Of a stretch of DNA of 64,000 nt, positions 1 to 64,000 are shown piece after piece. A program made the position numbers and the translations under genes. The notes beneath the pieces are model-generated. The model saw nothing but the letters and a program-made list of their open reading frames with translations. It did not search any database and had not been told where the DNA came from. Source of the stretch: Utricularia gibba (Eukaryota > Plantae > Magnoliophyta); NCBI GenBank assembly GCA_002189035.1, contig CM007990.1, positions 62,001 through 126,000 on the forward strand. Reading direction: 5' to 3'. Numbering within the stretch: position 1 is the stretch's first letter; every line of letters starts with the position of its first letter.

Positions 1-227
1 AGTTGAAAGACGCGAGCGGCACAAAGCGCTGGCATCCGTACCCGACGTCCACGGCCGTTGACCTTGGTGTGGCGATCTTTGGTGGTGCTGGACTTGGTCC
101 CCCTCGTCGTCTTCCGAGAAACGGCAAGCTTAGGTCTCGAGTTAGCGGGGCCCACATCGTGGCCGGAGGATGGTGGCGGAGGAACGTCGGGGCCGGCGAT
201 TTGAACAAAGATATCTGAGGAAGTCAT
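1..227 (-). CDS. Class I TCP transcription factor, 5' part only (runs off the window start)
   Basis: Manual minus-strand translation from the ATG at 227 gives [15 protein letters not shown]...[28 protein letters not shown], the basic region and helix 1 of a class I TCP domain (the VNGR variant resembles TCP11). It is absent from the ORF track because its stop lies outside the window. Confidence 0.93.
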
Positions 228-336
228 TGTTTGACCAACGTTGAACGGGGTTGATTAGGGTTTGTAATTAGCAAGGAGTAGGACGTGTGCGTTTAGTTTA
301 GTAGGGCCGGGCTGTGACGTGGGTTCCAGGGGCTTG

Positions 337-398
337 GGGCCCACCACGGCCAGGGCCAATGTAATGATCCGATTCCTGCCATGCTATCGCGGTCCCAC
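337..398 (+). promoter_or_regulatory. Two class I TCP consensus sites (GGNCCCAC) upstream of the TCP gene
   Basis: GGGCCCAC at 337-344 and GGTCCCAC at 391-398, 110-170 bp upstream of the TCP ATG. Confidence 0.35.
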
Positions 399-1783
399 CA
401 GACACAATCATGAGCCAGCAGTAATGACCTTAGCCCAACATCCTGAGCTGGTCCACCGGGCCCAACCATGTGTGAATCGTCGTCGGCCCAACTGGGCCCC
501 CCCGCCACGCAGAAGAGAAGAGTCAGCGAACAACCAAGTTTTCGTGCGCGCCGTGCCCGTGTTCCAAGTTTCACACGCCGAGTCGTATTTTGGAGATGGT
601 CTCCCTGATTTTTCATTTTCCACCGGCTGACTAATCATAGTGGGGTTTCCTCAATCATGGAGACCAACAGGAGGGGTTCTGTGGTGGTGGTGTTCAGATG
701 AGGATGTTCCACTCGTGTGTTCGACGAAGCAAGAACATCCCTCGGAGTAAGTTCAACTCAAATGGTGCGTAGTTGCAAGATGGCTGAGTCAGAAAACAGC
801 AGGGGGAGAGAGGCGCTTTGGTTCGTTTTGTCTTCTGGATTGTAACGAAATACACTTAACCGATTGTGTGTGTTTTGTTTGACCTCAGGCTTGATCGGGT
901 GTTGTCCGGATCCAGACGGAGACAGAGACACGCAACCTAACCTAACCTACAAAAAAGTAAAGTAAACCCTGGGCTTTGTTAAAAGAAGACGCATCGATTA
1001 CAGATAATGTTTTGTAAATGGGAGTGACGTCATGACGTGCGTCATGGAATACATCTCTGGGATGCCATGCCACCACGTTGCCAAGTATGGTGCATGCATC
1101 CTTCCACAGTCGAGTCCAAGGGCAAGAACGAGAAACCAATGAAGATGAAGATTTTCAAAGCACGCCGTCGCGGCATGAAATAATCCAGTGGCAGCGGGGG
1201 ATCCCACCCCACATCCGCAGCCGCGCATGAAACGCGTGCGGTCGCCGCCTGTCCCATCGACGTTGCGGAAGCGACAACTTACGCCGTAGGGATTATTAGT
1301 TTAATGGCCTGGCCTCGTTAGTATCAATCCGACTTGGTTTCTTCTTGTCCCGGGACACGCAATTTTGAGAATATAATAAATAATAAAAGAGTCTTCTCTT
1401 TGTTGGTGGGCACCGGCAGTCATGGCCTGCATTCCCAACACAACCCCCGCTCGGTGAGAAATGTTTCACAATGCCCGCGTCTCGCCATGCCATGCCATCC
1501 ATTGGCTGGTGGTATAATTATACATACATCCATGAGACAGCAGCCAGCCGGGGCGGGGCGAGGAGGGAGGGGCCGGGGCCGTCCAAAGCCAACCACCCGC
1601 CCCGTACAGAACTGTGCGTGCTGCCTTTTGTCAATCCAGGTATTGAAGCCAAGCAACAGACGATATGAAAAACAAGTCCGCGTATGATGGTTCTGTTCTC
1701 ATTGGGATTACAATTACATTGCCCCCCTCAGTTTCTACCATACACATAAGTAGCAAAATAACCAGCACTGTCTTCTCTATTCC

Positions 1784-3202
1784 TCACATTATGTGACAAC
1801 CGTTGGGGTTCTCGTCGCTAAACATCTGGGGGTCCAAGTTGTTGTTCATGTACGTCGCCGTGGGGGGTGGAGGAACCGGACCTCCATGCACTGCCACTGG
1901 GTAACCCATACCCGGGTTGAAGTAACCCGGATACTGCTCTTGGTTAAAGTAACCGTAGTTGGGTTGCTGCAAGTACGTTGGAGGGGGCGGCGGTGGTGCA
2001 TACTGCATCGCGTGTGCGCTCGTGGTGTACATCGGAATAGCGTAGTGCATCACCGGACTGTAGCCTCCGAACTCCATTTTACTCACTTCCGCTTTTGCCC
2101 CGCTATCCCCGCCCTCTTTCTTCTCCTCCTTTTTCGCTCCGCCGCCGCCGCCCTCCTTCTTCTCCTCCTTTTTCTCCTCTTTCTTACTCTCCTTTTTCTC
2201 TCCGCCGTCACCGCCTTCTTTCTTGCTCTCCTTTTTCTCTCCACCGTTACCGCCTTCTTTCTTATCCTCTTTTTTCTCTTCACCTACTTTCTTCTCTGCC
2301 CCGCCGTCTTTCTTCGGTGGGGGAACAACCGTGACGCTTCTTTTAAGTTTCTCTTGTAAAAATGAGGTGAGGCCCTTGACATCCATCGTCCCCGTAACGG
2401 TGACCAGATCTTTTCCCAGATCAGCACTCACGGATGTCACACCTGTTTAGAGGCGACAGCCCATTAGTTTACCACTCATAAATTCCAAATTTCTCTGCAC
2501 ACTTTCCTCTAATTCTACGAATTGCTTTCCTAAAACATTACCATCAACGTTCTTCTTAATGGTGCGCTTGATCTTGTGAGCGCATCCTTGACAGTGAAGT
2601 TGAATCTTCAGGGTAACCGTAACCGGCTGAATAACAAGAAACAAACACCAGTGAGCAGATACTAAAACAAACCAGAGTAGTCAATCGATAACAAGTACCT
2701 CTTTGGGTTTTTCTGGTTTTTTCTCCTCAGCCTTCTTTTCAGAATTCTGCTCTGTTTTCTTATCATCCTTTTTGGGCTGCGGTGAAATCAGCTCCACCTT
2801 CTTTTTTGTCTTGGACTCAACATTCTCCCGGAGCAACGACGGGTCGACATTTCCGGTAACAATGAGCTTGTTAGCTGAAAAGTCAGCTTTCACATCTTCA
2901 ACACCTGGGTCCAAACCCACGAAGAATGATTCAGTTGAAAATTTTCAGTTCCCGCGTTGAAACCACGTAATTCGAATACATCAATTGATTTCCAAGGAAA
3001 TTCGAACGTTGAGAGCAAAATTTGAACCTTCAAATTTTCTAACTGCTCGCCGGACTTTCTTGGTGCAACCTTCGCAATGCAAATCAAGCTTCAAAACGAC
3101 CTCGATTGGCGCATTCTCTTTCTTCTTCTCTCCGCCCGCGGCTTCCGTCGCCTTCTTCTGTTCCGCCTCCAGCTTCTCTTCAACTTTCTGCGAAGAGACC
3201 AT
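1784..3202 (-). CDS. Heavy-metal-associated isoprenylated plant protein (HIPP) with two HMA domains, 4 exons
   Basis: Two HMA motifs ([16 protein letters not shown]), a Lys/Glu/Gly-rich linker, a Pro/Tyr-rich region, and C-terminal [15 protein letters not shown] ending in a CaaX prenylation box. Exons about 3202-3025, 2905-2700, 2630-2546, 2445-1784. Confidence 0.93.
2187..2264 (-). repeat. Coding tandem duplication, 2 x 39 bp (13 aa, KKEGG[N/D]GGEKKES), in HIPP
   Basis: ctctcctttttctctccgccgtcaccgccttctttcttg (2187-2225) is followed by a near-identical copy (2226-2264). Confidence 0.85.
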
Positions 3203-5284
3203 TTGAGATAGAGCACCCGAGTTAAGGGTGAAAACGGTGGTAAACGGACAGTATTGGGCGGATATGAGATGAAGTTATGAATTTTCCTACCTCTCCCATC
3301 CCCAAAATACGAACTTTCCGTTGTGGGTAGACTAGACTTGAGAGACGAGATTAGAACTCACCCGGGTGGTGGTGGTGGTGGTGAGCGTGGTGAAGAGGGA
3401 AGAGATATATAGAAGGGATTGGATTTGAATGCCTGCCTGAGTTGATGAAGTCAGCGCTGTCGAGGGCCCAGGAACCGGAAGGTTCAGGTCAGGCCTCAGG
3501 GGAAGAGTCACCGCCGTAACGGGTGGGTCATTTATGTATCCATAGATGGATCTTTTGTAAGTGATGTTCGGAAGGGACCCTCAGGGTGTATTACAAAAGT
3601 GAGTAGTATATTTTATATCTTGAATTTGTGAGAGAGAAAGTGGGGATGATCATTTTGGTAAAAGACCAGACCAGAGGCTCAATTGGGGTTGGTATCTGGT
3701 AATTTTGCGTTTACACAAGAAAACTTGCAATTATTTTGCTGGGGGTGGGGTGCTGGTGCATCAATTAAATTGGGTTTGGCATACGTGGGAGCGCACGTAG
3801 AAATGACATGAATGAAGCGAAGCCATCGTGAGCGCTGATGGCAAACACGTAGGCCCCCCAGGGGAATTGACTTATCTGCCCAGCAAGCCTTACCAGCGAG
3901 GGGACTTTTCTGCCTTGCGTAGAGGGGCAGGGCAGGCTTAGCTCTCTAGAAGGTAGAAGATTTTTCCTGCTCCTCCCCCCCGAGAGAAAAGGTTCACCAC
4001 TAGAGGCAGAGGGGTTAAAAATTCCAAGGCTAAAGCATTAGGGGAGCCAAGCACCCCCCCATTTTTCCCCTCCCAAAATTTGACTGACTGACGCCTACAA
4101 CTTGGGAGCAGATCAGCAATATAATCCACCCCAACTCTACTTACGACGTGTGTATGGCAATCGCATCCCGAATGTACATGGTTTTGGGTTGGGTTGCTTC
4201 ATAAACTGCCCTCCAAATTCCCTTCCAATCATGCCATGAGATAATTATGTTAATATGTCGGCGCGGGGAAGGAATGGCGGCCGGCTGCGGGACGCAGCAC
4301 ACTGACAGAGAAATGGGAATTCCGTCCGAGTCAAAACAGAGGGGCTGCCTGCAGAAATACACGAAACGAAATGCGTACTAGTCTAATAATAAATAATATT
4401 CAGGGGCGGGGGCGGAGTCGGAGGAGACTTTCCTCAGGAAACGCCTCCTCCAACTTGGAATTCAATAATAGCCGTAGCTTGTTGAAAAACAACACGAGCT
4501 TATTCAAATGGATCACCAGGTACCCGATTTAGAAATAAAAAAGGCAGTTAATTGCAATTATGAGGCCCATTAACCCACCCCACCTGGCACCTGCCCCTGC
4601 CCCTGCCCCTCCCTCCTCGTTTCGATTCCAATCCAATCCTCCTCCTCGGACCCAATTTCTTCTTCGCTACCGGTGTCTGTTGTACGGCAAGGCCGTATGC
4701 GGCAGCCCTACTGCCGGCCTTCATTAAATACTCTTAATGCGGCGGGGCGGGGTACCCAGTATTACGGATCACCCATGTTGGGCATTGACTTGCGGATCAC
4801 CCTTCCCCTACTCAATCTAGGGTTGCCGGGTTTTCCAAAGGGACAAACAATCAAATCAAAGCTCGAATTTCAGTAACCTCGCAGCAACGAGGTTTTTTCT
4901 TTTTTTCCTGGCCAGTAGCCAGGTAGCCAGCCTCTCTCAGTTACTACTGTTTAGAGCCTATTTGGGTGTCTGCCGCGGTGATGGATATATGTGTTACCAG
5001 TTCAAGTGGATAAAGCTCCCATTTAATGTCCAGTGCTGGAGAGAATTGAATTCCGAGATCCGGCCTTTGTCTGATGTTACTCTTTAGCTTTCCTTCTGCA
5101 ACTCGGCGGCAAGATTGAGGAATGATGATCAAAATGCTAGCTAGCTAGGTATGTTATAAAGATGTAAGCTAAAGAACAAATCGGTGATGAGGTCGTTGGT
5201 ATCAGGAGATTTGCTCTAATGGTTTGTGGATGTCTTCATCGTCATGCGGCCACATGGACGCATGCACTCGCGGTTTGGAGGGAG

Positions 5285-8200
5285 CTATGCAGCAACCATG
5301 CTCCCATCTTGGGCATGCGAAAGCCTCTGTAACTGTATCATGCGCGCATATATGCCGTCAGGATGAGCCTTCAGAAGATGGGAATGCGAACCATGCTCTG
5401 CTATTTTTCCATCTTCTAGAACCGCGATAACGTCTGCGTTTCGGATGGTCGACAGTCGATGAGCCACGATGAGAATAGTTTTTCCTGCGCAGGTGTGCTC
5501 CAGTGCCTTTTGTATGCACTTCTCTGACTCTGCATCCAGGGCACTGGTGGCCTCGTCCAGCAGCATTATATCCGGTTTCCGCAAAAAGGCTCGAGCAATG
5601 GCGATCCGCTGCTTCTGTCCTCCCGAAAGCTGCGTCCCTCTTTCCCCGACAAATGTTTTGTACCCATCAGGCAATGAGGAAATGAACTCGTGGGCGTTTG
5701 CCAACTTTGCTGCCTCGATTATGTCGGCCTCTGAAGCTGATTCCCGGCCGTAGCTTATGTTTTCATGTATCGAGGTTGCGAATAAGCATGGTTCCTGAGG
5801 CACAACAGCTATGTGACTCCGTAACAGCTTCAGTTTATATTGCCTGATGTCCTTACCATCGATCAGGATTCGGCCTGATGAGGGCTCGTAGAATCTCTCC
5901 ATCAGTGCAATAATTGTGCTCTTGCCACAGCCGCTGGATCCTACGAGAGCTAGAGTTTTTCCAGCTCGAGCTCGAAGATTCAAGTCACAAAAGATGGAGA
6001 TATCAGGCCTGTTGGGATAGTAGAAATCTACATGCTTGAACTCCACTTCCCCTCTTAGGTGTTCTGGGGCAGGAGTCGCGTTTGGGTCATCGGGTTCGAT
6101 CTCTGTCCTCCGATCAAGCAAGTCGAAAACTGAGCTCATCGCTCTACCGCCCTTGATGAAGTCGGGAGCCAGAGCCAAGGTCTCAGCAGCGCCATTTGCA
6201 GAGACCATGAGGACCATGAAAACTCTGATGGTCTTGGAAAAGTCTGAGATTCCATGCTTCACAAGCCACGAGGCATACCATAGACCAAGGGCGTAGGAGC
6301 CATAGAGCAGGAACTGTGCTATTCCGTAACCGCTTCCAGCTATCTGTCCCTTCCAGAAGCAGCGGCGGAGAGGCGATTCAAGACTGGAGGCGAAAAGGCA
6401 AGCAATCTTCGCCTCCGAGTTGAATGCAGCAACAGTTCGCACGTTGGCTACTGCTTCCGCTGCAAGCTGTGTTGCCTTGGCATGTGCAGATTCCAAGTCT
6501 CCAGAGAATCCAGTCATGAACATTTTCTGATGATACCACAGTTAGAAAATCAGAGTCGTTTTTCCTGCTGCCTTGATGCGTAAGTTTTTGAAGAAAACAA
6601 ACCTGTAAAACAGTGGCAACTACTACGATTGGAAACACGGCAATCAGGATGAGGGAGAGGCGCCACTCCAACACGAATCCGACGGTGCAAGCAATGAGCA
6701 AAAGACTAGAATTCTGCATGATCACAGAGATTCTGTCCCCAATTGCTGATCGAACGTTGTTGGCATCAAGTGCCAGCCTTGCAGAAATCCTAGAGCTCTC
6801 GTTATCTTCTTGATCGAACCAAGCTATCTCGTTCTTCAACACTGCTTCCAGCATTTTCTCCCTGACTCGCTTTGTTAAGTTCTCTCCCACGATGTCCCAA
6901 AAAAAGTGCTGTGAAGTGTTGAAAATCAGCGCAGCTAATGAGACGCCGAAAAACAGGTAGCAGTACTTCCCAATCTCCCTTGCCATGACACCGTGGTTGG
7001 GGTTGTAGTAGACACTGAGAACTGCACTCAGCACATAGGCGAAGAATACGCTGAGAGAGCCACATATGATTGATCCCACAGAGCCAGCCAAAGCATAAGC
7101 CCACTCAGGAGAATTCATCTTTATAAGGCGTGAGAATGAGTTGGCTTGCATCTTGAATTGGAGCTTTCCAAGTCGGTGCTTCGGATATGCAGCATCCAAG
7201 GAGAAAGTGAATTCTGAATGGGAGAAGTCAGAGAATCTTCTTCCGCAAGAAGAGTTCCTAGTCATTATGGGTGAACTCACGGAGTTCCTAGCACTAGAGG
7301 GCCTGCACAATAGACATCTCAGAGATATTTCCAATGCTTACAACCAGTGTAAACATGCAGATGATTCCAAAAGTGTAGGAATACCTGGCACTGCTCTTCC
7401 TTGCGTTGACGAGAGCTGCCTCATGTGCTGCTTCTTGCATCTTTATTAGCTTGGCAAAGACACTATCTTCTCCCTTACAAATAAGCTCATCATGTGTTCC
7501 GATTTCCGACACGGTTCCTTGTTGCAGGACAGCCACACAGTCAGCCTTTTGAATAGTGGAGAGGCGGTGGGCGATCACAAGACTCGTCCTTTCTGTCATG
7601 AAACGATCAAGGGCTTCTTGTACAAGCTTCTCCGATTCAGAATCTAAAGCACTCGTGGCTTCATCCAAAAGAAGGATTGATGGATTCTTCAGCATTGCTC
7701 TGGCTATAGCTATTCTCTGCTTCTGCCCACCGGAAAGTTGCAGTCCCCTCTCCCCAACCTGAGCATTTCCCAAACTAGTTGGTTATGGTGTGTATCTTTC
7801 ACCTAAAACTTGGTGCTTCTACTGTACTTAGCTGACTTTTGAAATTGAATTTGATGACTAAATCATTCCTAGACAGCATAAAGACACACAGATACCTCAT
7901 GAATTCTTCTACAGATACAAGGGGACCTTACATCTTAAATGCTGAACCAAACACTTTACATTACATTGATCGTATTGATGGCTGCCCACTTCTAGATGAT
8001 ATATGTATACATTAAGTTTCCAAGGAATCACTCAACAACTGACAGAGCACCCTGGTTTTAAAATGCATTGACTGAGGGACTTCAAAGCTTCAATGATTTT
8101 AGCTGTGAAAATGCATTTCAATAAATGTAGTATCTGACTAACCTGCGTATCATAACCTTGAGGAAGTTTGGAAATGAATGTGTGAGCATTAGCTACTTTT

Positions 8201-10107
8201 GCAGCCTCTTCAATCTCATCCTCGCTCGCTTCTGGCCTGCCTAGCAATATGTTTTCTTTGATTGTGGTTGCGAAAAGCGCTGGCTCCTGGCTAACCAGTC
8301 CGATTTGCTGCCGTAGCCACCTCAACTTCAAAGACCTTATGTCGTGCCCATCCAGCAGAACTTGTCCTGAGAAGTCACAACTAACAGGGCTCAGGGCATA
8401 ATTATGTGATCTGCTGCACTTGCTTCAGTCACTTCCTTACCCGAACTGGGATCATAGAATCTTTCGATTAGGGACACAACAGTGCTTTTCCCAGAGCCAT
8501 TGCTTCCGACTAAAGCTATAGTCTTCCCAGCAGGAAGAGTGAGGGAGAAATTGTTAAGTACTTTTGTTTCTGGCCTTGAAGGATATGAAAAACAGACGTT
8601 TTTCAGCTCCAGTTTCACTGTCAGACCTTCCAACTCCAATCCAGTTTCATTGTTTCTGTCTACGGCGGGCCTGTGATCGATGATCTCGTAGAGTTTAGCA
8701 GCTGCAACTCTTGCCTTCGCCAAGGCCGCGAAACTTGGAGCAGACTGACCCAATGCCCTGTTTCACAGGCTTTCACTTGATCAAATACTACAAGGGTTGA
8801 TGATTACAAGTTTCGCAAAAAGAGCTGTGGAACCAACTTACAGCCCACCGATCATGACTGCAAACATGGTAGCTATTGCGAGACCTCCATTAGTTAAATG
8901 GTGGCGAACCAGGACGCCTCCATACCAGAGAAGAAGGGAATAGCAGCAAAAAACAGTGAAATATGTTGCACCAAGTCCTAATCCTTTAGCAAAACCAATC
9001 TTGTATCCAATCCTTTGAGCTACTCTTAGCGCCGAAGAATACGATTCCAATGATCTAACCTCACCCACGAAGGCGAAAACAGTCCGGATTTGTGCAATTG
9101 TCTGTAATTTTGGTGACAGTTAAGAGCAGAATGAATGAAACACCCAAAAGCTAACAAGAATAAGGCCAAGTTTCCTTACTTGCTCTGCAACACTCCCAGC
9201 TTCAGACAAAGCTTCTTGGTTCTTGCCGGAAAGTTTCGACAAGGTAGCTGCGTGAATACCTCCAATAAAAGCAATGACTGGAACTACGGCGAGTGTGACC
9301 AAGGCCAGTTGCCATGCTGCAGTGAATCCCACAACGAATCCAGATACAAACGTTGCCATGTAGTGCAGCAAATTTCCCAACTGAAAAGAAACAGAGGGAA
9401 TCCTGAAAACTGTCAGAAACAGCAAATGCTCTAAGCATTTGAACAGCTAAAGCTTCAGTTCATCTTCTTTGAGCTTCACCTTTTCACTAATGGCGTCTTG
9501 AACCATTAAGACTTCCGTGTTCATAGCAAAAACAACGTCTGATGTCCGAACCTCTGTATCAAAGTACTGAATATCCTGGTTCAAAGCAGATTCTAAGTAC
9601 CTGATCCTCATTTTCGTTGATTGTCTTTCTCCAGTCCACATCCAAGATGATATCTCTGCAGGGAGAGCCATTTTAAAGAGGAAAATTTCCGAGTAATTAT
9701 TGATGTTCATGTGATTAAAAAGAAAAAAGAAAATCACCTGCCCATGAAGATACCCAGATCGCAGCTCCCACAAAAAGAAAGTAATACGCATACTGCACTC
9801 AAAGAGAGAAGCAACTGTCAACTTGCTGATGGCCTCCAATAAAGAGAACCTGTTTTACTCCGCTTACCTTCAAAACGTCATGCATCATCTTATCAACATT
9901 GTCTGAGTTAGAACCAAAAGAATTCACAAGATCGGCAAAGAATCTGAGAAACAAAGGCAATGATGCTCCATGTATGATCGCACCAGCCGTCCCGATTGCC
10001 ATCAGAACACAGTCAAGCCCATCTGCGAACCGGAAAAGCTCGCCGATCCCCACCGGCGGCGTTGGTCTGTCCTTCATCCCGTCAGTGGCGCTGGGAACCT
10101 CCTCCAT
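5285..10107 (-). CDS. ABCB1: Full-size ABC transporter B family member 1 (PGP1-type auxin/brassinosteroid exporter), about 10 exons
   Basis: TMD-NBD-TMD-NBD layout. Walker A motifs GSNGSGKST and GSSGCGKST, two [14 protein letters not shown] signatures, [11 protein letters not shown] motifs. ABCB1-specific segments [28 protein letters not shown] and KMNSPEW. GT-AG junctions join in frame. Confidence 0.95.
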
Positions 10108-12924
10108 CAGAAGCGGAAGCGCTATCAGAAACCCAATAAAACAAAAGCCCCTTTCAGAAGCTTCAAAAGATGAAGAAAATAGTTTCGGTTAATATGGTCG
10201 TGGAACTTAATAGGAATAGTAGATAAGGGGCAGTGTCTCAGTCCCTTAAAACTGAAGGAAAGAAACAGAGTCCCACAATTTGGTGACAGAAGAAGCTCTA
10301 GCAATAGACTATCTATCCATGAAGCTTCATTGCTATGCTATAAAGTCCTTTTTATCCCATCTAAAGGAAACAGTTGCCCACCGCATATTTCCTCTTTTCT
10401 TCACACCTGTAAGCAACCCCCCTTCTCCATGTCCCACATTCCCCGATGTTTACAGTGAAGACATTCCCTTTTTCACGCAAATTCTTGAGCCTCTGCACTG
10501 GCGGAGTTGGTCTGTTTAACTGAGGTAAAACTGTTGCGGTAGAAAACATGCACATCCCGACACAACATTGACGTATGATGGAACGGAAGAGTGAGGGAGG
10601 GCCTCAACAGTCAACATGACAATGGAAGAGAAATGTAGAAGCAAACGCAGGAGTTCTTCGACCCGACAAACGCCATTGTCTTCGCACATCGATGCGTTCC
10701 TACGATCTTCCGAACCACCCCACAGCAGCACCACCAACAACAACATCATTTCCTTCAGACCTAAAAAAGCTTCAATCTTTCCCGCGCCATCCTGTTCTTT
10801 AATCGATTTTACGATGGCTGCTTATGAGGTAGAGTATAAACAATGACAAAAACTGGATCTTTGCGAAACTATGTTCCCCATTTCCCCGATGGTGCAAGGA
10901 TTTAGTCAAATTCTCATCAATGCTGAAATTTACATTTGTGGGTGTTGTTTCTTTCACACCCCTACCCACATTGAATGAAGTTTGCGAGTCCATGGGACCA
11001 GTAGGTGAGGGGGGTTTCTCTTTTTTTTCAACACGTTTGTGGGTGGTGCTGCTTCTGTAACATTTGACTTCCAATGCATGATGAACAACGATTTCTTCAC
11101 ATGTCAGGCTTCACATTTACCAATGTATACTATATCAACCCGAGAAACCAAACTCCTCCTAAAATAAGATGATTTCCTTACATATATTTCTTTTGCTGTT
11201 TGGTAGAACAAGACCGGATTTGTGTGAGCATTGCCTGAATCAATTCACTGTGCTGTGGTCCAGTCTAAGAAACCAGATGTACGGAAAATTATTGCTACTA
11301 TTATTTTGTTCACGCACGCCTTGCCTTTACCTTGCCCTTTGCATCACACTGTTGCAGAATGCAATCACCGAGTCTGTGGTTTGGAATGATGCATCCTTTT
11401 GCCCCAACTCATTTAAGATTGTAAAGAATTAGATGGCGACATTTATTGCCCTATAGGCACTTGGTTTTACACCTCACGTAATGAGTAGTTCATCATAGAG
11501 AGAATGGCAATGGTGTGGTGCCCCCGCACCCCATAAGGACTTGGCCCGGCGGTGGCATAATAAGCCGGGCGCCCGCCAACCTGGAAATGAAAACAACGGA
11601 TCTCATCGCAATTTACCATCACAAACTGAGCTTTTTTGAGAAGAGAAAAAACCGTTTCATACGTCTTTTGAAATAGTGATCCAACTACACTAAACTTGAC
11701 GTATTGATGGACCATGGAATTATCTCCAGGTCCCCCGGTGAAGATATAATGAGTTTGAAGGGGGTGGCGTGGCGTGGCGTCGTCTTCTCGGTGATGCAGA
11801 AACCTTCATCATTCGATGCCTGGATCTGTCTGTCTTTATTGGCTCGCCCCCACCCTCCTCTACTAACGTTACAATGATGCCAAAAAACAAAGATGCATAC
11901 ATACATACAACTAAGCACAGCATCGATGACCTTCCTTCCTATGTTTTCACGTCGTTTAAGTCCCCCAATGATGGGTTTACGCTAAGTTGCTGCTAGTTGA
12001 GGATGCAATCATTGCGACCTGGATCCATCCTTGTCCCGTATGACTCGCTCATAACTTGGTGAAGCTGGCTGTTAAGTTGTATGCGGTAGAGAAACAACTC
12101 CATGTGCATTTGCACTGTGGACCAAAGGCGGCTTTAAAAGTCTGAAATCGTGACCAATGCGGAGGTAGAAATAGAAGCACTTGCCATGAAATGTGAACTC
12201 CAAGATGGGGTCCCAATTCGGAAATCCTTCATGTGAGCGAGCGAGCACTCACGGGGACGAAAGCTTGAATACAACTTACCTGCCAGCTTTCTGCTCCATC
12301 GTGCCTTTTGGGCGCTTTGGTCTACAAACAAGCCACATGATCATCCATCCAAATGGTCAACACTCACAGTGGTCCTTCCACGACTTTTCAGAACAACCGG
12401 AGCCCCTCTCTCTAAATCACACCAACACCGAAAAAGGTTTTAGCTATGCAGTCATTGCTGCGCCCGATGGGCACTAATGGGCTCTCGCTAAATGAGCCCA
12501 TCGGAGGGCTCAAGCCCATAACTCCAACAAAAAGTCCAAGTCCATTAACAACTTAGATGGCTGCGAACGAGTGCTAGGCTTGTGTGATAAAATATGTTTG
12601 GTTGATAATATAAATAAATTTATGATAAAAAATAAGAAATAATTTTCTATATTATAAAAATTTCTAATTTTTAATTTAATAAGTAAAAACATGTTAAGAG
12701 TATTCATTTTGAATGGGTTGATTTTAATGAAGATAAGGGCCGGTGGGGGCTTGTTGTGACCACGTGGCGGATTTACGGTGGTACTTTCCAGTGAATTTGT
12801 ATGGGAATCGTGTTTCGTTCTTCGCCGTTCCTGTTCGCAGGCTTCTTTCTATCTGAAGGATTTGTCGGAGGCAAGACAACCAGCTGGAGATCACTTGGGA
12901 TAACTGGACTTCAGTTCTTCTGCG

Positions 12925-14181
12925 ATGGCTGTACAGATAAATGCATCTGCAGTTGCTCTGCTCCCAAGTGCTTATGTTTCTCCATGTAATCATGCTTGTC
13001 GACGGCGTTTCCCGTTTACAGGGGCAGCCGGAATGCCAGAAAGGGCTTTTTTGAAGTCTACATTTTCGGTGAAGAGCAACCGGAATACCGAAAATTTGGG
13101 AAGGGTTGAAGAGGAGATTTATGGAGCAGTGGGTGAAGAACCCTCCGCCGTGACGTCTCTGTATTCTTTCTCCCCCGTTTCATTACTTCTTTTTGGTGCT
13201 CTGCCTGGAGGTAAATCATGGATTCCCAGCACTCGTCTTGATCCCCATCGATTGGCTTATCCCAAATTTTTATGCACTTAAAAAATCTTGCAAGTTTTCA
13301 TGACTATCAGCTGGCACTTTGAGGACGATTTTCGGGCCATTCGTGGAGCTCGTCAAGTCCTGGGATCTCCCCGAGTGGCTGGTGCATTGGGGCCACCCCG
13401 GCAACATGGTGCATCACTTGTTTCTCCACGCAGTTTTGATAATCCGTGTTCCCTGCATTGCAACTTGCTTCTTCTGCAGGCCGTGGTGCTCTTTGCAATG
13501 GGAGGCTATGGAACTTATCTCGGTTTTCGTATACGTTTCTCCGATAACCCGGTGCGTAACAGTGATTATGTTGCTGTATGTTTCAACTTCAACAGAAGAA
13601 AAAGTTTGGTTGGTGGCGGTGTGTCGTAGGAGGAGAAGGCGATGGCAAGGGGTTTGCACCCGAAGCTGTTGGGAGGAATGTTCTTTTTCTTTGCCCTTGG
13701 AGCCACGGGAGGAATCACATCCCTTCTTACTTCCGATAAGCCTATCCTAGAAAGGTAGGCACATGCTGCTGTCGCAGTATCCTTCGCTATGTAAACTTCA
13801 GAGACCTTCAACATGCGGTGGAAGATAGATGTAACTGTAGGGACTGTTTATTGCAACGGCTCATTTATGACTGATTCTTTGTATCCTGTAGCCCTCATGC
13901 TGTTACTGGCTTCATCGGGCTGGCTCTTCTCACAATCCAGACTCTGTTGCCTGCATTCTTCCAGGTGCGCCTCGTTGACAACCAACGCTGCTGCTCTTCT
14001 TCTTTTGTCACCCAAATTGCATCAAAAGGATATATGTATATAATACTGCTGTAGATGAGCATCTCTTGTGCGGCAGGGCAATTCTGGGCTGAGAAATGTC
14101 CATGGAGTATTGGGGAGCGGAATCATGACTTTGTTCCTCCTCCACGCCCTTGTTGGACTCCAGCTGGGCTTAACTTACTAG
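12925..14181 (+). CDS. Chloroplast membrane protein of the DUF4079 / cytochrome b561-like family (At3g61870-like), 6 exons
   Basis: Transit-peptide-like N-terminus. Spliced exons read WDLPEWLVHWGHPGNM/AVVLFAMGGYGTYLGFRIRFS/LHPKLLGGMFFFFALGATGGITSLLTSDKP/PHAVTGFIGL/LRNVHGVLGSGIMTLFLLHALVGLQLGLTY*. Family assignment is from recalled homology. Confidence 0.85.
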
Positions 14182-14551
14182 GCGCCGCGTCACCATCTCA
14201 TTCTCATGGTTTCGTCTTCTTTCGCATCTGTTCAAGACATGGAGGCTGTTTAGCCATCTTCGCAGATTCATTCACCCTGATTCCTATAAAGAGATTCACC
14301 CCCTAACTAAACGATTCAAAGTGTCACCTGAGATTCACAAAAACATGGTGTCTTGATCAACCAAACTCTAGTTACCCAGATTCCCACACGAACAAAGGAA
14401 GCCCCTGGCCTTCTGCTACTAGGCTCACCTATGCATCAACAGATCACCCAGATTATGTGGGGTTTAAAACTTGGCAGGCTGCAGACTTTCCAATGGGGGA
14501 TACCTACCGATTTCGCTATCCCCCTGAAGCTGGTTCCGGTTTGTTGCAAAT

Positions 14552-14758
14552 TTGCATCTTCTGATCAAGGAGGTAGTCGATCTGAACAAGATGGCATTGG
14601 GACTCCACCTGACACACACCATAAATTTCCAGAACCCTGGAAGGGCGACTCGCAAATCAGATTTGATCATTGAGCTCAAGAAAATTTTAGAGCCGTTGAG
14701 CATTAAATACCACCTTCCGCCTCGGGAAGTGCACGTCAGATATCTCGTAGCACCATGA
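14552..14758 (+). pseudogene. Isolated remnant of the C-terminus of a mechanosensitive channel MscS-like (MSL9/10-type) gene
   Basis: Translation HLLIKEVVDLNKMALGLHLTHTINFQNPGRATRKSDLIIELKKILEPLSIKYHLPPREVHV matches the recalled plant MSL C-terminal pattern (VVKEIE.VNKMKMALY.THTINFQNYGEK..RRSELVLELKKIFE.L.IKYHLLPQEVH). There is an in-frame TGA at 14525 and no upstream MSL exons are visible. Confidence 0.7.
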
Positions 14759-14916
14759 AATTAGGGGAAAAAAAAGCTTCTCTTATGACTCTGAGCCTAT
14801 TTTTTTCAAATTATGTATCAGCAGGTGATGTGCAAAACAAAATAAAAAATGGCCCAATCAACCATGTGTTGGAAGGGGGAAAAAAAAACCCACTATGACA
14901 TATTTACCTGCTGTAC

Positions 14917-17075
14917 TCAGTGTGTATGGAGCTTTGAAATCGTATCAAGTAGAAATCGTGTCTCTGTGGAAAAGTTCACCTTCTCTGCTTTGACAACTGT
15001 GACTTTCACTTTCTGCTCATCGCCATATAATTCCTCCTTGACCTTAAGCTTCATGACAAACTCGGTGAAAAGACAGTTTCTAATGATTTCACTAAATTTG
15101 CTATCTTCTTCTTCCTCGTATCTAAGCATGTACAACTCTTTGGCAGGGCGTCCTATAATCTCCTCACCAGTTTCTTGGAAAGCAGTTACCCATGTCAATC
15201 CTGTGTGATCCTGAACCTGTATCTGAAGAAGGTATCTGTAGTCACACTCCTCGAGTTCTTGATTACACCTATCACAGAGCCACTTTGAGTTGCCTGACTT
15301 CGTCACTTTCTTGTTGCATCGTTTGTCACCAATCATCAAAGGGCAAGCTGTGTAACAGAAGGTGTCTGTTTTAATGAACGATATGGTTGCCTTGACTATA
15401 ATCCAATCCGCTCTCTCTGACCTCCCAAGGCCTTCATCCTTAATCTGTGCTAAGCTCTTACGTACCTCGTTATTGATTCCTCCAGGCATGATGTCTCTGG
15501 ATATAGAATGACACGCAGCATCTTTTCCAACTTGGTGAAACCAATCCCTCAGGCTGCTAGCCTCGGGAAATTCAGGATTTATGAACAACTGAGTGGAGGA
15601 TATGGCACTAATAGTCTTCCCACTGAAGTCATTAACCATTCCAGCTTTAACGGCTAGGATAGGAAAGCTTCCTGTTTCAATTATTTCTTGCAAAGTCGTG
15701 CCTTCTCTATTACAAAAGTCTCCCCATAATGTGAGCTCAACACTTCGCTCAGATTGGTCCTTCAAAATCAGAATTCTCCTCTGCGTTTCCAATCCATTTT
15801 TTCTCAGGACAGGAACAGATGGATTGACAGTTATCACAACACCAATTACATCCAGTATGGATTTACTTGCAGCATGTTCAATTTCTCCAATTGTTTTAAA
15901 CGTAAACTGCTGCCTTGGAATTGAAGCATCTTCATCTGTACACGGCTCCACCAATGATGCGGCTTCCAAAAGAATCTCCCACTCATTCTTCAGGTGGTTA
16001 AAGTTCTTCTGAGAAGGTTTCAAGCTACCCTTTGAGATTACATACACTTTTCCGACTTCAATAACGCCATAAAAGCGGTCAACCACAGAATTGAAGCAGG
16101 TTGCCCTGATTTCCCCTCCATCTGAATCTAACAAATCAAAAGAGAATACTTTCCCATCACCTCTTGCATTGTTATAGCGACGTATATCTCCTTTTGCTGT
16201 AACTCTTGCCTTGATGGCCCAACGTCCTTGATAAGGATTCAAAGCAGCAATTGGGATGATACGCGCGGGAGCCTCATTCTTCATGATTGCTCCACGATTT
16301 TTATAATTTGGAGGTGGTTGATATGGCGGTTGAGCAGTCGCAGGGAAACCTTGGATGCCAGTTTCAGCATTTCGGGAACTTGCAGCTTTGCCATTGCTAA
16401 AATTTGTCTTCCCTGAACCTGGAGCCACAAAACTGTTCTTGCCAATATGAGGTGTGAACCCAGAGGCCGTAGCAGGCACTGGCTTCTGTGGCACTGCATC
16501 ACATTCAACTAGCATATCTGGTTTCCCAATTATATCACAATCTTGAATTATTGTCTCCATGTTTAGCACCACAATAATCCTACAAGCACAAACATATCAC
16601 CTAAGCCACTTAGAAACAAACTCCGAAAGAGATCAGTAAAATTGAACTCTATCCCTCAATCGAAAAGAAAAGTACACGGATTTCTCAAGAATTTCTCGCA
16701 GATTCAGTTATAGACATCCATATTAACCTGCTAACTCCTAAAATCGTACGTCCTAGACAGATTCTGACCGAGTCAAAATTGTAGAAATCGGAAGCAAAAG
16801 AAAAGATTGGCTTACTTGCGGTTCTGGACGGTGCTGCAAATGTAATCGATGAGCTGAATTACGGATCCCTTCCGGACGCTTCCAGTCTTGACACGATCAT
16901 TGAGTTGCGTCGCAAGCATGGCATGCTGAGTGGCCACGGAATCCGAGAGGAGGAAGCGATAGCGTTCCTGCGTGGATCCTATGAGCTTGATGTCCACCAC
17001 CTGGACAAGTGGCTTGGAGTTGACATCACCGGCGTTGATCGCCGGAATGGCGTTCGTCGTCAGTTTGATCGACAT
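14917..17075 (-). CDS. RPA1A: Replication protein A 70 kDa subunit A, 2 exons
   Basis: N-terminal OB fold (KPLVQVVDIK...ERYRFLLSDS), DBD-A (IIPIAALNPYQGRWAIKARVTAKG, GKVFSFDLLDSDGGEIRATCFN) and a C4 zinc motif (ACP...CNKK...CDRC). Intron about 16581-16815. Confidence 0.95.
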
Positions 17076-17203
17076 TTGTTCGTCGTCACCTGAATTGTCC
17101 CCGGGAGGCCTTGCTCAAGAAAACATATTTTAGTTTGCTACCGATGCGGCTCATTAATGATTTTCTATTTGGGTGGTGCCTCGGCCCATTAATTATTTTC
17201 TAT

Positions 17204-17211
17204 TTTCGCGG
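17204..17211 (+). promoter_or_regulatory. E2F consensus site upstream of RPA1A
   Basis: TTTCGCGG matches TTTSSCGS, about 130 bp upstream of the RPA1A ATG and next to GGCCCA site II motifs. This fits an S-phase gene. Confidence 0.5.
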
Positions 17212-18004
17212 TTGGCCCGGCCCAATTTCATTTCGTACGAGACGAGGGAATTATGTGTTAATCCTGATTTGCACCAAATAATTAATTAATGATTGAGAAT
17301 GATTAGTTGAATCAATCAGTTAGGAGTCACTGGTTTATGACATCATGACATTGCTTTCTGAGGTTTGGGTGTTCAAGTGTCCTCCTCACCCACCCAAAAC
17401 TTTGAATGTTCCATATTTCCTTGTCGGTGTCGAACCAAGTAGCAGCCAGCCATGTTGCTGACACGTAGCTCGACCGGGGATCGCGGGTTTCCAGGCTAGT
17501 GAGGCCTCCACGCTCTAATCCGAAAGTAGCAGACAGGGAGAAGAAATTTGGTTGGAGAAGAAAAAAGCGAGTGAGGATAAATACAAAGAAATGTGTGTCG
17601 CCAAAGTGCTCGTTGTGCAAGAGCTTTCGGCGTCCCTGAAATTGAGATGCCACGTTGAGTGATGATTATCAGGGATCTTCGATGATTAGTGGGGCATGTG
17701 GGGAGGCAACCCTGAGACACATCAAATCATATACTGTAGCCTGCCACAACACATCCTTCTGTGGAAGATAATGCATTTTTTTTTAATAAACCCGTATGCG
17801 CATATGCTTATATGCATACCGACTTCACGCTCTAGACAATACATAATCTGAAAACGTTGTGCGAGATAGCCTTCGCTTGTTTTGTCTGTGTGGTGGGATC
17901 CCCAGCAATGCACCTGTCCTCCTATTCCTCTACTGTTTATTTATAGCCAGGGACATGACACTCAACCAGTTGGCAGTTTCGTGCTGAACGAACACTCATT
18001 CTTC

Positions 18005-19272
18005 ATGGCTGCAACCCTTTTTGTTGCTACTTGTATGTTCATTGTTTTGTCAGCCGCTGCAGATCAGCCACCGTCGCCGGGCGTCTACCTCAGTGGCCGC
18101 TTCCCCTCACGCAGTTTTGACGGCGCGTTTAGGAACCTCTGGGGATCAAGTCATCAGAGAGTTGATAGTAATGGCCTCACTATCTGGCTCGACCGGACCT
18201 CAGGTTTCATTATGCGCATCCCTTCACCCATTACTCTCTCTAACTCTAGGAGTTCGGGGTGCCCTGAATATTTTCGTCTGGTGTCAAAACTAAACGACTT
18301 TGTTACTATAGGAAGCGGGTTCAAGTCGTTGCAGCCGTTTCAGTCCGGGTACTTCGGAGCATCCATCAAGCTCCAGTCGGGTTACACTGCCGGAGTCATC
18401 ACAACTTTATATGTGAGATTCATGCAACCAAGATTCATTACCCTAACAAGTAACATACATTCCAGCTTAAAGGTACATTTTGTGTAGCTATCGAACAACC
18501 AAGATTACCCGGGAAACCATGACGAGATCGACATCGAGTTCCTGGGTACCACATTCGGAGAACCCTACACGCTTCAGACGAATATCTATGTACAAGGCAG
18601 CGGGGATGGAAGGCTGATCGGGAGAGAAATGAGATACCATCTCTGGTTCGATCCCACACAAGACTTCCATCGTTATTCCATTCTGTGGACTCCCAACGAA
18701 ATCATGTAACCCTCTCTCCCTCTCTCTTTCGTTGCTGCATATAACATGCAGAAGAGTGTGTGTTAGGTAGAATTTCGTATTCCTCATGGCATGCTAGCTA
18801 TATTTTCCAACATTTGGATTGCAATAGACGATCAAAGAGTGGTGCAGTGCAGTATAAGTATAACCTTCTCGCATTTTCATACTGTGGGATAAATGCATTC
18901 AGATTCTTCGTGGATGATGTGCCCATACGAAGTTACCCTAAGAAGATTAGTTCAACATTTCCTCAAAGGCCAATGTGGGTGTACGGATCCATATGGGATG
19001 CGTCCTCATGGGCCACCGACAACGGCAGATACAAGGCCGACTACCAGTACGAGCCATTCGTTGCCAACTTCAAGGATTTCAAGGTGAGTGGCTGCAGCAG
19101 CGGCAGTGTTGGAGGGGTATGCCGCCCCGATTCCGTGTCCCCGTCCCCCTCCGGCGGCCTTACGGGGCAGCAGAGGGCCGCAATGCAATGGGCCAGCCGG
19201 TATATGGTATATGATTATTGCAGGGACAATTCAAAGGACCATTCGCTGACGCCAGAATGTGGCTCGCGTTGA
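18005..19272 (+). CDS. XTH32: Xyloglucan endotransglucosylase/hydrolase, group III-A (XTH31/32-like), 4 exons
   Basis: Signal peptide, QPPSPG N-terminus, catalytic [10 protein letters not shown] at about 18518-18547, [14 protein letters not shown], and C-terminal YDYCRD...TPEC. Confidence 0.92.
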
Positions 19273-20315
19273 TTTCTTCAATGTTGTGGTGCTGCTGCAA
19301 GTGTCGGCAAGCGACACTTTATCTGCTACCGGTTGATTCCCTATTTTGTGCTGCTTTTGTCAACCCCCTCTCCATACCTCTTTCACATGTACCTGCTTTA
19401 TTCTGTACGAACGGTGTGAGCTCTTGTGCTTTTCCAACAGTGTCCTCCTTTCCCCAACATTTTTCACTTCAATGCATGGGGACCCATTCACGATTAATAA
19501 TGGTATGAATATTTTATCACATTGCTACATTGGAAACCAGTCTATGCCGAGCACAACCCATGTAGACTCTTCCATGAACAAACAAGAAAACCTTCATCGT
19601 CATCTATATCACAACCTGAGTAGAGAACACTGCCAAGATATGCATTCAAGAAAAGGGAAATACAATACTCCTTTCTCCTGCTGCTGCTGCTGCTGCTGCT
19701 GATAAAGATCATGGAGAGTCGTCATGTTGGATGCTGGACGTCAGCATGGCTCATTATCCTCATGTTGGCAAGAAGAAGACGGCACGTTGGGATAGTAGGG
19801 CTGGGTTTCCCTTCCTTGCAGTGTCGATAGCTATCCAAATGACAATAGTACACCCAATAACTTATCCGACTGAAAAATCATATCAACTCAATGATATCCA
19901 CATTATTTATTTATTCATTATTTGAAAAAGACACCAAATGTGCGGATTCTTTGCCGTGTGTCACACATGTATCATCAACAATTGGAGCACAACCTTACTT
20001 AGCCCACCTTCTCTTCTTTTTTTAATGGACAATGATGCTGCGTTATATACACGTCTGTCGATGTGGGCCCCATGGTCAGCCCAAAGGTCTAATTTGAGCC
20101 CAATACTGGGTAATCGTGTTGGCGGTTCGGCCCATTTGTAAGCTGTCCCCTCTTGGCTCCCTTTTTTCTGGCGTGTGCTTGCAGACGACAACTGCGATCG
20201 ACCAGGTTCTTAGCCTCGGCTCCCCAATTTTCCTTGTGGTTCCGTTATCTTCGATTCGTGAGTGTTAAAAGGTAAGCCGCATCGTTTAATTCTGAAAAGG
20301 CGATTTCTCGTCGGC

Positions 20316-22047
20316 ATGTCGGACATTCCTTTTAGTAGTTCGGAGACGCCATCGAAGTCGGCGGATTTCAAACCTGGAATTCGGGTAGTATGCCGAGTGT
20401 AAGTTCTCTCTACTTGATTCCATATGGTCTATGTGCCAATCGCTGTGGATTTATTGATTCAGGAACGAATAAATGCTCTTTATCGTGCTGCAGTTGTGAA
20501 AAGCAGTTTTCTCAATATACATGCCCGCGGTGCAACATACGGTATTGTTCTCTGCATTGCTACAAGGTGCGACCCATGTTTGCAGCTCCTCTTTTTTTTC
20601 GTTGGTCCAAGTTAGTCGCATATCGTGTGATATTTCAGCTTGATGATATTTGGGTGATGCTATGCAGTCACATAGTCTCCGTTGCACTGAATCTTTTATG
20701 AGAGAGAATGTTATGGGAGAGCTGCAACATATGCAACCTGACGAAGGAGGTAGACTCAGAATGATGGACATACTAAAACGGCTCCACGAGCAGGAGGAAA
20801 CAGATAACTTTGATGAAGAGGGTATGATGATCATTACATTTCAATTAAGATTATCATTTACGTGTGTTTGTTATAAATGGATATTGTTTCTATTAATCTT
20901 ATTCATTCCTATTTCAGAGTCATCAATTTCGGAGGAAATCATTCAGAAGCTCCTTTCAGGTGTGCCACATTTCAAGATTTGATCGTGTCTGGTTTTGGGA
21001 TGATGTGTTTTAACTTCGGTTTTCATTACTCTTGCAGGTACCTTGATAAGCTTCGATGACTTGTCTATTGAAGAAAAGAAACGTTTCAACAGGGCTGTTG
21101 CCACTGGAGAACTAAGCAGGTTGATTGCACCTTGGGATCCTTGGTGGTTAAAGCCGTCAGCAAGACACATATCTCTTAGTGGGGATGGAACACAACTAGT
21201 CCAACCACTTGAGCTTAGTGGATCATCAGAAAATAATATCAAAAGTGATCAGTTGCATGAAATGCCTTTGGGGCCGGAAACACCATTACCATCAGTTGGG
21301 AAACTCACGTCCACAGCTCCTTCACCATTCTTGTCAATCCATCTCATCGACATCATCTATAGCTACTGCTTCACCCTTCGTCTCTACAATGGAGACTGGA
21401 AGGCAGATGCCTTGGAAGCATGCTCCGTTTTTTTGAGTATATCTTCACTGTTGGGCGAAGGTTCGCTGCCAGAGAGTGTGCAGGAAGCCTTGCTGAATTG
21501 CTTGGAGCACACATGTTCTCCGGCTTACAGGCAGATTGGTGGCTTACACTTGGGGTTAAGACTTGTGGATGACGCTATCCATATTCTTCATCTCGGAGGT
21601 GCTGCTTTGGTTTGTTTGCTCTGTGATCTGCAGAGAATGATTCAGACTGCAGAGAGGGAATTAAAGTTGGAGAGAAGACGTCAAACGAGGATGGTGGGAT
21701 CCAGGAGTAAGCTCAAGTGTGCAGTTCGGAAAGTTTATTTCTTCACGTGTTGGGTTCATGAGCAGCCGTCCGATTTATGGCCTTCGTTAGCAGCCATTGT
21801 TAAGGCTGAGAAAGCTTCACTGTCAGAACACAGTAACAAGAATATCTTGGGATCGGCACACAAAACTTACACGAGAGGGAAGCCTATGATTACAGAGGTA
21901 CAGCTGCTGTCGTCTTTCCCCATGTTCCATACATTTGTCGGCCATGAGATATCATGCATCGGTTTTTGCAATACAGGTGTAAGGCGCGGTTGGGCCAAGG
22001 GCCAAATTCATCAACTGATTTACAAATCCACCAGTTTCTTGCATTAA
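20316..22047 (+). CDS. ZNHIT2: Zinc finger HIT domain-containing protein 2-like
   Basis: Spliced zf-HIT reads CRVCEKQFSQYTCPRCNIRYCSLHCYK/SHSLRCTESF, followed by LIDIIYSYCFTLRLYNGDW. The true C-terminus is uncertain; a possible donor follows MITE at about 21898. Confidence 0.85.
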
Positions 22048-22742
22048 CCTGTTGCGGTAAGGCGTAGTGAAACAATGATCATCTACATGACCGAGGGCAA
22101 ACATTAGGCTACTGTTTCACGAGCAGCAGTCAAATATCTCCATTCGCTTCTGTTTCAGGATGTTCTTCTTTACAGCGGACCCTTCATCGGGAAGCGTAGG
22201 CACCTCCATTATCTATGTTCAGGAAAAATGTATTGAGCATTCGTTCAAGAAATTGTCTCTGTTCTGTAAAAGCGGCGTCCAATGCTGAGTAGAGAGAGAC
22301 ACATGGACTGCACGGAGAGAGTTAGTGGCGGTTGTTCCGGTTTACCGACACCTGCTGAACGTTATTCTTTTCTGAGCAGGTGTCATCCCTTCAACTAAAG
22401 CCCAGGCTTTGATCCTCGTAATTGGATGCGGATTACTTGGTAAGCTTTTTGCCTCTTTCGTTTGTTGGGTCTTCGGGCCCCCCCTTGTGAACCCCCCGCA
22501 TGTACATTCAAGGTGAAATGACAGTAGAGCATGAAAGAATTATTTCGAGTGCTTCTTGTTCTAGCAATACAATAAAAGCAAGAGAATAAGCATTTCCCTC
22601 AACACGATCATTTTTATCATCCATGATCACCTGCATGCCCACAATAAGTAGCATTGGAAACAAGCAACAGGAGATGATTTCAGCTGTGAATGAGCTTACA
22701 TTGACCGATGTAATAACCATTGTGAGCTAGTCTTCTAGTCCC

Positions 22743-23505
22743 TCACTCTGCTTCTGCATTTTTCTTTTGTGTGCCACGGTCTGATTTTTCCTCTGCAATA
22801 ACACGTCCAGTCATCGGATTAACTGGCCTTGTATCTCGTGGGCCGCCCTTTCGTCCCATAGCTAACATGGGAGGCGGGGGAGTAATCCTGCTCGGAAGAG
22901 AAGGCGCTGAACAGGTTCTGAAGGTTGCGCACCAACAGAGAGCCAATATCTACATTTATATCATGTTAGAGACGAAACTAGAAGGCGGTGGTTATGCTAA
23001 GAGAGCCAAATTTCATGAGATACCCCCACCATCTCTCGTGACATTCATCCTCAAAACTATGAATGGGCGGTTCAAGCCATTCGCTTCAGTGAACAAACTA
23101 TGAATGCGCATAGAAACTCGTCAAACTACTCCATTGAAAAGCCCAAAACACCAACACAATAAGCTACATACGCAAGATCTAGAAACTAGGAAACATAATC
23201 ACATCATCACACAAGCTGTGTGTCAAAAACCACTTACTTTACCCTGTCAAAGTTGACACCCATTCTTTTGCCACCATCCTGACCTGCATGCCACATATGA
23301 TAGAACAATCATAAAAAGGAAATGCCTTTTCAATTCAGGTTCTTGAAAGATCAATTAACTCTCTCTCACACACCAGGCAGAGGATTGTAGTATCCAAAAC
23401 TTCCAAATGCTTGCCGTCTCTGGGGGAACGACTGTCCGCTGCCATGACTCGGTAGAACGGCTTATTTCGACATCCCAGTCTTGAAAGCCGCAAACGGACT
23501 ACCAT
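22743..23505 (-). CDS. RPS16: Nuclear-encoded organellar 30S ribosomal protein S16, 3 exons, with two apparent 1-nt deletions in this sequence
   Basis: [37 protein letters not shown] / [16 protein letters not shown] / [23 protein letters not shown]...[18 protein letters not shown]. One base must be restored near 23395 and one near 22878 to keep the frame. Confidence 0.88.
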
Positions 23506-23699
23506 TTTCGCACTTCTTCCCTCCACCCGCACAATTCAGTGACTTCCCAAAACCCTGGTGGATTGGGGAAAAATCGAATGGCGAAACGACAGCGTATCGC
23601 CTTCAGCCACAAATATACGGGCGGAGCCCATTAGGCCCAATTACTCCAACCCGAAAAAGCCCCTTTTAATGTGGGCCCTTCATGTCTGTGATGATATAT

Positions 23700-24055
23700 A
23701 AAATTTGTTTCTTAATTGGTTTTGGTTACCAAGTTATCGTTGCGAGGAAGAGCAATACGTTTTACATTGGAAAAGACACAGGATAGATAACACGAGTCGC
23801 TTGCTCGCTGCAAGGACAGGACGCCACCGTACACAGGATCGGAATGACACTCAAAGCTCCCCCATGGCGGCGCGTGGAAAGGGAAATTTGCCAAAGATAC
23901 AAGTTGCCCTATGTGACATCACCTGCACCACCTTAACCCCTACCATCCATTCATCATTCAGCCTGCTGCTGCTGCTGCTGCTGCTGCTCCACGGAAGTTG
24001 CTGCCTCCATCCGAAGATGAAGCCGCTGCTCCCAGTTGGAGGGGGTGGTATGATC
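23700..24055 (-). ncRNA. IPS1: IPS1/At4/TPSI1-like phosphate-starvation lncRNA (miR399 endogenous target mimic); ends approximate
   Basis: Minus-strand TAGGGCAACTTGTATCTTTGGCA at 23889-23911 resembles the recalled IPS1/At4 motif TAGGGCAACTTC(T/G)ATCCTTTGGCA. TATATAA at 24079-24085, P1BS GGATATGC at 24195-24202, only short ORFs, and no complementary arm that would make a miR399 precursor. Confidence 0.8.
23963..23989. repeat. (CTG)n/(CAG)n microsatellite inside the putative lncRNA
   Basis: cctgctgctgctgctgctgctgctgctcc, eight CAG units on the minus strand. Confidence 0.85.
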
Positions 24056-24078
24056 AAGTGCTGTTGGGGTTGGGATGC

Positions 24079-24202
24079 TTATATAGGCGACGGATGCTGA
24101 GAGGTCGTTATTGCAATGAAAGAAAAGAAGGGTTGGTTGTCATTCAACTTTTGAGTAATGGAAAAGTGTAAAGGGAAATGGGGTATCTTCCATGGGATAT
24201 GC
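24079..24202 (-). promoter_or_regulatory. TATA box plus PHR1-binding site (P1BS) of the IPS1-like locus
   Basis: TATATAA (minus strand, 24085-24079) and an exact GNATATNC match, GGATATGC (24195-24202). Confidence 0.65.
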
Positions 24203-24496
24203 TATATGCGCATCCTCATAAATACAGTTACTCTGCACCTGGAGTGCACCCTTTTCTTTAACCGGGTTTGATTCCTCGGATCTATCCCCGATGCTGCTTT
24301 TCAAAATACTCTTAACTGCAAGATGCTTATTGGGGTAGTGAGTGCTTGTCCATTTGCATACAATTTATCATATCATGTCCATATCCTTCCTTTCTCCAAG
24401 GACTTGGAGTACCATGAAGAATGGAACTATATCTCTGAATTCTGGAGATAACCGGAACTAATGCAACTCATTTACAAGAAACAAACACTCGCAGCG

Positions 24497-26953
24497 TTAC
24501 CTGCAAGCAGCAGCTGTAGCCAGATGTGATGCAGTTTGCCTGAGGGCTAGTTTCATGTATAAGCCCTGCAAAACATTGCGAGCCACAGCTTAAAAATGCT
24601 GAAAGCATTCCCAGCATCAAGAGTTCAGAACATATCGATAATGAAGCGAAACCAAACAAAAGCAAATAATGGAGGTGGAATGTGAGTGGAAAGACTGAAA
24701 ATTACGTTGGTTGTGTGTATTGTTGCTCCGGTGGTCATGCCAATATTTTGATCGGGGACAAGTTCGAAATGGAGGTGCTGCAGCAGCACCGCGAGGGATA
24801 CAATAGCTTCAAGTAATGCAAACTGATCACCCACGCACTTACGTGGCCCTCCACTGAAAGGGATGAACCTGCATATATAGGATGGGATCACCTGCGAAGG
24901 CTACGTAAGATAAAACACTGCCATTGAAATGGGAACCTACTTGAAGTCCGTGTTCGTTTCATTAGGAATGGGCGCGTCTAAATCAAATCTGTGGGGTATG
25001 AAATCTTCAGCTTGTTCCCATACCTTGAGAGAAATAGCCCAAATGGTGATTGCCCCATTGCTATGAGCTACAATGGACACCAACTCATGCAAAACAGGGA
25101 AATACCTGTGAAGAGTGATGAATGTTGTATACTGAGATCATGACATCTTGCCCAGCATTGATCTTATAGTTCCCTGGGAGAACATCAGCTACTTGAGCTC
25201 GTCTCAAAAGAACCTATACCAATGCATAAAGGATCGACTGGTGGATGAGTGGCTTTTGTAACAGCCCATTTTACTGATGACTTACAGGCGGATGAGGGTA
25301 AAGACGCATCGACTCCATTATACAGATTGTCAAGAACTTGAGATTCTTTGTGTCTTCGTATGTGGGAAGTCTGCCATGTAAAACTCTGTCAACTTCTTCT
25401 TGTGCCTTTCTCAATGAGGAAGGGTCCTGAGGAAAAGAATCTCCAATGACGCACTTCAAGTGAACATAAAAAAGAATGCAATGTTTTCCAAATGAAATTT
25501 TTCAATTTTAGCGTGCCTTCATTTTTTATCATAATACCTTTTACTTTACCTTGCTAAGCAAATAACATGTCCAGGTTAACACTGATCCAGTAGTTTCATG
25601 ACCAGCTACCAACATTGATAAAAGGTCATTCCTCAACTGTGCACTTGAAACCTGAAAGAACGAAATTAGCCCATCAAGGTAAAGCAAATGCAGTAACCAC
25701 AGACACCCGTAGTTGGGAATCCAAAAACCTAAATATGCATTTATTTTCTTGGTATAACGAGCTGTATGGTAGTTCTACGTCGCCAAAGCTGTCCTTGGTT
25801 TTTTAAACACTTCGACGCCATACCTCTTCTCTGCTAGCAAGCAGGAACCTGAGAATACTTGGGTCTGTTTCATTTACGTACTCCTCTTCACCTATCTGCT
25901 CCTCCTCACTTTCCACTATTTCTTTGCACTTCGCCACCAGCTCTTCTACAGTTTCCCTTATTAAAGTCACAGCCTTGTCGGCCTTAATTTGCCTAGGCAG
26001 TACTTTACGAAGAGCACTAATCTGAAGAACATCAAGCAGAAAAACCAAGCCATAACTCTCCAGCTGCAACTAAACTACACATTTACGCATTTAAAGGCTC
26101 AAGCAATGACCTGCCTTCCATAATGGCAGTAAATCTGTAGATCGTAATTCAGCCTCTTTCAAGGCAGTGTAAACTGCGTCAATAACCGGGCTGTTAGACG
26201 TAAGAGAATCAAAATTGTAGTTGAACAAAGCCAGACCAATAACATCAAGCGTAAGCTGAGAAAATTTTTCCTCCATGTTCACAGAAGAGCCATTAATGGC
26301 AGAGCTCTTCAGTTTCTCTACTAATTGTTCAGCGCATTTGCAAAAGACCCTTTCAACAATTACCGAGAGAAACTTTTTGTGAAGCGAAGGAACTACAGCC
26401 CGGCGCCTCGCCTGCAAAAACAGCGATTTCAACCATAGAGCAGAAAAAAAGATACCCAAAAAAGAACTGCAAGTACCATCCACAGAGAGCCCTCAGCAAT
26501 GGCGAAACCAGAGCCAAACAAGAATTCGGAAACCTCAGATACCAGCCCCTTGGCATACTTGGTGCCATAGTTCCTCAACACATGTTTAGCAATGGATGGG
26601 TCGCTAACGATTACGAAATTCCGGAGCCCAGCAGGGAGACGGTAAATGGGGCCGTACTCGTTCATCCATTTGAACAGGGGCAGAAAGAGAGCACCCCCAA
26701 GAAGGGAAGACACATCCTCCAACTTGGGTATAGCGATAGGAATGATGGATTCATCACTGGAGCCGAATGAGGTGAACAAGTTTGGGCTAACCCTGGAGGA
26801 GGTAGGTTTGGTCGGCGGAGGATTCTGATCATTGGAAGAGTTCTTCACGGCAAATGCAGGTGGAACAGAGTAGCGGATCCCATAGTGCCGGTGAAGGCTT
26901 TGGAAGCGGTCAAAACACGGCGCGGAGGTGAGGATAGACAGTGAACACGACAT
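24497..26953 (-). CDS. CYP97C1: Carotenoid epsilon-ring hydroxylase, cytochrome P450 CYP97C, 9 exons
   Basis: [48 protein letters not shown]-helix [11 protein letters not shown], ExxR (ESMR) and heme motif [13 protein letters not shown]. The first true ATG is at 26953; the track ORF starts on a GTG. Confidence 0.94.
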
Positions 26954-27418
26954 CGGCACAAGATTGGGTTGCCGTCACCCAACGGCTCGCTAATCGCCAC
27001 CGAAGTGTTGATGCTAAAGTAGGCAGTTTTCCTCTTTTTCCCTTTTTTTTTTTTCTCTCTTTCGTTTTTCTTTTATGTAAATAAAAACACGGGCCCTCAT
27101 TCCAGTTTTTAACCTTCAATTGCTCGGCCCATAATAATCTTTCAGTCATGTCCGGCCTGTTTTCCACATTTGAGCCGATTGAAGATTGGTGTGACCCACG
27201 AAAACTTTTAGTGGAGGCCCAGAATGGGTTAACGGAATGCTTCTCCACCACCGAGTTGCGTGCGAGTCGTTTATTACGCGCTTGCTTGGCAAATACCGAT
27301 CACCTTCCGAAATCCACCGGGATTTGGTTCTTGAAGGTCACGGGCGATCGAAATTTCGGAGCACCGTGTTTTTCTTGATTCGAGAGATAAATCGGAGTTT
27401 TAGGGCATTGCTCCAGAC

Positions 27419-29147
27419 ATGTTTAAAAATTTCTGGCAAGTACTCCTCTACTCTCGCTGTATCTCATTCTTATGGTTCTTTTTTTTTTTTTTATTGAGAG
27501 TAGTGCTTAGAGATGCTTGAACGTGAGTCATTGAGAAATTGGATTTTTTATGATTGGCGCCAAACTAGTCTATCGATCGGCTATGTAAATCACATCAATT
27601 ATGCTTCTTTTTGGTATGTTGTGTGCCTGATTCGAATTCTGATTAGCTGTCTGAACTTCATATTATTGCATATCCTTTTTTTTTTTTTTGCCTGGATGAG
27701 TCAAGCCAGTTTTTAACTTCCACACGAAAACATCTTCCCGTAATGTGAATAAAGATTCTTCGCTCTCCAGGACACCTCAGGAGCAGCAAACTCAGCCCCG
27801 TCCACAAATGGTTACTGAATCATGGTATTCATCTTCCAGTGCAAGCTCTCCCAGTCCCTCGCATCCAACCACACCTAGTGGGAGTACATCCAGCAGCTTT
27901 AGAAGATCAATACATCCCGACCAAGCTAATACTTTTTCAAACGTTTCACCTGCAGAGGCAGCAGGAATCATTGCCATCTTGAAAGATAAAAGGTGGCTCA
28001 CTCTTTTAATTTTTTTTAATATCCCCGCATAAAATTTCAGCAGCGCTAGCAGAACTACTGAATTCCAATAGTGGTAGAAGTTGTGTCAAAACGGATGTTT
28101 TGCCTTCTATACATGTTATCATTCTTGTGTATTCTTATAGTGTGGATGAGCTACGGAAGCTTCTGTCCGACAGAGATGCTTGTCGGAACCTTGTACATTC
28201 ACTAGAGCACGTCAAGATGCAAAGCAAGGTATCACCACTGCTCCTTTTTATTAGCTTTCTCTGGGGAATCATACCATTATTCCTGAGTATGGAATTCCCA
28301 ATGAGCAGGTCCGGGATGATCTTAGACACCAGACACTTCAGCTTGCCAGTAAGCTTTTTCATACATGCACACACACACTCACGCATGCACGCACTCAATT
28401 TATTTTACAAAGTAACCAGAGGCAACTGATATATGTAACCACAGGGGATAATCTGGAAAAAGAACCACGTATAATGGAGCTGAGGAATCAGGTAATTCAT
28501 TATTCTGTGCTTGAAATAACATTTATTTTCATTATGATTGAACTGTAATGCCACTCCTTATGTTACTGCAGTGCAGGATAATACGAACCACAGAACTAGC
28601 TACTGCTCAAGAAAAGCTTCTTGATTTCGAGAGGAACAAAGATGAGATTTTGAAGTATTGCTCACCGTCGTCTCTTCTTCATAGACTTGAAGGTAATCTT
28701 TTCCTCACACAAAGCTGTGCAACCGATTTTGCTTGCCTTTCTTGGCCTTTTTACTTTTATGTAATTTCTCTAGCATTCCCTGCCAAGTTCCTACAACTAT
28801 ATGCATTCTTGTCCATCCAATTTAGATTAATTTTGCGGAAGTAGTATTTGAAATGTTTGATAGGAGTTATAGATGTTCTAGGTTTTACTTTCTTGGTTGT
28901 TTTGTGTGGAATTATTACACTAGCTTATAGCCTTTCCACAGCAACAGAGTATCGCTGATTAAGTTGACCCAAAATTATTTCAGATGGAATGAGTAAAACA
29001 GATGAGGAATCTGAAGCTCTTCACGCACAGCTTCTCAACAGAGAGATAGATCTTCCGACCTTTGTGCAAAAATATAAGAAGATGCGACATGCCTATCACA
29101 AGCAATACCTTACCCATGTTGCTGCCAAGACATCTGTACCCACCTGA
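27419..29147 (+). CDS. VPS37: ESCRT-I subunit VPS37 homolog, 6 exons; first intron is GC-AG
   Basis: MFKNFW/TPQEQQ..., VSPAEAAGIIAILKDK/SVDELRKLLSD, RDNLEKEPRIMELRNQ/CRIIRTTELATAQEKL, and a Mod(r)-like end FVQKYKKMRHAYH...AAKTS. Confidence 0.92.
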
Positions 29148-29621
29148 GGTCCTTCTCTTTGTCATACTCGAGATGATTTTTCTGCTTTTGTAAAGGGGTT
29201 ATCCTTTTAAATAGGAAGATGATCATCTATGCTCATAGGGTTCCGGGTATTCTTCAGCTTGTTTGAACCATTCGCGGTGTTGTTCGGACCAACCAGCAAA
29301 CAACCCCTTTGTAAAAGCACCTCATTTTAATACTATCCGAAATAACGCATCACTCAGTAGCTTGTACCTGTATCCGAGAGAGCGTCTCCTACAAAAATGG
29401 CTGCCTTTACATAATTATTGCTGTGTCTGGATTCAGAGATTGCTGCTAGCCTGCTAGTGTAGGAATTCTCCTAGCATTTAGTAGCTTCAAATCCCTGATA
29501 TACAACAAGCACTGCTATTGTTTCGGAAATAAATCAAACATTCTACAGATGAGATACTGTTGGTATGTCAGTTGTTACCAAAAACGTGAAATCTTGATGA
29601 AAAGCAAACCCGAGCTACAAA

Positions 29622-32600
29622 TCATCTCCATTTATCCTGGAGCTCCTTCCTTTCGGACCAGATCCAAGTAACAAAAATTCCCACCACGAGGGCCACAATC
29701 GTGACCAGAAGCAAAGCATAGTTGAATTCTTCTGTAAGTGAATCATATGTTTTTGAAGGTGCAAGCCTGGCAAAAAAGAGATCAATGCCGAACGCAAAGA
29801 CGAGTGTGGTGGACTCCAATTTAGCAGGGAAAGTGGCTATGTCTCTGAGGCCTTCCACCTTGACGGCATGAGTCACATAAGACTGCAACAAGAGAAACAA
29901 CAGCTCATAACAAATTCCCAACTCGAGACAGCAACTTTCCTCATGGCACACAAAGATGATTCTCATAATGCTAGAACACACGTTATTGCATTAGATTCAA
30001 TTAACAAAAGAGAATAATATTGTTACCTGCGGAATAATTGGTAAAAAATCCGTAAGTGGAATAATACCCTCCTCTTTCTCGGCCTGCGTGGGGTTGATTG
30101 TCCTCCGGGGATCGAAAAATCGCTTGTCAAGTGCTAAAACCTGTTATGAAAAATACACGGAATTAAACAAGCAAAGAGAAAAGAGATATGATAGCTTCTC
30201 AACATGAGGTGGGGGGGGGGGGGGAGGGAGGTTGTAGTTCCATGGCTGACCTGATCACCAATTGTGCCAACCAGAACTTGCCTAGAGGTTATGCCTTTAT
30301 TTGTTTGCGTCACCACCATTGCTTTGACAGAATGTGTGAAGAAGTATGACTGAGACTTCATGAACAATTCAAGACGGGAGTATGCTGTGACTGGAGAAGT
30401 GAGATTATGTGCCCCCAGGACAAGCTTCAACACGTCTTTGGTTTCCTGCATACGGATGAGATTTTCATATCAGACCATATTCAAGTTAGTATCTGTGCAT
30501 AGACACTTTGCAAAGAAAGTACCGCACGAGCTTGGTCATAGATTTCAATAACTGCCATCTCATAACGATGAGCTTTTAGGTTGAAGAAGTGATAGACAAC
30601 CCAATTCTCGCTAAAGATCTTCAAAGAAAGAACAAAAATAAGTTGGCATCACCTTAATTTCAACCATTAAATTTTAACCAGGATGCAGCTTTTGATTCAC
30701 TCCAAGAAGACAAAAAAAAAAAAAAAAAAAAAAACCTACAGCATGCACAGGGCCTTGCGATCCATGGTGAGTGACTCTGTGCAGTATGCGACCGGAAACA
30801 GTCTCAATCACATAAACAACCAGCAATGATGCATCTGGAGTAACAGAACCGATAGGCCCCTCAGCTTTCGGTGTAACAGTAGCCAAAAAGAGCAGATTTT
30901 TTGATATATGTTTGTACAACACATTGTGTTCTGAAGTAACCTTAGCTTGAGTATGAACTACCTGAGAAAACAGAAAGCAAACAGAATGAGCGTGGAGACA
31001 AACGAAATGATTGGAAGGCTAACTTACAAAAAAGATGAAAAGGAGAAAGAACCTCATCAGGGTTCCTGGTTGCTGTGGCAATGATCTTTTCTGTGTCTGG
31101 TGGCAAAACAATCGTCCATAGATTTCTTGCGTCAAAAATAAAATTATCTGGCGCCTCAACAAAAGTTTTTTTCAATCCATGCCCCTTAGGATACCCTCAT
31201 CTCTGTTAATAGAATACCAATATATGCTTCCCGATTCCTGCTTAAGAATCCTGAGAGCCTCAACTGTTCTGGGATACAAGTGAGCTTGCTGGTTACCATC
31301 CAAAAGTAAATGCAGACGCTGTTCCAAAGAATCAGTAAAAGGAAGTGGAATAACTCGTGTAATGGAATGAACAGGCCCAATATGATCGAGCTCCTTTCCT
31401 TTGTATGCATCTACAATAGAAAGTACACCAGCAGAATCTAAACCATCCCCACATCTTCCAACAACAAGTATTGATGGATTCTCATCCAAAGCATGATGAT
31501 GTGGATCCTGCCACTGATGCAAACCAAAAAATCTAGGAACTTCGCATGTTTTGGATCTCCATTGAGAATTAAGCAATAATGACCACACGATTCTTCCATC
31601 TCCAGTATGCAGAGCAAAAAGCTTTCCTGCCCGAGTAAGTACTATGAGGAGCTTCCTGAATCCATTGCGGTCACGAGTCATCTTAGTTTTCTCAGAGCTG
31701 CTCACCCTCATTTTATGAATTGCTGCCAAATCATCAGGTGTTGCTACCATTAGACTTCTTTTGACTTTCAGTATATGGCCCTTTCCAAAAGAAAAGAAAA
31801 AGAATCAAACACCACTGCATCGATATCAATCGACATTGAGATACAGAAGCATAAAGATCAATTTCTCAAGCTAAAACACAGAAGGTTTTCACTGCAGCAT
31901 ATTGTGCCAACTGGCTGCTGTAAATAATAAATGCAGAAATTCATGATGTAAATACGTAAACGAATGCACAAAATTCATTTTCAGACACACTGAAAATGAA
32001 TTCATGAACAAGTAATTAACATATTTCCGGAGCCCCTTGAAACTTTATTTGCTGCACATTCTGGAGGACAGTATCTAGGCCCTTTTAGGATGGCTGCTAC
32101 TATCATGAAGAAAAAATCACGGTAGCATTCAGGTGAAAACAGTAACATACAGATCAAAATCAATGATTGCAAGCTAGCTTGGTCAGATGAGTAAATACCT
32201 TCACTCGTTCGAGGATACCATGGTCCACTTTGGCCAATGCAACACCATCCTTTTCAATTGGCAACTCTGATGCTTTTACATCTATGATTGAAGCGAGACC
32301 ATCTTCCCTACTCCAAACAATTTCACCTTGTTGTAACAATAATAAGGAGTGATCTTCCATGACAATAAGAACCCTGAAACCGTTTGACCTGTCCGTTCTC
32401 ACATAACTATTAATGAAAACTTTCGCAACTTGCCCCTTTGATGATCCATTTGAATTTTATCCACCAACAAATTGGATGACCAGTCATTATTAGACTTCAC
32501 AGTCAAGTGAATTTTATTATCCGCTTGATGTACCATGGCACAAGCATTTTCTCCTTCAGAAAGAGGAATAGAGTCACTGACAGCGCTTTCAAGACCACGC

Positions 32601-34086
32601 TTCTCCACAGCTTTCAACTCATGTTCATTTACAACCTTGAAAAAGGTGACAGACGTATCTGCCCTTAGAATAAACACCTCTGGAATCTTTGAGGGTAAAA
32701 TGGTCCCATATCCTGAAAAGTCTGAGATGAACTCAGCAATGGGAGTCGGGTGAAAAGAAATTTGGCCATTTTTCAGAGAAATGACAACCAAATTTGTGCC
32801 AGAAGAATCCACTGCTACAGCTGCGCCATTGGAGACTAATAACAAATCCCCAGAAAATCCCCAGGGAAAGATATCTTCTCATAACCCAAGACCCCACCAC
32901 TCTTGATATTCAGTTGATAGAGACCAACCCAGGATGAATTAATCAAACCAAGAGCATATAATGCATCACTACCATCTTCAGAAATAAGCTGATGCGCTTC
33001 AAACCTGAAATCATGAGAAAGAATTCAATAACTTTCAAAGATAAAAACTGTAAGATACTTAATTCACAATTATGAACAGACCCCTCTAGCGCTAAATCCT
33101 TTTTCCAGATGACTTCACCATCAGTACTTGCGACAGCATGAATATACCCATTCCCATAAACAAGCATCATGCTTTCCATGTCAACCTTCGAATTTTTCTG
33201 CATCACAGGACCAATATTTTTTACTTCCTGATAATGTTCACAAAAAAAAAGTACCGGCCAAAGAAAACATTTTAACGAATGTTTCATATGAAAGAAGAGC
33301 CTCAACAAATAAGAACAGTAAAATGCATTAAAACTGAAACCCATACGCTCGAAAACTATAAAATGGAAACCCGTGTGCTCGCACAATGCCCTTACTGGGA
33401 TTATCAGTAACGATCTTGAAGACCTTGAGCCTTGAAGTCTGGACTCCCACATCATCTGCCCGTCAGGGAGGCCCCAAGCTCTGATAATGCTTCCATGTGA
33501 TGACAAGGTAATAACATCTGCAAGAAGAGCACCAGAAACAATACGAGTTGACATTGATACAAAGATATCGCGAAAAACTCCAATAAGGTATTTATCATAT
33601 ATGACAGTGCGAAGATAACAAAAGATGAAGACATAGACGGTTACATTTTCCAAGAGCAATATCTAACTGATCGATGACGTCCTTGGGCCCCAAGACATGC
33701 CTCCAAACTGTACCGTGTTACAAAACATTGGACCAATCTCGATCAATCAAGGAGCAAAACTTCAGAACAGTGTAAGAGAGGAATAAAACTCACATATTTC
33801 TCCGTGGCGGAGATCAAGCGAGGCGACTACATTCTCCTCCGTCGAGACAATAACCCGTTTCCTCCCGGCTTTTTGGGTGTGAAAAATTGCGTTCTTCACC
33901 TTCCCAATATACTGCTGATGCCTCCATGTTTTGAAAAAAGAAGTCAGCACGAAATTGGTAAAACGTCAAGAAAGCATGGAATGGAACGTACCAGTCCGCG
34001 AGACCAGCTTGGTCTTCATAGAGAGAACAAGCCAGCCTTGAATTAGATATAATGAAGACAAGAAGCCAAATAGCCCTAATCGCCAT
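29622..34086 (-). CDS. EMC1: ER membrane protein complex subunit 1, multi-exon, with one apparent 1-nt deletion
   Basis: Signal peptide then LYEDQAGLADW, RDRNGFRKLLIVLTRAGKLFALHTGDGRIVWS, KLESTTLVFAFGIDLFF, and C-terminal TM NYALLLVTIVALV...ERKELQDKWR*. Frame break at GILRG (31182-31185). Confidence 0.93.
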
Positions 34087-34230
34087 CTTCAAGGCGACGG
34101 CGGGAGTACGCAAATCTGAGGTTCGGGCGATGCTTCTGGGCGGATCTCCAACAAAATAGTAGTAGCCAGTCGGGAAGGATGCAGTTAGTGGGCCGTGGTG
34201 GTGCTGCTGTGAAGGCCCAATAATCCGGTT

Positions 34231-34306
34231 AGGCCCATGTCACGTGAACCAAGTAAGTACTTGGAGGCCCATGTCACGTGAACCAAGTAAGTACTTGGAG
34301 GCCCAT
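34231..34306 (+). repeat. 34-bp tandem duplication (2.2 copies) in the EMC1/GT47 divergent promoter
   Basis: aggcccatgtcacgtgaaccaagtaagtacttgg at 34231-34264 and 34265-34298, plus partial aggcccat. Each unit carries GGCCCA, CACGTG and the inverted repeat CCAAGTA-AG-TACTTGG. Confidence 0.9.
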
Positions 34307-34915
34307 TCATTGCCGTGACTTAGGCGAGTCGGGTGGCGTTTACTAAAATAGTAAGCGCCCTGCGCCTCATGCCTCTTTTTCCTCACTGTCAAAGTGCCAA
34401 TGCACACTATATTCGCTTTAGCCAGGCGCACTCGAAAATATGTACCTAAAACCAACTCCCTTTTGCCTTATTCTTTACCCCCAGAGTTTGTGTTGATTCC
34501 ATTTATGACGACTCCAGCCCAGCCATAGCCATAGTCATTTATATGCTTCTAAACGCGGGTTAAAAATATAATAACGTGGTCAACATGTCATGTCAAAGGT
34601 TGAAGATGATGGTTTAAAAAATGTTGAAAGGCAGCTGTCTAAGGCAATTACATTTAAGTACAATTAATGGCCTAATGATACCCACTATTCCATCTTCTCA
34701 ATTCCACAATATCGATACGTACGTGTGTTGTGTGCATGCGGCACGGCACGGCAGCAGCGCCATCTCATAGGTCAAGCCCCCCCTCCTCCTTCCTCTTCAC
34801 TCGGGCTTGTGGGTTGTTACACACGCTGCACGCAACGCACATATCTTCTACGCAGAGGCGATTCTTTGAGTTACCCGAAAGCTAAATACAGGCAGACCAT
34901 AAATGGGAAAGATGG

Positions 34916-36612
34916 ATGGAACATAAAGCTATGCACGCTTCCAGGGATTCTGAGATGGAGAACGTGATCAACAAAGGAGTCTTTTCCAGTTCCAAAACGG
35001 TGAAGCTCTTGCTGCCGATGCTGCTTCTCTCAGTTCTGCTGCTCTCCAGATCATCATCTCGATGGATTCCCCTGGCGTCTCCCGGCACAAGGGCCACGCC
35101 TGAAGATGGGGCCGGGACAGACCCCCACCCGCTCCCTGCTTACAACGCCAGCCGCCCCTCTGCCGTTGAACTGGTGGTAAGAAAAAAGCACACTCTTTTC
35201 TGATACATGAAGAGACTGTCAGCATGTATCTGGTAATGAAATTACTTTACAACATTCCTCGCTTTTATTGCAGGAATCAACTACTCCAAGATTTCACCCT
35301 TTACATGTCGTTGAGGCCACCCTGCAGCATGCTCGTGCTTCCATAAAAAAGACCCAAAAGAACAACACGATCAAGGATCCCGACTACGAGCCCAAAGGCC
35401 CCATGTACCGGAATCCCTCTGCTTTCCACAGGTAGTTGAATTACCGTACGTATAGTATGATCGTCCTTGAAGTGCAATCTTTTAAGTTTCATTTGCTTGT
35501 GAACTATGGATTAGGAGTTATGTGGAGATGGAGAGGCACTTCAAGGTATTTGTATACGACGAAGGGGAGCATCCGATATTCCACGACGGCCCCTGCGGAG
35601 ACATATACTCCATAGAAGGGAACTTCATCAACAGACTGGAAACTTCTGGATTCCGAACGACGAAGCCGGAGAAGGCCAGTGTTTTCTTTCTTCCATTCAG
35701 CGTCACACAGATCGTGCACTTCATCTTCGACTCGAATTCGTCGGATTATTGGGGCCCTATGAAGCAAACGGTGAAGGATTACGTTGACACTGTCGCTCGG
35801 AAGTACCCCTACTGGAACCGGAGCCTGGGATCGGATCATTTCATGCTCTCCTGCCACGACTGGGTATGTATGTATGCCTGCCTTTTCCAATCTCCAATTT
35901 TGGATGGATTGGTGTGGATGACGATGATAAATTGGTTGAAACAGGGGCCGGAGCTTTCAAAATCATTACCGGAGCTGTTCAACAATTCGATCCGTGCATT
36001 GTGCAATGCCAACACAACGGAAGGATTTTCTCCATCGAAAGACGTTTCGATTCCGGAGATTAACCTCCCGGAGGCAGGGTGTTGGATTCAACCGGCGGAC
36101 CACCGCCGTCGAAAAGGTCGATTCTAGCCTTCTTCGCCGGCGGCGTACATGGACCAATCAGGCCGATTCTTCTAGAGAATTGGGAGAACAAGGATCAAGA
36201 GATTCAGGTTTACAAGTACCTCCCCAAAAACCTCTCTTACGCAGAAATGCTTAGGAAGAGCAAGTACTGCATTTGCCCTAGCGGTTACGAAGTGGCGAGC
36301 CCACGAATCGCGGAGGCGCTATACAGCGGCTGCGTTCCGGTGCTGATCAGCGATCACTACGTCCCCCCGTTCAACGACGTTCTAAACTGGAAGTCGTTTT
36401 CCGTGGAGGTTCCGGTGAGGGACATCCCAAACTTGAAGAAGATCCTGATGAATATCTCGCCGAGGCAGTACATCAAAATGCAGCGGCGGGGATCGGCGGT
36501 GCGACGCCACTTCGTAGTGAACTCGACCCCAAAGAGGTATGACGTTTTCCATATGATCCTGCACTCCATTTGGTTGCGGCGGCTGAATCTCCCTCCGGGA
36601 TTAAAACGATGA
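34916..36612 (+). CDS. Exostosin-family (GT47) glycosyltransferase, At5g03795-like, 4 exons, with one apparent 1-nt deletion
   Basis: N-terminal TM, GPMYRNPSAFHR/SYVEMERHFKVFVY.EGE.PIFH.GPC..IYSIEG, YWNRSLGSDHFMLSCHDW, SKYCICPSGYEVASPR, WLRRLN. Frame break near 36072-36075. Confidence 0.9.
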
Positions 36613-36964
36613 ATGGGCCGCGGCCCATCTCATCAGAAGCCCATATTTGAAAGATTTTTTTGGAAAACCAAATGGAGGGACACGTGTCAAGTTAAGCCTC
36701 GGCATTAATTACGTGTTTACAAGCTCACATGCCACATGTCGCAGCTCAGGCCTACTAATTGAATTTCTTAAACAATCTATTCCATTATTGACCCAATGAA
36801 GTCACAATAATGGGGGGATAGGCGCAACGTACACCTAAGGAGAAATCTGGAAAACCCAAAAGGAACAGTGGAAGTGAGCAGACTAACGATAATCCATGGA
36901 AAGTAACGTAAATTAAGAAGAAGAAGAAGAAGCGGTTTATGAACAGTAAAAAAAGAAAATTGTT

Positions 36965-38218
36965 CTAGAGGAGAGCAGGCCAATTGTATGGAGTCATCAT
37001 CGCCGGGTTCGAGTAGTCATCCACATGCATCAAGTAGTTGCTGCTGTTGTTGTTGGTGCCGTTGCATTCCGAGATTTGGTGAACATTGCTGCCGTTGTTG
37101 GTAACCGGCGGTGCATCGGAGCTCAGAATCGACGTGCTCTCCACGGTCTCTTCGCCGGAAACACCCGGGGAAATCTGCTTCTTCCCTGTCTGATCCTTCA
37201 GCAGCGCTCTAAGCGCCATGACCTAACAGTTATGCACACACGTGCTCATTCTTTTATTCAACTCTAAACACCATGATCCATCAAACTAACATATGCACGT
37301 TTCATACCTCTTGCTGAAGCTTCTGTTTCTCTCTAGTAACAGCATCCAGCTCCTGCTTAAGCGCATCGTACAGGTTTTCGAGTTGTTTCGCCTTCCACCG
37401 GGCTCGTCGATTCTGGAACCAGACGGCGATCTGCCTCGGCTGCATCCCCAGCTCTTTAGCCAGCTTCATTTTCCTGTCGGGGTCGAGTTTGATCTCTTCT
37501 TGAAAGCTGTTTTCAAGGGACTCCAACTGCTCAGTGCTGAGGCGCTTCTTCTTCAAGTCCTGGCCATAAATGTTCATGCAACCGTTGCCTTTTCCAGTTA
37601 AACTTGGAAGCATCTGCGTTGCCGAGAGAGATGGCTGCTTCATCTCTAACCCTGACAATGAACAACAGCAACAACAAGTCGTGCGTGCTGCATTGAGCTA
37701 TCTTCTAACACCCCTTCTTCGACTGAAACACATTGTTCACTAAATGGAGAGAGGTAAAAAGCTGATTCATTGGGAAATGGTTGCTGGTCTAGGTTATCTA
37801 TCGTTGCTTTCAGAGTTTTTATTGCATCTAGACAATCAGACAAACTAACTGAACAAAGAAGAAGTGTAAGAAGGAGAAGAAGGCAAGGGTTGTGTAATCA
37901 TTTCTGCCCTGATCTGACACCTTAATCAATACAAAAAAAGGAACAGCTTTTCATATCTTAACATGTGCTGCTTCTCATCACAGACTCGACATTAACTTCC
38001 TCTTAATGAAAGAAAGAAACAAGCAAACCCTTCTCCATTTCATCCGCTGAGAAACCCTAGTTTCAAAAAGATTTGAAAAGAACAAGCAAAAACAACATTG
38101 TGTTACCAGGGAACTGATGATCATAGGTGTAATTGTAGAGGAAACTGAAGGAACTCTCTGGCCTCATCCCGAAACCCGGCAGCCTGTAGCCCTCATTGTT
38201 CCAATCCATGCTCGCCAT
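36965..38218 (-). CDS. LMI1: HD-Zip class I transcription factor, LMI1/ATHB51/ATHB22 clade, 3 exons
   Basis: [59 protein letters not shown] plus a leucine zipper. [13 protein letters not shown] is typical of the LMI1 clade (recalled). Confidence 0.85.
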
Positions 38219-40154
38219 ATCTTCCACAGAAAGCACAGGGAAAAAAGAAGCTGAAGAAGACGCTGCTTGCTTTCTTGAGAAACTCACAATCTACAACACT
38301 ATCTACACCATTCACTATATATATAGGATGAGAAGACAAAGGACCACTAGAAAGAAGCTAGAGAGAGAGAAGGAGAGGTTAAATTTCGTCTTCCCTTTTG
38401 ATGAAAATGATAAAAGAGTGAATGAATCCAATGATCCCATTTTACCTCCCAACTTTGGATGCAAGCAATAAATGGAGGGACCTGTGTGTTGCAGTGTGCG
38501 CTTAGAGAATTAGAGACATATAATAATAATAACCATAACTATAAAACTGGACATGGAAGATTGAAGCTTGTGTTGGTTGGGAAAGAGTTGAAATAGCAAG
38601 CAAAAGTCGCAATCCGGTCCCCCTTTTCCTCTCTGACAATGTGCCTCACGCCTCCCTCTCCTATATTCAATTCCTGTACCTGGGTTTCAATTTTTTTCTT
38701 TTCGTTCATAAACCCTCTTTTTATCCATTCATCACCCCACTTCACCAATTTCCCGCTGCAAGAACGGAACCCAAGGATACTCGGATATGAGAAAAGGGTG
38801 AAATTTGATATGACTTGTTAATAGTTGTGTTAATCTAGACCTTCTCAAGATGATTCCGCAGATGAAATAGTGTGAGCTCTCGGGTGTGAAGCATGAAAGT
38901 TACAAGAAATTGAGAGTCTGGGAGTTTGCTTGTTTTCTTTTCTTGTTTTAATGTGGAGCAGTTCAAAATGAGTGGTTTGCACCAGAAATCTCAGTGAACG
39001 ACCCATTTCCACTGGTGCTCCATTTAAAGCAACCTGCAATCACACGGACTCCGGAGAGCGTCACTGTGATCTCCTCCCATCAGGTCATCCATATCCATGG
39101 ATATATATATAGTTTGGCAACAAACAGTAGGTAATTCCTCCGAGTTAAAAATGAGGAAACCAGCTCAGTTACATGCGAAGGTATCCATGTCTCACTGATG
39201 CGAAGATACAGGCAGTGTATGAAAGCTGAAACCCCTGTTTTTTTCACTCTTCAGACACCACTGCTTCATCGCACGTTGTAATATAAAAAAAAGAAAAACT
39301 AGAAACGGGAACGACAACACATGATAATCAGTTGCTGAAAACCATGTTTTTAAACCTCCAACTCCCTGCCCGGAAATTCAGCACAGTACACGCTTCGTAA
39401 CAGTGATGCAAAATAATTAAATTATCTGGTTTTACTGGTGAAGGACGGTGGCTATAAATGGCACAGCCCGTTCATCAAATAGCTACCTAGCCGCGTGTTT
39501 GGAAAGTGAGGTCATAAATTTGAGGTCGGCCAACATGCTATTACTCTCCTATCTTCTTCTCCATTTTTCTTTCTTTGCCTTTCTATTTTCATAGTGACAC
39601 CATATCACCACACAGTATCTTTTTTCGCGTATATCGTTTATAAAGCTTGGTGTACGTGTTAATGCAATGCAGTGCTGCTACTGCATGCTTGCTTGCTTCT
39701 GGAACGTAGCACCCTCTTGAGATGAGCCCAGGGCATCAGTCGTCAAGGAGGAGAGAATTATTACTGGCCAGGAGAATCCGCCTGTGACCAAAATTGGATG
39801 AGTCCATAAATATGTTCATAAATAAGAGACGCGCACAAGGCCAATTTCGAAGTCTGCGCATTCCAATGCACGTCCAATAAACCGAATCATCTGAAAAAAA
39901 AAAAAAGCACTTCGAGAGATGCAGAAAGGCCTCGAAATGAGCTCATGGTGCAACTCTCTGTCGTAGTTCATGAGTTGGGACTCATCCAAGAAGCATTCTT
40001 TCGTTATGCGTACCAAAAAGAGTGAATAGACTAGAAGCTGTGCTGAGATGAATATATTTCGTCTTTATTTTAATCCAAAGACGCATCAAAAGTCAGGCGG
40101 CATCCAGTTTTGGGACTTTGGGTGCTGCAAGCTTGTGAACGAAACTAAGAGAAC

Positions 40155-43100
40155 TCAGTCTTCGAGCTCGATGATCTTTACTACAGAAGCATCTCCCACT
40201 TTCTGGCAGACAACCACACGGTCATGGGACTTGATCACACCCGCAGCCTTTCCGTGGTCGAGTGCCACCTTGAGAACTGATTCGTTGGTTGCATTCGTCG
40301 ACTCCGCCTGCGGCCCACAACCCCGGTAATAGAAAGTTCGAATAACATTGAATGAATGCAGTAAGAACAAACATCTTACAGGATGCCGAGGATCAGCAAG
40401 TAGTGGGAAAAGGCCTCTAATTATGAGCGACTGCCTTGCCTGGAATCAAGAAACACACATGATGATTCAGTAATTCACTCACAATGATCAACACAAAGGG
40501 GGGAAAAAGAGCACCTCAAAGGCACCAGTGAAGCTCCATTTCAGCTGATTCGACTTGAGACGGGGGATGACAACGGATATAACAGGCATCGTTGGCCTGT
40601 ACTTTGCAATCAATCTGGATTTGAAGGAAATGGTTTATGGACATGAAGCACTAAAACAGTAGGAAATTTTTATGTGCGTAACATTTTACTCCAAGCTACC
40701 TAGCAGCCCTTCCGGATGAGGTAAAACATATTATAACAGAAGCTTTTACTTTGATGGCAGCACGGACCTACCAAGAAGTTAGTACATTAGTCATAAACAA
40801 GATGGATACGCAAAGACAGAATGGAGTGTACTTTTTTTTTTTCTTCCTGCTATCATTTTGAAAGGAAACTTACTGCAGAAGATGCGATGGCCTCCAAGTG
40901 AATCATGGGTTCACCAACAAATTTTACAGTCTTCCTGAAGAATTCATCTTGATCGAAAACCTTTTCAGACTATAAAAAACCCGTGTCAGTAAATAAATTG
41001 TGAAGACATAATATGAAAGAACAATGAAAAATTGAAAATTGAAGCATTAGAGCTGTTTTGTACTTCAGCACAAATTTTTCCAACGGTAGCAATAGTTTCT
41101 ATAGGGTATAATCCTCGCAGTGTTTCGGCTCCAAGGAGAATCGCATCACATCCTGAAACATAACAGTTGAATGTAGACAGTCCATAGACAGTATGTAGAA
41201 CAGTAATTCATATGTTCACTCCCCCTCTGTTCCACCAATAATTCAGTTGCAGTAAAGAAAAAAACATGGCATGTTCAAAGTTGACTTTAAAATCCAGGCC
41301 ACTAATCTAGTTGTCCTGTCCTACCATGAATCCTTTTTTTTATCAAAAAATTCACGATGCTAAATTTACCATCCAAAACAGCATTGGCAACATCAGTAGC
41401 CTCTGCACGTGTAGGCCTGAGATTTTCGGTCATGCTATCAACAACACGAGTTACCACTGCTGGCTTTCCAGCCATGTTACATTTGTAGACGGCAGATTTC
41501 TGGAAATAAAAAACCTGCAAGAACAGAATAAGCATATCTAGTAACTGCTCTAAATAGAAAAGTAAAACTACATGACAATGTAAAAAATCAAGTGACAAAT
41601 CATAGAAGTTTTTCTATGCTCCACTTTACAAGGGAGAAAAAGACAAAAAAATGGCAGTGGTGTAGCTTAAGTAACCTTCTCAGGAGGGAGATCAATCCCA
41701 AGGTTTCCACGAGATAAGATGATGCCGTTTGCCTCTTTAAGGATCTCATCGAAATGTTCTAGACCCTGAAGGCATGGGAGAATCAATCAAAAACGACTCA
41801 GTCATTCATCCACACAAGATATAATCATCTAAAGCGATAATAACAAAGGTTTCAAGTTCACCTCAACAGTTTCTATCTTAGCAAATATTTGAGTCTGGCT
41901 TAGATCACCATAGTTGGACAGAAACTTTCGAGCCTAGGAAGCATCAAGTATCTTAGGGAGTAGAATAGTAATAAAACCAAATTGAAGAAGCATATAAAAT
42001 AGTAACATGTTTTTGTAGCTTACCTCACGAACATCCTCTGCACGGCGTGTATAAGATAATGACAAGAAGTCTATCTTGTTCTTAGCACCCCATGAGCTAA
42101 TAACCTGTGTAGACTGACGTCTTAGCAGAAGAACTGAACACCATTAAGAATGAAGTGGGCCACAAGAACCAAGAATCCACTATATCATCCTTTGACATTA
42201 AAAAAAAGGAAAATAAAATGAAAGGAAAAACACTGCAACCGAAAAACATAACTTCATACAAACAGTGAAATTAAAAAAAATCTCATTTTTTCAAACCTGT
42301 CATGTATAAATCGAACATCAAAATTTTCGAATTCTCACCTCCTTATCCTTCTCAGATAGAGTGGGCAAATCAATGCGAATTTGAGAAGCATGCAAGGTGA
42401 ACAAGGATCCAGACAATGTGGCTGAATTCTTGATCAAACATACTATATCATCACCATTTACTTCATTCACCTTGATGCAGAAACCGCAATTTCAATGAAT
42501 AAAAACAGTAAAGACCGGCCTCAGGGCCACAAATAAACGAAAAATCTGTGTCCAGGTTATCAACCTCGAGCCAAACTGAAGTAGTCTCGCTTCCTGTGAA
42601 CAGGTATTGGCCGACAAAAATAGTATCCCCCTGCTTCACAGCCTGCAGAATCAGAAGAGTAAGAGGTGTAGGATAGTTAGATTAACAGAATCATATGAAA
42701 AAATCACATTATAATAACTCATAGCTGAAAAAAATGCTGAAAAATGCAGAAGAAATATGAGTAATATGCAAGCAGCTCCACCTTAGCTAACCCCACAAAG
42801 TTGATTGGAAGTAGTTCGGATGACGCTTCCTGTCCTTGATCGGGTGTCAGAACGACTTTTTCATCTATCTTCAACGTTATTGCTTTTTCACTTTTATTGA
42901 TCACTTGTAACTCAGGTCCGACAGTATCCAGCATGATCTAACCAGAATTATATAGATAAAACAAGGCAAAAATAAACCAATCAAAAACTGAATTCCCGAA
43001 ACAGTTGCATATCAGCCTTAAATCCCTCAGTCAGCTTAACAAGTAAAACAAAGAAACACGTACGGCACAGAGTTTCCTAGAGCTCTTCACAGCAGCCCTC

Positions 43101-43469
43101 AAATTCTCTAGAGTCTCCTGATGATACTCGGCATCGCCCCACGAAAAATCAAATCTTGATACTGCCCACAACAACTAAACGATAAGTCGAATCTCTCATC
43201 AAACCAAGGCAGAATATTGACTCGATTACCAGACATCCCAGCTTTGAGACAAGCAGAAATAATCTCAACAGATCGAGAACGTGGACCCAACGTCCCAACA
43301 ATCTTCGTCAATGCAGGAAAAAAACCCTGCAATCCCAAATCATATCCATATAATCCAGATCTAACACCCCAAATTCCAAATACGGGAAACAGTCACTCAC
43401 CGATTTAGATGGTTCCAGAATGGAAGCCATCCGTATTGGCTCCTCGAGCAACAGATGATTCGAATGCAT
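40155..43469 (-). CDS. Cytosolic pyruvate kinase, multi-exon
   Basis: [85 protein letters not shown]. Confidence 0.95.
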
Positions 43470-44408
43470 GTTTGGATGAAGCTTCTGGTCTGCAAAACTT
43501 GGAAAAGAAAATGGCAAGCAGGGAGAGGTTCGCTGATTGCTCCTTCCTTCAGCGTAGCGTGATCTTACAGTCAAGCACACCACAATCCACGGCCCACCAT
43601 TGCTTCATTACTGTGCAATATTTTATTCAAAAAATATATATTCGACGTTTTTCTGTCGACAAGCTCAGAAGAAAACCACCATAGAAAAGAATTGGAGGAA
43701 TAATAAGCGGCATATCCCTCGCCAAAGGTACACAGAAAAGAAAAAAAGCCAGAACTCGGTTTTTGAGAGGACCACCGGAAGTTAAGTGACATATCTAACC
43801 TCTAAATCATGTCTTTATTGGTGTGTGAATGCACTCATAAATTAATAAAATAAAAGTTTTATTGCAAGGTTTGACTTTTCTTGTATAGCACAAAAGTGAT
43901 TGATCAGACAAAAAAAAGAAAAGAAAATGATCATTTTTTTCATGTTGTAATGCATTTTCGTGACAAAAACAATAAAACTATTAAAATACAAAGTTAAGAC
44001 AAGGCTTCGATCTCCTGCGGCTGCACGTTTGGGTGAGCGTGACATAGAATCCCATGGGCGGCCTACCCCTACCCTCCTCTGCATCAGTATTCAATCATGC
44101 CATGCCGTGTTCACCAGTGCCAAATGACATCACCGTGATTAATTTATATTGCATAAATCATCATTTTTTCCGGATAATAAAAATTCATTTCTTATTTCAA
44201 AATTTAAAAACTAATAATGAATATGCTGTTTTTAATCGATCATCTAATAACGGCGTGAAAATCAACGGCTGGCATTGCCCGGATTCTTCCACAAATAGGT
44301 GGGTGAGTTGCGGTCCCTTCGCCTATTTCTAGAACCTCGCTGAGGCCGCCGTTCTCAGTTTCAACCCTCCGCTCTACAGATCTCGTTTTCTCCCTTTCTC
44401 TGTGCGTA

Positions 44409-47176
<2,768 letters not shown>

Positions 47177-47669
47177 GAGGAAGACCAGTCACTATCTGGT
47201 TCCCTTCCTGCCCCGCGGATTAATAAAAAAAGGATGTGTCCAGACCGCCTTTGCGTATGCGTCTGAATAATTTATGTATGCCGCTGCTGTACTTCTCCAA
47301 GTTTTGCAATGCCCTTTCAACGCAGCTTTATCAACCATTCTAAGGTGTTCAAGTTTTATTTTGGGGGTGCAATCCTATTAATTTCCAAGGGAAACATCAT
47401 GCTCCTATATTTTCCCAAAAAAGAAAAAGGGCGTCAAAATAAGCCATTGAAAATCCAAGGATTCATCGAAGTACGACAAGGATAGGAACGAGGTGACATG
47501 ACAAAATCATCCGTGACGAATGAAGTCATCAAGGACAAGCTGCTAACAAGCAAAACTCTGGAAAAATGTAACGAAGTCCGAGCCCTCCCAACTCTGGATT
47601 GTCAGCTGAACTCATGGTGATAACCAGCAAAACTCTCCTACGGAGAATGAGCGAGGCAGCGAGGCGCCA

Positions 47670-49400
47670 TTACCATTTACTTCCAGCAGAATGCTTAGCC
47701 TTGTTGTGAGATTCAAGGGCTTTATCAGAGTTAAAGTTCCTGTGCCACACCAAATCAGCGTCGATATTGTTTCCAATACTGAATTCAAGTTCATAATCAT
47801 GTTACAAACCTTTTGCAGCTATTGCAGGTGTGAGCGCCAGCAGATTTCTGTCCCACTTGATCCGGCTTTTCACCGGGTGCTTTTTTACCAGTTTGCTTTG
47901 CTGGATGAGGAGTGGCTACATGCACACCTGCTTTTTTGCTATCTGAAGGATACCACAAAGCTCGCCTGAGTTCTTAGTAGACGTAACACATTGAGAATGG
48001 ATGCCGTAGATGACTCTACACAGGCCAAAGAAAAAACATTACCAGTTTTCTGAGGAGTGACCAGCTTTGCCTTCTTACCCTGAACAGGGGTTTTTGAAGC
48101 TGGTTCTGCAGCTCGCTTCTTGCTAGGCACCACCTTCTTTGGTGTCTCTTCATCACTTTCACTGGAGTCCTCGTCATCATTCTAAAAGTAAATGAGAATT
48201 AGCAATCTCAAAGTTTTCTGTACGCTCAAAACAAAACAGGTTTTTCCATTTAAGGAATACCATCATGAGCAGAACCACGAACACTATGTTTCATGCAATA
48301 CCTCATCGTCATCATCGTCCTCTGACATTGAATCGCCATCACTAATCTCATCGCCCACCTTCGAGTTTCCACTTTTCTTGTCTTTGAGAGAATTCGCTTT
48401 TCCAGTTCCCAACGACTCCTGTGGCGTAGGTTTCAAAGCGGGTTTCCCTGAATGCAATTTATAATCTCAACTCAGCATGAATCATTTGAAAAGGCATTTA
48501 TGTAACAGACATACCATTATCAGCAACAACGTTTGGTTTATCATCCTCGGAGTCTGAGTCAGATTCATCTGAAAGGAATAAAAGAAATAAACTAACAAGG
48601 CATGAAGGTAAAGTAACAGGACATAAAATGTAGGAAAACACGAAGTGGTATAATACCAGTGTCTCCTTCAGGGAACTCGGTGATCACGGAAGGGAACAGG
48701 GTGAAGGAAAATAAAAAACCTCAACATGACAAGAATGTGAATGTACAGAAACTAAAGAATTTCACGGCGCAAAGGATATTCATCATCAAGTATGTTGTCA
48801 GCTATGTAACCATAAAAGTACACGCTTCCACTCTTCCAGTTGTGAGAGATCTCGAAATCCCTGTCAAATACTAAGTCAAACTGTTGCTGCGGCAGTTTAT
48901 CTGCGAACAGGGTTCCTAGGCCTAATTTCGATCCGTCAACATTAACAGACAGGTAGACCGATTCACCACTTTTCTCCTTCTTCACCTCACCAAGACACGC
49001 CTGAATATAAATAGCATAACAAGCTCTATTATATAACAAGCACTAATTTTAAACAACGTTACTTCATAAATAGTGATTTTTTTAACCTGGGAAAGATGCA
49101 AAACCCTTCCAAAACCTGGCGTCACCTTGAGAGGCTCTCCACTTTTCACCTCAACACCTGAAACAAAGAAAAAAAATGCTTAGAATGAATACATACCACA
49201 AGGCTGCCGCGCTCAGGAATTTATTCGAAATCAAGCAACACCGATAATGTGAAGAAAACACAAATGCTGATTAATGCAGGCGACTTGCAGATGAAGCTTA
49301 AAAATCGTATAAATCAGAAAACGCAATGAAAGACGATTCATGGCTACAGGATAAAACAAACAAAACAAAAAAGAGAGAGAAGCGAACCCCAGAACTCCAT
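47670..49400 (-). CDS. Plant-specific HD2 (HD-tuin) histone deacetylase with a C-terminal C2H2 zinc finger (HD2A/HD2C type)
   Basis: MEFWG N-terminus, GVEVKSGEP, LHLSQA, QFDLVFDRDFEISH, an acidic D/E tract, and HTCNSCK/RNFNSDKALESHNKAKH. Confidence 0.92.
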
Positions 49401-49748
49401 CGAAGCTGAGCACGATTGACAGTGAGCGAGCGGCGAGATGTAAGAAGGCGTGTAGGGCTTTAGGATTTATAGAAGTAAGGTTTTAGCGCCGATTACCTTG
49501 TTGGGCCTGATGACAATGCCAGCTTTTAATATCCATTTAAAGGTGTTAGGCCCAACAGCTGAAACAAATTTAGAAAAAGGGATGGGGAAACCTTGTTTGT
49601 TTTTAATGGTGGACCTGATTTGCCCCTACCGTACGCCGAGTCTAGGAGCCAGACTTGGTTGAGCCCGGGCCCGGGGCGGGGCAGGGCAGACCACCAGGAA
49701 AAGGTGGTCCAGGCATGCTTTAATTACTTTTTACCCTCCTAATCCCGC

Positions 49749-49805
49749 TGCATTTGCATTTGCATTTGCATTTGCATTTGCATTTGCATCTGCATTTGCA
49801 TTTGC
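49749..49805. repeat. Hexanucleotide microsatellite (TGCATT)n, about 9 copies
   Basis: tgcatttgcatttgcattt... with one variant unit (tgcatc). Confidence 0.9.
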
Positions 49806-50806
49806 TTGCACACGGTGCCCCCATCTCATCCTCTGCGCTCCATTGAAACTAGTTGGCAATGGCAGGAGCGTGGCTGCTCGCTGCTCGCTGCTTTGGAGTG
49901 CGCGCAAGTGTCGTAGGATCGGGGCATCGACCCAGAGAATGTAGAGATCCAACTACAATCATTGCAGAAGACAAGGAAGCGTCATCATCATCCCTCCCAA
50001 TCCCCATTCTGTGGTACTCGTTGCTGCCTTGGCAAGATTGATGATTGTGGCAAGGCACACTATCCGCAGCAGCGCTCTAAGGAACAAGGCATCGGCAGAG
50101 CAGTGAGCAGTCCCACCATCGCAAATGGGAAATGGTGCACTGCGCTGCGCTGCGCCCCTCTTTCCTCTCTCCCGTCGTCGTCCTGGATTTGGTGTGAGCG
50201 GAGACATCCCCCGACACATTCTGTAACAAAATCCTGAGCCCTTTATACGCAACATCACATCCTGTTCGAGTAATGCTCAAGTCAAGGGCCCCCTCACTCC
50301 CGATTCCTGCACTGTGGAGTGTGCTGCTGCTGTGTCTCGCGCACATACATAACTTAGCTCCCTCGTAATACATTTAATACATAAGTGCTACCACACGGCG
50401 TTGTAACGGGGCAAATCTATCATCTCTTCTTGAGTCATCACCACAGGCACAGGCACAGGACGGCGGTAAGTAGCGTCACAAAGCAAAAAGTAAAGGCAAG
50501 AATAACGGAATCGGGTCAAACATCACAAGGTAACTGCTTCGGTGCACTACACTAACGGCCTCCCCTGAATCCTTAAATGCATGTATTCATGAGTCGTGAT
50601 TTTCTGTTAGAACCAACTCGCAGTCGCTGCTCCCCTCTTCTTCTTCCGCCTCCCCGTTTTCGCTTTCGGTTACAAACCAGGGAAACGCCGAGGCTTCCGA
50701 CATGTTTCGCCGATGAAGCCAAACATCGATAGCGAGCAAACCGCAAATCTCATCTACCCTTTGTCCATCTTCTCTTCCTCGCTCTGTTTCTGACCTCGAT
50801 TCCGCA

Positions 50807-51711
50807 ATGAAGAGCGTCGCCGTGTGTTACAGCGAACACGCGATCAAGATCTCCGACGCCTACTGTTCGGGCCCATCGAATATCATCTACAGCTCTTCGA
50901 GGTTACCCAATTCCGTATGCGACGTCGTTACGTCGCTTTACACGGTGAAACTCTCCACCGGGGACCGGTTCCTCGTCGGATTCACATGGAAGGAAGGGAT
51001 GAAACCCGGGTTTTCCATTGGAATCTGCGATTACTCTTTCCCCTTGTCCGATTTCTGCAAAAATTACAGAATCGCTGGAAGTCACGCGGCGCCAAGATCT
51101 TCGAGTTCGGTCGCTGGAGATTTGAGGTGATATGGGATCTTTCTCGCGCAGAGTACGACTCCTCTGGGCCCGAACCAGTGTCGCGATTCTACATAATTAT
51201 TCTAGTGAACTCGGAACGGAGATTGATTATCGGAGACGATGCCAATGGACCAGAACTGAAGAAGCAGAGCAGTTTTGATATGGGATTTTCCTTGATTTCT
51301 AAAAGCAAGCATTTTTCCGGGAACTCCGTGTACTCAACGATGGCGAGGTTTTGCCACACCGGATCTGTTCACGAGATCGTGATCAAATGCGGGGACGATG
51401 CCGGCGGCGTGACCAGCCAGCACCGCCCTGCTCTGTCCGTGTTCATAGATAAGAAGTGCGTGATTCAAGTGAAACGACTAAAATGGAATTTCAGAGGGAA
51501 CCAAACGGTTTTCATCGACGGGTTCGTTGTGGATTTGATGTGGGATGTTCATGACTTGTTCTTCAACCCCACGGGAGGCTGCGGAGGAGTATTTTTGTTC
51601 AGGACAAGGAGCGGGTCCGACAGTAGGTTGTGGTTGGAGGAGAGTAACAAGAACTCCGGTCGACCGGAGTTTTCTCTGCTGATTTCCGTTAGCAAGAATC
51701 ATCCCGGCTGA
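50807..51711 (+). CDS. DUF868 family protein, single exon, with one apparent 1-nt deletion
   Basis: The N-terminus MKSVAVCYSEHAIKISDAYCSGPSN is in one frame. EVIWDLSRAEYDSSGPEP, KRLKWNFRGNQTVFIDG, DLMWDVHD and FLFRTR are in the -1 frame; the switch lies at about 51030-51080. Confidence 0.88.
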
Positions 51712-52420
51712 CTGGATCATGTCCATAAAGGAAGCCACGTGCCTCCTCTCCAGTGCCAAATTTCGAACGGCGGTTGCTTGTGTGCCAGGTTCATGGATTT
51801 GACGCTTCAGCTTGTAGCTTTTAAGTCGCCCAATCAATTTCATTTCCTCTTCTTCTTCTTCTCCTTCTCGTGTGTGCAATGCAATGCATTAGTGTCGCTT
51901 TGGACCATTCTAATTCCTTCAAAAAGTTAAACCCGGTCGAAGCTCCCTACTTTAGTCACGTGATTTCCTATCGAGGCCCAATCCCAAGTAGACAGATTAT
52001 TGGGCCGTATCAAGCCCATTCAGCACACGCAGTTGGCCCTAAACCCTTGCCATGAAATATATTAATTTTGACCATAGATGAAATCCTTTATTTTTCAACA
52101 GCAAGATGCTTTCCACACTTGCGCTACGTACCCACATGAACCGTTCCGCTGCACGAAGTATTTTAATCATTAAAAATCATATTAACAGTCAAGGTTCAAT
52201 GGGGATATCGGGCGGAGCCGCCGCGAGAGTTTCAGACAGGCAGACAATGGCTCACAACGCGTTGAAGCGACTGGATGGGCGACACCTCCTGGCACATGGT
52301 CAATGCTTCTAGAACATCATCTACCTCCCTGGCTGACGTGTATATATATGATTTGCAGGAATGAGGGGGTACACAACGCAATCCTAGCAGCTTCTCCCTT
52401 TGTTTGCTTTCACTGATCAG

Positions 52421-54459
<2,039 letters not shown>

Positions 54460-55060
54460 GTCATCCATCATCATCATCTGTTGGTTATTACAATACAGCT
54501 TGAGGTCTGGTATTCCTGGCGTAAGAATTAGACACCCAGTCGCATGTAGAAGAAAACTTACCCCACAAGAAAATAATAATATTTCAGCATCCTTAGGACC
54601 GTAAACAGCTATGGCACCCACCTCCACCCTCGCTGGCATATCATCATCATTTAAACAGCCATTTACAGAGCATTAGCCGGTCTGGTTCTACAGATCCAAA
54701 GCATCCAACTTTTACTCCAGATTTCTGCGTAATAATCATCATGTTTCTTACAAAAAAAAGGCCAAAACGTTCGTTGCTAGGGGATGTAGAGTTCGAACTT
54801 CAACGAACCTCATCTATGGTGTCTTTGAATTTAAACGAGTGATGATTGATGAATCGAGAGTCTTGCATGGAATAATACCGATTGTTGACTGTGTGTAATT
54901 TCCTGCTATTTCATCATCTCCAACAAAAAAAGAAGAGGAAGATTGGAATTCAGTGGTGCAATAAACAAAGTATTTATTTAAAAAATGCACTAGATGAAAG
55001 GAGGGGAACTGTACCTTTCCATCCATCGGAGGAAATGATGCGCTCATTCTGATTTGAATC

Positions 55061-55097
55061 ACGCGCGTGAAGTCAAAACGCCTACCACACTATAAAT
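55061..55097 (+). promoter_or_regulatory. CGCG box (CAMTA-type) and TATA box of the IQM gene
   Basis: ACGCGCGT at 55061-55068 and TATAAAT at 55091-55097, about 40 bp upstream of the ATG at 55133. Confidence 0.35.
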
Positions 55098-55132
55098 TTA
55101 GCCCATTAGCACCACACTTCGTCCTTCACTCC

Positions 55133-57371
55133 ATGGAGCTCCAAGCTCAGTTGCTCTCTTCACGCGATTTCAATGGCCCTCTGCCGTACCGTGGAAACCA
55201 ATCGGAGTTTCCGATCTCCGCCACACGCCAATCTTCTGGTGAGACGGCGGAGTCGGAACGTGTTGAAGCTGAGGTCATCGATAAGGATTATGTCGCCGCG
55301 GGCGCTCCGTCTCTCGCGGCTACGAGACTTCAGAAGGCTTATCGAGGTTACCGTACCCGGCGCATGTTAGCCGACTCTGCCGTCATTGCGGAAGAACTCT
55401 GGTGCGCTGAATTTTTCTGTTTCCTTCTCCGTCGAATTCATTGCGATTCGTGTTTTTTCTGTTTCTGAGTGTGATCCTTCTTAAATATGGGAAATCGAAG
55501 GTGGCAGTTGTTGGATTTTGCGCGACTGAATCGCAGTACGATATCGTTTTTCAATTTCTTGAAGCCAGAAACAATTCCGTCGCGATGGAATCGCGTTAGC
55601 CTGAATGCTTCCAAGGTATTCGATGCTTGTTCTCAGCCAATTTCTATTCTGATAGTGCGCATCTATGAATACCAAAAAAGCATGTAATAGGTTGGCAAGG
55701 GTTTGTGCGAAGATGCCAGGGCTCAAAAGTTGGCTTTTCAACATTGGATCGAGGCGGTGAGTTTCCCCTGGTTTCTTTACGTGCTCTATTTCGATATTTT
55801 GCATTTATGAGTTGATTTTTGATTGGTCTTCACTTGGTGTAGATTGATCCGAGGCACCGGTATGGGCACGGCCTGCACTATTATTTTAACGAGTGGTGTT
55901 GTGCAAGTTCAGGTCAACCGTTCTTCTACTGGTATGCGCACAGAGTACTTGCCCGATCTTAATAAGATGCTGGTTTCATATTGTTGGGATGGCTGTGTTT
56001 TGATTACCTCAGTAGTTACATCGTTGACTTGATGGCAAGATCATTGATTTGCTACAATACAGGTTGGATGTTGGAGACGGCAAGGAAGTTGATCTCAACG
56101 AGTGGCCAAGATCAAAGCTTCGTCGACAGTGCATCAAGTATCTTGGTCCTGTACGCGAAAACACATGCCATTAGTTGCTATAAATTTATTTTCCGTTTTG
56201 GCCTTGTCTTTTGATCGTATTTAAAATCTTCTTCATACTATGTTCTCCCTTTGGAATGCTTCCCTTGGCTTAGACGGTGATCTTATTTGATCAGAATGAG
56301 AGGGAGCATTATGAATACATTGTGGCGGATGGAAAGCTTTCACATAAACTAAGCGGTGAGTTTCTCAACACACACCGTGAACCATCAACAGTTTCAAAAT
56401 GGATATTCGTGTTGAGCACCTCAAAAAGGCTGTATGCTGGAAAGGTATGTTCTTCTTACCTACTGAGTTCTGTTACTTCTGTACACTCAAATAATCACAT
56501 TTTCATCATCACCAGAAGAAGAAAGGTCTTTTCCATCACTCCAGCTTTTTAGCCGGAGGAACTACTCTGGCTTCCGGAAGGCTTGATGTGGAGGACGGGG
56601 TTCTCAAGGTACTGTCACTTTGATATCCCTAAGTTTTGTAACCATCTTTTAGCTCATGTGTACAAAATATTCTCTAAATACACAAGACCTTATCTTCCTT
56701 GGATACAATTCTCAGTGCATCTCAGGCTACAGCGGTCACTACCGGCCGACTGAAGAAAGCCTTGATGGTTTTTTATCATTTCTCAAGGAAAATGGAGCTA
56801 GCCTTGAGGAAGTACAGGTACTATATACGGCAAGGCCAATAGAGCCAGCGTCTACATCTCTATTTATGAACCGTGGTCCAATCTGCTGCAAAAAAAAAAA
56901 AAAAAAAACACCTTGATTTGGTTTATCATGGTTCAAAGTCCAGCTTCAAACTGAATGAACACTTCTTCTGTGGCTCCTCCTCCTCGTCAGATTGTCAGAG
57001 GAACTGAGGAATATGAGAGCACGGAAATCTGCAACCTGCTCAATGAAGCTGTAGCTTCTGAAGATCCTACTACTCCACAATCTGATGACCCCGGCGATGC
57101 TGGCAAAAGAAGTCTTTCTGGTGGACTTCGAAGCCCCAAACCGGAGGTGCCGCGGAGTGAAGTACTGCTGAGAATCAGCTCCAAGAATAGTGTAAGATCA
57201 TACCAGCTTGGCCATCAAATATCCACCAGATGGTGCACTGGGGCAGGACCCCGGATCGGTTGTGTGGCGGATTACCCCCTGGAGCTGAGGCGTCAAGCGC
57301 TTGAACTCGCAAGCCTCTCACAAAGTACCACGACCACAGCCATAACCAGATCCTGCGTGTTTACTCCTTAG
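55133..57371 (+). CDS. IQ-motif-containing protein (IQM family, IQM3-like), multi-exon
   Basis: IQ motif [90 protein letters not shown]. Confidence 0.93.
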
Positions 57372-58222
57372 GAAGTCTGTTCATGTGAAATTCACCTCTG
57401 AAAAAACTTCTCAGAAATCAGAATCATAAGGTTCATGCGTAGTCACTTACCCTCCTGGATGAGCTGCGCAAAGACTGCACATGAAAAAGGAGTACCATGT
57501 GATCAACATTATCTTATGAGCATTTACATCAAGAAATAGAGAGAGAGAAATGGAAAATGGCAGGTACGACTCCATCAATGCTGAGATGATGGATGCAAGT
57601 GGCCTTTTTATTTTGTTTTTGGAAAATAATATTTAAATGCCACTATTTATATTTCCTGTTAGGAATAAACACCCCTTTTGGTTTTTATTGAGCCTCCCAC
57701 TTTTGGACATGACGCATTGACGCCTGAATGAAAGCTTCCGCTTTTGGACCCAAAGCAAAAAAAGGGGGTTGGGGAAGATGCGGTGGGAGGGCCCACTTCT
57801 GCGATGACAAGTCACATCAGCACAATATGCACCGGTGAAGGTGAAGATGATGATCCATCCGCCTAGCTGGGTAGCCTTAGGCTTTCGCGCGGCTATCGAA
57901 GACCCAGAATCGGACGGCGTTTGTTCAAAATTTAGTGCTGAAATGGCATTGGCTGCTGTGGGCTGGTCGCCATGCGGGCCGGTGTCTTTGCATGACACCC
58001 TATACGTGGCGTCCTCTCCGATGCCCAATTTGTGACTCGCACTGGCCTGCGTGTGCCCTCCTAACTGGCTACCCCCTTCATCTTCAAAAGGTTTTCCGCA
58101 TCCCTATGCCATCGATGCACTGCTGTTGTTTGTAAAATTGCCCTCGCCCAGATGTAAATGTTTTTGCTTTCTGCTCCCGTTCTCCCCTTCCTTTCAGTGC
58201 CCTGTCCTAGAACCTGCTTGAA

Positions 58223-60108
58223 ATGGAGTATCGGAAGCCTGATCTGAGCGGAAACGTCGAGTGTCGTCAAACGATGGGCATTTGTGAACTGGAGGCAGCG
58301 GAAACTCTAGCGGGCTTGGTTCGTACACACGGTGAAGATTTGGGTCCCCTCTTCATTAAGCGTTGCCGTTTTGATGAACCCATGGTGACTTCTCAGGTGG
58401 GTCTTCAACTATTCCAGCAAAAGTCTCAATCTTGTGGTTTTAATCTTGAAAATGGAGTAGGCTTTTTAACGCTCAATTTTCTTCTAACCGGCTGTTCACT
58501 AGGATCAAGTGCTTCACACAACTGGCCGGCCTTTTCCTGATTGTAACCGAACTGCCAACCTTGAAACTAGTAACCATATCCCTGGACATGTCGCCTTCAA
58601 TATGTGTACCACAAGCCGACAATTCAATACGAGAGGCAGAACAGGTAGAAAATTGACAGAGGTATGCGCATTCATTTGCATTGTGTTGGCTTTGATTTGG
58701 GCGGTTGTTGATGTTTTATTTTTGTACTCAGGCCGAGCAGGAAGAACGAAGGATGCGTCGTGTGCTGGCTAATAGAGAATCAGCTAGGCAGACAATTATC
58801 CGCAAACAGGTATTCATGGTTTGGGCATCCTGACCCTTTTTGTTGTTTATGGCCTTTTTATAGTTGTCTGTTGTTAGTGGGAAGCATGATCTGGTGAACT
58901 GCTCTGCTTTCTATTTTGTGTTTCTTTTTTTGAGTTGTGGCCAAGGGGGCAATGAAGGGGTTTGGGTCGAAGATGGTAACCTTATTGATCATTGTCTGTT
59001 CACGAAAATTGGTAATTAGTTAGAGACTGTTGCAATTGATTGGTTGTTGCTTACTGAATCTTTATGTAAGCGCGTGATACAATTTTGTTGGTATCAGATG
59101 AGGCAATTAATTGGGTGGTAAGGATCCTAATCTGTCAAGTAAGCATGGTGGTAGGTTAGAGAAGTTGTTGTAGGTGATTTGCCATTATTTGCGGAATTCT
59201 TATGTCTTCTGAAATCAGGCTATGTTCGAAGACTTAACTAGAACAGTAGCAATTCTTACAGAGGAGAATAAGAACTTGAAGAAGGTACGTGCCTTGTTTT
59301 TTCTTCGTGATCTCCCTTATTCTCTCTTGCCGTACCCTTGTCCTTGTTGGGGTTTACCCTATATCCTTTTCTGGATCCGTTGAATGTGGTGGTGAGAAGG
59401 CTCAGGAGCTTGCAGTGAACAAGTACGACTCTCTGAAAGATGCAAATGCATGCCTCAAAGATAAGGTAATGCACACAATGTAGCTCTTGAGCGGTTCTCC
59501 TGGAAGTATACATCACCTGGCATCACTCGTTTACAGTTGGCTAAAGTAAGGAAAACGGATCTAGGAGACAAGGGGACAACTCAAGTGGGGTGTTGGCAGC
59601 AAGCTCCGGGTTGGCCCCTATTACCAGCAATTGTAGTTTCTCAAGTGATCAACCTCCTACGTTTCCCCCATATGGACCCCCTTTGGACCCTTTCCGAAAT
59701 GTTAACCAATTCCGGTGTGAACCGTCTCATGTTAACCCTTTTCATGTTCTTGTCCCTCCAACCTCTATTCAACATCCACGAGAAGGCACGGCGGATATTA
59801 GTGGACAAGGAGCTGCTCTTGTTTTCCTCCCCGTCACCTGTTTGCTTCCTTTTGTTGCTCATAGAAGTCCAGTCCACATAAAAAAAGCACTTGACTGTAG
59901 TAGCATACACCCCTCCCGTGGGATTCAACCGGATGAAGCGAGTGGAAATCACTTGTTATCATCAACCCCAATGGGAGGAAATGCACCCCCTGGTTCTTAC
60001 CATGTCGGTCTCAATAAAGGGAAACAACGCCTGGGTACTCCATCTGCAACCGAGGCAAGATGGAGGCGGAAGGAATTGATGAAAATGAGAAACCACCCTC
60101 AGCATTAA
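58223..60108 (+). CDS. bZIP-domain protein (At1g19490-like), multi-exon, with one apparent 1-nt deletion in the last exon
   Basis: ELEAAETLA N-terminal motif, basic region EERRMRRVLANRESARQTIIRKQ, zipper LTEENKNLKK, and C-terminal ATEARWRRKELMKMRN motif. The frame switch lies near 59587-59590. Confidence 0.82.
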
Positions 60109-60429
60109 CAGCCCCTGGTGATCTGGTATGGAGAATTTTGATTTTCTGCTGCTGCTTTTTTCTTCCAGGGAGTTTGCAGTTTGAAATACCCATAACATAT
60201 GATGAGCCTTGTACATATTCATCACTTTGGCTGTTGTGAATCATGGTAGTTTCAAGTTTCATAAGTTTAGTAATGCAGTTTTGGTACAAACCTTGTAGTC
60301 GCTGGGGTGGACGACTGAGAAAGTAGTGATCAAAAGAAATTAGCGTGCATTGCTTACAGTGTCAAGACATGTTTGGGGGATCACTGGCCAATTCTTGAGT
60401 TTGTAGTCCGAACAAATGAGATACAGTTT

Positions 60430-61986
60430 TTAGAGACGAAGAAACTGTCCAATGTTTCTCTGTACAAGCTTAAAAACGGTCCTCCAACCAGCCTGAGTCG
60501 GGTGAACCCCATCCCAGAAGATGAATGCACCTGGGTCGCTGCACACCGTGTACAATGCCGTTCCGTTTGCGTCGACGCTGCCGCATGAGTTCCCCCTTCC
60601 TATCCATTGGCAGCAGGGCCTCAATGGAGCCGTAAAACGCAGGTTCCCTGCATTGCACACAAGCTCTTATGGTCATCATCCGAACGAGTACAACAAAATT
60701 GCATCCACATCCTCGTTGCTCTTCTTTTTTAGTAAACCAAATCTTTACCTTTGTAATCTCTCCCGGTTGTGATCACAGTCTGAAAAGCATGGTAGAAGTC
60801 AAGCAGCAGGAATGTGGGAGTGGAGGTGTTATTGTTGAGTTCGTCCACTGCCTGTCGAAGCAAGGAGTTGTGATAACTGGCAGCCGAATTCGAGTTGTTG
60901 TCACAGCTACTGTATCCCGTCGGTTCAGCCAGACTGGGTAGGCAACCCAAAGGCTCTATTCCGGCCACGATGATCTTCAGGGCACCAAGTTGTTGGATTC
61001 TTTTCAGGTCCGTAACCAGCTGATTCACCACGCTTTGGATGAAGACGGTGATATTCGTCAAGGATCCGCCATTGCGCACGTAAGCGGAGTAGTCGTTTCC
61101 GGCAAGCGTAACGAGAAACGCGGCCGAACGGACGTCGCTGTTGGTGTAGTAGGATGTGGTGAGGAGCTCCTGAAAGAAGTCTATTTGAGAAGTGACGTTG
61201 GGTAGACCAGGGAGTGTCAAGAAAACTCCACTGCCGCCAAAGGCGAAGTTCATTCCGTTTTTGGACCTGTTTGCGCTATCCCGCCGTGCGTATGTTAGCG
61301 GACTGTGAAGCCGCAGGAATTTGGCTGTGCGGAAGCAAAGTGTCAGTAGAGAAGCAAAGCAAGAATTTTGGCAGAAGCAGGGGGTGGGCACTCGGCAGGC
61401 AAGCCGTTACGTGAAGAATTTCATTGGCTCGCCTCTAAAAGCAAAAAGTCAGCCTGGTACATTTCTTTAAGTAAAAGAAAACTTTCCAAAACTTGTAAAA
61501 GCAGGGAAATCAGACGCCTGTGCGAAGTCAAGATGCTACTCTGCTGTTTGTCCGGGGGCTAGTCAGATGAGTTTGTTTCAGTTTCGGAGAAACGTAAAGG
61601 AAAGCAGTTCCAATTATCATCATCATCATCATCTGTGCAAAAAAATGAATATGAGGAGTACCCAAGTAATCGGTGAGGATAATTCCATCGCTGAAGCGGC
61701 CTGCCGGTTTCCCTGGATGCGTGCTCCCGTAGGGTACGCTCCAGGAACCTCCGAACGACCGTGGGAAGTTGCCCGTGTCCGCATACGAGTCCCCGAACAC
61801 AAACAGCTTCCTTGGTTTGAAGCCGTGCAACTCACGGGCACCCACGAACCCTGTCATACATGAAGGCGATATTAGGGTCGTTCTTGCGGAACAGCACACC
61901 AAGATCAACGACGACTAACCGGAGATGGCGACGAGGAGGAGGAGGAGGAGGAGGAAGAGGGAACTCGACGGTGTCGACATAGCCAT
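60430..61986 (-). CDS. GDSL esterase/lipase (At5g03610-like), copy 1, 4 exons
   Basis: Signal peptide, block I LFVFGDSYADTGN, GRFSDG, GMNFAFGGSG, AGNDY, PLGCLP and catalytic FWDGVHPT. Confidence 0.93.
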
Positions 61987-63049
61987 GGAACGCGCGACCT
62001 GAGAAGTTGATGAAAGCAACGCAGTTGGTTGTCTGTTATATAAGCAAGGGAAAAGCAACAAGTGGAAAAACCAAAACACTGGATTTGTATCATTATTTGT
62101 CATCATTAGACACAAGTGACTCAACAAACTGCATCTCAAACCACTAACGTCGGCCTCAGTCCAGCCTGCCGGCTTCATCTCGCCCTTCCTAACTCACTCG
62201 AACATTCAAAGTTGAAAAATTTGGAAGTCGACATTAAAAAAATAAGCAGCGCGTAGTCGCCTCGTGCTTTGCTTGACAGCTGACCCTCCCATTCACATCA
62301 AAGCAGGGTTTCCTCGGGTTTACACTTAAGTCGACATGGTCAAATTACGCAACTTTATAAGTCCAAGGCATCCAATGCCCACCCTTGAGCACCTTGCCTG
62401 CTCTGTATGAGCCATGACACCATTTTGCAGGTTGGGGTAATATGAATATGCGAGTGCTGATACTATTCTGATGGCTTGCCTTTTTTATCCCATCTCCAAC
62501 AGATAAATATGCACCTTGACACGGACGTGATGTCAAGACAAACAGATCATCCATACAACATGTATTGAAGGGTAATCCATCCCATCGGTCCTCCTCCCTC
62601 TACCTTGAAAACGGAAAACCCATTCTGTGTGTGTTCATTTATAGCCAATCAACACAAGTATCTTGTTCAGACGCCCACGTGTTTAACCCATAAATAATTG
62701 GATAGGATGTGAGTGACTTAAGCATCTATACTATCTAATCAAAGAAAAATTAACAAAGGAAGGAACCCACGTGTTGGTATAAATTTCCAAGTTCGTAGTC
62801 CGCCAAACCCACCTCACCTAAACTGGAGAATCTCCAATTCACATCTGGGTTGACAATAAAGACATCATATTCTACTCGTCTGATGAACTTCCAACGCATT
62901 ACAGGGAGCCAACGCTCTCCTCCAATTGCCGGTCGTATCGCAAACGCAAACAGCCGATGCAAGGATGCTTGATAACTGATGCAGAGGCGTTCGAAAAAGG
63001 AAACGGAAAAAACATTTATTTATAATCTAGACATACATCAGGTAGCGGC

Positions 63050-63901
63050 TCAAACTCTAAAGAAGTGCTCGACATCTGTCTGGACAAGTGAGAAGACGGT
63101 CCTCCAACCAGCCTCCGTGGGATGGCTCGAATCCCAGAAGAAAGCCCTGCTCCGATCCGGGCACAACGTGTAATACACTGTTCCATTTGCAGCAGCGGTG
63201 GCGCACGAATGCCCATTTCCCGTTCCTTCACAGCATGGCGTCAACGGAGTCTGGAAGCTCACATCCCCTGCAAGCGCAATCAAAAGTTAATTTCCATTTG
63301 ATAATTGAGTGGTGAAATTTAATCGTTACCTTGATAATCCTTCTTGTTGATGATCACGGTCTCAAAAGCCTTGTACAAGTCAAGGAAAAGGAAGGTGGAA
63401 GTACGGTTGTCAAGCTCCTCTACAGCTTGTTGTAGCAAGGCATTGTGATACCCGACTGCCAAATTCTGAATCTCAATGCAGCTTTTGTATCCTGTCACTG
63501 CCGTCATACGGGGGAGACAGCCCAGAGGCTGTAATCCGACTACAACGATTTTCCGAGCTCCGAGGCGGTGGATTCTCTTCAAATTTGACACGAGCTGGTT
63601 CACCACCCCGGGATGAAGTTCCTAATATCCGCAAGAGATCCGCCAGTGGACATATAAGCCGCGTAGTCGTTCCCGGCGCAGGTTACTAGAACAGCCGAAG
63701 TGTCGAGGACATCCCCGGTGTAGAAACTGTTGGTGAGTAGGAGCTGGAAGAAGTCGATCTGAGCAGTCATATTGGGCAATGTTGGGTATGTGTCGAAAAC
63801 GCCGCTGCCACCGAAGGCGAAGTTCATTCCGTTGGTATACTTGTGAGGCACATAGTTTCTCCATATGTAGCCCAGTGGACTCCTTAGTCCCAAGAACTTT
63901 G
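63050..63901 (-). CDS. GDSL esterase/lipase copy 2 (last two exons; 5' exons beyond the window), with one apparent 1-nt deletion
   Basis: AKFLGLRSP, GMNFAFGGSG, AGNDY, PLGCLP and FWDSSHPT. Frame break at 63606-63609. Confidence 0.88.
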
Positions 63902-64000
63902 CTGCAAAATCCAAAAGAAACTCGTACTTAGTACCACCTTAATGCAATAATCAGTTTAATAATTGAAAATATTATCATTATTTAATAATCAGTTCTGTAA

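Follow-up and report, generated by a model that had tools for sequence, protein, structure and literature searches.

A transcribed locus of Utricularia gibba that probably encodes an IPS1/At4-family miR399 decoy RNA with a mimic motif one base shorter than canonical

The DNA analyzed here, hereafter the window, is a stretch of 64,000 nucleotides of the Utricularia gibba genome (contig CM007990.1, positions 62,001 to 126,000 of the forward strand), and Logan contigs of eight public runs were compared with its positions 23000-24600. From upstream to downstream, the minus strand of this interval carries the end of a cytochrome P450 gene, a short non-coding transcript that contains a miR399 target-mimic site, and the beginning of a ribosomal protein S16 gene, with the following features:

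24251..24565, minus strand: last exon and 3′ UTR of the cytochrome P450 gene, the upstream neighbor (PF00067)
24202-24209: P1BS-like copy matching at 7/8 positions, GCATATAG, adjoining the perfect P1BS
24195..24202, no strand assigned: perfect P1BS, the PHR1-binding motif, GNATATNC (GCATATCC on the minus strand), at −144..−151
24079..24085, minus strand: TATA box of the transcript, TATATAA, located 34 nt before the mapped 5′ end
23704..24051, minus strand: non-coding transcript, longest isoform of 348 nt, without intron, delimited by the contig ends of runs X13 and X14
23954..24010, minus strand: first short ORF of the transcript, 18 aa, MEAATSVEQQQQQQQQAE, spanning a polymorphic CAG repeat
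23889..23911, minus strand: miR399 target-mimic site, TAGGGCAACTTGTATCTTTGGCA when read from 23911 to 23889, transcript positions 141-163
23372..23582, minus strand: exon 1 of the ribosomal protein S16 gene, the downstream neighbor (PF00886, E 9e-11)

The two neighbors are well delimited. The P450 gene has its stop codon at 24497-24499, and the contigs that cover it stop within 24251-24342, which leaves about 200 nt for the promoter of the short transcript. The S16 gene has its own 5′ end (23582/23579); its ATG lies at 23505, and it is interrupted by an intron (23282-23371). GGGCCCA and TGGGCC motifs were also seen at 23600-23690, just upstream of the S16 start, that is, in the 120-nt gap between the last poly(A) site of the short transcript and the S16 5′ end; they are site-II-like and presumably of the kind typical of ribosomal protein gene promoters.

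The transcript between these genes starts at 24051, where a non-genomic adaptor is joined in the contigs of both X13 and X14; this adaptor ends with GGG on the RNA strand, resembles a template-switch oligo and also marks the start of the S16 gene. On the opposite side, poly(A) junctions, visible as T-runs on the plus strand, were found at 23740 (in the deepest contig), 23720 and 23704, thus giving an RNA of 312-348 nt, and the RNA contigs contain no internal joint, i.e., the transcript is unspliced. In X13 and X14, depth falls to zero at 23594-23701 and at 24134-24295, so that neither contaminating DNA nor read-through can account for the signal. The adaptor, the poly(A) tails, the lack of a joint and the silent flanks therefore identify an independent, unspliced and polyadenylated minus-strand RNA, the 256-nt core of which (23700-23955) is present in 9 RNA runs from 3 studies. 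The first-pass annotation, made from the sequence alone, had anticipated a minus-strand transcript of about 350-550 nt: such a transcript exists with its own 5′ end and poly(A) tail, and it measures 312-348 nt. Note that a low-depth RNA contig of X11 runs 47 nt past the 5′ end (24052-24098), over the TATA box, and may reflect transcription running on from the P450 gene or a minor start site further upstream.

The same annotation had called the RNA non-coding, and this agrees with its ATG ORFs, which encode 18, 31, 5, 5 and 1 aa, the longest open frame having no Pfam match. Folding prediction gave no unusual structure for the RNA (z +1.34), and no Rfam family matched anywhere in the window at gathering thresholds, hence no MIR399 gene lies in the window. 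When E values up to 1 were allowed, a lentiviral frameshift element was the sole Rfam match over the locus; with an E value of 0.5, it was rejected as chance. In X13 and X14, the RNA contigs carry a version of the CAG repeat at 23956-23997, which encodes the poly-Q of the 18-aa ORF, that is shorter by 12 nt; the DNA contigs of X1 and X5 are interrupted at this repeat.

The bulged miR399 target-mimic site claimed for the minus strand at 23889-23911 was read back from the window, where TAGGGCAACTTGTATCTTTGGCA has a single match even when up to 3 mismatches are tolerated. This pattern had 0 matches in 100 dinucleotide-preserving shuffles of the window, and a looser search of the window for GGGCAANT-gap-CTTTGGCA returned the same single locus and likewise no match in the shuffles. 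For cofolding, we used five natural miR399 variants listed in Table 6 of PMC6296076, with UGCCAAAGGAGAGUUGCCCUG as the miR399b-type sequence (PMC6296076, Table 6). As first proposed, the 11-nt 5′ block of the site pairs with miR399b positions 21-11. The 3′ block was thought to contribute 8 nt facing positions 8-1; these are indeed paired, and the block in fact reaches 9 nt, facing positions 9-1, with a G:U as the ninth pair. What does not hold is the central GTAT gap, since the cofolds leave unpaired only the target GUA and A10 of the miRNA (b, j and i types), so that a 1x3 internal loop occupies the slicing position, whereas the miR399b seed (positions 1-8) is perfectly paired.

Rules published for endogenous target mimics ask for a transcript bulge of 3-5 nt facing miRNA positions 10-12, tolerate up to 4 mismatches elsewhere, and allow bulges nowhere but in the middle of the miRNA (PMC3441763). 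The site follows them with 11 pairs, 3 unpaired target bases and 9 pairs, and the cofolds contain 0 mismatches outside the middle of the duplex and three G:U pairs. In addition, IPS1/At4 motifs were reported to prefer miR399b/c (PMC3355690), and the C of the site that faces G13 of the miRNA is in line with this preference. A block complementary to miRNA positions 1-10 would read UCCUUUGGCA; the window reads UCUUUGGCA, so that the site is one C shorter than canonical, exactly as had been noticed at first. This difference has an energetic cost: the duplex with miR399b reaches −29.2 kcal/mol for the site, compared to −32.9 kcal/mol for the canonical 24-nt form as given in the first-pass annotation and −41.9 kcal/mol for a perfect site, i.e., the site attains 70% of the perfect value and falls 3.7 kcal/mol short of the canonical one. 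With the A9 isoform (ptc-miR399d type), the two forms are about equal (−22.3 kcal/mol on the window site and −22.7 kcal/mol on the canonical one).

When the whole window was scanned with miR399b, the mimic site gave the best duplex (about −30 kcal/mol), the runner-up reaching about −25 kcal/mol. Shuffled windows attain −25 to −28 kcal/mol, the site being only 2-5 kcal/mol better; duplex energy by itself is not decisive, and it is the sequence, the architecture and the transcript context that exceed chance. The predicted accessibility of the site is average for its transcript; like the unremarkable fold of the RNA, it weighs neither in favor of the decoy reading nor against it. The runner-up duplexes, at 52270-52301 (plus strand), 7722-7747 (minus strand) and 29926-29951 (plus strand), show irregular pairing at about −25 kcal/mol; their energies lie inside the shuffle range, and they were rejected as sites because they are probably due to chance.

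Upstream of the transcript lie the TATA box and the perfect P1BS. The P1BS has to be weighed against its background frequency, since 12 copies were observed in the 64 kb for 11.1 expected, and one copy in a 200-nt promoter would arise by chance in about 4% of cases. Regarding abundance, the depth of the contig carrying the site, relative to that of the S16 contig, was 712/13.8 in X13, 33.7/21.2 in X14 and 18.2/42.8 in X11, so that the ratio spans 0.43 to 52 between runs, i.e., more than 100-fold, contig depth being a rough measure. Because of this spread, the RNA looks strongly regulated. A spread of this kind between runs is as expected for a strongly inducible gene.

The site and its transcript point to the IPS family. 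Its motif was described as 23/24 nt long, made of two miR399-complementary blocks with three nucleotides between them (PMC3441763, PMC9118565), and was reported in all vascular plants examined (PMC9118565), so that a family member is to be expected in this genome. Our locus has the 11-nt block and the 3-nt spacer, followed by a second block of 9 nt instead of 10; pairing is interrupted at miRNA positions 10-11 in the cofolds (b, j and i types), the ORFs are all short, and the RNA is an independent polyadenylated transcript of a few hundred nucleotides. We further take both blocks to equal the canonical IPS family motif in sequence, beyond mere complementarity. The earlier proposal of an IPS1/At4-like lncRNA thus finds support in the transcript, its short ORFs, the TATA box, the central-loop site and, weakly, the P1BS, and we consider with good confidence that the locus is a Pol II gene for a miR399 decoy RNA of the IPS1/At4/Mt4/TPSI1 family. 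Very probably, the RNA represents this known family of phosphate homeostasis in the present genome rather than a novel class of element. A full-text literature search for the canonical and variant motif strings returned unrelated papers only, and our literature search found no paper linking Utricularia with IPS1 or describing a Utricularia miR399 module or IPS-type decoy.

Compared to Arabidopsis IPS1/At4 (At4.1, At4.2), the decoy RNA is likewise a short, polyadenylated and unspliced non-coding RNA with small ORFs, a single miR399-complementary motif broken at miRNA positions 10-11, a P1BS match in its putative promoter and a better fit to the G13 isoforms (miR399b/c). It differs by its 9-nt 3′ block with a 1x3 loop and a G:U at position 9, where IPS1/At4 have 10 nt and a clean 3-nt bulge. 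The Arabidopsis IPS1 transcript is about 540 nt long, and the decoy RNA, with its 312-348 nt, is shorter. One perfect P1BS was found here, unlike in Arabidopsis IPS1, which has two (PMC3355690). Moreover, IPS1/At4 are characterized by phosphate-starvation induction and PHO2 protection, whereas the decoy described here is known from its sequence and RNA contigs. The resemblance extends to Mt4 and PDIL1 (Medicago) and TPSI1 (tomato), the phosphate-starvation-induced members of the family that were described first, which share the conserved nucleotide motif and have only short ORFs; in this comparison, which is limited to the motif, the motif length is off by one base. Finally, like the predicted eTMs of other miRNAs, the site shows a central target bulge of 3-5 nt with few mismatches elsewhere, but unlike these mostly computational predictions in assorted transcripts, it matches a deeply conserved motif within the corresponding gene type.

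From the known family, we infer how the decoy RNA would act in vivo. The miR399 binding site would be its single functional element, to which miR399-loaded AGO1 would bind via the intact seed and the 3′ block; the unpaired miRNA position 10 and the three unpaired target bases would fall at the AGO1 slicing point, and the RNA would be left uncut. Since poor central complementarity was reported to be sufficient for mimicry (PMC6162444), the 1x3 loop should still work, only somewhat less tightly. The RNA would then titrate miR399 and probably promote its decay, which may be HWS-dependent (bioRxiv 10.1101/2025.11.08.687406). With miR399 held back, the PHO2 mRNA would be spared, in agreement with the reported relief of PHO2 when miR399 is titrated by a mimic (PMC3441763, PMC6162444). 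Transcription of the decoy would probably be PHR1-driven through the P1BS at about −150, and phosphate would thereby control its level.

The alternative that survives best, which we still regard as improbable, is that of a weakened or decaying member of the IPS1 family, in which the base loss has cut or abolished miR399 sequestration and left an RNA that is neutral or repurposed. The 3.7 kcal/mol deficit relative to the canonical form and the extra G:U beside the seed would be explained in this way, but nothing is missing from the pairing of the seed (positions 1-8) or from the 3′ block, and poor central complementarity was reported to suffice for mimicry (PMC6162444). Moreover, the RNA is abundant and varies strongly between samples, and the site carries no polymorphism while its flanks accumulate SNPs and a change in repeat length.

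A further step down in probability, and very unlikely in our opinion, would be a chance miR399-like match within an unrelated short RNA, for instance one encoding the 18-aa poly-Q peptide or the 31-aa peptide. Short ORFs do exist in the transcript, shuffles reach −28 kcal/mol, and base frequencies predict some 0.05-0.2 occurrences of the architecture in a genome of 100 Mb when all G:U pairs are allowed. Against this, the sequence pattern had 0 matches in the 100 shuffles, both blocks are taken to equal the family motif in sequence, the ORFs have no Pfam match, and the host gene is precisely of the expected type, i.e., short, unspliced, non-coding and regulated, with a TATA box and a P1BS.

The placement of the site in a long 5′ leader of the S16 mRNA, with no separate gene, was suggested by X6 and X7, in which the site and S16 exons 1 and 2 share a single assembled contig. 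We reject it as highly implausible: X13, X14 and X11 give separate contigs, with zero depth at 23594-23701, the upstream RNA ends in poly(A) at 23740, 23720 and 23704, the 5′ adaptor marks a distinct S16 start at 23582/23579, and the depths of the decoy and S16 differ up to 50-fold within a single run. On these grounds, the X6/X7 join is put down to a merge by the assembler.

That the short site is an assembly error hiding a canonical 24-nt motif has hardly any probability left, for the window does hold one genuine single-base loss, at 23393, but all eight runs flag that position and none the mimic site. Indeed, at the mimic site, the DNA contigs of X1 and X5 and the RNA contigs of X7 and X11 are identical to the window, and those of X6, X13 and X14 are free of indels and substitutions. 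At 23393, in exon 1 of the S16 gene, one base (C on the plus strand) is lost, 8/8 DNA/RNA runs insert this C, and its loss breaks the S16 reading frame after ...KHLEVL in the window as written. The first-pass annotation had considered, beside a lineage variant, that the mimic site might have suffered the same single-base loss as another position of the window; the loss elsewhere is genuine, and the mimic site is unchanged in every run. Since DNA and RNA contigs match the window exactly at the site, the one-base-shorter form is the true sequence and not an assembly or sequencing artefact. More generally, public contigs allow a suspected assembly error to be separated from a true variant, 23393 being the error and the short motif being real.

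Having an IPS1/At4-family decoy gene as the preferred reading, our analysis adds a well-delimited and expressed gene of this type in the very compact genome of a rootless carnivorous bladderwort, a gene that ORF-based gene finding is not expected to call. A phosphate-balance decoy would thus have been retained in bladderwort, apparently under strong regulation. The novelty is a small but genuine variation of loop geometry within a known family, and it offers a natural test of mimic loop tolerance, with a 1x3 loop and a seed-adjacent G:U compared to the canonical 3-nt bulge. On a far more speculative level, and with a low probability, the short motif could be a fixed, lineage-specific retuning of the decoy, within a miR399-PHO2-IPS circuit that was slimmed and rebalanced in the rootless carnivorous plant. 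Such a slimmed circuit may comprise a lower-affinity decoy with a 1x3 loop and a minimal 200-nt promoter, together with a PHO2 leader in which miR399 sites are fewer; the geometry of the decoy would then be the outcome of co-evolution, either with a variant miR399 or with the remainder of the module.

Regarding variation between strains, substitutions were observed within the decoy RNA at 23745, 23758 and 23793 (X5 and X6) and at 23808 (X13 and X14). The mimic site itself displays no polymorphism, despite these flanking SNPs and the change in repeat length. In the 3′ UTR of the P450 gene, an extra G behind 24405 was found in X14 only.
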